From Dicyema japonicum (taxonomy: Eukaryota; Animalia; Dicyemida): a stretch of 64,000 bases of DNA. The notes beneath the pieces are model-generated. The model ran no database searches, had not been told where the DNA came from, and saw only the letters and a list, made by a program, of their open reading frames with translations. The stretch lies in NCBI GenBank assembly GCA_011109175.1, contig RDEW01000004.1, forward strand, positions 1,016,030 to 1,080,029. Reading direction: 5' to 3'. Each line of letters starts with the position of its first letter. Position 1 is the stretch's first letter. Below, piece by piece: positions 1 through 64,000 of the stretch. A program made the translations under genes and the position numbers.

Positions 1-49
1 AATAGCAATGTCAGCGACACCAGAAAAGTTAATGAATTTGAGATTCCAC

Positions 50-300
50 TTTTGCCATGCATCTCAGGATACGCGCTGTTTTATCCTCCCCTGTTTCTCG
101 CAACCGCCCTCAGATCATCCAGATCCTATCCTATTTTCAGCTCTCTTCTTATCCAAATGAGTTCTTTTGCCGAGCGTCGACGACAACGTTGTTCTTTGTC
201 GACCTCGATGCGTTGTTTTGTTTAATGTAAAGAACTATGATTCCATGGCCTGATTGGCCGTGCCATTTCCGAAGCTCTTAAGATATCCAAAGAGCTGCCA
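50..300 (-). mobile_element. RTE-like LINE, 3' fragment
   Basis: Minus-strand translation has the RTE C-terminal motifs ANQAM, HRGRQRTTL and DLDDLRAVA shared with the longer RTE copies. Confidence 0.55.
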
Positions 301-304
301 TTCC

Positions 305-365
305 GCCTAAGTAACTTAATATAATAACACCAGAAACCACGGTTACACAAACTAATCACTTTTTA
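305..365 (-). mobile_element. Vingi-like LINE 3' UTR remnant
   Basis: Reverse complement TTAGTTTGTGTAACCGTGGTTTCTGGTGTTAT is nearly identical to the 3' UTR at about 60895-60925. Confidence 0.5.
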
Positions 366-399
366 GCATGTGCAGCGAAAAATATAAGAGAAAGAGTTA

Positions 400-2050
400 G
401 CTTGCTCGAAGCTCTTCTGTTCTAAGCCAGATCCCTCAGTGTGTCCAGGTCGTCACCAGATGCCAATGTTTTCTTTACGGCTTTCAGATCGTTTTGTAAA
501 ATGACCAGGAGGGTTGTTCTCGGTCTTAACGAAAGCGTTTTACATGGGATGAGTAGTAATCTCCCATGGCGATATTCGGGAGGGATGTCGGGTCCAACCT
601 CAGGACGTGTCCTAAAAGTCTCCAACAAGAGCTAATGATCTCGAGACTTAATGGCGTATATTCACACTTATTGTAAAGTCTTTTCCGCGAAATCTCGGAT
701 GGCCAGGACATTTCAGTTATGTTTTTTAGATGATTCCTGTGAAACGAGTCTCGTTTCTCCAATTCCTCTTTTGAGTTGCCCCAGGTCCCAGAGTTGTATA
801 GGAGGATTGGTTTGATAAAGGTATCGTATAACGTCATCCTTTGTTTTATTTTTTCCCTTTCCTTTTTAGCCATAGGTTATTCAGCCTATGCCGCCATGGT
901 TTTTTTCCGTATATTTTCATTATCTCCTAATTGAAAGCCAAGTTTCTTTGTGTGTCTCCATTTCTCCTCGAGTGAGTTATTCATTCGTCTTATTTCTGTC
1001 CGTTCTGTTTTTTCCCTGTTCACGGTGAGAAACCATTTCCCAAGTATATCTGGTACTTTTTCTAGTACATGCTCCAGGAGTTCTTTGTCTTCAGAGATTA
1101 GGTCGACGTCAGCATAAATCACTTCTATTTTTCCTTGGTATAATGGTCTCAGTTCCCTCATAGCGGCCTCCAAATATATTGTGAATAGTAGTAGAGAGAG
1201 TCTCCTTGAGGAGTGTTTGTTTCAAATTCTTTTGAGTAGGTTCTTCCAACTCTCACAAGGATTTCTGTGTTAGACAGAAGGATTTGGATCATTCTTAGAC
1301 TCGATTCGTCAAGAAACCCTTCCAGCACTGTCATCAATTTGTTCCTGTTTACCGAGTCAAAAGCTTTTGTAGATCTATTCCCAGAATGTGGGTGGCATTG
1401 CAATATCTTTGATGTGTTGCACATCTCTATCTGTGACTCCAGACTGCATCAGCTGTTGATTTTCCTTCTCTGAACCTACTTTCGGGTAGGTAGTCTTTTA
1501 TTCGTTCCAATACAATATTAGCTAAGACTTTCCGTAGAGAATTTGATAATATTATCGGTCGTAAGTTTTCAACCGGTCCTTTGGGTTTATTGGGTTTCTG
1601 TATTAGTAATCCCCTTCCCAGGGGTAAAGTTGAGTTAGTTGAAAACATTTCATTTAGTAGTGTAGCGATTTTTTCAGAAAGGGAGTCAAAACCGTATTTC
1701 AGTAATTCTGGGTTTATCGTAGCTTTTGTTATTTTTTAGTTTTTACATGCTGTTTTTATTTCCAAAAGTGTAATTGGTTGTTTCAAAGGCTTTCCTTTGA
1801 ATGGGGGGATTGCTGTAGTCACATTGAAAAGTTTCTCAAAATGTGTTCCAATTACCTCCGCTTGCTCTTCAGTATTCAGTGTTGTCTTTCCATTTTTGAT
1901 GATTATTCGTTCCTTCCGGTTTGTGTGGCGTAGTAAAGAACGACCATAGACACTTTTGATTTTTCAAAGCAGTTCTTCTTGGTGGAGTGTTCAGTCTTCT
2001 AATTTTTCTATGGCTTTTCTCTTTGTAGTCTTTTTCGTTTAGTTTTTTAA
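400..2050 (-). mobile_element. RTE-like LINE, 5'-truncated (RT plus C-terminus), frameshifted
   Basis: Motifs NLRPIILSNSLRK, KAFDSVNR, TPQGDSL, YADVD, LYDTFIKPILLYNSGTW, RWRLLGHVLR-type. Confidence 0.85.
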
Positions 2051-2277
2051 ACTTTTTTGCAAACTCCTCTGCTAGTTCTGTATCTTTCGACCCATACTGG
2101 CCGTACGTATATGGCAGTTAAGTTCTTGTTAGTCACTGGTTTCACTTGCTTGAAGGGATCGGGGTTAATAAAAAAAGAGGTTGAATTAATTAACATATAT
2201 TCAGTCCCCACGATCGTAGTAAGACTCATCCATTCTAAACATCGTGTCCATTTATACTCGCAATTGCGGAAGTCTCG

Positions 2278-2360
2278 CCAGTGGTGTTATGAGGAGAGTG
2301 ATTTTCCGGTCAAATATTGAGCGTCTTCTGAGACAAGTGGATCACAGAATCCCCTTAAGA
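2278..2360 (-). repeat. degenerate copy of the short ribozyme-like dispersed family
   Basis: Reverse complement TGTGATCCACTTGTCTCAGAAGACGCTCA...CCACTGG aligns with 31716-31796. Confidence 0.45.
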
Positions 2361-2496
2361 CTCAAAGAAGGCACATAGGAATAAGAAACCGTTTGAATAA
2401 ATAGTTGGGGTTATAGGAATTAAACCCCCTAAGTGATGGGATTAATAAAATTATGAAAATTTAATAACTAAAATAAATTATTACTAAAATTTAATT

Positions 2497-5400
2497 TTAG
2501 ACAGTTTTCTTTGAATTCATTGTTAAAATATTTTGTTCAATATTATATTTTTTCATTAACCTCTCCCTAATCTTATTACGTTCTGATTCTGAGGATTGGA
2601 TAGTTAATTCGTTTTTCTTTTGAATTTTAATTTTCTCATCTCTTGTCATTTTGTATTGAGAAATTAAGTTCCTGGCCTTTTCAATCAACTCTGTTATTTT
2701 TTCGTGCCTCATCTGTTCCTCACTGCAAGTTGAGTTATAGTTTTTGTAGTCGTTGCGTAAGTTGGTGGTCGTTTTTGACAGTACAAGTTGATCCATATTT
2801 TCAAATGGTGAATTATCAATTCCAACTTTGTTTTTCTCGTTGCGTGTAGTTAGTTTTTTTTTGAGTTCATCCATCAGTTCCGGAATTGGATAATGGAAAG
2901 TTTTATAACTTTTGGGATTTCTATATTCATCCGTCGGGGGAATTCCATCATCGAATTGAGAAGTATCTCCAATACTTAAAAACTTCATATTCGACTCACT
3001 TGTTAAACAAGATACATCCTCGCTCGGTCTTTCCATTAAACAAGGGGGTTGTTTGCTCGATTCACTCATTAAGCAAGATACATCCTCGCTCGGTCTTTCC
3101 ATTAAACAAGGGGGTTGTTTGCTCGATTCACTCATTAAGCAAGATACATCCTCGCTCGGTCTTTCCATTAAACAAGGGGGTTGTTTGCTCGATTCACTCA
3201 TTAAGCAAGATACATCCTCGCTCGGTCTTTCTATTAAACGAGGGGGTTGTTTGCTCGATTCACTCATCAAGCAAGAGAAATTATCGGTTGGTTTGTCCAT
3301 TAAACGATAGGATTGTTTGCTCGACTGACTCATTAGGCAAGAGAGATTATCGGTTGGTTTGTCCATCAAACGATAGGATTGTTTGCTCGACTGACTCATT
3401 AGGCAAGAGAGATTATCGGTTGGTTTGTCCATCAAACGAAATGATTGTTTGCTCGACTCACTCATTAAGGATATAGACTTTATTGATTTGAATGAAAAAT
3501 CTATGGGCGGTTGGATGACGTCATAATTTTGGGATCTAAAATGTAATTTAGTATTACCCTATCGAGATTGATTTATTGAGAGAGTCAATACTGAACATTT
3601 TTCTAATATTAGGATCTATAAGGTAATTCAGCAATCAAACAATCAAGTAGATTTTTACCCTCCGGAAGGGTTCTTATAGAGGCAAGTTTAAAAGTCTGTG
3701 CCTTATTTTTAATCGAGAAAAGAAATTTAATTTTATTTTTCGGGCTACAACGCACATCACAACCATTAATCTGGAAAATTAACTCAAATATAACCTCCAG
3801 GATAAAATCGTTGTCTTTGAAACCAGCCTTTTCCTCTTCTGAGTGTCTCTCCACCTTTTCGATAAAGTTGAATGACGGAATAGAACTATACCCTGACTCC
3901 AAATCCTCGGGAATCTTCTTTTCTAGTATTAAAGATTTACTGCATTACTTGAGGTACCACGAAGAAACACTCCCAATCTACTGACTTTCCGAGAATACCA
4001 CAGACTTCTCACTGAGAAAGACCTATATTTTTGTTACAATCGAACCTATCCGATTCCGAAATAGTGGATTCAGTATCATAACCACATAAAGCTACATAAT
4101 CAAATAAAAAGCTACAAAATATCGAAGTTATTGAATATTTGTGCATTCGTAGTTTTCTGGCGAATTTGGAGGTGAATATTCTACTCCCATACTTTTCGGA
4201 GGATTTGTTTATTATTAAGCTATTCTAGAAACTTGTGTTATGTGAAACTACAGTTCTCAATAAGGTATTCATTTTAGAACTATAACCGACGCTTTTCTCA
4301 GCATTGTAAATGAAGGCTGAAATCACTAAAAATCGGGTACCATCATCATTCTCAACAAAAGACAGCAATTTCACGAAATTGTTATTCTCAACCTTTTGAG
4401 CCACCATTAAAGGAGTCTCCAAGAGTGAATTCACCACATTAAACTGAGCACCTTTTTTGATTAAATAGGCTGCCGATTTAATCTTTGATCATTAAATCTT
4501 ATACTTTATCATTTAGGACGCAAATATGCACGCACGTGTCCCCATTATTGTTGATGCTGTTAATTTCGGCTCCATATTGTATAAGCAATGAAACCACCTG
4601 AACGGAATGCATTTGACAAGCCTGAATGAAAAATACGACACAACCAGATGCAACTCGGTATTCCCGTCAGAATCAACGCAGTCAAGCGGGGAGTCATTTT
4701 CGATCAAAAATTTGATCATTTCTAAGGAACCCTCGTTTTTAATGGCGCAGAAAAGGGGGGTAAAGTTAAAAGAATCCCTTATTGAAGTACTTAATCCCAA
4801 TTCTACCAAAGTCTGCCAATAAAAATTATGTTACCTTTATGACCTCAAAGTTGTTGTATTGAACCGCCTTATGAAAGGAAGTAGATAACTCAATGTTCCT
4901 AAAATCGAGAAATGCTCCATTTTGAAAAAATTCGTAAATTAAGTCAATTGTTCCAATTTGACCACAAAGTGTTATTGGTGTTTCTAAAAAGTATTTCTTT
5001 CAGTAAACCTCCAGTTTTTTGGTCGATTACATTTGGATCGAATCCATTGGATAGCATATTCTTAATCACGGCAAACTCATTATTTTTAATGTAAGTGAAT
5101 ATCACGGAGAGATCATCCTACCTTAACAATATTGGGCTGACCTTGCGCACTTTCGGTGGGAATTTCTTAAAACACCTTGTTTTAGGGTGAAACTAAATAT
5201 CATCAACGTCACTTAACCTTTAAAGTTTGCATTGGGCGATCCAAGTCGTATTCCTGCAACCGTTTCCATTCGTCAAGAAACACTCCGTCTTTATTAAACC
5301 TATCAGGGACATAAAAACCAAAATTTATGGAAAGTTTTAATCTCTAAAATTTTATCACTCGTCAACTTTTCCAATTTCTTCTATTAAATGCTTTTTTATA

Positions 5401-5527
5401 TCCCATATGAGCACGTTTCCATCAGTCTCTATTATTTTCTAAAATTTGAATCTGTAAAATACCTCAAAATTTATGCTTGGGACTATAATACGAAGTAATA
5501 GACTATTGGCAGGAGAATTGACTTTTC
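2497..5527 (-). CDS. SHANK: SHANK/ProSAP-like scaffold (FERM-N, ankyrin repeats, PDZ, PPxxF), multi-exon; 5' exons unresolved
   Basis: Spliced translation: LLLRIIVP..KIIETDGNVLIWDIK, INFGFYVPDRFNKDGVFLDEWKRLQEY (cf. SHANK LNYGLF..GKFLDEERLLQEY), MLSNGFDPNVID, ankyrin FTPLFCAI..DSDGNTELH, PDZ LGVFLRG..FIEKVERHSEEEKAGFKDNDFILE/INGCDV, then QPPIDF spliced in frame into ORF 2497-3465. Confidence 0.8.
3004..3465 (-). repeat. coding tandem repeat, 7 x 66 bp (22 aa)
   Basis: 3 x MS(E/Q)SSKQS(F/Y)RLMDKPTDN(L/F)SCL followed by 4 x MSESSKQPP(R/C)L(I/M)ERPSEDVSCL. Confidence 0.95.
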
Positions 5528-5619
5528 CTAAAGACATTACAATGCTCAATTGTTATTTATTTTATTCGAAATTAGGTTAACCAGACTAATATTTTTATAA
5601 AATTTATTATATTATTGAC

Positions 5620-6600
5620 ACTTAACATATGAGGACATAATTTTAGATACCAATCTCTTCCATGATCTCCAATCGTCATCAATAAATCTAGGTCATCCAC
5701 AGATTTCAACTTGATGTCATTTCCTAGGACAACTTGTGGAGTTTATAAAATTTAGTTATCCATTTATTATATTGAATAATTTATATTTTGTTAAGCTAAG
5801 AAACAAAAATTGTGCTGAATAAACCCAAATTTTATTGATTAAAAATATTTTATGCTTTTAGCAGCCTCCCATGTTCCTCTGCAGACATTCGTTTGACCAA
5901 CCAGGGTGAATTGTGGAATTATTATAAACTTTGGTCATCTAATTGATTTACTGTAAAAACTTGGGATTAAAAACAAAATTAAAATGGTTCTATTATTGAA
6001 ACAGATATAAATATTTAGCATTTTTGTAACCAATGAAAATTTAATATTTTGTCAATATCTTTAATATTATGTTTCTTAATTCTATCAATCGGCAGTAGGA
6101 TTGTGGAGGATCAAATTTAAAGTGAAAAAGTAATGAGTAAAAGATTGGAATGTTTGCATATCCTTCACTACGTTCATGCAAACATGAAGAATTTGGAATC
6201 AGGTCGTATCATTTATGAGAGGATGTGAAATGAAAAATCCAAAGAAACCAGATTAACTAATCAATTCATCCCGATGTGATGCACAAATGATCTCATCTTG
6301 CCACAAAACCACATATAGGGAGTAAAATCGGTTCTTACAGATCAGATATTCCAAAGAAGTTTATGAGAAGCTTTTCTTCCCAGAAATTCGTCACTACATT
6401 ACTTTGAACGTCCTTTTCAGGATAACCTCTGAAAAAATAAAACATATTTCACCAGAGTAGAGCTTCACAGTTCAATCCCATGAAGAATAATATTAATGTT
6501 CCTTAAAAGAGAAAGAATTGTTTCATTAAAGTATCTCAAACAGAAAAGTAGAAAATCAAAACCGACAAGGATCTTTGAACCGCTTTCTATTACAGGGTTG
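5620..6600 (-). other. possible unidentified coding exons
   Basis: Short open stretches bounded by GT/AG, e.g. GYPEKDVQSNVVTNFWEEKLLINFFGISD; no family recognised. Confidence 0.25.
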
Positions 6601-6687
6601 AGTTTATCTCGGGTAGTTGTCGAAGAGATTTCAACATTTCATGTGAAAATATGATTATATAGTGCTTATATTAGAGAAATGGTTAAG

Positions 6688-9510
6688 GTGGTGACGACAT
6701 TTCTAATGCACAAATGTCTGAAACGCACTTGAAGCGCTTGGAGGGGCTTAAAGTAACATCTATCAATGTAAGAGGGATCAGCAAGGAGTGGAAAGAAACC
6801 TGTTATGTTCGAATCTAGAAAGATATGGTGCAGACGTGGGATGCCTACAAGAGACAAAAATACAGGCTGGAATGGACGAGCTACGTGGAGACTATAGACT
6901 CATTTTACTATCATTGTCATCAAGAAACTATGGACAAGGGTTTGCCGTGCACAAGAAACTTGTTCGCGGAATACATCGGTGTTGGAGTGTTAACTACAGA
7001 ATCAGCATACTGCAAATACGGGTTGGGGTCAAACGCACGTCGAGGGCCCTTATCTCAATTATAAATGTTTATGCACCCCACAGTTGACGGGTCGCCAAAG
7101 ATTCGGACGAACTTGATACTTCCTAAATGCAGCTGTCGATGATAAATGCCGAACTGGAATCATCTATTCTAGTCTTCATTGCCGGAGACTGAAATGCTAA
7201 AGCAGGAGTACGTCGAGAACATGAGTCGACTATCGGAAGACATGGAAGAAGGATCAGGAACCGGCTGGGAGCTGTGCTGATAAATTTCTGCCTGGTATTT
7301 GGTCTATTCCTGTGTAACACTGTGTTTGCGCATGCTACAAGGCATAAGACTACTTGGACGAGCTGCAGAAGAAATGAATCTGGGGGCCATGTGATGATAA
7401 ACAATCAGATTGATTAAATTCTTTGCCGACAGAAAAATAGAACACTATTACGGGACTCGAGGTCATACGGAGGGGCCGTCGTGAAAAGCGACCACAAGAT
7501 CGTCGTGGGCCTGTTTGATATTACAAGTCGCTATGCACCTACTTTAGGAACAAAGTCATCTCAGGTCATACGGAGAGGATACCTAGTCGAGAGATTATGT
7601 TTTTCACACTTGACTCGAAATATCTATCGAGCATCGATGGAACATTATCGAACACATTGGGAGGCGGCCGCACAACGCACGAGGTACCGAGCAGGGTCAC
7701 CCCGATGTTCCCGCACTAGCTGCAAAACAGAAGGATCTTCGACTATCGCTAGAAAACATGACGAACACAGTAAAATGCTTTTTACAGTCGGAACGTACCA
7801 GGATACAGAGAAAAATCAGAAAATTAAACAGTGAACATGTTGCAAACGTTTTGGATGCAAGGCTAAAGGAAGTGGAAAATCTAAAGGATTGTGCGCAGAT
7901 GTTCTTGGCAACGCGCCTGCTTAAGAGGAGGAACTAAGAATTCAGGATAACAAAGGGAATATGATTTTTGACGCTACAGAACAAGCCGAACTAATTGCTG
8001 CTCATTTTGAACGATTTTTTGACGTCGACAGGGAAAAGGTGAACCTAATCCTGGTAATGCAGAAAATCTTGTAAATGAAATCACAGTAGGAAAAGTTATG
8101 AAAGCAATAGAGAGACTGAAGTGCAATCCCTCGTCAGGATTGGAAAGCATAAGTGCTGAGTTACTAAAGTACGGCCTAAAAACCCTGGTGGAAATCGTGG
8201 CCAAAGTATTAACCTTCTTTCGTTGGGAAAAGGAATTCTGGTGCCGATTCAAAAACCGAATAAAAGGGCGGGCCTTATGGAAAACCTGCGCCCAGTCATC
8301 CTACTTAATACGCTAAGAAAGGTTCTTGCTCTGGTGATGCTGGATCGTGTGCAAGAGCTTGTGAATGAATTTATGTCATCGATTCACAGTGGATTCAGGA
8401 CAGAAAGATCTACCGCTGATGTGGTCTGGGGCATAAGTGGCGTTGTGCCACTTACCAAAGATTTGAGAGTGCTACTACAATTTTGGGGATCGACATGTCG
8501 AGAACTTTCGACACAATTCACCGAGGAAAGCTTATTGATGTTTTGCGGGGATTCCTTAATAGCGATTCTGTCAGGATGATGTAAGTTTTATTGTCGAACA
8601 CAGAACTGACGATACGAGTTGGGAGTAGGAAGGCTGTAAATTTTTCGAAGACTGTGGGTACCCCCCAGGGGGACTCCCTTTTCTCTTTGCTGTTTGTGGT
8701 ATACCTGGAGGCAGCACTGCGTGGTCATATAAGTTTTTATAATGGGCAAATCACCGAAATTGTATACGCTGATAATGTGGATTTCGTATCTGAAGATAAA
8801 GCAGCCTTGAGGCGGTTACTTAATGTTGCCCCTGCAGAGTTTGGGAAATGGTTTCTTACTGTGAATACAACTAAAACTAAAATTGTGGAAATCGTACGCA
8901 TGGGATCAAGATAGGAAGAATGATGGAAACGTTCCAGAAAGCTCGGCTCCCTCCTCGGGGACAGTGAGGACATCACCTGGAGGAAAGTACTATCCACGGT
9001 CGCACTGAACAGGATGAAGACGAATAATCGGTAACGATCAAGCTTCTTTTGCGCCTCTACAATGCTTTCGTGAAGCCAGTCCTGCTATATAACTCTACCC
9101 GCTGGAGGATATCGGTCTCAGAAACCAAAAATCTTAACTCCTTCCATCGAAGGCAATTACGAATACTGTGCGGGGTACAATGGCCGACACGGATCAACAA
9201 TAAGGCACTGTACCGAAAGTGCACAACGCGATCTGTGACTTGGGATGTAGTGGAGGCCCGATGGAGACTGTTAGAACACGTCATATGGATGGACCCCACA
9301 TCACCTGCAAATTTGGTAATGGAAGAATATTTCGGTGCAAGTGGAAATAAATATAGGGGGCGCTTGCGTACTACGCTACCGGGAGTGCTGGATGAGGATC
9401 TCAAGGCAATCAACCGGAGGCTCGTAAGTAAGGAGGATCTGAATGCTATGAGAAGTTTGTGTGTAGCAGGGGAAGATGGACGAGATTGATCCTAAAAATT
9501 GCTTTAAGCA
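6688..9510 (+). mobile_element. RTE-like LINE, near full length (APE plus RT), frameshifted
   Basis: MSETHLKRLEGLKVTSINVRG, CLQETK, IINVYAPH, SDHKIV, NLRPVILLNTLRK, GTPQGDSL, YADNVD, LYNAFVKPVLLYN, RWRLLEHV. Confidence 0.9.
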
Positions 9511-9689
9511 CGTGTGGAAATATAACAATTATGTTTCTTCGATAGTTGCCTATAATATCATAGAAATAGTGATTATTACAAAATTAATTTTCATAAAATC
9601 CTATTAAATCAAATTTGATTACCAAGTGCCTTAGTTCAATGAGTTATGTAATTGAACATTCTAAATAGTATCAGCTTTGAAAACTTACA

Positions 9690-10830
9690 TTTTCTAAAAG
9701 TAAGTTACTATAAAGTAAACATTGCAAATTAAGTGATGGGGGAAGTAATATGAAACGGTAGGGCCTGCCAGTTGACTTCTACCACGACTTCTCCCCAAGA
9801 AATCCGTAAACACAGGGTCATCTCTGAAGATAAGTCTTAGATACTTTAGTGCGGTTTTTGAAACCTCGAATAAGATTTTCGATAGTTCCGCCAACCTTGC
9901 ACATTTTTCCTTCCAACCATACAAGGATTGGCATACGAGGATTTATTCAGTAAGCAAGCTTTAGAGCCGTTTTATCAAATTTCTTGAGAATAGAGTCTCT
10001 CCTTTTTGAGTTGAGTCGTACCATCCTTCTAAACCGTATAACAGTGTAGGAAGTATTGGGAGTTAAGACATAAACAAAGGTCTCCGGCTCTAGCTTTTAT
10101 TTTTTAACGCAGAACAGAACGTTCGTATCTTTTTTACTTTCGTATTTTAGCATGTTTCATAAAATTACCTCTCTCGTCAATTAGGAAATCAAGGTATTTC
10201 ATAGTCTTCTTTCGAGATATGTCTTGTAACGACTTCTTTAGGTTAGCCATAGCCAGCCTCTTGTTTCCAGTTATCCACACCAGACTTCTCATGTGTCACT
10301 GAAAGAAATTTTTCATTACACCACTCTTCGATCTGGTCCATGTAGGTCTTCAACCATTTCTCAGATATCAAAGGGTTTTAAGAGACATCATAAATTTTGA
10401 CATCATCAGAATATATCAAGATTTCTTACGTGGGTTTTCTGGGAAGGCAATTCACTCAATGTTGAATAATAGAGGACTGAGCACTGAACCCTAAGGGACA
10501 CCTCCAAAAGTTTGTGTATTCTTTTTAATATTAGGCCTTGCACTATAACCTTCCCGGTTGGGATAGTACGGCATTACTGAATTAGTAAGACGACAATTTC
10601 TAAAATATTTCTTACTGGTTATGTACCTAAATATTATTTGGGCTTACAAATATCAGCTGTCGATTCTATAGCTTTGTTGACTTTTGTGGGATTTCGTGAA
10701 GTGGTAAATTTAATTGTACATGCGGTTTTAACAAAATGTGGTTTACTCAAATCATGACTACTCTGAAGTATCAACAACATCAGTAGCTTCAGAGTAATGA
10801 TCCTCAAGGCACAATCATTTTTAAATGGAA
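9690..10830 (-). mobile_element. CR1/L2-like LINE RT remnant
   Basis: Minus strand GVP*GSVLSPLLFNI, IYSDDVKI, PTLLYGLEGW. Confidence 0.6.
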
Positions 10831-11089
10831 GCAATTATAACCAAAATGCAATTCAATTTTTTCAGAATTTCAGGTTTCTGACGTCCCATGTCAACTATTC
10901 CTCACTAGAAGGAGATTTTATCAATAATGAAATTAAATGGTCATTCCACACAATAGAAATACGTCACCACCTCAAACTTCCGACAAATTAAACACTGGTA
11001 GTCCTTATACTAACTTTAGGGATATCAATTTATCATGAAATTTTTTATTGATAAACTGACATTAAAGATCTGAAAATTATCATTTTTGA

Positions 11090-11660
11090 ACTAACAATTA
11101 TGAAATACCTAGAATGACACGACATTTCTTCCAGAACATTCGACTCACGATCATGAGGGGTAACTCCATTGCGTGCTCAATACCTCAGGCCATAATGGAG
11201 ACCTGTCATAATAACTCTCCTACTAAAGGAGCTCTGGAAAGAGTCTGAGGCATAGAGTTATTGCGTAAGGACTGGACTCTGCCGGATTCCGAGTTCAATT
11301 GGAACCTCTCGTACTGACCTTAGCAAATAAAAGACGCTATAAGATTATTCTCTTTTTATGAGACCTCGCCCGGGAGTCATCTGGATGGATGACTTTTTTC
11401 CCGAAATTTTTCACTGGCTGTAACAGTTACCCCATCTGGTGCTTTCTATCTCCACAATCAAGGCCCACCGGTTCCAGGGACGACGGGAATACAGCCGCCT
11501 CAAGAGAGCGTTTCACAACCCCGTTGATGCTGCATTCCTCGGGAACCGGCCTCTGCTGAGACGGAAGAGAGCCGGTGAAGTCCTTTAGTCTACAACGGCA
11601 TGGATGAGGCTGGCACAGGTCGATCCTAGACGGATAGAAATCCCGATTTTTGAACACTTG
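11090..11660. mobile_element. two CRE-like RLE fragments tail to tail (+ about 11090-11180; - about 11180-11660)
   Basis: Plus strand HFFQNIRLTIMRGNSIA; minus strand CRCRLKD..NGVVKRSLEAAVFPSSLEPVGLDCGDRK. Confidence 0.6.
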
Positions 11661-11974
11661 GTAGGATTGGCGTGGAAATAAAAAAGACCCTTTCAGATTA
11701 AACCTCGAAGTGGAATAAAATTAATTATGACTTAATTTAAAATAAAATTTTGCGTCGACTTAATATCCCTGAGGATATGAGCCAAAATACCAAGAAAGTT
11801 GAAAAAGCTCTCTAAAAAATATATTTTCACAAATTCTTAAAAAAAGTTTGGAACAAGCATTTATCTATAGCTCGAATAAAAAAGATAAAAGGTCATTATT
11901 AGTAGGAACATCTGTTACTGAAATTCACTACAAGAATGAATTATTATTAATAAGCACACCGCAAAACAACGTTA

Positions 11975-13950
11975 GTAAAGTTATCTCGCTTGTGCCCCTC
12001 TCTCCTGGATGCGTTTTGTTAATCGCTTCCAGTTCCCTCTGTTCCACGATAGGTTCCTCAGGTGCTCAAGATCATCTGCCGACGTCAACCCTTTCCCAAT
12101 CGAAGTTAGGTCTCTATGTAGAAGGGTTTGTAGAGTAATTTGCTGTTTTTTCCGAAAAGTCGATCCCGGATGAGGAGCATAGTGATGTTCCATCGCGAGA
12201 TTAGCGGGAGTATTCCTGTTCATTCTTAGGATGTGACCAAACATCTGTTATTTCTTATTTCTCCGTCCAATGGGGTGGATATTGTAATGGGAGTAGAGGT
12301 ATTTGTTTGAGATGTGCTTTGGCCAGAAAATTCTTAGAATGTATCTGAGCTGCATTCTATGAAAGGAGTTCAGACTTTCCATTTCAGACATTGTGAGTGC
12401 CCAGGTAGAAGAGTTGTACAGTAAAACCGGTTTTACGAACATATTGTATAATTTGATTTTTAAAGAAGCAGAAATTTGTTTACCTCGTAACCATACGTTG
12501 TCTAAGAGCGAAAGCTGCTAGTGATTTTCTTAGTAGTATGTCTTCTGTATCTCCTAAGAGAGTGCCAAGTTTCTTCGTATGCCTCCATTTTTCCTCGTGT
12601 CGTTGTTAGCATCGCCTTACTATATTATATTCTGTTTTCTGTTAATTTTTAGGAATTATTTTTCAAATGTTTTGGCCAATTTGTCGATAATACCTTCTAA
12701 TTGGTGGTCTGTTGCCGTGAGATCTATGTCATCTGCGAAGATGACTTCCGTTATATGTCTGGGGATATGATTCCTTGCCTCTCGTAGGGTTGCCTCCAGA
12801 TATGCGATGAATAAGACCGGGGATAGGGCGTCTCCATGGGGGTGTCCTTGTTTGTTCCAAATACTCTGGATTTCTGATTTCTGAGGTGGATGAATAGTTG
12901 AGTGGAGAAGAGTCGATAACGAATTATTCTGATGCAATCTCCTCGAGTAGTGGTGCTAATATTTGTATCATCTTGACTCTGCTGATTGAGTCAAATGCCT
13001 TAGATAGGTCCTATTATGTGGTACTCCTCTTTATATTTTTGGCATGAAACACATATCCATTTGTGGCTCCGAACGAATTAGCGATAGAATTTTGCGCAGT
13101 GAGTTGAGTAGTATGATTGGTCTGTTTACCTTTCCTTTATCCTTCCCCGGTTTATGTAGGGGGATTACATTTTTCGATTCCGATGTCAATTCTGGAGTGT
13201 TCCTCAAAAGTTTCGTTCAGAATGTGAGTAATGAGTTTTAGAAACTCTTCAGGAGCGTATTTTATGAGCTCTGCATTAACATTATCTAGGCCTGGAGCTT
13301 TTGAGTTGTTTAGTCTGGTCACAGCTTTTTTATCTTCCGTTAAAGTTATTTCTTGTGATTGCTTTCTGGGGACTCCATCAAACGGCCATAGTCACTCCAG
13401 ACATGTTCTTCCTACCTCTCCCATAGGTACCCATGAAGCTCAGTTCTCGTGCCCTTTTTCTGACCTTCGTGTTCCATCTCCACTTATATAGAGTAGATAG
13501 CTCGTGGATATTTCCATAGGGTTGTGGATAGTGAACTGTAAAAGTCATCCAGTTCCGTTGGGTTTTTGGAGACCTTTGGAGATGTAGGTGCATATACATT
13601 TATAATTGTAGAGTTAGATCCAGTTTCCAATTGAATTACGCAAATTCTGTCATTCACTTTCCATATATTCACGGAGTCTGACATTTACAACAAAGCCCAT
13701 TCCGTAGTGGTGACAGTCCGATGGAAGCAAGATAAGGTCGTGGTCAGCATTTTGTTTATTAAGTCCTTCTTCGACTTTGGTCTTTAACAGACAACAGATA
13801 GTAATGTTGTATCGTTTCAGATCCTGGTAGAGTAACCTCCTTTTGACCGACGACTTCAGTCCTCGAACGTTGAAGGATGCTAGCGTGAACAGAGAGTTCA
13901 AAACCACTTTTGGAATAAAATACGTAATCCCAGTATAGAACCAATCACAG
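11975..13950 (-). mobile_element. RTE-like LINE (APE, RT, C-terminus) with internal deletion
   Basis: LASFNVRG, IINVYAPT, PHGDALSPVLF, FADDID, FVKPVLLYNSSTW, FGHILRM. Confidence 0.85.
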
Positions 13951-14300
13951 AGCGCATATATTTATAATCTTCTTAATCTCCTCACAAAGATATCCATGAA
14001 CCGAAGTTAAGTTCTTGATAAAAAAAGTTATAGACTCCATCACAACCAGATGCCTTCCAATTTGGAACCATCTTGATAGTCTCGGTGATTTCCTCCTCAG
14101 TAAAATCAAAGAGTTCTCTGATCCAGTCACTCTTTTGATAATAAAGAAATTGCTCTTCTTTCGCTCTTCCTTATTCCAAATACTAGTCCAAAATGGAAGA
14201 CATTCCTCCTCATTGAAATTGATGACCGCCATTTAAATTTTTATAAAATCGTTTTCTATTCAATTCAAATCCTACAAGCCTACTCTGGACTCGGAGACTC
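13945..14300 (-). mobile_element. possible R4/Dong-type LINE remnant (pre-RT region)
   Basis: FWTSIWN...FFIKNLTSVHGYLCEEIKKI resembles the R4-clade segment FW.K.L.S.H..L. Confidence 0.4.
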
Positions 14301-14329
14301 GTCAAACAAAGAAACTCCCTGAAGATGAA

Positions 14330-15470
14330 TCATCTGCAAAATTCTTCTGATTTGGAAAATATAAAATGCTTAAATCAGAGAATTACAAAGCTCATCAGAC
14401 TTCACTGTCTCAATTTATATCAGAAGGGTTCAACGAACAGAAACGCCATCTACGGACAATAGTGGTTTCCCTGGATATCCAGAAAGCGTTCGATTCTGTC
14501 TCGAGAACATTACTCACGAAAAAGGTTTTTGACACCACCATTCAGCCGGCTTTGAAAAGATGGATAGCCAATTTTCTCTCCGGAAGAAGAGGACGTGTCT
14601 GTATAGGCCAAGCAGTCTCCTACCAAATGGCGTCCCTCAAGGATCGCCCCTCTCTCCGGCGTTATTCAACTTATTCCTCAACGATTTACCCTGCCCTGGA
14701 GAACCAGATTCAATGTTTCTCACTTATGCTGACGACCTAATCATCGCTAGCAGGAACAAATACGTGGGTACAGCAAAATCAGAGCTTCAGTCACATATTG
14801 AGACCTGGGAGCCTGGTTGAAGTTGAATCGTCTCTCCATATCCAGGGATAAATCAACGTATACAATCTTCACCACGGACAGAAAAGAAAAACATACACTG
14901 GATTTGAACATTTATGGAGACTATTTACCATTACAGATTCGTCCAACAATCCTGGGAGTGACATTTGACCTTTTGATGACATTTTCTCAACATGTGAAGA
15001 ACGTTATGACAAAGAGTCTCAGGAAACTAAATATAATCAAACCGCTCTTAAAGTCCAGGTCGTCATGGGAATGCGCTGTCGTCTTGTTCAATCAACTTCT
15101 AAAACCGACGGTAGAGTATTCTTGTGCCTCATGGGCCTATGGAGCTTCAATATCCAATTCATACAAGATCAACTCCCTAGCAGGCAAACTGGCACGTCTA
15201 ACAAATCTACCCCCGATCTTTCCCCCCAATACTTGACCACGCCGCAATCAAAAATAACGGCTTCATCGGTCTGTGTGGCCAAGAAACATGTCGTTTCTTC
15301 CATTCAAGGCTAGTGGCCTCAAATACACGAAATTTGGGGAAAAAACCCACCCCTCCTCAAACTCTAATGAAAGATGATCGTCGTCTATTCAGGAAAGCCG
15401 TGGGTACTCTGAAGGAGCATAGAAAAAACCTCTCGATTCTGTTGAGGCGTACCGGGATCACTTAATTAGA
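14330..15470 (+). mobile_element. Vingi/Ingi-like LINE, RT plus 3' end
   Basis: SLDIQKAFDSV, WIANFLSGR, GVPQGSPLSPALF, TYADDL, PTILGVTFD, EYSCASW; ends RRTGIT* AATTAG. Confidence 0.85.
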
Positions 15471-15473
15471 TGG

Positions 15474-15900
15474 TTATTCCATCTTTCTTGGTGTTTCCTT
15501 TTCGGGGTTATTAAATAAATAGATATTCAATTCGAAGCACCAGTTGGAACTTCTAAACCTCTTTCTCGATTTGTAAACTCGCAACTTTTCAACAATCTTT
15601 ATTTGATCGTAAACATAAGAAACCCTTTCGAATTCTCCCCTCTTCGATTTTAAAGCCATATGAGTATAAGGTATTACGTCTTCGTCAAATTGATTTTTCC
15701 TGTTCATTTCACTAGCCATTTGAATTTGCTCAAGTTGTTGCTTAAGTTTAGTGAGTTTGCTTTTCATTGACTCTTCCCAACTACTTTAGTGTTTTCTTTT
15801 TGGTAAGAGCCTCATAAGTGCCCAGCATATATAATATCAGTGATATCTTTGATATCCAAGCTTGACAAGGAATCAATATATTCCTTGATTGTTACATAAA
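15474..15900 (-). other. possible unidentified coding region
   Basis: 97-aa ORF with a coiled-coil-like start; no recognised family. Confidence 0.2.
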
Positions 15901-16049
15901 TTCTACACAGAATCTCCTTTCTAAGCATTTGTCTGGGAATCTAGTAAGGATACGAAGGTTCATTCTTGAGGTGAGTAATTTCGCAATTTGGCAACGAAAC
16001 TCACCAAAACATTTTCGAAAATTATTTTTAAGTAATAAAAATAAAAAAT

Positions 16050-19000
16050 CATCACGTGTGGTCTTGTTGTGAATAATTGTATCATCATGGAGCGTCGTTC
16101 ATGCAATGGATCAACACACATTACACCCGAGAGACTGGACACTACATGCTCTACATGCGGTTTTGCCAATGCACGCAAATATGGACTTTTCTGCTCGTCT
16201 TGCCGTGACTTTTTCCACCTTGGATGCATAAAGATGTCTCAGCAGGCTGCGTGCTCGCTCTGCCTTTGGAACTGCAGTGTCTGCATGGGAACTGGTTAGA
16301 AAACCCAGAGGATCATTCCAAACGAGCACGTTGAACCAAACGAGCCTCTAGACTTCAATAATATGGACAACCTATTGCTCTTCTTGTCGGATCTAAGGAA
16401 AGCCAGGAAGATCCCAATCAAGAGCCCAAGACCCGTCCGGATCCCCGCGGCTACATGCCTGGCCTCTGCAATTGACGATGCTCTCACGTCCGACGACCTG
16501 GAGGCCTGGCTAAAACTCCTCAGTTTTGCTCCAATGGCCCTTGGAATTCCATTTATCGACTCAAAGAAGATCTACGGAATAGAGGAAAGCACGACACTTG
16601 GGAACTCCCTTTCTTCAAAAATGAAGAAGAACATCCAGGTTTTCTATGTGCTTTCTCTCACCAAGACGGAAGTCAAGAAATCAAGACATTCTGATTCCAA
16701 TCCTCCGGTTTATTTGAATGGCCCGGAAAAACTTAAAGAGAGAGTGAACCGCAAACTATTCGAAGGCGACGTCCGAGCGGCGTTGCGCGTCGTCGCCAGC
16801 GACGAAACTGTTATGGCTGCGACACCTGAGGTGCTAGAACTACTCAGACATAAACATCCATGTGCTCCGGAAGATTACCGCCCATTCGTGCTTCCGGGAA
16901 ATTTGTCAAGGATGACCGTCACCGAAGGCGAAGTGCGACGCGGCATTTCGTCCTTTGCGGCGAGTAGCAGTGGAGGTATCGATGGCTTGCGGCCGGGTCA
17001 CATCAAAGATCTTACGGCGGACGCTACTGCAGAAGCTGGCTGCAACCTTGTCAAATAAATTACAGAACTGGTTATGCGTATTTTGAACGGAGATATTCCT
17101 CCCCACGCAAGGGAGCTCCTTTTCAGTGCACATTTATTGGCCTTCAAAAAACCTGAAGGTGGGGTCCGCCCCATCGCAGTCGGCAACTATTTAAAAGATT
17201 GATAGCGAAAATCGCATGCAGCATTGTCTGTCCGAGAATATCTGAAGAATTTTCTTCCTCCAACTGGGGGTTGGTGTAAGGAACGGATGCGAGGCGGCAG
17301 TGCATGCTGCGAGGTGTTTTTTTGGACAGAAAGACGAACAAAACTCACATATTGGGGTCAAGCTGGACATCTGCAATGCCTTCAATTCATTGAGAGGGAT
17401 CAAATTTTCGAAACTACAAGCAAACTAGCCCCGGAACTTATTCCACTTGTCTTCCTCGCTTACGGAACCAATTCTTCACTGGTTTTCGACAAGATTATCT
17501 GTTCGGAGACCGGAGTTCAACAAGGGGACCCACTTGGTCCACTACTCTTCGCTCTGGACATCGATGAAATTTTCCGCTCTATAAACACACAACTTAACCT
17601 TTGGTATCTAGATGACGCCACAATTGGAGGGCCGTGGAGAAAAGTACACGATGTTCTGTCACATGCCGTGCCAGCACAACGAAACCTCGGACTTGAGATA
17701 AACATAAAGAAATCGGAGCTAATAAATATCACATACTCGGAGAGTGATTTCATCAACGTGGTCGAGTCTTTCAACTCGGTACTATTTGGAATTACTGTCG
17801 TACCCAGGGAGCGGACATACTTTCTTGGGTGCCCACTTGACGAAAAGGAACTGCGGAGCCATCTACAAACAAAAGAGGATGAACTCTCCAGAGTCACAGA
17901 GAAACTCTCCTTACTCGATGGTCGTACAGCGTTCCTCCTTTTGAAGATTATCATCGACTTGCCCAAACTCCTATATGCTCTCCGATGTTCTTCCTGCTTC
18001 AAACATCGTGACATCCTCCTGTCACTGGATAGGACATTGAGAAAATCAGCTGAATTGCTTCTAAACATCCACTTTGATGCGCCGAGTTGGAACAATGCAA
18101 GCTTCCTACACGCCTCGGAGGAACGGGTCTCAGGTCGGCGCTGGAGATCGCCTATCCAGCATATGTGTCATCGCTCTCAAGTGGAAGCCTTTTGGTCCAA
18201 GAAATCCTACGTATTACAACCGGACTCTCTTGGGAAAAAGCCTTCGACAAAGCTCGTTGCGAATGGTGTGAAACTGGTTTGGATATGCCGAACGATCTTT
18301 CGAGGCAACGTGACTGGGATGATATTTACTCCAAAAATATCTTCGACGTGCTAAAGTCTGAGGCCAACCAGCATCGTCTTGCATGCCTCGTGTCCGCCGC
18401 CAACCATGGGAGCGGAGCGTGGCTGGATGCACTCCCGTGTTCCTCCCTGGGGACCCTATTGGACGATGACTGTATTCGGATTGGAATCGCACAACGCCTG
18501 GGAGCTGATGTTTGCGTCGAACACTAATGTCGCTGTGGAGGGATCGTCGATGTCAAAGGGCTGCACCCGCTCTCGTGCAAAAGGAGTGCGGGCAGAGCAC
18601 CCCGCCATGCTGCTATGAACAACATTGTCTTGCAAGCTCTTGAAGCGGCAGGCTTCCCGGCAGTACTGGAACCTGTGGGATTGGACCGCGGAGATGGGAA
18701 AAGACCGGATGTGTTAACTCTCTTTCCGTTCACTGAGGGAAAATCGCTCTTATGAAACTGCACTGTTGTGGATTCTTTCTCGAACTCGATGATGCTCAGC
18801 TCGGCGCAGTCTGCTAGATCGGCAGCCGATCTGACCGAGAAAATCAAGATTAAAAAATATGGCGAAATTGGAGACCGCTACCGTTTTGTACCGGTAGCAA
18901 TCGAGACGTCTGGTGCGGCTGGAAGTATCACAGCCTCTTTCCTAAAGGAAATCGGGGGAAAATTGGCTCACCGCAAGAAAGACGTGCAAGAAGCGGTCTG

Positions 19001-19110
19001 GCTGAGGCAAAGAATTGGTATCGCAGTTGTTCGCGGAAACGCTTACTCCGTGATGTCAGCAGCCGCTCTCCCCCATAGTTAATAAATAATATTTTATTGT
19101 TAAATAAAAA
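16050..19110 (+). mobile_element. CRE-like (RLE-type) non-LTR retrotransposon, near full length: PHD finger, RT, CCHC knuckle, restriction-like endonuclease
   Basis: N-terminal CSTC..CSSCRDFFHLGC..WNCSVC; GGVRPIAVG, QQGDPLGPLLF, WYLDD; CRC..HPLSC; [14 protein letters not shown]; KKY..FVPVAIETSG; RQRIGIAVVRGN; A-rich tail. Confidence 0.92.
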
Positions 19111-19507
19111 ATAAAAAAAGTAATTAATTAAAATTAATTTGAATTTATTTCCTTTTTGGTGGGTTTAATTAAAAATGGTTTGTGTAAGCTGCATTCTATT
19201 TCCATTGGTAATGTGGATTTTTGCATTCGTTGTTAAACAATTTCATCGCCTTTTCTCTCAATTTGTAAAGCAAGATTCGTCAATAATCGTTTTATATAAT
19301 TTTAATTTTATAGAACGAACAAACCAGACGACATGATATTTCTAATAAAGATGACTAGTATAGAGTTAATTTGATTATTATAACTCAACCAGTGTTATAG
19401 ATTGTCTCTCTTTCATTGTCTTTGCGTGTTTTGGATAATCTTATAAGTTTATTCTCAATATGATCATATACAACTTTGTGACTTTATTCAACACTTTTTC
19501 ATACATG

Positions 19508-19572
19508 GACCGCATAGTGGTCAGAAATGTAGCTCGCATTCCATTTAGCTGTGGGTTCGATCCCCCCTTTCG
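19508..19572 (+). pseudogene. tRNA-like / SINE-head sequence (A and B boxes)
   Basis: GACCGCATAGTGGTC hairpin and GGGTTCGATCCC B box; no complete cloverleaf. Confidence 0.4.
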
Positions 19573-19989
19573 CTATCTACTTAATAGAAATGTTTTTTCA
19601 GCTTTTCGCTTTATTCAATTCTTAGAGCTATAGTGATCCATCTAAACCATGCACGTTCAAAGGCTAACAGGCATACAAAGAATCTTCCTTTCTACTGTGA
19701 GGGTTTTCCATATTGGAGAATACTTGGATTAGTTGTTGAGAAAATACGTCCCACCCAGACCGGGTGAATGTATAAGCCTATTTAATGTATATCCGGGGAT
19801 ATTTAAAAATAAAAAAAACATTTTTGATACTCCAATCATATGATCTATTTTTTTCAGTGACCGGGTCGTTCATACCTTCTATAACAACTTAATTCTCACA
19901 TCTGGTGGATGATATAATTTTTGCATCTAGAGCCTGGATGTAGATGTCTTTACCTCCAATGAAAATGACTAGAGACAAACTTATTAATA

Positions 19990-22636
19990 ATACAATATTA
20001 TACAAAATGGATGGCTGACCGACTCTGGGCCATTTCCCTTGTGTACCATCTCTCCGTTAGTTTGAAGGTTATTTTCTGGGTTGCGGAGATTTTCTGGATG
20101 TTCGTATAAGAGGCCAGTGGTCCCATGAAGTACACGCATATGAAATGCATGGTTCGATGTACTGTGAGTAGAGCGTTTTAAGTATATGGTGATGTCCAAT
20201 TTTCCATAGACCTGTTAGGCATTTCAGAAGGTTGATTTTTTTCTCACATTTGTTCAGCACGTTAGTGACATGTCTCGAAAAGTTCATGTGCGTATCGAAA
20301 CTCAGACTCAATATTTTTGCCATTTGCTGAACGGCAATTCTCTTCTCTACGCAGTAACTTATATTGTCCTGTTCGACAATCTTTTGTCCGAGGTATAGAG
20401 TTGTAACAGATTTTTCTGTATTGATTGACATCCGATATTCACTAAACCATTCGAGTAGTCGATCCATGTGGTGTTGTATTTTTTCCGTCAGTGTTTGGGT
20501 GTTCTGATCCCGTGAGGCTAAGACTATATCGTCTGCATAAGTCACAAGCAGGTCGTCTTCTCCATTCGGCGTCGGAATGTCAGCCATAAACATGTTGAAT
20601 AGTAATAGTGATAGCGACAAGCCATGGGGTATTCCACTTTGGAATAAACGGGAGACAGAATGAATGTTTCCAATTCACACTCTACCTCTTCGTCCGCTAA
20701 GGAAATTCATCAGCCAGCTTTTGAGGTTTTCAGGGATATCTGATTGGTAAATTTTCCATGTTAGGTTCTTCCTCGGCACAGAGTCGAAAGCTTTGTGGAC
20801 GTCCAGTGAGCATAACACAGTTTTCTGGTGTTTTGGCTTGCACAGAAATCTAGAGCGAGTAAAGCTAGTCAGGGATGTGAGAAAGCTCGTTGTGGAACGA
20901 TCCTTTTTAAAACCATGCTGGAATGGTTTATCGGAAGTTCTTTCAGTGATTTTTGCGAGAAAAAGCTTTTCCAGAATTTCTGAAAGGGAGCATAAGAGAG
21001 AAATAGGCCTGAAGGAAGCTGGGTTTTTTTTCGGTTTTCCTGAATTCAATACTCGGTGAATGTTTGCAAGTTTCCACATCGTGGGATTGAGTTATAATTA
21101 ATCGACCAGTTATAGATTTTGGTCAGAGTACCAATTCCCTCATTTCCTATGTTTTTCAGGAGGATTATGGGAATTCCGTCTGGACCATGAGAATGTGTTA
21201 CTTTTGTTTGGTTTAGGGATGCCATTACCTCCTTTTCCGTGAAATAAGTTAATTGATCCCTTTTCGGTTTTCTTAGTGGCGGTTTGGGTGGGTCAGTTTT
21301 TATGAGAGATTTTATAGGACGTTTAGGTCCTTTTGGCAGAATTCGTCATTTCTGGGTGTCCTCTCATCCACCTTCGAGATATTTCGAATTGTCTTCCAGA
21401 CTTCGAATGTTGACCAGTTACGATTTAATGACGTAATGACCATCTTCCATTTAGCTCTCTGTATTTTGAATTCATTGGCTTTTATTTCCTCGTTCAGCAC
21501 TTTTAGACGGATCCTTGCTTCGGAGGAACGGATCCCTGCTTTTTTGAGACGGTTTCGTTCCTTGACCAGAGCTTTTTTCCGTACTCTCTCGTGTAAGCGA
21601 AATATTTTTTAGGGACAGCCATTGTTTTTGCTTCCAGGATGACTTTATTGACGTAGGCGACCACTATATCAAGGGAGGTAAAGTTTTCCAGCTGTTTGTT
21701 AGCCAAATGTTGGTAACTGATCGGAATAATTGCCAATTTGCAAGATTATATATGCAGGTTTCTTTTTCCACTGGTAATTTCGCTTTTGATTTGTAGCAGA
21801 ATAGGGTATGATCACTTCGGGTGTCGAGATGATGGACCAATTAATCGTTGTTGAAAGCTGTGGTAAACAGAGTGTGATATCTGGGGAGGTTGGATTGTCA
21901 GAGTTTCTTTGAGGTGTTCTTGTGTTTTTTGATGGGTCATTGATGATTGTCAGATTGCCAGGCTGCGTCAACAGCAAATTTCCTCTTGTACCTGCTGACT
22001 GATTTAAAAGCCAGAGAGGGTGTTTGGCATTCAAATCGCCGCATATCACGACTTCGTTCCAAATCTCCAGTGCTGATAATTCTGGCATAGTGTAATGTTT
22101 CGGGCATGAGCCCGGAGGCGGAATATACATGTTTACAAAATAGTCTTCCTTTTGTTGTGCCAACAGATATTCCGATTGTCTCTGTGGTTTCATCACTCCC
22201 CAAAAGTTTCTTCGCTCGAGTGTATGGTCCTCATACTTTATGCCTTTTCTGATTAATGTAAGTAGTCCTCCTCCACACTGCTTAGTGCGATTGGCACGTA
22301 TTATGTTGTATCCGGGAAAGAGGGGCGTAGTATCTTTTGCTGATAGCTTCGATTCTTGGATGAGCACGATGTCTGCTTTAAGTTTAACAATCAGAGTTCT
22401 AAGTTCAATCATTTTGCCTTTTATTCCGTTCACATTCAGTTGTATAACGGAGATCCGGTCCTTTGACTTGTGTAGGTTGCGAATCCGAGAAGCTGTAGCC
22501 AGACCAGTAATCCGTCGACCAGGGCGACATGTACCCCCGGTGGAAAAGAGCTAATGGCTCTTTTTGGAAATGCTTTAGGAGCATTTTGAGCGCCTCCAGA
22601 GTTGTTGCATCCGGTGAGCCACATGACGCCACGCTA
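19990..22636 (-). mobile_element. Vingi/Ingi-like LINE with intact 5' end (ribozyme-like head, APE, RT)
   Basis: QLNVNGIKGK, IQESKL, NMYIPP, CGDLNAKH, SPDITLC, FRPISLLC, QHGFK, SLDVHKAFDSV, TYADDI, EPCISYACTSW. Confidence 0.88.
22555..22630 (-). ncRNA. candidate HDV-like self-cleaving ribozyme
   Basis: P1 GGCGUC/GGCGCU (G.U first pair), P2 UGGCUC/GAGCCA, P3 CCGGA/UCUGG, P1.1 UG/CA, P4 AAAUGCU/AGCAUUU, C- and A-rich J4/2. Confidence 0.6.
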
Positions 22637-22664
22637 ATGTTAATAAAACTGAGTTTAAACGAGA

Positions 22665-24345
22665 AATAAGTTGAAGAATTTCGAAAGACAATCAGTGGAC
22701 GTAACTGATAGGATATCAAAACTGAATAAAGAAATCACGCGGAACATCACAAAACACAACAAAGAACGTTGTGAAGCCTTGCTCAGAAAAGCTACAAATA
22801 ATACTTCCTCCACTGTATTATGGAAGTCGATAAGGAGTCTCAAGAAGTACTCTCCAAATTCAATTGGACATGGAGAGCCATGCCCAAATGTGTAGTATGT
22901 GAATATTAGTCATAAACCATATTCAAAAGACCTGGATGTTCGTTCAGTCCATGATGGAAGGTATAAATGTCTAAACATGACTTTCTTAGATCCGTCAATG
23001 GTGCACTGTAATCAGGTAAATTAATAACTCGTCGTCCCGCGGTTCAGATAAATACTCCGTTCTCGAACTGAAACACTTGGGTCCTTCCGCGACACAAATT
23101 TTCAACGTCTCATTAAACGAGAACAAGATTATGTTAATATGGAAGAAATCTCTGATACACTCTATTCTGAAAAAAAACAAACCACCAAACTGCCCGTCCT
23201 CCTATTTCCTGGTATCCATCATCTGCACTATATCACAATTGTTAGAAAAACTGGTCCTTCTCAAGATCCGTCCTTTCATAACTATACCATCTTTTCTACA
23301 TAGATTCCGCGAAGGACACTCAAATGCCTTTGACTCAGTATTCCGGAAGATCCTTACAGCAAAAATTTTTACGACGTCGATTCACCCTATATTCAGGTCA
23401 TGGTTGGTTAACTTCATTAACGGTCAAATGGGCCAAGTGGTGGAGAACAACCAAAAATCAAAACTGCGATACCTTCCAAACGGAGTTCCACAAGGATCAC
23501 CGTTATCACCAATGCTCTTCAGCATGTTCCTCAATGACCTCACATCCCCAACCACCAAAAACACAATTCTCTTATCGTATGCGGATGATCTCATGGTCGC
23601 AGTGAAACATTTGAAGAATTGAGGAGGCGACACGGTCCGTGCAAGATCTAGTAAACCTGATGGGTTTTTGGTTCCTGAATGTATAACCAGGAACGTCACA
23701 TGTAATGACGTTTACCTAAAAGAAATACGGGCAACACACGAATAAAATTGTATGATTTCCCGCTTCCCATTAAGAAGACACTTTAAATCCTTGGAGTCAT
23801 CCTGGATCTTCTCCTCACATTCACTCATCAAGTGAACCAAGTAACTGCGAGGATCCAAAAGAAAATTCGAATTCTCAAGGCTTATACGCAGTCTCTAATA
23901 TCATCCATCGTTAGAGCTTCTATACAAACAATTTGTTCTACCTAGTATAAGCCTGCATGGATTGTCCCGATATCCTATCAGCACAGAGCAAGCTGGAAAA
24001 TTTACCAAATCGATGTCTCAGAATACTATTGAGATCGTCGAAAAAGACGTCCACCTCGTTACTTCGAGGAACACTAAACGTCCCCTCAATCATACCTTAC
24101 GGAACGTCACCGGGACTTCCTCAAGATGGCAGTCCCCTGACTATTTCCTAGGGCCGAAAATTAAACTATATATGGACGCCTGCCCCGAGATGAGAAGAAA
24201 CCTTCCCCTTGTGGAGATTAATCCAGGACTCCAAAACTAATCTCAGGAAAAGGACTGATATGGACACCGGATCACTTAATTAGACGATAACTTTTATCTT
24301 CTATCTCGTGAAGTCGGGTTAATAAAATAAAAATAAATAAAAAAC
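22665..24345 (+). mobile_element. Vingi-like LINE, 5'-truncated (linker, RT, 3' end)
   Basis: LNKEI..LWKSI, LLEKLVL, WLVNFING, GVPQGSPLSPMLF, SYADDL; ends CCGGATCACTTAATTAG plus A-rich tail. Confidence 0.85.
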
Positions 24346-24739
24346 ACAAACTATTAGTTTTTCAATTATTGGGGAGGATACCATTCAATATCAACTATTC
24401 TTTAATTGAAAGCTTTTGGATTTCGATATCTTAATTTTTTTATTTACAAAAAAAGCTATAGCCATTATCATTGATCCGACACAATTGAATTACATCACTA
24501 TTCCAACTACAATCATCAAATGTTGCTAAAATATACCAACTGCTCTCACATTATAGAGGTTCTCAAAACAGCAAGGATGGTTGTTTCTGGTTATTTTCAA
24601 AAATGATCAGAATTCTTTCAAACAAGGAAAAAGAAGGTGGCCAAAAAGAATCCGTAGCCACTACCAGACAAACTAATAAATAGTTGTTTGGCAAGGAAGA
24701 TAAGGTGAGACCGTTGGCTACAATTTATTTATTACTAAG

Positions 24740-27700
24740 GCACTTTTCACGAAAGCCATAATGCCCCCCATGTGCAACACTCAAAACAATATTTATAGTT
24801 AATCTCTTCCATCTTCCTCTGTCGAATGCTAGTGATCTCAATTCGTCCAGGTCGTCCCCCGTCTTTAGATTTTTTTCTCACACGATTTAGATCTTTGTTT
24901 AAGGCAGTCGGAAGTATCGATCTAGGTAGTCCGTGGAAGGGTTTATCGTAACTGTCAAAGTAATCTTCCATCGCTTTGTTAGTGGGTGCGTCCGGGTTCA
25001 TTCTTAGTACATGCCCAAATAGCCTCCACCGGCCATCTATCACATCCTTGCTGATGTAAGAACACATACACTTGTTGTAGATACCAGTGGTGGATATTAT
25101 ACGTGGCCACTACATTCCGAGTGAGCTTTTTATTTGCCTTCTATGGAGCGATTCCAGTTTCAATAGTTTGTTGAAGGAACTTCCCCATGTCCCAGTGTTG
25201 TACTGTAAGATCGGTTTCACAAACGCGTTGTAAAGCCTGTATCTGATGTCTATTCCAAGTCCTTTGGCTCTTAGCCATCCTTTCTTCAGTTTAGCCATTG
25301 CCGCATTTTCCAGTGTTTTCCTCCTTAGTACATCTTCAGCGTCTCCTAGTAGAGAGCCGAGCTTATTAGTACATTTCCATCTTTCATGAGTAATATCGTC
25401 TTCTCTTTTGATTTCCTTATTTTCAGTTTTGTTTACATTTACGCTTAGAAACCATTCTCTTCAATGTCTCCTATATAACATTTACGGTGATCGCGGAGTG
25501 CAGATTCAAGGTTTATAGTGAATAGTAAAGGGGAGAAGGAATCACCCTGGGGTGTCCCAATCGTTGTTTTGAAACTGTGAAAAGTTGCTCCTTCTGTCCT
25601 TACAGATAGTCTTGTATTCGCAAGTAGTAGTCTGATTATCCTAACCGACGATTCATCCAATAATTGCTCAAGCATATTTATCAGTTTCTGTCTGTTTATT
25701 GAGTCAAAATCTCTGGAGAGATATATCCCCAACACGGTCGTTGCGACATGAATCTATGATGAGTTGCACAGCGCCATCTATGGCTCCATACAATGTCCGC
25801 TGTAGACCTCCCTTCTCAGAAACCACTTTGACTTGCTGGTAGATATCCGCCACACCCTTTATCCACTTGATTGTCAGGATCTTGCGTATCGTGTTCAGAA
25901 GTATGATCGAGCAAAGATTTTCTACTGGTCCTTCTGCTTTGTTCGGTTTTTGTATTAATAAACCATTTCCAAGTCCTAGATGGTTTAAAAGAAGTCATTT
26001 AGGGTTTTGCAATTGTTTCACTTTTTTAAATAAAACAAATTTATTTTTGTCAAAACATAAGTTAGTTAGCTGCCGCCCTCACTGCGTGGCAGTTCCCTCT
26101 CAGAATTGCGAGCGAAATTCGCTCAAATAGCCAGCGGTGTTCACGGAGATCTCTAGTGCATGAAGTGATCCGGTTTCCAAACGTCCGAAAAACTCGACTG
26201 TAGAAGGGGAGTAGGATTCAGAAGTCTCCATAAAGAGGGGAACAAATTTGACATTATCGGAAGGTCGACGTATTTTTCCAGTTTGGCCTTTTCTGCCTTG
26301 ACGGCTGCAGAGCAGGCCCATGAAACGCACTCGTGAAGATTGTTCAGGGCGAACGTGTCTGTAAATGTCACGTCCCAAACAAGTGGTTTCACGGCCTCAA
26401 AGGGAAATATGGAAATCCCGTCCGGTCGTTTCCCGCCATTTCTGCATAACCCGACCGGTTCAAGAATGGCCAAGTATCCAGCAGTATCCATAGACCGCTT
26501 GACAATCTCATTCAGAGCCTTGTGCTTTGGAGATCTGCCAGCCCTCCTCTTGCAGTCAAAAGGGTGCAGGCCATAGCAGTCTATCAGGATGCCACATCGA
26601 CACGAGTGAAATACACATACTTGTTTCACTAAGTTTTTTTGACCCATATTTATGTTGTCTGGCCCAACACTCTTGTTATTTTTCAGTTTTTTATAGCTGA
26701 TTCAACTTCTTCCGCTGTGATGGCATTAATGCCCTCGCTTCTCACTGGAAAGGAGGAAATTCCTTATTGTCTGTATTTGGCAACTTTTCAAAATGACATG
26801 CATTAATTCGGCTTTTTCTTCTGGGTTACCCACGAATTTTCATTTGTTGTCTTTGATTGTAATAATTTCCCGTGAATATTGTCTGTTAATCTTTTTGATT
26901 TTCCATTTTAGTTCCCTTTGTTGGATTTTAAGCTCTGTTTATACTCTTGTCTGACATGTTTGCTGCTTTTATCCTTACCTCCTTCAATGCTTTGTCATGT
27001 GATCCAATTTTAGGGCGTAATGGTTTCGAACTCCAAGGCATATATCAGCAGACTTGTTGATTATCTGCATTGTTTGATCCCACAGAGTTCGTATTCCGGT
27101 ACGGTTTTCTCTATGAGTCCCGATTTGTTCGTGATATTTAGCACTACAGTGGGCTCTAAACACATTTTTTCTGTCTGAAAGTATATATTTGGCCTTTACC
27201 ACGTCTTCTTCGAGTTTTCAATATATTTTTTATCAGTCAAGTGTTTTTTACAGATAGTTCTCAATAACGATCCTATGGTCGCTGTCAGTTGTTGTCCTCT
27301 GGTAGGAACGTGCATCATTCGGCAGATAATGTAGTCGATTTGATTATATATATTTACGGTCTCCCCGACGAAGTTTTTTTGTCCATGCCATGTCGTCTTA
27401 TGGCAAGCTGAGTGCGTGAAGCCGTGTTGCACAGAAATAGGCTATTTGCCTCATAGAAGTTCACCAGAGAGGCTCCATATGCATTTCTCCTTCCGCTCCC
27501 GTGTCTTCTAATAGAGGATTCTTCGGGTTCCATTAGCATTCCGGCCTTTGCATTCATATTTCCCGCAACAAAGACAATGGACGAGGAAGCATTATTCAAA
27601 TATATGCTTAATAGTTGTGAGTAGAATTCCTCGAACTCATCAGGGTTCTTGATTACTCATAGACATTGTGGTGCATAGACATTTATGACAGTTAATAGAA

Positions 27701-28085
27701 TCTTGGACGGGCAGAGATCATTTTGTTTTATTTGAAGAACACATATTCAGTCGTTGACTCTCCAATAGCGATGTAGTTTTTTTGAAATAATCCACGTGTA
27801 AGGTAAATCGCATTCCGTAGTGCTTGCATTCAGCCGGGAAGAGAATCAGTAGTTGTTCCATGTCTCATCGCGTCCATTTTCGATTTTCGTCTCTTGTAGG
27901 CAGCCAATAGATATTTTGTATTTCTCGAGATCGTCACAAAGTACTTTCCTTGTCCAATCTTTCGATATTCCACGTACGTTGAACGTCGTTAGCCTCACAA
28001 GTTCTCGATTGTATAATGAGTGTTTTTAGACATTTTTCTCAACTGTTATCCAAGTAAGAAACGAAGCACGTCACCACGTCACCAA
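24740..28085 (-). mobile_element. RTE-like LINE, near full length, carrying a nested CRE fragment
   Basis: TFNVRG, QETKI, INVYAP, KLKNNKSVGPDNI, GTPQGDSFSP, LYNAFVKPIL, RWRLFGHVLRM. Confidence 0.88.
26023..26620 (-). mobile_element. 5'-truncated CRE-like insertion with 10-bp TSD
   Basis: CRCG..HPFDC, EPVGLCRNGGKRPDG, WDVT..KYVD; TTGTTTCACT at 26013-26022 and 26621-26630. Confidence 0.9.
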
Positions 28086-28201
28086 AAAATTGTAGAAAAT
28101 TATCGCACATGAAAACCCTAATAATAATAAAATGTTAACAAAAATTTGTAAGTTTGTATTTAAATATATTAAAAATAAATCCACTGACTACGAATTAAGC
28201 A

Positions 28202-30426
28202 ATGACTGAAAGAGTACAAGTAGTTGTTAGATGTCGTCCATTAAACGAACGGGAAACTAAAATTAGCACAAATTCCGTTATATCTGTTGAAGAAGAAAAC
28301 TCAGTAATCGAATTAGCAGATCCTTCATCCTCAGATCCTCGCCGATTTACTTTTGATGGTGCTTATGGTCCTTCAATTTCAACTGGGACTATTTACGACA
28401 GCCTGATATACCCGCTTATAGAGGTTTTGCAATTTTTGGCATTCAAAGGAAGTCCTAAACGGGTTCAATGCAACAATATTTGCTTATGGACAGACAGGAT
28501 GTGGCAAATCATTCACCATGGAGGGTCCCGAGCATCCTCCGATCAGTTAGGGATAATTCCGAGGTTTTAAAGTTTTTCCATGATTTAATTATTCACTGTC
28601 TCATTCATAGGGCATTTGAGCAACTTTTGAGAGCATGTCAGTTTCTAAGGACGCAAAATTCTTGGTTCATGCCTCCTATTTGGAAATTTATAATGAAAAT
28701 TTGTTTGATTTGCTTGACTTTCGAAGCGGAAAGTTAGATATTGCCGAGCATCCCCAAAAGGGCGTTTATGTTACCAGTAAAAATACAATTAATCTCAGAT
28801 ATTTCACGACATCAAATAAACAGCGTTGAAAAATGCAAAAAGTTGATGTCAGTGGGTCGACGCAATCGAGTAATCGGTGAAACACAAATGAATCGGGATT
28901 CCTCTCGGAGTCACGCTATTTTCATCATCGACGTTGAGGCTTCCATAATTGGAGAATTCGGGAAAGAGAAAATAATCGCTGGGAAATTAAATCTGGTTGA
29001 CTTGGCTGGGAGTGAAAGACAGTCAAAAACTGGTATTTTTGGTTTTCCGTTATTTTAAATCATTATTTCACTGCTTTTTAGAAACGACCGGAATTCGGTT
29101 TAAAGAAGCGATAAAAATAAATTTATCCCTTTCTGCTCTGGGAAATGTGATTTCTTCGTTGGTTGACGGAAAGCGTACTCACATCCCTTACAGAGATTCT
29201 AAGTTAACAAGATTACTTCAAGTTAGGGAAGTCTTACCTTTTAGAATTCACTTGGGGGAATTCGAAGACAATGATGATTGCTTGTGTTTCTCCGTCAAGC
29301 GACAGCTTCCACGAGACTCTGAGTACATTAAGATATGCGAATCGTGCAAAGAACATAAAGAATGTTCCTAAAATTAACGAGGACCGCGTGATGCTATGCT
29401 TAGGCAATATAGGGAAGAGATTTCTCGTCTCAAGAATAATTTAGGCAAAGATTACGGTATTTTGTGGAATGGAATATCCTTTTAGAGAAATATTGGCGGA
29501 ACACAGCACCAAGTTGCATTTGGAGCACTCGCGTGAAATTGAAAATCTCATGGCACAATTTGAGAGGGAGAAACAAAGTTGGATGGAGAGGTCAAATGTC
29601 GACCTGACTGTGAAATATGATGAGACCAACAAGGAAATAATACAGAACAGGTAAACACAGTCGGATTTCAAATATTTTAGGTTAATTGAGCTTGAAAGTG
29701 GTCTCGTTGGTGGTGAGGAGGTCGACAATGAGAAATTGAACGCAGCTCATCAGAGGAAAAAGAAATTAGCCAAAAAAGTTAAAAAAATGGCGGGTTTATT
29801 AAAACCATAAAATAAAAGTTGATGAGTTTGACGACGACCTGATGATGAGCATGTATCAGGACATCCATAATAAAGTGGTCAACACATCAGTTTTATACGA
29901 AAATGAATGCAAAAAGGTAAATATTATCTAAATAGGGATAACTCACAATTATATTACAGATTAGGTCAAAGTTATAAACAAGAACTCCAAGATACGAAGG
30001 AAGAGTTCGCGGAGACGAGGGAAAATTATTTGGAGTTCATTAGGGAGCAGCAGAAGCAGATTGAATATTTAAATTCTTTCATTGAAAAAATTCATTTTTG
30101 TATCCCAAAAGAGTCAAATTATTCAAATCTCGATAAAGTCAAGTCTAACTCATTGTGGGATGAGGGGTGCAATCACTGGACTCTTCCTCAGTTTCATGTT
30201 GAGAATTTATCTTTGCCGAGTAAAATTATAATTTAAGTGAGATGTTGACAAAAATGACTATCCTCGAAGAAGTTCAAACCGAAAGGAATCCATCTCATTA
30301 ACTCGAGGTGATTTAATAATTCATATAATAGATAAGGTGAATCCTTCCTTTTCACTTAATCATGAACAAAAAGGTGCTGACCATGAACAACTTCCCAGAA
30401 GACCATTTAGGCTTAATCCACTTTAA
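28202..30426 (+). CDS. KIF17: kinesin-2, KIF17/OSM-3 type, multi-exon, with 4 apparent single-base assembly deletions
   Basis: [66 protein letters not shown]; KIF17-type tail [13 protein letters not shown] and RPFRL. Confidence 0.93.
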
Positions 30427-30554
30427 AAATAAAAAAAATAATTTCATTAAAAATACAAAATTAAATTATTATATTGAATTTTGCATATTTACCCTATTTC
30501 AGGGTCATGATTCTGACACACTTCCATCACGCAGGAAACTTAAGATAATATCAG

Positions 30555-31610
30555 AACCACTCTTCTTTTGTGAGAGAGAGGTGAGGGATACAATACATTC
30601 CGTAAAACGACATGCTCCCACGGACCAGATAACATTCCTGTTATCTTATCAAAAAATCTTGGAGACGGAGGAATCACTTTCATAACATCGATATTCAACT
30701 ATTCAATTAATCAAAATGTGACACCGTTGTTATGGAAACAGACTCTAATACGGCCACTACTGAAACCAGGAATATCGATTGAGGACCACCATCTTTTAGA
30801 CCGGTGTCATCGCTATATTTAATGTTAAAAATTCTGGAAAGGCTTGAGCTCGGGAGAATAATAGAATTTTACCAAAAAAGAATTTTCAACATGGATTCAA
30901 AAATGAGAGATCCACGTCTATACTTGCAAACATTGACCAAATTCATTCGAATCGGATTCACAACCAAGCCGAGACACTTTAAAACAGTGCTCTGCTCGAT
31001 CAACATACATAAGGCTTTTGACTCAGTCTCGAGGAAGATTCTATCAAGAAAAATATTTCAATCGGAGATCCCAAGGAAGCTAAATCCACAGATGTCAAAG
31101 GATCTTGGGTGTAACAATTGATATGCATCTCTGTTTAACACCTCACGTAGAAAACATTCTATTGAAATGCGAGAAGAAACTGAACGTATTAAAAAGTTTA
31201 TCGGGAATATGGAAGAGTGGTACTCACCCAGTCTTTATGAACGTATAAAAACAATACATTGAGCCATGTTTCTCATATGCATGCGCCTCGTGGGGTCCGT
31301 CCATATCTTGGACAAATATGAGGAAAATTGAGGAAATGCAAAAGAGGGCTTACAGAGCAACGGAGCGTGGATTGTGAAGATCATCGACCCGGACCTACGC
31401 CTCTGGAGGCCCTTATGAGACTTGACTCCAGATCACGGAAAATTGGCCCTGAAAATTCAGGCAGCCGTCCTGTACGTTCATGCGCGGGCATGAAGGAAGA
31501 ACGACGGGCAAAGATGAGGTCTTTGTTAGAATGCATCGGGATCACGTGATAATTAGTTTTGTTTTACCGTGGTCTTGGGTTAAATAAATAAAAATAAAAT
31601 AAAAATGACC
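30555..31610 (+). mobile_element. Vingi-like LINE fragment (RT N-part joined to 3' end)
   Basis: LCSINIHKAFDSV; ends LLECIGIT* with 3' UTR ACCGTGGTCT and A-rich tail. Confidence 0.8.
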
Positions 31611-31619
31611 GAGCTCCTA

Positions 31620-31860
31620 GACAGAATTTAACCACGTGGTTCTATGTGGATATTTGACTAAAGATTTCAGTTTATTTCTTATGTTCCCCTCTTCCCTTTC
31701 GATTAGAGTGGGGTCATGTGATCCACCCGTCTCAGGTGGCGTCCAGTGCCATGGTAGCACGAAAAAGGATCATTTTCTCTCTCTTACTCCACTGGAGGGG
31801 TTCAAATTCAAGGAATAGACTTCTACCTTTTATGTTGGTTCCGTTACTTGTGCGAAGTTG
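31620..31860 (+). repeat. short dispersed element containing the ribozyme-like fold
   Basis: Homologous over about 230 bp to 48180-48400 and in part to 56645-56760, 57285-57400, 46870-47250 and 2278-2360. Confidence 0.75.
31710..31772 (+). ncRNA. candidate HDV-like ribozyme
   Basis: P1 GGGGUC/GGCGUC (1 mismatch), P2 UGAUCC/GGAUCA, P3 ACC/GGU, P4 (G)UGC..GCA, then C-GAAAAA. Confidence 0.55.
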
Positions 31861-32873
31861 AAGGACTCTGTTTATGTAACAGTGGAAACTTAAGTTGTTT
31901 ATTGTTAACTTTTTTCTCGATGTATCTGGGTTAATAATAATAATGATCGAGTTCCTTTGCAGGTATTTTCTGTACTTCCAGAAAACGATGGGATATCTGG
32001 TGAACTACACGAGGAAAGTCCTGAAATTGTTAGAGGTTGAGCTCACTTAATTATTTGTAAATGTTTATAATAAATCATAATTATGCCTTCGATAAGTCTC
32101 GCACTATATTTATAAAATTGTCTTTTCAAATCGTAAGATTGTAATAATCCTTTTCACATTCTTAGATATTGGGGTAACTTTCATTTTGATTAGGCTTCGA
32201 GGGATAAATGCTTCTTTAAACCAATCTTGTAGAGAATTCTGGAGTTCCTCGATCAATTGAGACTTGTAAAAGCAAGGTGAACCGAATAATGGTTCCTCCA
32301 ACAAATTGGTTTGTGGTTTTGAAGGGTAACTCTCATAAATTAGCGAACTTTGAATTATCTTGAAGTTTGAATAAATTCGTGGTTAAATTCCTTTTCTTTT
32401 TATTCCGCCAATGAGTTCTCTCCAAGTAGCGTGTGATTGGTACTAAGACAAATAGAACGATCAATCGAAAGTCTGTCTTGAGAACCATTGACGACTGACA
32501 ACACTAGAGCTATGATGTCTTGAAACCCAGTAGATCTTCAAGTTTATATGGGGATAACAGCGTGTCAGTCATGTCGATGGGAATAAAAATCAATTAACTT
32601 TAAATAACAAAAATAAGGAGAACAAAAGTAAAAAATGGTTTTTATGTTCTTGTTTATTTTTAATGATTTTGTAGAATCTTGGGATTTTGTAGCTAATTGC
32701 AATACGAATGTCATTTTCAGACAATTTCTGTTTAAGACGATAGGAAATAAATTTTCACTACTAAACTCCAAAACTCATCCAATTTACAATTGTGGAATTC
32801 TATTTGAAGTGCAACAAATAACTAGAAATTTTTCAAATCGCGCATCCCTTAAATTTTTACTGCGAGCACCACC

Positions 32874-32888
32874 GGTTGTGAACCCCTG
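32874..32888 (-). mobile_element. solo hAT (Charlie/Buster-like) terminal inverted repeat
   Basis: CAGGGGTTCACAACC adjacent to the 8-mer AATTAGAG (central TA); partner end not found. Confidence 0.35.
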
Positions 32889-33117
32889 AATTAGAGCATG
32901 TTAACCATATTGATAAGATTTTAATAGACGATATCGAATTCCATTCTAATGATAGTGAAATACCACATGGAAATAGATTAATAGAAATTGCAGATAATTG
33001 TCTATAACAAAAGCAAAAAAAGTCGTTAACAAAATGATTGCGACACGACTCAGAGACCCTCTCGAATAGAGATTATTTTCACAACGCATGTTATCGTCCA
33101 CGGAAATAGCCGCAATC

Positions 33118-33368
33118 TCGTGGGAGGTGGAACATGAAGTAACAATGGACAATATCTCTTGGGAGGTGGAACATAAAATAACAATGAAAATATCTCTTGG
33201 GAGGTGGAACATGAAGTAACAATAGACAATATCTCTTGGGAGGTGGAACATAAAGTAACAATGGACAATATCTCTTGGGAGGTGGAACATAAAGTAACAA
33301 TGGACAATATCTCTTGGGAGGTGGAACATAAAGTAACAATGGACAATATCTCTTGGGAGTTGGAACAT
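33118..33368. repeat. 39-bp minisatellite, 6 full units plus a partial unit
   Basis: Unit TGGGAGGTGGAACATAAAGTAACAATGGACAATATCTCT; unit 2 is 38 bp. Confidence 0.95.
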
Positions 33369-33809
33369 GTTTTGTTACTAAATTATTTGTAATAAAATAA
33401 TATTAATAAAAATTTATTTATTCTGACAATTTAAAATTAAATTGAACGACAAAATATTGTCTAGTTTATATATTTAGTAATATTATTATTACAACCCCGG
33501 GAACACAGGAAAAGTTATCTAAATAAAGTTATCCTGTCAGTGGATTTCCCTCTGTTTCCACTTTGTCTGGAATCTTCCACGAGTGTCCAAAGTGGAGAAA
33601 GGTTGTTTCCAAATTTACTAACATACTCCTGGTAGAAATGAATCTCTCTTCGGGGATATTAATGACAAAATTGTTCGGTTAAACAGTCACCACTCAATCG
33701 AATAAAAATTAGATATCGATTCGAATTCTTATCGGCAGAGAATTTCTATGGAAATATAAAAAATGAAAAAATTATTTAAATGAACAAAATCTGATCAAAT
33801 AGAATTTAA

Positions 33810-34748
33810 TTAAATTTTCTCAAGATAATGAATTAATGACGTGATCCCATTAATGAAGTTGTCGTCTAATTCATTGGAGGGCAATGCATGGGCGAAATCA
33901 ATCATTTTTACGACAAACCCATCGTTGATCTCTTCAGAATTAGAGAAATCGTTTTCATAGATAATTAAAACTGAGCTAGCAATGAACCTCCAGTGTTTCT
34001 GAATTTTGAAAATTTGCAAAAGGTCTTTCAATTTTTTAATTACCGGCTGAAGAAACATCATCCCATTTTTGAAGAAAAGAGCAAGAGCTAAAATAAAGGG
34101 GACTTTCACCGTCAATTGTAGTTTCCGGGGTCAATTGCAAGCCATACTGCTTCCCATAAAAATCATAGACTCCATTGAGATACCCAACCTTAAAGTAAAG
34201 TCAAGATTTACCCGCATACCACAAATTCTGAATTGTATTTCTGAACAATATGGAAATTTTTTAAGTTTGCGTTCCTTAACATCTTCAGTCTCCCAAGTCA
34301 CGTATCCAATTTTTATATCAATTAATGATGGGGAATAAAATCCGAACGAGAGGTTTTCGAGACACAGATAATCTAGCAGTGTCACCCAAATTATCACATT
34401 CGTTAGAGTCGGAACAAGATAGAGTCCGGTAATAATCAGGGGAGAACTCATAGAGGGACGTTCAATGCTATCAGCTTTGGAACTGGAAATAGTTTTGTAG
34501 TATTTTTCCTCCCTGGATCCTCTTATATCGGTTTTAAGTTTTTTTAGGATTTTTTTATCCCCATAACTTAGAAATTCTTGTTTATATAGTTTTAGTAAAA
34601 TACCGTATTTTTCGCCCTTTGTGCTGATACCACCGACTTGATGAAAATATGGGGTCGTTTCGTTCAAAACAAAATCATCCTATTTTAATTAATTTAATTA
34701 TAAATAATATTTTTGTAAATAAATTAAAACATTATTTCCGTGTTCCAT
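33810..34748 (-). CDS. IPMK: inositol polyphosphate multikinase (IPK2/ArgRIII family), multi-exon
   Basis: HQVGG, RGSREEKYY, PSLIDIKIG (PxxxDxKxG), FRICGM, SSVLIIYE, VKMIDFAH, NFINGITSL; start codon inferred via a short first exon. Confidence 0.88.
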
Positions 34749-35479
34749 CTTGTGTGACTGATTGAGACTCAGTTAAATACTAATATTTATAAAGAAAATT
34801 GATTTCACGAATACAATTCGCGTAATTGAATTAAAATATATTTTATAATCCCTATATATTATTCTTTATTTACTGTTTTTAATTAATCAATGATTTATTG
34901 ATTTATTCCCAATTAACAGTTTTAGAAAATCATCATTAAATATTTTATAATTTTAAGTTATTTAAGAATCTTGCATCATACTACCTCATGTAAAGGATTT
35001 AACATTTATGCTAAGACTAGCTCTCATCATCAAGCTCTAGCAAAAGGCTTTTATGTTAACTACTGATACATCGCCCTGCATTCATTAAAAGATATTTGCA
35101 ATTAATCCGTATTAATCCTAAGCCTGTTTTAACAGGAGATATAAGCTTGGTTTATATCTCCTATTTTTGGAATTACTTATTTTGGAGGCTGTAAATTTAA
35201 TACTAGTGATTGGATTTTTATGCAAAATTTTATTAATAATTCACCTATCATTATCGCAGGGCCAATATTTCGGAAGAGGCATTGTATCATATTCACCCTT
35301 CCCTACTTTTGAGAGTAGCCCAAACTCCTCAGTGCTTGTGAGAAATGCTTCAGGCTTGATCGACAATAATTGAATAACATACTTTTACCACATGACTAAA
35401 TTATTTTGTAAAAGTGAATTTTAGACCTCGTTTAAGTCAGGGATCTGGCTGCTCTCAAAATTGAGAACGTATTTCTCTT

Positions 35480-35830
35480 GACAATTTGCAAGGAAATGCG
35501 GGAGAATTGAGCATGCTATACGATTCTCGTGAGAATTATTCCTGTGGTTTTGACAAGGGACGGGATTATCTCTACGTGTTACGGAAATCAATTGAAAGTC
35601 TTTCGATTGATGTGGCAATAAGAGCTTATATTCAATCGGCGCTGTTAAAGAAAACATTAAAGGCTATTATTGCTGACCACAAACATGGAGTCAGGACACC
35701 AATTGAGGAATTCCTTTACGCGTAGAGGCGACTGGAAAAGCGGGCAACGCATTAAATTGACGAAGCGGTGGACATACAGTCGAAGGAAGAAGTAAGGTGG
35801 CTGGTGAAGATCCTCTAAAAAAAGAAGGAA
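35480..35830 (+). pseudogene. possible Merlin/ISXO2-like transposase remnant
   Basis: NYS..F....KSIESL and HGV..IEEFLY..RR loosely match ISXO2 motifs NHS..F..IESLW and H...LDEF.WR; contains stops. Confidence 0.3.
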
Positions 35831-35939
35831 TAATCATACTTAACATTATTTATTTAATTTCTTCAAAACTTTTTTAATTCTGAAATTTACACAATTTTTG
35901 AAAATTATTTTTTAAATATTTAAAAAATAAAAGCTGCAA

Positions 35940-36240
35940 GCTGTTCGATAGCCTTTAAACATTCCACTTTCGAAGCCTCTTGGTTAACAATTCCACCGTG
36001 TGACTGGAAAACGTAATTAGAGAGTTGAAAGTTACTCTAAGAATATTCTGGATTCGGGTAGAAGGAACAAGTATGTCTCCGAAGAATAGCTCGAGTCCAC
36101 CCTTAAATCTCTTGTCTGCAGTGAAACAGGGTGAACTGAGACTTGGATGCAGATGCAGACAACATATTGTGAATAGTCTTGATTTTAAAGTGTTTTTATT
36201 GACTTTTCCATTTCAGCCATATATTGATGTTTGTATGTAA
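35940..36240 (-). mobile_element. Vingi-like RT C-terminal fragment
   Basis: Nucleotide homology to 42510-42740; minus strand encodes a LGVTF..L.TFS.H-type segment. Confidence 0.65.
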
Positions 36241-36839
36241 ATTCGAATTAAAGCTCTTCGAAGTACACAATCGAGGATCGTCGACTAAGTAGTGATGTTC
36301 TTGTTAGGACCAAATTATATCGCTTTGAACGATATCAGATATGTTGTATTAGGAGAATTCAACAATCCAATCATCACAGCAACGTATCTTTGGCCCCGGA
36401 TTTTTGTTTCATCCGTAATAGTAAAAACTTTTGGATCACCAATCAAAATAATTTTAACCTTATAATTTTTAATTTTAACTTTTTAACCAAATAATGTTGC
36501 TTAAAATACATTTATAATAAAATATCACAGTCTGATAAATCTTCACTTACAAAAAACAACTGAATTGTCTAAATTTAAAAATCTAGACATTAATAAATAA
36601 TATACATTTCCAGCTAATAGTTAGTTTAAAAAAGAGTGTTTTTGTCCCTCAGATAACCAACATCCCCATCAAAATAAACGTAAATACTGTATTATTTAAA
36701 AATTTATTTAAATATAGGTTTACCATTAAAAAATAATAAATTTAAAAAATTATAACTTAATAAAATTAATAAAATTTAACTTAATAAAATTAAAAATAAA
36801 ATTTAAATGTTTAATTTATTTAATCAACATTTTTTTGGT

Positions 36840-37002
36840 TTAGGTGGTGACGTCCCTCTTGAAAATATTTCTTCTTCGCGCTTAATTACCCGTTGCCATT
36901 CTCTCTTGGTACTTTCAACACTCGAGGCTTCAAGTTCATCACCAAAAAACATCAACTCGCACGTGATTTATCTATCCATGGTGTCAGTATTTGCTGCATT
37001 CA
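36840..37002 (+). mobile_element. RTE-like LINE 5' end running into the gap
   Basis: GGTGGTGACG head; FSLGTFNTRG..LARDL..VSICCI. Confidence 0.75.
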
Positions 37003-37280
37003 NNNNNNNNNNNNNNNNNNNNNNNNNNNNNNNNNNNNNNNNNNNNNNNNNNNNNNNNNNNNNNNNNNNNNNNNNNNNNNNNNNNNNNNNNNNNNNNNNN
37101 NNNNNNNNNNNNNNNNNNNNNNNNNNNNNNNNNNNNNNNNNNNNNNNNNNNNNNNNNNNNNNNNNNNNNNNNNNNNNNNNNNNNNNNNNNNNNNNNNNNN
37201 NNNNNNNNNNNNNNNNNNNNNNNNNNNNNNNNNNNNNNNNNNNNNNNNNNNNNNNNNNNNNNNNNNNNNNNNNNNNNNNA
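37003..37280. other. assembly gap (278 N)
   Basis: Run of n. Confidence 1.
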
Positions 37281-37299
37281 ACTGTTCTTTACTTAAATA

Positions 37300-39500
37300 A
37301 AGTGTCCTGCCTATGCGGAGCTATAAATACTATGGCTCTCGTGAAAAGGCTTTAAAACAAAGCAAGAATTTAATATTTTTGTCGTATGTACGCACGTAAA
37401 GGAACGGATGGGGCAAATTTCTAAACTTTGCTTCCATACTCTTCGTGTACCTAATATTAAATGTTTAACTCTTTAAAAAAATTATTTAATTAATGTCTGG
37501 AAATTAATGTCGTCTACATTTTCAGTAAACAAAGCAAGAATTTAATATTATTGTCGTATGTACGCACGTAAAGGAACGGATGGGGCAAATTTCTAAACTT
37601 TGCTTCCATACTCTTCGTGTACCTAATATTAAATGTTTAACTCTTTAAAAAAATTATTTAATTAATGTCTGGAAATTAATGTCGTCTACATTTTCAGGTT
37701 CTATGGAATAAATCGGATAATTTTTCTCTACTACATAGTATTTCGCAGTATCCAAATCATCATATCCATTCTACAATTTTTAATTTATTTATTACCTCAA
37801 TACAACTTAATTTCAGATTTTGATATCGTTTTTGTCATATTTCCATATTCGCTTGGTTACCATTTTGTCACCAGCAATTATTAAATTCTTATACGTTTCG
37901 TCACGTGCATTTAATAATTTGTCGTCTTCACACAGCAAATCCCAGCGATTTCAGACTTCATTGCATCATATACAGTAGTGACATATTCATATGGGACAAA
38001 AAATTATATGGGACGGGACAAAATGCATAAATGGGACAATTTAACAAATCTATTAACAATTGTCAATATTTGCATTTTTTGTGGTCGGTTAGTACAAAAA
38101 GTTAGTACAAAACTCTAGTCGGTTAGTACAAAACTCAAAGTATTTTTTGTAGTAAATTTATATAAATTATTTAACAATTTAAAATTTTTTTTAACAATTA
38201 AACAAATGTCAGTTGAGGAAGCCTGCTGCGTGGATTGCGAACGAGTTCCCTCGGAGTATGGCTATTCCGATCTTTTGTCTTTGCCATTTTTAAATATATT
38301 TCTAATATATGAAACATTTTTTAAAGAATTAAATCAATATTTTTTTATTAACCTTATGACGTCAAACAAGAGAAATGAACTTGATTTTAATATCAAAAAC
38401 AAGAATGCTGAGGAAATCATGGAACAAAAAAGTTTTTATAAAATAATTTCCCAACGATATGGAACTAACAAAACAGTCGTGGGAAGAATAGCTAAGAATT
38501 TAGACAAATATACAAATTTCGATAACAGGCACCTTATCCGGACAAAAAATATTCTATGATTTGGTTTTTTGAACAAGTATTTGATTGGGGTCATTTCGAA
38601 ATTAAGATCGCAGAATGTGCCTCTCAGTTATTCTAACATTAAAGTACTCGCACTTCAATATGCGCAAGAACATGATGATAATTCATTCAAGGGTGGAAAA
38701 CAATGGTTTTCATCATTCAAATGTCATAATATGAAATATAAACAGTTATCTGGAGAAGCTGCAAGTGCTGATCATGAATCTGCATTCATATTTGCAGAAT
38801 CATTTTGTCTAAATCGTGCTTATTCTTCAGACAAGATTTATAACTGTGATTAAACATGCATTTATTTGAGAGGGCAATACAGCTATTCGTATGTACTACA
38901 GTCATCAAATGCAATTAAAAAAATAATTAAAAGTAAATACAAAGCTCAACTTTAACAGAATTAATCTTTGGGAATGTGAAGAAGTTAAATCTATAAAATT
39001 GATAGTATATTTTGGATTAAAGAAGCCGTAAAGTCAATTTATAAAGACACTAATTAATTGTTGGAAAAAAGCTGGTTTGTACTATGAAGAAGTAAATCTT
39101 GACAATATGGTGTTAGAAGATATTGAATTCAATGAACCTTTAGAAAATGAATCTGAAAATGTGAATGAATCAATAATTTTCAATCCCGAAATAACCTTTG
39201 AATAAAGGATTGACCAAAATGATAAACCGTTTTCATTGAAGATTTAAAAGAAATAAGCAAATAATTATATGGGACGATTATTTAAAATACCCCTTTTTTG
39301 TATAAACGTGTCACCACTGTAGTTTAGTTTTTAATTTAGACAAAAGACTACCAAAATGATTTAAATTGTTCTCACCCTAAAATTAATCTAATCGTTTTAA
39401 TTACTTTTATCGATTTGAGTTTCAACTCAATATCTTCAACACAAAAGAATCGTAACTTGCAGTCTTTATTTTTTAATGTTTTCTGAGGTTTCTTTGAAAT
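37300..39500 (-). CDS. unidentified multi-exon gene interrupted by the pogo element
   Basis: Exon-like stretches DCKLRFFCVEDIELKLKSIK / GENNLNHFGSLLSKLKTKL^YDAMKSE..WDLLCEDDKLLNARDETYKNL / NGYDDLDTAKYYVVEKNYPIYSIEPE / FRNLPHPFLYVRTYD. Confidence 0.45.
37355..37697. repeat. 172-bp tandem duplication near the gap
   Basis: 37355-37525 is nearly identical to 37527-37697. Confidence 0.9.
37973..39319 (+). mobile_element. pogo/Tigger-type DNA transposon (deleted and degenerate)
   Basis: TA|CAGTAGTGACATATTCATA ... TATAAACGTGTCACCACTG|TA (15/19 TIR match, TA TSD); CENP-B HTH-type GGKQWFSSFK, LSGEAASAD, IYNCD*. Confidence 0.85.
38187..38285 (-). mobile_element. about 100-bp CRE 3'-end insertion inside pogo
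   Basis: Identical to 49134-49225 over more than 85 bp, with poly-T tail. Confidence 0.85.
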
Positions 39501-39854
39501 TTGCACCAGACCATTTCAGCATGCTAATTTAATTGATTTTATAGATATTTTATTTTTCAATTAATACAATTTGTAAATTCCAATGGTTTTTAAATATTCT
39601 TAATATTTTTAATTCAATCTGTAAACAGTGACGATTTATCAGACTGTGACATAAAATATAGTTAAACATTATTTTAATGATTATTTATTTACTAATATTA
39701 AATTTTACCTTTTTTAGTTATAAGTTATATTAGAACATCCAACTTGACTCAATAGTACGAACATTATATCTGCTTTTGTGAAAACTGTAATCGACTATTG
39801 ACTTTTCCTCCGTCTATCCGGTTGTAATAAAATTTTATCTCCATGGTGATTGAA

Positions 39855-41123
39855 ATGACGTATAAAGAAGTGAGAAGTATGAAGTGTTGTACAATTAAGC
39901 ATTAATCGAAAATCTAAAAATACTTGATTACCCAAGAATAATTTCCTATGAGAATTTCAAAACCTCAAACTTTGAACTAATGTCGGAAATAATAACGTGG
40001 GTGTGTTCAAAGTATATCAATACTGTATTAAGATATGATCCTCTATTTGACATTCCAATACTAATTGAGACTGAATCCGACAGAATTAGTTTTCTGAGAA
40101 GAATAGCCGAATATATCGTAGTTTAGGCGTAATGTTGAGATGTTGAAATTCAATATTCAAATCAACACAAAACGGCTGTACCAGGCTGATGGAAGATGCG
40201 TTAGAGAACTGCTTAAGCCAATTTATGTTTTGTACGAAATCAATAAAAACGTTGAAAATACAAAGTCCTCCAATGTACTCCTTTCTACAAATTTTGTAAT
40301 GATTAAAGTAAAAGTGTTTGTAAAATAAGGCGGACGAAATGAAAAATATCAGGAGCATGGCTTCCTACATAACCAAAATCGGGGCTCGTCTATACGATCT
40401 CTTAAATGAAGAGGTCGAAATGAGGGTGTAGTCTTTATTTATAAGAGACTAAGAGAGATTATGTGAAGGATTCTAATATGAGTTTTGAAGACGCCGAAAT
40501 GAGTCTCAAATCAATAAATAGTGATATTGAGGTAGTTAGCTGATTAATATTAGTCCGACATAAACAAAATGACCTCACTCGTGGCTGATTCGTCGAAGGA
40601 CTACGTCGCCTTAAACGAGAAAATCAGCAAAAAGAAAGCTGAGTTGGAGAGGAGTCGTAAACGATTGGAGACTTTAAAAAACTTCAGGTTAATCAGTGGA
40701 TGACTATTAGACCTGCCTATATGGACGAATTCGAACAGTTGGAGTCGGTTTATTCGGAAATGTATTCGAGTTATGTCACCAAATACTGCAATGTTTTATT
40801 TTTGATGGGAAAATTCGAAATTATAGAAAATAATGTATATTAACTAATATTTGTAGAATCAAAATAAATTATCACTTTTAGAAATCAATAGGCCATACGA
40901 AGGTAATACTTTTTGATTATTAAGAAAACGGAGACACAGACGCCAATCAGGGTACTCTGTTGATATATTTTTAGATAATGAATTTTATAATCAAGTTACG
41001 AAAATTGCTCATTTATAGAACTCGGACGATTCTGACGGAATTTATGAAGATGTGAGTGAAGAAGAGGAAAGTGAAAACCCCAGCAATGATTTGTCTGGAA
41101 AAGACTTGGATAGCGACTTTTAG
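39855..41123 (+). CDS. CLUAP1: clusterin-associated protein 1 / IFT38, multi-exon
   Basis: Spliced MTYKEVRTLIENLKILDYPRIISYENFKTSNFELMSEI..YDP..ETESDRISF..NTKRLYQADGRCVRELLK; IRPAYMDEFEQLE; ends DSDF*. Confidence 0.9.
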
Positions 41124-43449
41124 TTAATATTTCTTTAATATGAACCCTTATCTGTTAATAGATGTGGAGCTTCAAATAGGCTATCTTCCAAGTTTTTTCG
41201 ATTTGAGCAGATTAGATCCTATGTGCATCAACACTTTCTTCCATTGTTCTTTTAGATTCCCATGTCTTCTGAGTCCTTCATGCTCACGAGAAGAAAGACA
41301 AGGGCTTCATTCCTATGACCTTAAATCTCCTAACAAATTAGAGTTGCTAAACGCGATTGAGTGGACATAACTGCCATTAAGTCTGAAAATCAATTACCGT
41401 TATAGTAGAAGAAATTAGTGGTTTAGAGTGGACAAACAAAATTTTCTCTTTGATAATAAGTAGATTCACTCATATGGCAAACAAGGTATGGAGTTTAAGT
41501 AAAAGAATTTGAAAAACTGGTATTTTCAGTACGAATAATTGTTAGTTAGTAACCCCGACCTTGCTACTTTTCAGGAGGCAGGCCATCCCGGGCGTCCAGT
41601 AGCTATTGATTGACAAGCAGGGACATGCCAAAGCTTTCATCTGCCAGGGGCGAGTGTATGATGATGGCCCTATAACAAACTAAAAAATAGGGAAAAAATA
41701 AATAAACTTGACAGGAGCTGATTTGATATCTAAAACCTCAAATAAGTTTGTATATGTTTAACTTTGAAAAAGAACGTTCACAACTAGCAGTTGAGTAGCC
41801 AAAGTCTTCAGCACTGTCAGTAGAACACGGTGATCTTGTCTATGTTGAAAAAACAGAGAGAAAAAAGTGAGCATAGTTATAATGTGAACTCTATAGCTTG
41901 GATCTGCTACCCCCAAAAGCGTGCTGCCCGGGACGGCTCCCCCTGTTGACAAGGACAGGACCCTCATCCAAGAAACCATGGAACAACAAGGGATCTTAAA
42001 AGCTGAGTTGCTGACCAGAATGTATTTGAGGGACAATGTGAAAGTTAATGACGTCAACACTGCCATTTCTGTCATCATCGGGCCAAATGTGTATGTGTGA
42101 GAGTTTGGAGATGGATATGGTGCCTGATTGCATGTGCCGCATGAATTTATGACTTAAAGAGTTTATACGCTTGACCCTGGGAAGAGCGAATCTCCAGGCA
42201 AAAAAATTAAATTATTTCCAAAGACTAAGGATAACCAAACTAACTAAATCCTCAATCCTGACTCGTTCCAGCATTTCAGAACTTGTCACCGAGTAACGAT
42301 GTTGTCCCCAGGGAAGAGTTATTGGATCCTCTTGATACCGGCTAGGCATTAGGCGCCTCCTCAGTAAGGTGGATCAAGTGACGCGATCAGAAGGAAGGAA
42401 AATAATTTTGACAAACTATCGACATAGCACCACGCAATAATTTTCAGAACAGGCATATTCAATTGTCGGCACAACCATTAGATGGAAAGGGGCTCTTCTT
42501 TATTATAGCATTTAGAACGTTCCACTTTCGAAGCCCCTTGGTTAACACTTCCTCCATGTGATCGGAGAACGTCATTAGAGTTAAATGTTACTTAAATATC
42601 TTCTGGTTTCGTGTAGAGGGAATAATAATATTTCCGACGAATACCTCGATTTTACTTTTAAATTTCTTGTCCGTATTGAATATTGTAAACTGAGACTAAG
42701 ATGAAGATACAAACAACAAATTCGTGGATAGCCAGTCACACACCTAGTTGAGTGTGTGGCTTGTCCACCGCCACTGCCCTGGAAGGAGATTTGTCCCCTA
42801 AGATAAAAACATAGTGTCCTGATTTTTGGTTAAGTCATGTATAAATGAGTTAAACACAATATATAAATGAGTTTTCACGATAGGGGAACTTAGTGGGACC
42901 CCATTTGGAGTAATTTTGATTTTGAAGTAGTTTTACTGATTCGGACTCTTCCACGTCGGATAGTTAAGAATTTATTTAGCCATATCATGATGTTCTGAGT
43001 AAAATTTGAATTAAAGATCTTGTTTGTTAAAAGTGTCCCCGAAACCTAGTTGAAGGCTTTCTGTATATCTATAGACACCAGAGCCATCAGTAATTGCGTC
43101 TTCATGTTGAAGCCGTCTGTGATGAACTGGGAGACAAATCCCAAATGAGTCGTTGTATAACGGCCTGATCTGAAGCCATGTTGAAAATCAGGAAATTGTA
43201 AAACAGGGGAGATTAACATTATTACAAGCTTCTCCAACACTTTCGACGAGGTTCAAGTTATGGCGGTAAGAGGATGGAATGTCTTTTGATTTTCCAGGCT
43301 TGAGGATTGGAGTAATCAATGAGTTCTTTCATATGTTTGGTATTGTATGGGAATTTATGGAATGGTTGTATAGTTTTGATAACACAATATGAGCCTGAGG
43401 TTATAGGTGTTTGAGGTGGATAGCACAGACACCGTCGGGGCCACAGGCT

Positions 43450-43757
43450 CGGGTTGGTCGTAGAAATTTAAGGCAAAGGTAACGGTTTTCACTCCGCCGC
43501 CATCTTCCTTTGTGAGGCTGTTGATACTCTTTAGTGTCTTCCAGAAGGTTCCACACAAGTTCTTGTGGCATAGTCAACCAATTAGCCGACTCTATTTGAA
43601 ATTCGGGTTGGTCGTAGAAATTTAAGGCAAAGGTAACGGTTTTCACTCCGCCGCCATCTTCCTTTGTGAGGCTGTTGATACTCTTTAGTGTCTTCCAGAA
43701 GGTTCCACACAAGTTCTTGTGGCATAGTCAACCAATTAGCCGACTCTATTTGAAATT
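43450..43757. repeat. 154-bp perfect tandem duplication inside the LINE
   Basis: 43450-43603 equals 43604-43757. Confidence 0.9.
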
Positions 43758-44025
43758 CTGCGATTTAGAGAGCGTATTGACGATATACAGCCATCTGATT
43801 GCATTCCGGTTTTCGGTGTCTGGCGTCCTGTTTCTTGATAAGCTCCAGGATGCCCGAAGATAGCTACGGATTGAATTTTTTATGTAATAGGATAATGGGA
43901 TGAATAATCTGTCCGCTTTTCGAATAACTGAAGTTAACATCATGGCTGCCTTGTCAACAGGGAAGTCTTCCACAACGAGGCTCGATAGACAATTATCCAC
44001 ATACGTGCTGAATCAAAACCAATTT

Positions 44026-44310
44026 ATTTTATTTATAACCCCGGGATCACCGAAAAGAAAGACAAAGTAAAGTCAACTAGTTAGGTGATACCAGTTCCCG
44101 CAACCAACCGCGCCATCCTAAGCCTGTGCGTCTCCATTGTTCCCACTGTCGAACGGAAATGCCTTCTTTGATCCTTGCAGAGGAAGCCGTTTGGGGAAGG
44201 AAATTTCTTAGCCAACAGATTTTCTTTTGCATGGAACAGTGATAGGCTTAGTGGGTGTCCAGGTGTCCTTGTAGATTCCGTCAGCAGGTCGGTTAGCGCA
44301 AAACCCAAAG
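44026..44310 (-). mobile_element. 285-bp 5'-truncated Vingi 3' end nested in the Vingi element, 12-bp TSD
   Basis: Ends RLVAGTGIT* plus UTR and A-rich tail; CAAAACCAATTT at 44014-44025 and 44311-44322. Confidence 0.85.
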
Positions 44311-45053
44311 CAAAACCAATTTGCCTTCGAATAGTTCTTGAACTTTGTAGAACATTTTGGCAGACAAATAGATCTTTTGAGTTTCGACACAATTGGATTA
44401 TGGTCGCTTGTAAAACCATAACGAATATCCCATGAAAGATATCCAGCAATGGAGGGAGTGCATAATGACAAGTCTGGGGGAGTTGGACTTGTCATCTCTT
44501 CGGATTGGGGTCCTCGTATGGGAATCCGGATTTTTTAGAATAGTTAATTCGTCGAGTATAGGTACTCTCCGCGATTGTCGGCTGATTGTGTCCTGAGCCA
44601 CAGCGGATGTTTGGCACTTGAGTCTCCACATAGTAGCAGATCTTTTAGTTTACACAATCTCAATAGGTAGAAGATATAGGAAGTAGTACATGACCTCTGA
44701 GGTGGGATATAGAGATTGCACAGTGTAAAACATCTCGTCGGAGAAAAGGAAACTTCGATAGAAATCTGTTCCAGAATAAAATACCATTCGCAAAAAGAAG
44801 ATACAAAAGGGGTGACATCTGTAAATTTAAGTCTATCCTTAATAATAGTCAATAATCCTCCTCCGAGACTTCTTGTTAGGTCCCTGCGAATTACACAATA
44901 TCCAGGAAAACAAGGTGTTGGGGACTTTCTAGAGAGGTTCGATTTTTGAATGAGGGGAATTTCTACTTTCAAATGGGATAAGAGGGATCGTAGTTCCAAC
45001 ACTTTATTGCGGATTCCATTTACATTTAATTGTAGAATAATCAGTGTGTCATT

Positions 45054-45113
45054 GGGTCCCGGATTAGGTTCTACATCACCAGACAGAAGTAGTAAAGAGA
45101 AAATGGGGGAATT
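45054..45113 (-). other. 2A (stop-go) ribosomal skipping peptide
   Basis: NSPIFSLLLLSGDVEPNPG|P exactly matches the D(V/I)ExNPG|P consensus, in frame and directly upstream of the APE domain (ORF 44544-45161). Confidence 0.9.
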
Positions 45114-45147
45114 GGTAGGCCACCCGTAGAAGGGTAGGAAAAGTCGA

Positions 45148-45212
45148 CGGTTCTCTTCCATGAAGAACTTTCACTGAGCGCCAGCACAACAACAGGTGAA
45201 CCGCATGACGCA
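45148..45212 (-). ncRNA. candidate HDV-like ribozyme (probably mutated copy)
   Basis: P1 (U)GCGUC/GGCGC(U), P2 CGGUUC/GAACCG, P1.1 UG/CA, P4 (G)UGAA/UUCA(U); P3 weak and U at the predicted catalytic C. Confidence 0.5.
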
Positions 45213-45392
45213 ACACTAATTCTAAAATTGAGCGAACGAATGGACGATTTAGAGTAATCTGATTGCATTTCAGTTTTTAGTACGCTTTAATAATCTTTGA
45301 TAAATATTTTATTTTAATTAATAAATATTTTTATTAATTTTTTAATTTTTGACCATAAATAAATAAGGTCAAATAAAATTCGACATAATTTA

Positions 45393-45927
45393 ATGCTCGC
45401 TATATCTCTAATTTTCCTGTCTTACAATATTCAATCATATTATATTGGTTTCAAAAATTGTGACAGTGCACATGATGTAACAAAAGAAGTCAAATCCATT
45501 AAATTATCGTGCCTTGATAATCGTCAATGTGAGCTAGACGAAGCTAAGTTTTTTAATTTCACTGCTTTCATGAATATCCGTATTTTTATTTAATATTTAG
45601 ACGATATAAAGTCCGAAATCCAAGTCCACGCATTCAATAACGGAGAAATCCTCGAATTGGCATATGAAAGGGTACCAAAGATTTGCCGTTTATTACACGA
45701 CAATTATTATAAGTGCAAAATCAACGCCTACATCTCAGAACCTTTGACGGTATCTATGTTTTGGGGAGTCGTAGGGGGGAACATACACCATAAGGATTCA
45801 ACTTTGGAGAAATTTGGATCTACTTGTCTGTTCTAGTTTTAAAATTGGAAGTAAGGTCAGTCCAAAGTCGGTAATAGTGGCACCAAATGTGCACAGTGAG
45901 GGCCTTGAATTGACGATTGAAGATTAA
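45393..45927 (+). CDS. secreted ML-domain (MD-2/NPC2-like) lipid-binding protein, 3 exons
   Basis: Hydrophobic signal peptide; FKNCDS..VKSIKLSC..QCEL; ICR..YKCKI; GTYTIRIQL..LVCSSF; introns 45580-45600 and 45750-45774. Confidence 0.7.
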
Positions 45928-46774
45928 TTAGCTTGGTTATTTGTTATTGGGTTCATTTGGATTATATTCTCTTTATTTTTGCTAAAGCTTAGGCTGAAAT
46001 ATAGTCCAGAATAGTTTTGAATAGTCAAGCCACGTGCTATAACCTGGACGACTATTATATGTGTTACATCAATCACTGTCGTGTTCATCTGTATATCTAA
46101 GAAATAACATCAATATTCGCCCACGTGTCAAACAAATAATAGCAATCACTTATCTATCTACAAGTGTGGTGTGATTAAGCAGATCAGTTATTTAGTTCTC
46201 CCGACCTCATTAACATTTAGGAGGCAGGCTATCATCAAACGTCAAGCTGATAGTGTTGGGTACGAACAAGTCCCTTAGTGTCGTTGGTGGTCCGGAGAGG
46301 ATTTAATTGATGATATCTCAAACAGGTATGGTGAGGGTAATAAAAACTCTGATCGACCTCAGTAACAAGGATAATCAATGACTAGTCGTAATCTTCTATA
46401 TATAATTTATTGAGTACATTAAAAATGGGATAATAATATTCAAACACGTGCTATGCGTAAAATAATCTTCATTATTAGTCTATAAAATTTAGATGTTTTG
46501 ACTTAAGAGGTGAGCTTAAGATCCTCAAAATAAAGACGGCTACTCACTTTTATCTTTGACCATTTTTGACATTCCACTTTTATCTTTACTCACAGATAAC
46601 TTTCTCCAAAGCTCGGTTCTCTCATTAGCATTATTCAAATTACATCAAAGTTACCGACAGGATTTTTTTAATTTTCTCTATGTTTGTTTTCATGAAATTA
46701 GTTCCCCAAGCAGTTTGTTGATTGACTTATTTTATTTCTTATGTGCTTTCGTTGGGATGAGGAAATGACGACCA

Positions 46775-46838
46775 GGTAACGTAGTGGTTAACTCTATCGC
46801 TGTGTCGCGATCAGTGTGGGTTCAATTCCCACATTTTT
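46775..46838 (+). pseudogene. tRNA-like sequence lacking an acceptor stem, followed by T5
   Basis: D arm TAAC/GTTA, ATCGC-TGTGTC-GCGAT arm, T arm GTGGG-TTCAATT-CCCAC, then TTTTT. Confidence 0.5.
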
Positions 46839-46869
46839 ACCTACTTGGTCGAAGTGTCCCTTTCTGATG

Positions 46870-47250
46870 TTCGCCTTCTTCAATTCCTAGGGAGGTTTAT
46901 GTGATCCACCTCAGTGCTTGACCGGAAAAATCCTTCTCTTAATTAGTCCAGTGGAGGGAGAGTCCCACTCCGACCATGGGAATTGGATTAAACCCCTTTC
47001 AGGCATATTCTGGGTTATTAAAAACGGAACGATGACGTTTTTTAAGAGAAAAACTAAATTTCACGGACCTCATGGTTTCTTTGCCAGCCATCTTCAAGTG
47101 GGACTCAGTGTGGTACGAAAAAGGATCATTTGCACTTCTTTACTCCACTGGAGGATTCCCACAACAAGAAGGACTGGACACTTTCGTTGGTTTTGAATGG
47201 AGGATTCTTTCTACCCTTTGTTTTCTTCCAACTGGTAAGAGCCACCTATC
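46870..47250 (+). repeat. two degenerate copies of the short ribozyme-like family
   Basis: ATGTGATCCACC at about 46898; GTACGAAAAAGGATCATTT...ACTCCACTGGAGG at about 47113-47156. Confidence 0.55.
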
Positions 47251-47745
47251 CAAGTAGACGTCAAGTTCTTAGCCGGCATATAAAAAAATCTCTCTTTGCA
47301 GGTCCATTGAATAGGTTTTCACAATCTCAGAAAAAGGTACGTCTCACTTTAACTTGGGAACTCAGATCAGAGTGGACATTGTCAGGACGATGGCCATTTC
47401 AATACGATGTAAAAATCATCTGCGTTCGTAGTGGTCTCTGAGTCGCCTTACAGTCATATCCCCGATTTCGTCAACGATTCCTTTATCCATTCTCCAACCG
47501 CTATTGTGAAGACGATATGTTAAAACGATCTCCAAGAGTGAGTATTTTCAGCTCGGATGGCCAATGGATTACACATTTGCGACTGAATAAGTAGGTGATG
47601 AATAACCTATAAAATCCTAATTGTCCAATTAATTGCAAACTGTCGTCTTTAATTGTTTAAAACAATGTGTAATTTGTCTGCACAGTACGCTCAACCCATA
47701 AAATATTTAAAATTGTCTGCTTTACTAAAATTCAGTAAATATATA

Positions 47746-48090
47746 ATGAACGACGACTTCGACTGGTTTTACGACAATGAAGAGTCTTTTTTACCCAAAG
47801 ACTTTGACAAGAGTCTTTTAGAGGATACTTCCAATGTACAGTTACCTCCTTTAATGTCATATTTTAATGGACTAAATGACCCTTCATTCACTAATAAAAG
47901 TGAGATTACTAAATTGACCAGCAAAACCCCAAATGGATGTCCTTTGAAGACGTTCGACAGTCTCATTTCTAATAAAATGAATGGAAATGAACGGAAAAAT
48001 ATTAAAAATGTGTCACAACTGCAGTTAAATCAGTGGGCTAGAGAACGGGAACTCATTATTAAGTTATTTCATAATGATGTTTTAATATAA
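47746..48090 (+). CDS. hypothetical protein (114 aa or last exon)
   Basis: Open frame with protein-like composition, followed by AATAAA; no family recognised. Confidence 0.4.
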   Translation: MNDDFDWFYDNEESFLPKDFDKSLLEDTSNVQLPPLMSYFNGLNDPSFTNKSEITKLTSKTPNGCPLKTFDSLISNKMNGNERKNIKNVSQLQLNQWARERELIIKLFHNDVLI

Positions 48091-48179
48091 AGTTTATTAT
48101 TTGGTTTTAATAAATTATTTAAAATTAACAACAAAAAGTCAGGGACTCAAAAGAACGAACAGTCAAAAACACTTTCATC

Positions 48180-48400
48180 GACAGAATAAAAAATTCGCCA
48201 ACGTCGTGCTATGTGGCTAATTGGTTGAAGAAGTTCCTTCTCTTCATACTAGAGTGGCGTCATTTGATCTACCTGTCTCAGGTGACGTCTAGTGCCAGGG
48301 TGGCACGAAAAAGAATAATTTGCTCACCTCCATGCCACTGAAGAATTACAAAACTGCAAGGAATGGACGTCTTTTACCTTTTATGCTAGTTCTGGCGCCA
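48180..48400 (+). repeat. short ribozyme-like element; fold at 48256-48318
   Basis: P1 GGCGUC/GACGUC, P3 ACC/GGU, P4 GUGCCA/UGGCAC fully paired; P2 3' strand degenerate. Confidence 0.7.
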
Positions 48401-48744
48401 CACGGCGAAAATTGGAAAACGTGCTTAAGATTAAAAATGAGAATTATTAGCTTTAATGTGATTATTACCAGTAACATATATTTATCATGCTCACAAGAAA
48501 ACAAGAGATTTTGACCACCATGAGGCAAAGGATTTTTGCAATAGGGTACGTTACCACCTCAACTTTACAACCAATTAACCTGGTTTCTTTTTTAACTCAA
48601 TTTTCTGAGTCAAGCTAGAGGAGATCTGGATTTATTTCTATTTTTTCATTCCTAAATCTCCAGAGTCTGCAGAAATCTTTCAAAATAACTGCTAGAGTTC
48701 TCAAACCAATATCCCCGTGTTCCTCAAGGTTTTAAACTGTATTC

Positions 48745-49085
48745 ACTCGCTTGTAAGAGAAGTGCTGGTAGAGCTCCTAGGTATAAAGCCTTAAGCGAAG
48801 TCATTAGACTGGCTTTGGACGTGAATGATTTCTCCTATGTACTCGAACCTGTCTGTATGTGTAAACGGCGAATATACGTTGATCTCCTCGGTGATGTGAC
48901 GTTCACTTATCACGCTGTGGAGATCACTGGAGCCTGGGACATTCGTCTTAAGCTTTTTTCGTAAGACTCGAATACCTACAATTCATCCCGCTCAATGGAC
49001 CACCGTCAATCCTGTTGGCTATTTCCCTAGCAGAAGAGAAAGGGAATAGCCATGATGTCGAAAGGGTCGCGGCTTTGTACTCCAA
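48745..49085 (+). mobile_element. old degenerate CRE-like RLE fragment
   Basis: AGRAPRYKALSEVIRLAL..VLEPV. Confidence 0.55.
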
Positions 49086-49113
49086 CAATACCATTTTTTA
49101 ATTTGTTTTTATT

Positions 49114-49732
49114 TTTTTTATTAACAAAATTTTTTTTAACAATTAAACAAATGTCAGTTGAGGAAGCCTGCTGCGTGGATTGCGAACGAGTTCCCTCGGA
49201 GTATGGCTATTCCGATCTTTTGTCTTAGCCATAACCCTTCTCGTTGATCCCTTTTCTTTCTGGCAAGCAATCCTCCGAGTTCTTGCAAGAATTCAGCCGT
49301 CATTGGACCAACGGCTCCCGATGATTCGGTCGCAACAGGAGTAAATCGGTAGCGATCCCGAGGCAAGAATATTTCTTGATTTTTAGGTTTTCCGCGGTCA
49401 AAGCAGCTGCTCCCGGTGTCTGAACAGATTTAAAAATGTTCGTTCTTGAGAACGTGTCTATGCAAGTTGCGTCCCAGACCAAAGATCTTCCAGACGTGAA
49501 GGAGAAAAGGGTCATCCCGTCAGGTCTCTTCCCATCTCCTCGATCAAGACCCACTGGTTCAAGCTGTGCTGGGAAGCCTGAAGCTTCAGAGCTCTGACGA
49601 TCACATCATTCAGAGCGGCATGACGTGGTCCCCTTCCGGCGCTTCTTCTGCAGGACAGCGGGTGCAATCCTTTCGCATCGACTGTTTTCCCGCATCGGCA
49701 TCGTGGCTCCTGGCAAACGTCTAGTCCCAGCC
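49114..49732 (-). mobile_element. 5'-truncated CRE-like copy with 12-bp TSD
   Basis: [38 protein letters not shown]; TTTGTTTTTATT at 49102-49113 and 49733-49744. Confidence 0.9.
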
Positions 49733-49832
49733 TTTGTTTTTATTAAATTTTTTTTATTTTTTCGTAAAATTACAAAATAAATAATTTTAATTTATAATAA
49801 AATATTTTTTTTTTAACAAAAATTTTTTTAAC

Positions 49833-49930
49833 AGCTAAGACAAAAGATCGGAATAGCCATACTCCGAGGGAACTCGTTCGCAATCCACGCAGCAGGCTTC
49901 CTCAACTGACATTTGTTTAATTGTTAAAAA
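49833..49930 (+). mobile_element. 97-bp CRE 3' end, inverted relative to 49134-49229
   Basis: Perfect reverse complement. Confidence 0.85.
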
Positions 49931-51361
49931 AAAATAAAATAACTTTCCAATTTAATATTATACCAATTTCCTTTCTATTTTGTTCAATTGGTTCATATGA
50001 TGTAAATTGTGAGATTTGGAGCCATTTTATCACCCTGAGGAATAAAAAAATATTGTAATTTTGTTTTTAAGAAACTTATATAGATGTTATGCTCATATAG
50101 GATATCTCTACAGATTGTATATTTGTTTTACTAAGAGTATTTAATTCTCAGACGACAATACGTAACTTTCTTGTCAAACCAAATAGTTTTTACATGCGGT
50201 AGTTAGGGGTAAAAATACTGCTAGAGTCTACATTTGCAGTGAGATTACTAAATTGTATAATCAGTCTTGATTACTATTTTTTACCACATCATTTCAATTT
50301 TAACTGACTTGTCGCAACCACGAAAACCACCTCCTCTCATACACCGACGCTTTAGATTATTGAGACAAGAAATACTGAATACTCAAATGATTTTCCCAAT
50401 TTGGAAACGGAATTTTTCCGGCATATTTCTTCGCAACCCAATTTACTATATGCAAGAAATACTCGTTCATTTAGGGGACTCATATTTTACCAAAATTTCA
50501 GAGACATGTAAAAAACCGGGCGATAGCTGAACAGTTCTAAAGATCATCTTAATAAATCTCATAAGCAATACTGAGTACCCTCTACAAGTAGAAGTCAGAT
50601 GAGCTTATAAAGATGTCATAGAAGTCACACATATTAATATTGTTGTCTTGATAGTAAGACATTACAGTCCATTTCTAGTTGTCTGTGATTTTCTGTTTAA
50701 TTCACCCAAAGTCCCTTCACTTAAGGGAACTGGTGGTTTAATAAAGCGACTGTCGAGACGGGATAAAACAGGTGATGAGTATTTTATAAATATTGGCAGT
50801 TATTTACCGATCGACCATATTTTATGGTCATTTTTTCTTATCGGGAAGCGACTGTGGTTTTGCTGACAGCCTTTGGAATGGCCATTATCTCTGTTGTCTT
50901 AGGAATTTCCAATTTAGCTCTAACTAATACAATTCACTGACTGGAAGATCCTTATCTGAAAACATAATGAAAAAAACTAGAAAATCTCGATTAGTTAGTA
51001 AACTTTGTGATAGACAAGCAAAGGGAGTGGACGTATTCATCTCTAAATACCACTATACGGCATTCAAACTCAAGAGACTTCAGTTCTCAGTCTCGGAAGT
51101 TCTCAGTCACTTTTTTTATAAATAAATTAAAGTGATGGATCCTAATTTAGGGTAGTCTATGTAGGTTCAGTCTCTATAGGAGAGACGGACAAGACAGAGA
51201 TGTAATTCAATGATTAGAAGCAATAGCTGTGAGCATAGAAAACTAGTTATTTATAAAATGCGTTGAAATCGCCGTGACGTTCACGTGACAATTTATTTAT
51301 ATGATCCTAATTCGTTAAAGCTTAATGCTCGTAAAGGTTTCTGGGTTGAACAAAAATGTAG

Positions 51362-51614
51362 GACTCTGTTCACAAGGATATTGAATGGGAATTGGATATT
51401 TGCCCAATTTGCCATGGGGAATTTGTCAATCCAGTGAGAGTAAAATTGACAATAATGGCCCTTCTGGTAACAATTAGATATTAATTTATAGAGAATGAAA
51501 AGACAATGCAATCATGTCTACTGTGAAGAGTGCATCAAACGATGGATGACCCACAATACTACGTGTCCCATGGATCGCAATACAATCAGAGGATACACAA
51601 AAATTTACCACTAA
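51362..51614 (+). CDS. small C3HC4 RING finger protein (5' exon unresolved)
   Basis: CPICHGEFVNPV / CNHVYCEECIKRWMTHNTTCPMDR. Confidence 0.75.
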
Positions 51615-53103
51615 ACTTTTTATCACATTTATATTTTTAAAATTATACAATTATATTAATAAATAATTTACAATATATTTTACAGCCTCTCTCCTACCAA
51701 GTAACTACAAAATGGTTTGCTTGGTAGTGGGGACTAATTCGATCGATTAGCGGAAAGTCACAAAACTCTAGCACAAGAAACCTCCGCCTTTACACATTTT
51801 ATTGAAATATGATAATTGTAACCACATAAATACTTTGAGAATGTAGGATCACCATAGTAAGCTAGTAGAATTAATGTCTACTTTTTTGTATCCTTTATAA
51901 TTAACAACGTTGGGGTCACTTTTTCTTCAAAATAAATAAAAATTAATTCGGTTATTTGCTCTTATGTCCATTTAATAAGGTAATTACCAACTCAGCTTAA
52001 TCCCCTTTCTCTTTATCTGAATCATTCACCTCTGCATGTCTCTACAAATCAAGTGGACAGAAGCAAATATGAATTCTTAATTCTATGCTCCGCCACTAGT
52101 TAAGATTTTGGTAAATTTACTGCTAGTCTCTTGCACAGTAAGTCGCACGAAAGGACTCCAGTTCGTTATTATTTATTTACAATCTTTCAAGTAAATGTGA
52201 CAAAGAACAGTGAAGCCAAAGACGGAGGCTCCTATAGATCAGAGTAAGTAATTTAATGTTACTGGAAAGAAAAGTGGTCTCATGGTCGTCGAAAAGGAAG
52301 GACAGAGCGACGAAATCGACAAGTATTAACATGAAAAAATAATATTTATGTAATTTTTGTGACCACAATATTTTATAAATTCTATCCTGGTTAAAAAAGT
52401 TTCAGGAAATAATTATTCTCTCTTTTGTGCAAATCTGTAGTAGCAATCAAAGACGATCAAGTCCACTGAGTTATAAAAACCTCTAACAAGGGGTAACCAG
52501 TACGAAGTAAACTGAAAAAGTTTAAAAATTACACTCCAACTATAAAATTGGAATATACTCTAAGGTGGAGGTGCTTATGAAATACCGCAAAACCCCTTAA
52601 TGGAACAAACTTAGTTCAATGACTTTTTGCGGTTTAGCTAATTTGATTGATCAAAATAGTAAATTGTTATTTTTGTTGCTTATTAATTAACATTATAGAA
52701 TTTACACTATCTCTTGTCTTATGCCTCATACCAGATAGTTGAATTATGGCAAAATCCCCTTTTCTTAGTCACTCATAGGGAAGATATCGGGTAAATAATA
52801 ATTCTCTTATTCCTCCTTTTTTTCTGGTTGAGGTGGTGACTACGTCTCTATTGCACTTCCACCTTTTACCCTCTCATCGGCCTGCGACATTATGGTCTCG
52901 GATTTGCAGTCCATTAGGACCTGGTTACTGTGTTACGAGAGTGTGGGAGCATCTGACCGTGTCGCAGTGCTGCAAATCAAATAATATAATGTCGCGAGCG
53001 CTGAGAGTGATCCATCACTGTCAATCATTGTCAAAAATAAAAATAATCTATTACATCAAAGTTACTAAGGCCAATTATTAACACGTGATAATTAACTATT
53101 ATT

Positions 53104-53319
53104 TCAAGTCGTCTTGAATTTTTTTAGTCGTCGTGAATGAACTTTTTTAATAGATTCAGCACTATCTTCGACTTTGACAAAATTATTAGACAATTTCTCG
53201 ACAATAGTTACTGGATACGGATGTTCAAATTTTCTTAATCGAAGAGAAAGATTCGTTCCATAATCTTTTTGAATACGAATCTTTAAGCAATTAAAAATAG
53301 AATACAATATCTCCAACAT
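53104..53319 (-). pseudogene. possible LTR-retrotransposon integrase C-terminal remnant
   Basis: PYPVTIVEKLSNNFVKVED..KKVHSRRLKKF resembles GPY.I.......Y.......VH..RLK.Y. Confidence 0.3.
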
Positions 53320-53882
53320 CTAACTCATATTTTGATCGATGCACTCCCATATCCTATTCATTTTTCCATAATATGAAGACTGCAAATTCACCCTCTCAAA
53401 GTTGAACTTGTACTCATCATCTTTACTAATGAATAACAATGAAAAACCTTTATTATAAATGGTTAACGACTGCATTATAAATCCATTTTTCACTGCGGTC
53501 ATTGAAACTGATGAAAATTGACGAATCTCTTGTTGAACTCAAAGCATCACAGAAGGCACTAATATTATTTAAAAGAAATTTAAGTTGCAGCTATCCATCT
53601 CTAAGCTGTCTTGCACTAGAAAAGTTGATACCATTCCAGACAACATTTATGTGAAAGTGCGCATCTCGCATATTTGAAAACCCGGAATAGGAATCGCCTT
53701 CGGATTGAAGACGATATGCGCGTTGCTTTGAGTGACACAAGACCAAACATTTCAAATCTTATTATAATATGCAGGATCAGAAGTCATATTAATTTTGTAA
53801 TTTAATTATAAACTTCATTGTCACTATTAAAAATTAGTGCTCTCCATAAAAAAATTTTTTGAATTTAGGAGTCTCCGGAGAA

Positions 53883-53902
53883 AAAAAGGTTGGGAACCTC
53901 TG
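53883..53902 (-). mobile_element. solo hAT-Charlie-like TIR
   Basis: CAGAGGTTCCCAACCTTTTT next to GTCTAGGT (similar to the NTCTAGAN target). Confidence 0.45.
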
Positions 53903-53904
53903 GT

Positions 53905-56035
53905 CTAGGTTGTCCCCCGTCTTGAGCTTGTTTAGATTTTGTTTAAGACAATCAGCAGTGTCGTTCTTGGTTGTCCGCGGAAGGGTTTGTTCGGTTTGTT
54001 TACATTTACGCTGAGAAACCATTTCTCAAACTCCGCAGGTGTATTTTCGAGTAGGTCCCGTGATACAAAATTCACATTATTTGTATAGTATGTCTTTTCT
54101 ATGTCTCCTAAATAGCATTTACGGTGATCGCGGAGTGCAGATTCAAGGTTTATAGTGAATAGTAAAGGAGAGAGGAATCACCCTGGGGTGTCCCAATCGT
54201 TGTTTTGAAACTGTGAAAAGTTGCTCCTTCTGTCCTCACAGATAGTCTTGTATTCGCAAGTAGTAGTCTGATTATCCTAACCGACGATTCATCCAATAAT
54301 TGCTCAAGCATATTCATCAGTTTCTGTCTGTTTATTGAGTCAAAATCTCTGGAGAGATATATCCCTAACACGGTCGTTGCTCTTGAATCTTGATGAGTTG
54401 CACAGCGCCATCTATGGCTCCATACAATGTCCGCTGTAGACCTCCCTTCTCAGAAACCACTTTGACTTGCTGGTAGATATCGCCACACCCTTTATCCACT
54501 TGATGTCAGGATCTTGCGTATCGAGTTCAGAAGTATGATCGGCAAAGATTTTCTACTGGTCCTTCTGCTTTGTTCGGTTTTTGTATTAATAAACCATTTC
54601 CAAGTCCTAGATGGTTTAAAAGAAGTCATTTAGGGTTTTGCAATTGTTTCACTTTTTTAAATAAAACAAATTTATTTTTGTCAAAACATAAGTTAGTTAG
54701 CTGCCGCCCTCACTGCGTGGCAGTTCCCTCTCAGAATTGCGAGCGAAATTCGCTCAAATAGCCAGCGGTGTTCACGGAGATCTCTAGTGCATGAAGTGAT
54801 CCGGTTTCCAAACGTCCGAAAAACTCGACTGTAGAAGGGGAGTAGGATTCAGAAGTCTCCATAGCGAGGGGAACAAATTTGACATTATCGGGAAGGTCGA
54901 CGTATTTTTCCAGTTTGGCCTTTTCTGCCTTGACGGCTGCAGAGCAGGCCCATGAAACGCACTCGTGAAGATTGTTCAGGGCGAACGTGTCTGTACATGT
55001 CACGTCCCAAACAAATGGTTTCACGGCCTCAAAGGGAAATATGGAAATCCCGTCCGGTCGTTTCCCGCCACTTCTGCATAACCCGACCGGTTCAAGAATG
55101 GCCAAGTATCCAGCAGTATCCATAGACCGCTTGACAATCTCATTCAGAGCCTTGTGCTTTGGAGATCTGCCAGCCCTCCTCTTGCAGTCAAAAGGGTGCA
55201 GGCCATAGCAGTCTATCAGGATGCCACATCGACACGAGTGAAATACACATACTTGTTTCACTAAGTTTTTTTGACCCATATTTATGTTGTCTGGCCCAAC
55301 ACTCTTGTTATTTTTCAGTTTTTTATAGCTGATTCAACTTCTTCCGCTGTGATGGCATTAATGCCCTCAGTTCTCACTGGAAAGGAGGAAATTCCTTATT
55401 GTCTGTATTTGGCAACTTTTCAAAATGACATGCATTAATTCGGCTTTTTCTTCTGGGTTACCCACGAATTTTCATTTGTTGTCTTTGATTGTAATAATTT
55501 CCCGTGAATATTGTCTGTTAATCTTTTTGATTTTCCATTTTAGTTCCCTTTGTTGGATTTTAAGCTCTTTTTTATACTCTTGTCTGACATGACTCCTTAC
55601 CTCCTTCAATGCTTTGTCATGTGATCCAATTTTAGGGCGTGATGGTTTCGAACTCCAAGGCATATATCAGCAGACTTGTTGATTATCTGCATTGTTTGAT
55701 CCCACAGAGTTCGTATTCCGGTACGGTTTTCTCTATGAGTCCCGATTTGTTCGTGATATTTAGCACTACACGTGGGCTCTAAACACATTTTTTCTGTCTG
55801 AAAGTATATATTTGGCCTTTACCACGTCTTCTTCGAGTTTTCAATATATTTTTTATCAGTCAAGTGTTTTTTACAGATAGTTCTGCAATAACGATCCTAT
55901 GGTCACTGTCAGTTGTTGTATTTCTCAAGATCGTCACAAAGTACTTTCCTTGTTTAATCTTTCGATTTTCCACTTACGTTAAATGTTATTAGCCTCACAA
56001 GTTCTCGATTGTATAATCAGTGTTTTTTAGACATG
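53905..56035 (-). mobile_element. second copy of the RTE::CRE composite, with two internal deletions
   Basis: About 54090-55915 nearly identical to about 25470-27295; 55920-56035 matches 27925-28033. Confidence 0.9.
54654..55252 (-). mobile_element. nested CRE fragment (same site and TSD as 26023-26620)
   Basis: TTGTTTCACT at 54644-54653 and 55253-55262; ORF 54731-55279. Confidence 0.9.
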
Positions 56036-56089
56036 TTTAACAAAACCACATCTCCAGCTCAACCTTTATGCCAAAAGTATAAAAAAATC

Positions 56090-56560
56090 TATTGAACTAC
56101 TTGGCATTAATATGTCCCGTGCATTCAATTCGGTACACCGGGGAAAACTTTAGGAAGTTCTGAAGAGTCTCTTCACCTTTACGACGCTAAAATCCTACTC
56201 CAGAACACTCATCTTTCTGTCAAAATTAGCAAATGTACCTCCAACTATTTTCCAACTTCACGTGGAGTTCCACAGATGGACTCGCTATCCCCGGTCCTTT
56301 TAATTCTTTACCTTGAAGTTGTATTAAGAAAGTTCATGGCCCTGATTGGAAACAACTATGACGAGATTATTTATGCGGACGAGCTGGATTTTGTTTCTGA
56401 GGATACTCAAACACTTCAGCACATACTCATCGTACTCCCACACATATTTTCGAAATAATTCTTATTCGTAAATCCCGACGAAACGGAGTTAAAAACGCTT
56501 ACACGTGATCGGAGATCGGACGAGTCTTGGAGAAGGCAAAAGAAGTTGGCTGTTTAAAAC
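56090..56560 (+). mobile_element. RTE-like RT fragment
   Basis: AFNSVHR, GVP.MDSLSPVL, YADELDF. Confidence 0.7.
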
Positions 56561-56644
56561 TTTCTAATAAAAATGACATTTAACGTAAAAATATTATGTA
56601 AATAAAAAGTTATAGAGATAAAAAAAGTCAAAAATTTGTAAAAT

Positions 56645-56760
56645 TTTTCGCCACGTGGTACTACGTGGCTAGTTGATCGAACTTTTATGTTTGTTTTGTC
56701 TATTCCTCCTCCCATTGTTACTAGAGTGGCATCATGTGATCCACCTGTCTAGGTGGCTTA
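56645..56760 (+). repeat. truncated copy of the short ribozyme-like family
   Basis: CCACGTGGTACTACGTGGCTAG...TAGAGTGGCATCATGTGATCCACCTGTCTAGGTGGC. Confidence 0.7.
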
Positions 56761-56799
56761 GAAAAGTTTTGGATGTATTTTCCGACATTTGTTATTGAT

Positions 56800-58150
56800 A
56801 AACAGGGACCCCAATCAGGAAAAGAATAGTTCATAGTTGTTCTGATAAATTGTTTGTAAATAGTGATCAAGCTCTCTTTGTTCTAACCAAATGACGTACC
56901 CGCCACGGCCCGGAGTACGTTGAGCTTATTCTCCCGTAGTCCTTTAAGTTTTTCCCCTTTCTGAAACGCCTTTTAGTTTTTTCGAGATTCCAGCCAAGGA
57001 CCTTGTCGTCCATGGAATCGGGGATTGTCGAATGAAATGTCCTACTTTGTCACGTTATCCTTAATACATGTTCAAATTACTATACCGAGGATCCTTGGTA
57101 TCAATCGAGATTGGCTAGCAGCTTATCTTCTCAGTCACAGTTCTAATGTTTGTTAGTAATAATCTATTAATGAGACAAGTTAAACGACTAATTAAATGTA
57201 TACAGTTCACACCCTCCACGTAGTTTTTCAATATCACACTAGTCCATCAACAATTAATTGAAGGGAGAAAGTTCTTGCAGTGTGCTCCTCTAGTGGAGTG
57301 GGAAGAGAAAATGATTATTTTCGTACAAACCAGACACTGGGGGCCACTTAAGAAAAATGGATCACGATGTAACTCTAGATGAAAGGGAAGGCAGTGAATT
57401 TAGTTATTTAGCCTGACTTAACTAACTTTTAGGATGCCACAAGTCTCTGATAGTCAGTGGAGGGCCTGAATGGATAAATCCTAACAAATAATCATCAATC
57501 GGTGGTCCAGAAAAGGTAGTCAAAAGTCCGATTTGTCTGAAGAAAAAGTGCTCTGAACGGAGTTGAGTTAAAATCCTCCTTGTCTCTCCGTCGAGCTAAA
57601 GCCTTCGGATAGCCTTTTTTGATATGTGATCATAATTTTTGTCTTGGATTTTTCGTGAGGTGGGTATGGGACTAATTGCCGATACGACTAAAATGACCTT
57701 TCTGATATTTTTGAAAAAGTCAGAGTTGCGAGAGTGACCTAGTTTCATTAAAAAATTTAGATTCTTCATGCATAGATGGTTCTCAAGTTGGGGAATGATG
57801 GATTCCCAGTGGAAATGGTCATGGATGCGCATGCTGTATTCGACTGCAATAGATGCCCCAAAGGGGCTTGCATAGTTCAAGGTGGTCCTGTTGAATCGTT
57901 TATAGATTACTTTCGGAGTTTCATTGTCTTGGCCGAAATTAGCTTCAGTCACAGCGCAGAGAACGTTCTATTTCCTTTGCATTTTCGACCACGTGGTCTA
58001 CATGGAAAAAAATGTCAGGCAAAGATTTTCGGGGTTTGAGACTGGAAGAACTTTACTGATAAATTTAAAACACCAGGTTTAATATTCAGTTGAGGCGGGT
58101 CGGAGGTGAAAATCGTGAAATTGGGTATGGAAAAGGAATGAGTGAAATGG
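56800..58150 (-). mobile_element. divergent Vingi-like C-terminal fragments (about 56800-57050 and 57450-58150)
   Basis: KLNVLRAVAGTSFG; ANFGQDNETPKVIYKRFNRTTLNYASP. Confidence 0.65.
57285..57400 (-). repeat. degenerate copy of the short ribozyme-like family
   Basis: Reverse complement CTTCCCTTTCATCTAGAG..GTGATCC..GTACGAAAATAATCATTTTCTC..ACTCCACT. Confidence 0.6.
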
Positions 58151-58379
58151 ATAGCTAATAACCATGACTCCAGGGAGTTCAAGTGTTTTTAAATTAAATT
58201 TATTAAACCAGAAAACCACCGTCATAACTAAAACAAAAAAAATTCAGGTGATTTCGGCCTCCCTCAGCAGTCGTCGAATTTTTAGAGGAAGCCGAGGAAA
58301 CTGTCTCCCCGGCGGCACGCATAATCATCCTCATCTACCTAAAAGGAATTTTTAGCCCACCACAAGAAACTGACCACGG

Positions 58380-60935
58380 TTCTTCAACTAAATGTAAATG
58401 GAGTAAGGGCAAAATATTGGAGCTGAAGATCGACGTGGCTCACAATCAGAGACGAAACTCCCTATAAACAGTCCTACCCCGGTGTTCCCTGGATACAAGT
58501 CAACACGGACTGACCGGAAGAGGAAGCGGGGTGGTGGCCTACTCATTTTATATCGGAAAGACCTTAAATGTGTGGACATCACTTCAGTGGTGAAGAATAT
58601 CTTAGGAGACGACTACTGAAGTCAATGCAGTCTCACTTGGAACAACAAATGGAAAAATTACTTTGTGAACGTCTATGTTCCTCCACTTGGTTCTTGCCCG
58701 AAGTACTACACTATGCTCAATTTATCTACTTTGACTTCCTTGAACGACGTGATTATTGGGGAGATATCAACGCCAAACACCCTCTATGGCTGGAAAGTCA
58801 ACCGTCCGACTCAAGAGGAAAAGTACTACTTTCGCAGACAGGACCTTTCACGATCATGAATGACCCGTCTAAACATTCGAGAACCCCCTTCAGGGAGTCA
58901 GAGCAACTAACTTCTCCAGACATTGTTCTCCCAGCCTGGCGGCAATATCGACTTGGTCAGTCACTTACAACTCAAGAAGTGACCATAATGCAATTTTTTT
59001 AAATATCAAGAGAGAAACATCAACTAGAAGGAGGTCCCCAAAACAATTCAACTACAAACACGCAGACTGGAGACTTTATTGTACACATACTGACAACCTA
59101 CTGCAGTACTCGGATGGCATTACTTCCATGGACAAAGTAGTCGCTTATGAAACTGCACTATCTTGGATGCGAGATCACTATCTGTACTTAAACACACCTT
59201 AACTACACCAGGGGATATGGCAGGTCGGCATTAACTAAGGAAAGAAACGAACTCAAAAAGTCTGGCCGATTAACTACTGAGGATAATTTTAAACTGAAGG
59301 CTTTGAACAATAAACTAAAAAACAGGGAAGTAAAAGCACAAATATCAAGATGGAGCATTTGTTCTCCTCGTTGAATAGAAATAGACCCACTACTGATATT
59401 TGGAAGACCATCCGAGACTCCTCAAGAGAAGATGAAAGATCGTCCGAGGTGGACAACAGCCAAAAGGACTTAAACAACCTAATAAAATACTATGTGAAAA
59501 TATCCCATAAAGACATAAGAAGTCGGATGTAGCCCCGAAATATCTAGTAAACCGAAAAAGGAACCGGATAAATTCACTTCACTGAAAACGACGTGAGTAT
59601 GCATTAAAGCCATTAAAACAACCTATTCTAACGGACCAAATAAGATCCCAATATCCTCCTAAAGAATCTGGGAGACTATGGAATCGCTGCATTAACGAGG
59701 AAATTCAATCATCTATTAACAAAAATTAAATTCCAGCCTTATGGAAGCTTGCCCACCTACGTCCAATTTTGAATCCCGGTTAAGTGAAGAAGGACCCATC
59801 TTCATACAGACCGGTCGCGTTATTGTGTTCAATGTCGAAAATTCTGGAAAGGCTGGTTCTTGCGAAAATCAAAAATTTCCCCCGGAATTGTCATTTCAAC
59901 ATGGTTTTAAAAAGGAGAGGTCTATTTCGACCCACTTATCTGCATTGCTAACTTTATACGATATGGTTTTCGCACAGGCGGGACACATGAAGACTGCACT
60001 TTGCTCCATAGACGTCACAAAGCTTTCGACTCTGTGTCAAGGAGGATTCTTACTTGGAAAACTCTGGCTAGCTAACTTCCTTAGTGGTCGGAGGGACACG
60101 TCTGCATTGGCCAGTCTATTTCACGGCTTCTTCCTAATGGGGTTCCCAAGGATCCTTTTTGTCTCCAGTTTTATTTAACCTATTCATGGCGGACCTCCCC
60201 ACTCCAGACTCCGAAAATGATATTATTCTAACTTATGCCGACAACATCGTCATTGTTTCACGCGATCAGGACATCCAAATTAGCACTTCGAAATTGCAAG
60301 AAAATCTGGACCGTCTTGACAAATGGCTATCGAAGAATCGCCTAACTGCCAGCAGTGAAAAGTCCGTCACAACCCTATTTACTTCAGACAAGAGACTGGG
60401 AAGACGGACGGTCGAACTGAAAGCAATGAAGGTATTCCTTTCAGAAAATCCAAAAGGATCCTTGGGGTAACTTTTGAAATGCATATGTCATTTTCCCCCA
60501 TGTTGAAAAAGTAATTACGAATTGCGAAAAAAAACTAATGTTCTGAAATGCCTCACAGGCTTATGGAAGATCGAAAAGCATTTGTTTTGAGCTCTATATA
60601 AAAAATTCATTGAACCATGCATTGTGGTATACGGGCCCATTCATCTCTTGGACGAATGTCTTGAAGATCGAGGCTAGCCGGAAAAGAGCTTCCAAAATCA
60701 CAGAACACTGGATTTCTGGAGAGTTCCAGCCACCATTGCCACTTAAAGCTTTGATACGAATGAACCATAAAACGCGCTGTCGTGACTGGGAAGATCCAGT
60801 CATTCGACCGATGCGTGCTTGTGTTGGGTCGAGGGAGAAGCATCGGGCCAAAATGAGATCCCTGCTAGAGCGTGCTGGGATCACGTAATTAGTTAGTTTG
60901 TGTAACCGTGGTCTCTGGTGTTATATTATTAATAA
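58380..60935 (+). mobile_element. Vingi-like LINE, near full length (APE, RT, 3' end)
   Basis: QLNVNG, NVYVPP, GDINAKHPLW, SPDIVL, FQHGFK, TYADNI, LKCLTGLW; ends LLERAGIT*. Confidence 0.88.
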
Positions 60936-61006
60936 ATTTATTTATTGATTATTTATTTTTAAATATATTTTTACTTGTTGGGCTTATTTTCTGTGGAAAT
61001 TTTTAA

Positions 61007-61332
61007 ATGAAGCTAGTTTTTGGTCCAAAACTTAAAGAAATCAGGTTCTTACTGTGCCAAGTGTCAGAGTCTAGTTCTCCTATAAGGTATTTGGTAAATA
61101 GAATATATAGGAAATTTATTCAAGACAATTATACTACTTTGAAAAAATATAATCAAAATTTACCCTTTTTAGTGCGAGAAGCGGTAGGGACAGAACCACG
61201 CATTTACGCCAGATATAGTAAATCAAGTTGTTTAGGTTAGGTAAAGGTGAAGAGAGATTCTTCAACGTTTCTCAAGTTCAGCAGACTGACATTCATTCTA
61301 TATTAAGGTCCATCGAATCTAACAGTCATTAA
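61007..61332 (+). CDS. NDUFA2: NADH dehydrogenase 1 alpha subcomplex subunit 2 (B8), 3 exons
   Basis: LKEIRFLLCQVSESS..RKFIQDNYTTLKKYNQNLPFLVREAVGTEPRIYARY; introns 61087-61110 and 61218-61240. Confidence 0.92.
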
Positions 61333-62509
61333 CTGTTAATTTTACTAACAAGTCTGCTGTTTATTTTTGACGACGATTCGTGTTTAAGATTCCTGATTCC
61401 CCCTTTCTTTTGTTGTCCACATTATAAAACTCATTTTAGTGGAGCTGATCTTTGAGAATTAATCAACTAAATAATTTGGTACCCCAAAATTCCTGTTCTC
61501 TTGTCACTTGCATCACTTATAAATGTGACTAACAGAAAAGTCACAAAGTGGACGCACCCATAGATCAGTAAGGTGTATTTGATGCGGTGCAGAACTCGAA
61601 AGCTAACTCGGACAAGAGGTCGTCTAGAGTGCAGATGGAGCAAAGTGGGGAAGGCGCTTGTCATATTCTGTGCAAACAAGGACGCGAATCTAGATGGCGT
61701 AGCAACTACCAAATAGTTTGTTTGGTGGCGGCTACGAACGAGCGCAGAGATACAGTTCCCTGATTTTATCCTCTAAAAAGACCACAAAAAATGCGCTAAA
61801 CTAGCAGGGATAGGGAACTGCAATGTTTCTTTAAAGTTTATGTGTGCGTGCTCTATAGGAGGAATTCTTAGAGACAGTACCCCTAGTTTATCACTAATAA
61901 TAGGTCAGCAAGACAAAATAAAGTAAATAAAAGTTAAATTTATCAAATTAGTCAAATCTTCGTAAGACTCCATTAAAGAAGTTTGAAATTGACTCTGGGG
62001 TGGAATAAAGCGAAGAAAAAAAGCGGTCTACTCCATTATTCCAAAATAATTTACTTTCTACCACAGGATCCGAAGGAATCTACAAGTAAATAAAAGACAA
62101 AACAGTTATTTTATTCGCCAACTCGGAAAATGCTGATAATTTAATTTTATTAAAAATAGTGTAAGTGTCTAAGTTTGACGTGAAAACTTCAGAAACATGG
62201 CCTAAATAGATCGAACCTCCAGCAGTCGCAGCCTTCAAAGTACCCACGAGAATGCGCATTGAAAATTTGTTAAATTTAAAAATAACAATTCAAAATTAAT
62301 TATTTTATTAAAAAATAATTATCCATCACAAAAAAGTGAATAGCATTCCTTGATTCTCCATCATCGATTAGTTATGATAACTGTTAAAATAAAGTGTTTT
62401 ACATGAGAGTAGCGATAGCTGATTTGGCTCCTCGGAAAGTGATTGTTGCTGAAATTGCATATTAACGGAATAGAAAATAGTAAGCAACTACTCTTTATGG
62501 AAATTAGTC

Positions 62510-62800
62510 ATGCATTCCGAGACTAACCGTGCGAGGAAGCAAGTTATGGACATGGGTATCACTTAATTAGACGACAACTCTTATTCGGATTAAATGCGCC
62601 TCGTGGGTTCCATTCATCACCTGGACAAATTTCATGAAGATTAAAGCTAACCAGAAAATCATTTTCAGAGTGACGGAACGATGGAAAGAAATTGTCTTAG
62701 TCAAATCATATTAAGTGGATTATATGGCAAAAAATGAGATTTACGCTGAGCGTGGAAGGATCACGTGATTTTATATTTGGTTTAACTGTGGTCTTTGGAA
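62510..62800 (+). mobile_element. two short Vingi 3'-end remnants
   Basis: GGGTATCACTTAATTAGACGACAAC (cf. about 24270) and GGATCACGTGA...CTGTGGTCT (cf. about 31540). Confidence 0.7.
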
Positions 62801-62819
62801 TTTTTTAATTTCCATGTTC

Positions 62820-63175
62820 ACTGGTATCTACAACAAGTGTATGTGTTCTTACATCAGCAAGGATGTGATAGATGCCCAGTGGAGGCTATTTGAGCATGTA
62901 CTAAGAATGAACCCACGTACCCGCTAACAAGGCGATATAAGATTACTTTGACAGATGCGACAAACCCTTCCGCGGAAGACCTAGATCGACACTTCCGACT
63001 GCCTCAAACAAAGATCTAAATCGTGTGAGAAAAAATCTAAATACGGGGGACGACCTGGGCGAATTGAGATCACTCGCATTCGACAAAGGAAGATGGAAAA
63101 GACTAACTATAAATATTGTTTCTTTGAGTGTTGCACATGCGGGGCATTATGGCTTTCGTGAGAGTACCATAATAA
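62820..63175 (+). mobile_element. RTE 3' fragment, same subfamily as 24740-25090
   Basis: High nucleotide similarity to the reverse complement of about 24745-25090. Confidence 0.85.
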
Positions 63176-63229
63176 TAATGTTCAGAATAATGAATAGCTT
63201 GCTTATTGTTCATGAGAGATGGTAGCGCT

Positions 63230-64000
63230 TCAAAACCCCTGTTCCGAGGGCCTCAGACTAGGAATCGCACGCTCGCTTCCATCTCTAATTATGAGAGAAG
63301 TTCGAGATCTCTTTGCTTTCTGTTGACCACTACTACGCGACGTGAAAATGGGGGATCTCTGAAGACATGATTTCTCGATGTCTTCAGTTTCCAATTCCAC
63401 CGAGAATTTCCGAAAGCATAATAATAAGAAATTTGTAAAAGTTATTTTTATATCCTCAATAAGTATCCCATAATGATTTTTGTTGTCGTGATATTATCAT
63501 TCTGAGATTGTGGCCTAAAACTAAATTTGAGTCGGTACTTTTACTAAAATGGGGATTAAGAAGACTAATTTCTGAGGTAACCAGTGTAGAAGGGGTGAAA
63601 TAACTCAGGTTTTCTTCGAGTTTTCCGTAATTCAAAAGTAAATCATTCCAGTTTGTCAGAAAGGCAAGGTTACTTATCGTAGTCTGAATTATTTATACCA
63701 AAGAAATAATACTTTAGGGATGTTCCTGTAGTTTTATTATTCATAAAAATTTTGAGATACCGAATGACGGATTTAAGGATGATCGCTTTCAGAATCTTCC
63801 AAATCTCTAATAAAGACGATATATTGTTTAATATATTAGCCATACACGAATAGAGACTAACTAGTTTCCGGCATAGTGAGTTGATAGCCTCAATGGAGGA
63901 TCGATAATAATAATAAGTTAACAAAATCGTATAAAATATCAACGAGTGGGTGATCTTACGTAATCTTATTCTGAATAGCATCCTAACAAACGTAAAACAC
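63230..64000 (-). CDS. unidentified multi-exon gene running off the window end
   Basis: Open exon-like blocks (103-aa ORF 63670-63981; NWNDLLLNYGKLEENL..; FSVELETEDIEKSCLQRSP..). Confidence 0.35.

Follow-up and report, generated by a model that had tools for sequence, protein, structure and literature searches.

A candidate HDV-like ribozyme module of 2A-bearing LINEs and their short derivatives in Dicyema japonicum

HDV-like ribozymes have been described in R2, RTE, other LINEs and L1Tc (PMC3185411, PMC4035085, PMC7761336), and the HDV-like fold has been defined, with its spacer shown to be necessary (PMC4908430). The ribozymes of R2, RTE and other LINEs cut at the first nucleotide of P1 and were proposed to act in 5′ processing and translation initiation (PMC4908430, PMC3774820, PMC7761336). 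L1Tc carries an HDV-like ribozyme plus a 2A (PMC3185411, PMC3708506), and a survey that catalogued 2A sequences in animal LINEs, among them those of molluscs, left ribozymes unmentioned (PMC3708506). With HDV-like ribozymes in LINEs established, another family would be unsurprising. Here we analyse an RNA motif of ~65-75 nt that is repeated within a 64-kb stretch of DNA (the window), where it lies 5′ of a LINE encoding 2A, endonuclease (APE) and reverse transcriptase (RT) and in short non-coding derivatives. With a probability of about 0.5, we read it as an HDV-like (nested double-pseudoknot) ribozyme module of single-ORF 2A-APE-RT LINEs and of the short non-coding elements sharing their 5′ region, one that would self-cleave 5′ of P1. 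An earlier note had called the motif undescribed, which holds only as far as the searchable literature goes; a full-text literature search for HDV-like ribozymes in octopus found none.

Copies of the motif and the elements that carry them

Five full copies (first bases 22630−, 31710+, 42385−, 45212− and 48256+) and four decayed ones (fragments at 56728, 46893, 47100 and 57371) lie in the window, and decay is seen in all of them (Table 1). Direct reading of 22630-22555 (−), 45212-45148 (−) and 31710-31772 finds the motif at the places and on the strands reported earlier. Copy A (22630-22555, −) reads GGCGUC AUG UGGCUC ACC (15-nt L3) GGA GGCGCU CA AAAUGCU CCUAA AGCAUUU CCAAAAA GAGCCA. A sixth complete copy, outside the window, was reached through the closest protein relative (P0002) and belongs to Octopus sinensis (locus L012). 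In DNA contigs of the same organism as the window, taken from four DNA-like runs of one sample, the depth over these copies is 60-370x the single-copy level, an abundance that would make covariation and RNA-end tests easy given the whole assembly and RNA.

Table 1. Coordinates of the motif copies, their predicted parts, leaders and coding regions in the window
Feature	Coordinates	Strand	Remarks
Copy A	22555-22630	−	sole window copy passing the strict descriptor
Copy A, P1	22630-22625	−	
Copy A, J1/2 (AUG)	22624-22622	−	
Copy A, P2	22621-22616	−	
Copy A, P3	22615-22613	−	
Copy A, L3	22612-22598	−	
Copy A, P3′	22597-22595	−	
Copy A, P1′	22594-22589	−	
Copy A, CA	22588-22587	−	
Copy A, P4	22586-22580 / 22574-22568	−	
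Copy A, J4/2	22567-22561	−	candidate catalytic C at 22567
Copy A, P2′	22560-22555	−	
Leader of copy A	22631-22730	−	like the leader of O. sinensis L012 (-53 to -12, p ~0.005)
Broken LINE body behind copy A	20069-22433	−	APE 22433-21699; RT pieces 21079-20675 and 20620-20069
Copy B1	31710-31772	+	short ORF-less element (AUG, then directly UGA); candidate catalytic C 31760
B-family leader	31617-31709	+	homologous blocks 56629-56727 (+), 48164-48255 (+), 42386-42459 (−)
Copy B2	48256-48318	+	P1 GGCGUC/GACGUC, P4 GUGCCA/UGGCAC, P2 decayed; candidate catalytic C 48306
Copy B3	42323-42385	−	first base C; 1-nt indel in P2′; L3 UUACUGA; candidate catalytic C 42334
Decayed B copy	56728-56760	+	5′ part only
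Decayed B copy	46893-46935	+	internal deletion
Decayed B copy	47100-47131	+	3′ part (P4 3′ strand, CGAAAAA, GGAUCA)
Decayed B copy	57300-57383	−	found only by a covariance model built from the copies themselves, 37.3 bits, E = 4e-6
Copy C	45148-45212	−	first base U
205-aa ORF behind copy C	44544-45161	−	2A motif GDVEPNPGP at 45080-45054, then APE start

The placement of the motif in a LINE 5′ region is borne out by the coding sequences downstream. The broken body behind copy A matches the Pfam domains Exo_endo_phos (1.8e-9) and RVT_1 (8e-13 and 4e-11). Behind copy C the 2A stands immediately 5′ of the APE start, and copy A has no recognisable 2A. The B copies (B1, B2, B3 and the fragments) contain no ORF, their AUG being followed by UGA or absent (AUU in B2, ACU in B3), and have only ~230 nt in common.

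In the LINE copies, an AUG occupies +7 to +9, that is, J1/2. The annotated start of P0002 in the octopus locus is this very codon, and its frame runs through the motif into the 2A. The AUG of copy C (45206-45204) is in frame with the 205-aa ORF, with one UGA between them, and that of copy A opens ~70 codons free of stops. Such a start codon inside J1/2 would give the 2A a simple purpose.

Several other features of the neighbourhood were recorded. RT fragments of other LINEs lie on the opposite strand beside the element of copy A (23077-23622, +, and 17224-18354, +). At 42459-42520, copy B3 with its leader begins at most ~100 nt from the apparent end of the repeated LINE body of copy C, and one may have inserted into the other or next to it. 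The window also holds a tandem array with a period of ~39 nt (33192-33368, from staggered self-hits) and a ~100-nt repeat in three copies that are 99-100% identical (38181-38287, ~49126-49232 and, inverted, 49834-49933) and far younger than the ribozyme copies. An ORF at 34131-34667 (−) with an inositol polyphosphate kinase domain (Pfam IPK, 3e-7) is probably a host exon.

Helices, joiners and loops of the predicted fold

In an alignment of six decayed sequences (A2: the five full window copies and the octopus copy, with P1, P2 and P3 written as a pseudoknot), the strand order P1-P2-P3-P3′-P1′-P4-P4′-P2′ of a nested double pseudoknot can be written in every copy. The cells of P1, P2 and P3 pair in 86.7% of cases, compared with 33-50% when the partners are slid by 1-3 columns. 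Furthermore, a degenerate 17-nt pattern of the 5′ part of the motif has seven matches in the window, against 0.36 expected. P2 is changed on both sides at four of its six pairs (UGGCUC, UGGUUC, CGGUUC and UGAUCC, each with its complement), and P4 is a distinct 4-7-bp hairpin in each copy. The HDV-like helix order claimed in the earlier note is thus supported, with compensatory change in P2 and P4. Its P2 pairs are all correct (UGGCUC/GAGCCA, CGGUUC/GAACCG at 45212-45148, −, and UGAUCC/GGAUCA at 31710-31772). Of the P4 sequences that it quoted, GUGCCA/UGGCAC belongs to a fourth copy (B2), B1 having only GUGC/GCAC. Similarly, its P1 of GGCGUC with GGCGCU is that of copy A, but B1 has GGGGUC (one mismatch) and copy C starts with U (U.U); the quoted partner GACGUC exists, specifically as P1′ of B2.

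A C opening J4/2, in the context C-N-R-A, is the catalytic-C context of HDV-like ribozymes. J4/2 opens with C in five of the six copies (CCAA, CUAA, CGAA, CGAA and CAAG; that is, C-N-A-A in four and C-A-A-G in B3), a count that requires the last C of the P4 drawn earlier to be left unpaired; the candidate catalytic C is best placed at the base of that P4, and the predicted fold is then closer to the canonical one than had been thought. The corresponding position of copy C is U (45160), which lies within the ATG opening the 2A ORF and with the next G reads TG, and this looks like CpG decay.

L3 of HDV holds the U20.G25 partners plus a P1.1 of 1-2 bp. In the motif, L3 reads UGUCUCA, CGUCUCA, UUUUCU or longer, is without the usual C-G and has a G at its position 6 in B3 only, so the reported lack of an obvious U20.G25 pair is real: the G is truly missing. 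P1.1 (UG with CA) amounts to 1-2 weak pairs, possible in some copies, and shows no covariation that would support or exclude it. In HDV-like ribozymes the cut lies at the first base of P1, usually a G in a G.U or G-C pair. Three of the six copies have such a first pair, and in the other three it is mismatched (C.C, C.C or U.U); all six have a paired G at position 2.

Folds upstream of 2A in related LINEs

A HMMER search with the 205-aa ORF gave 1388 matches, and 89 of the best 151 have an N-terminal 2A. Nine 2A-bearing relative loci were fetched from a sand fly, other NCBI assemblies, Logan runs and metagenomes. Three of them (L014, L026 and L027) pass the strict HDV descriptor at most 330 nt upstream of the 2A, compared with 0-4% of shuffles. 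Another four (L025, L028, L029 and L030) have complete helices by eye and fail that descriptor only on a 2-nt J2/3 or a non-G first base, whereas L013 has no fold upstream of its 2A and L031 only a doubtful one. In five relatives L3 is U-N-U-N-C-G-Y, a sequence that formed no part of the descriptor. LINEs of distant animals combine HDV-like folds with an N-terminal 2A, and a fold of this type 5′ of the 2A seems to be a trait of this LINE group. A word-indexed protein search added one distant match, without DNA, and with P0002 as the query it returned P0002 only; pattern scans of viral and metagenome contigs gave only GC-rich chance matches.

The window family resembles the relatives with folds (L014 and L025-L030) in its ORF type (2A, then APE-RT), its place upstream of the 2A, its helix lengths and its C-(N)-A-A J4/2. 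Two features that had been taken as non-canonical recur in the related LINEs, a 6-bp P1 (6-7 bp there) and a long A-rich J4/2 (6-7 nt here, 5-7 nt and of the same C-(N)-A-A type there). The relatives differ from the window family in their U-N-U-N-C-G-Y L3 and in a J1/2 of 2-4 nt without AUG. In these loci 40-60 nt separate the end of the predicted ribozyme from a U-tract and hairpin, which in the window family abut P2′.

In L013 and L025-L031, this U-tract (CGUUUUUUC, read as V-F-S) and the hairpin after it stand between ribozyme and 2A, and the hairpin differs in sequence at each locus and covaries. The similar segment of the window, AUUUKCUC plus a small hairpin, is at 22554-22500 (−) and 31773-31800 (+).

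The leader, competing readings and known systems

Upstream of G1, every copy of families A and B carries a conserved leader of 55-100 nt, as most genomic paralogs do. The motif is therefore not the 5′ terminus of the DNA in two of the three families, contrary to what had been proposed. The four B copies are alike for ~80 nt upstream of the ribozyme (pairwise p ~0), and a leader HMM (nhmmer) matches beside ribozyme copies only. At the loose ends of paralog contigs the same leader continues and then gives way to unrelated AT-rich sequence; among the best-supported of these ends, there is no pile of copy ends at G1. Similarity of leaders between the families, or with those of the relatives, is not significant. 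Family C has no demonstrable leader, and the alignment with one paralog contig stops precisely at 45211, suggesting that this family may start at the ribozyme.

Several origins of the leader were considered and rejected. For a tandem or circular origin, the upstream and downstream sequences are dissimilar; an independent target repeat is contradicted by the HMM matches beside ribozymes only; ARAGORN calls no tRNA, the A-box likeness being by eye only; and a true P1 at the 5′ end of the leader with a giant J1/2 would need a segment that is absent from the window copies. An 11-nt target-site-duplication candidate for copy A was also set aside, being tailless and falling within another LINE. The segment at ~46825-46845 (+), which immediately precedes the decayed copy 46893, reads GTGGGTTCAATTCCCAC, a hairpin like a tRNA T-arm, where ARAGORN calls no tRNA. 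In the sand-fly relative L025, TGGCTTAGTGG within the 45 nt 5′ of the predicted ribozyme (~452-496) agrees perfectly with what we take as the pol III A-box consensus, and the B leader contains TGGCTAGTTGG; by HMM, the similarity is not significant.

For the ribozyme module, we envisage that P1 (GGCGUC with GGCGYY), P2, P3 and P4 would fold after transcription, that the C opening J4/2 (C-N-A-A) would act as general acid, and that the RNA would cut itself just 5′ of P1, leaving a product whose 5′-OH start lies inside a compact fold. Translation could then begin at the J1/2 AUG, in frame with the 2A-APE ORF, so that the ribozyme itself would be translated and the 2A would shed the ribozyme-encoded leader peptide from the enzyme. 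The motif is probably an HDV-like ribozyme, judging from the excess of pattern matches, the slid-partner control, the covariation of P2 and P4, the J4/2 C, the LINE context and the folds of the relatives. This reading is weakened by the retained leader, the mismatched first P1 pair, the lack of double changes in P1 and P3, the L3 without C-G, the weak P1.1, the decay of all window copies and, to a small degree, the lack of an Rfam match. In particular, an inherited leader 5′ of the proposed cut is at odds with the usual 5′-processing model and disfavours efficient cleavage of the RNA that is copied, since the leader would be lost. Three readings of the leader remain: the template may be an uncleaved RNA and the message a cleaved one, cleavage may be weak, or the fold may do something else. 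Extending the first, we tentatively suggest that in animal 2A-LINEs the HDV-like fold might serve less to define the 5′ end of the element than to make, or to be, the 5′ end of a message that lacks a cap and opens with codons of the ribozyme itself, that the widespread N-terminal 2A might discard the resulting peptide, and that the leader-bearing uncleaved RNA might be the template and the cleaved RNA the message; we consider this speculative scheme unlikely as a whole.

The motif may instead descend from an HDV-like ribozyme whose cleavage was lost or became weak and now serve as a structural element of the 5′ region, perhaps in cap-less translation start or RNP assembly, with the full leader-bearing RNA as template. 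We regard this as doubtful. That the A and B copies all retain the leader, as paralog contigs do, and that the best-supported loose ends do not pile up at G1, is what it would lead one to expect, and the L3 without the C-G that related LINEs keep and the often mismatched first P1 pair point the same way; furthermore, compensation maintains the fold in the non-coding B elements, which argues for a role beyond coding. However, the J4/2 C-N-A-A, relevant to catalysis alone, is kept in five of six copies, and the possible start of family C at the ribozyme, with the contig departing at 45211, speaks against lost cleavage.

Slightly less probable, in our view, is a conserved 5′-UTR structure that is unrelated to HDV-like ribozymes and has no pseudoknot, in which P2 closes the P3 hairpin, P4 forms a second hairpin and the complementarity of P1 is incidental, or a part of an internal promoter acting at the DNA level. 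Covariation is indeed confined to the nested helices P2 and P4; in the six sequences P1 and P3 are conserved and complementary, with one-sided changes only, so that covariation speaks neither for nor against the pseudoknot. A generic strict descriptor finds two sites in the window (one of them 22630), against ~0.55 in each shuffled window, so the fit of a single locus is not significant and support comes from the family. Comparison with the Rfam HDV-like models returned nothing for the window motif at the gathering threshold or at E <= 10, as a plain 5′-UTR structure would predict; however, canonical-looking relatives of the 2A-LINE are also without a match, so that a blank for the window says little. 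An internal promoter would be expected in a 5′ region common to LINEs and their deletion derivatives. Against this, chance would hardly set two conserved complementary 6-mers at the pseudoknot positions alongside a C-N-A-A joiner and a P3 of 3 bp, the one-sided changes of P1 (G-C to G-U and U-G to U-A) preserve its pairing, and at the corresponding position related LINEs carry folds of the textbook HDV-like type. Finally, chance resemblance within an ordinary repeat is very improbable: relaxed descriptors do match 44% of shuffled regions, but conservation at the family level, compensation in P2 and P4 and the slid-partner controls already disfavour it.

Among the closest known systems is L1TcRz/Pr77 of L1Tc, NARTc and the ingi clade (Trypanosoma), which likewise places an HDV-like fold 5′ in a single-ORF APE-RT LINE opening with a 2A, and in which the 5′ module is also common to the LINE and its short non-autonomous derivatives (PMC3185411, PMC4035085, PMC3708506). 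The parallel with L1Tc/ingi drawn in the earlier note is thereby supported. The two have no sequence similarity, and the window host is an animal. Moreover, L1TcRz comprises nucleotides 1-77 and cuts at +1, whereas in two window families the proposed cut is preceded by an inherited leader of 55-100 nt. The nested double pseudoknot is also that of the ribozymes of R2, RTE and other LINEs, including drz-Agam-2 (PMC4908430, PMC3774820, PMC7761336), and the lengths of J1/2 (3 nt), P3 (3 bp) and the L3 of the B copies (7 nt) fit known HDV-like ribozymes (PMC4908430). Unlike the R2, RTE and drz-Agam-2 type, the window motif is without a match to the Rfam HDV family and without the L3 C-G, and it has a start codon inside J1/2, followed downstream by a 2A.
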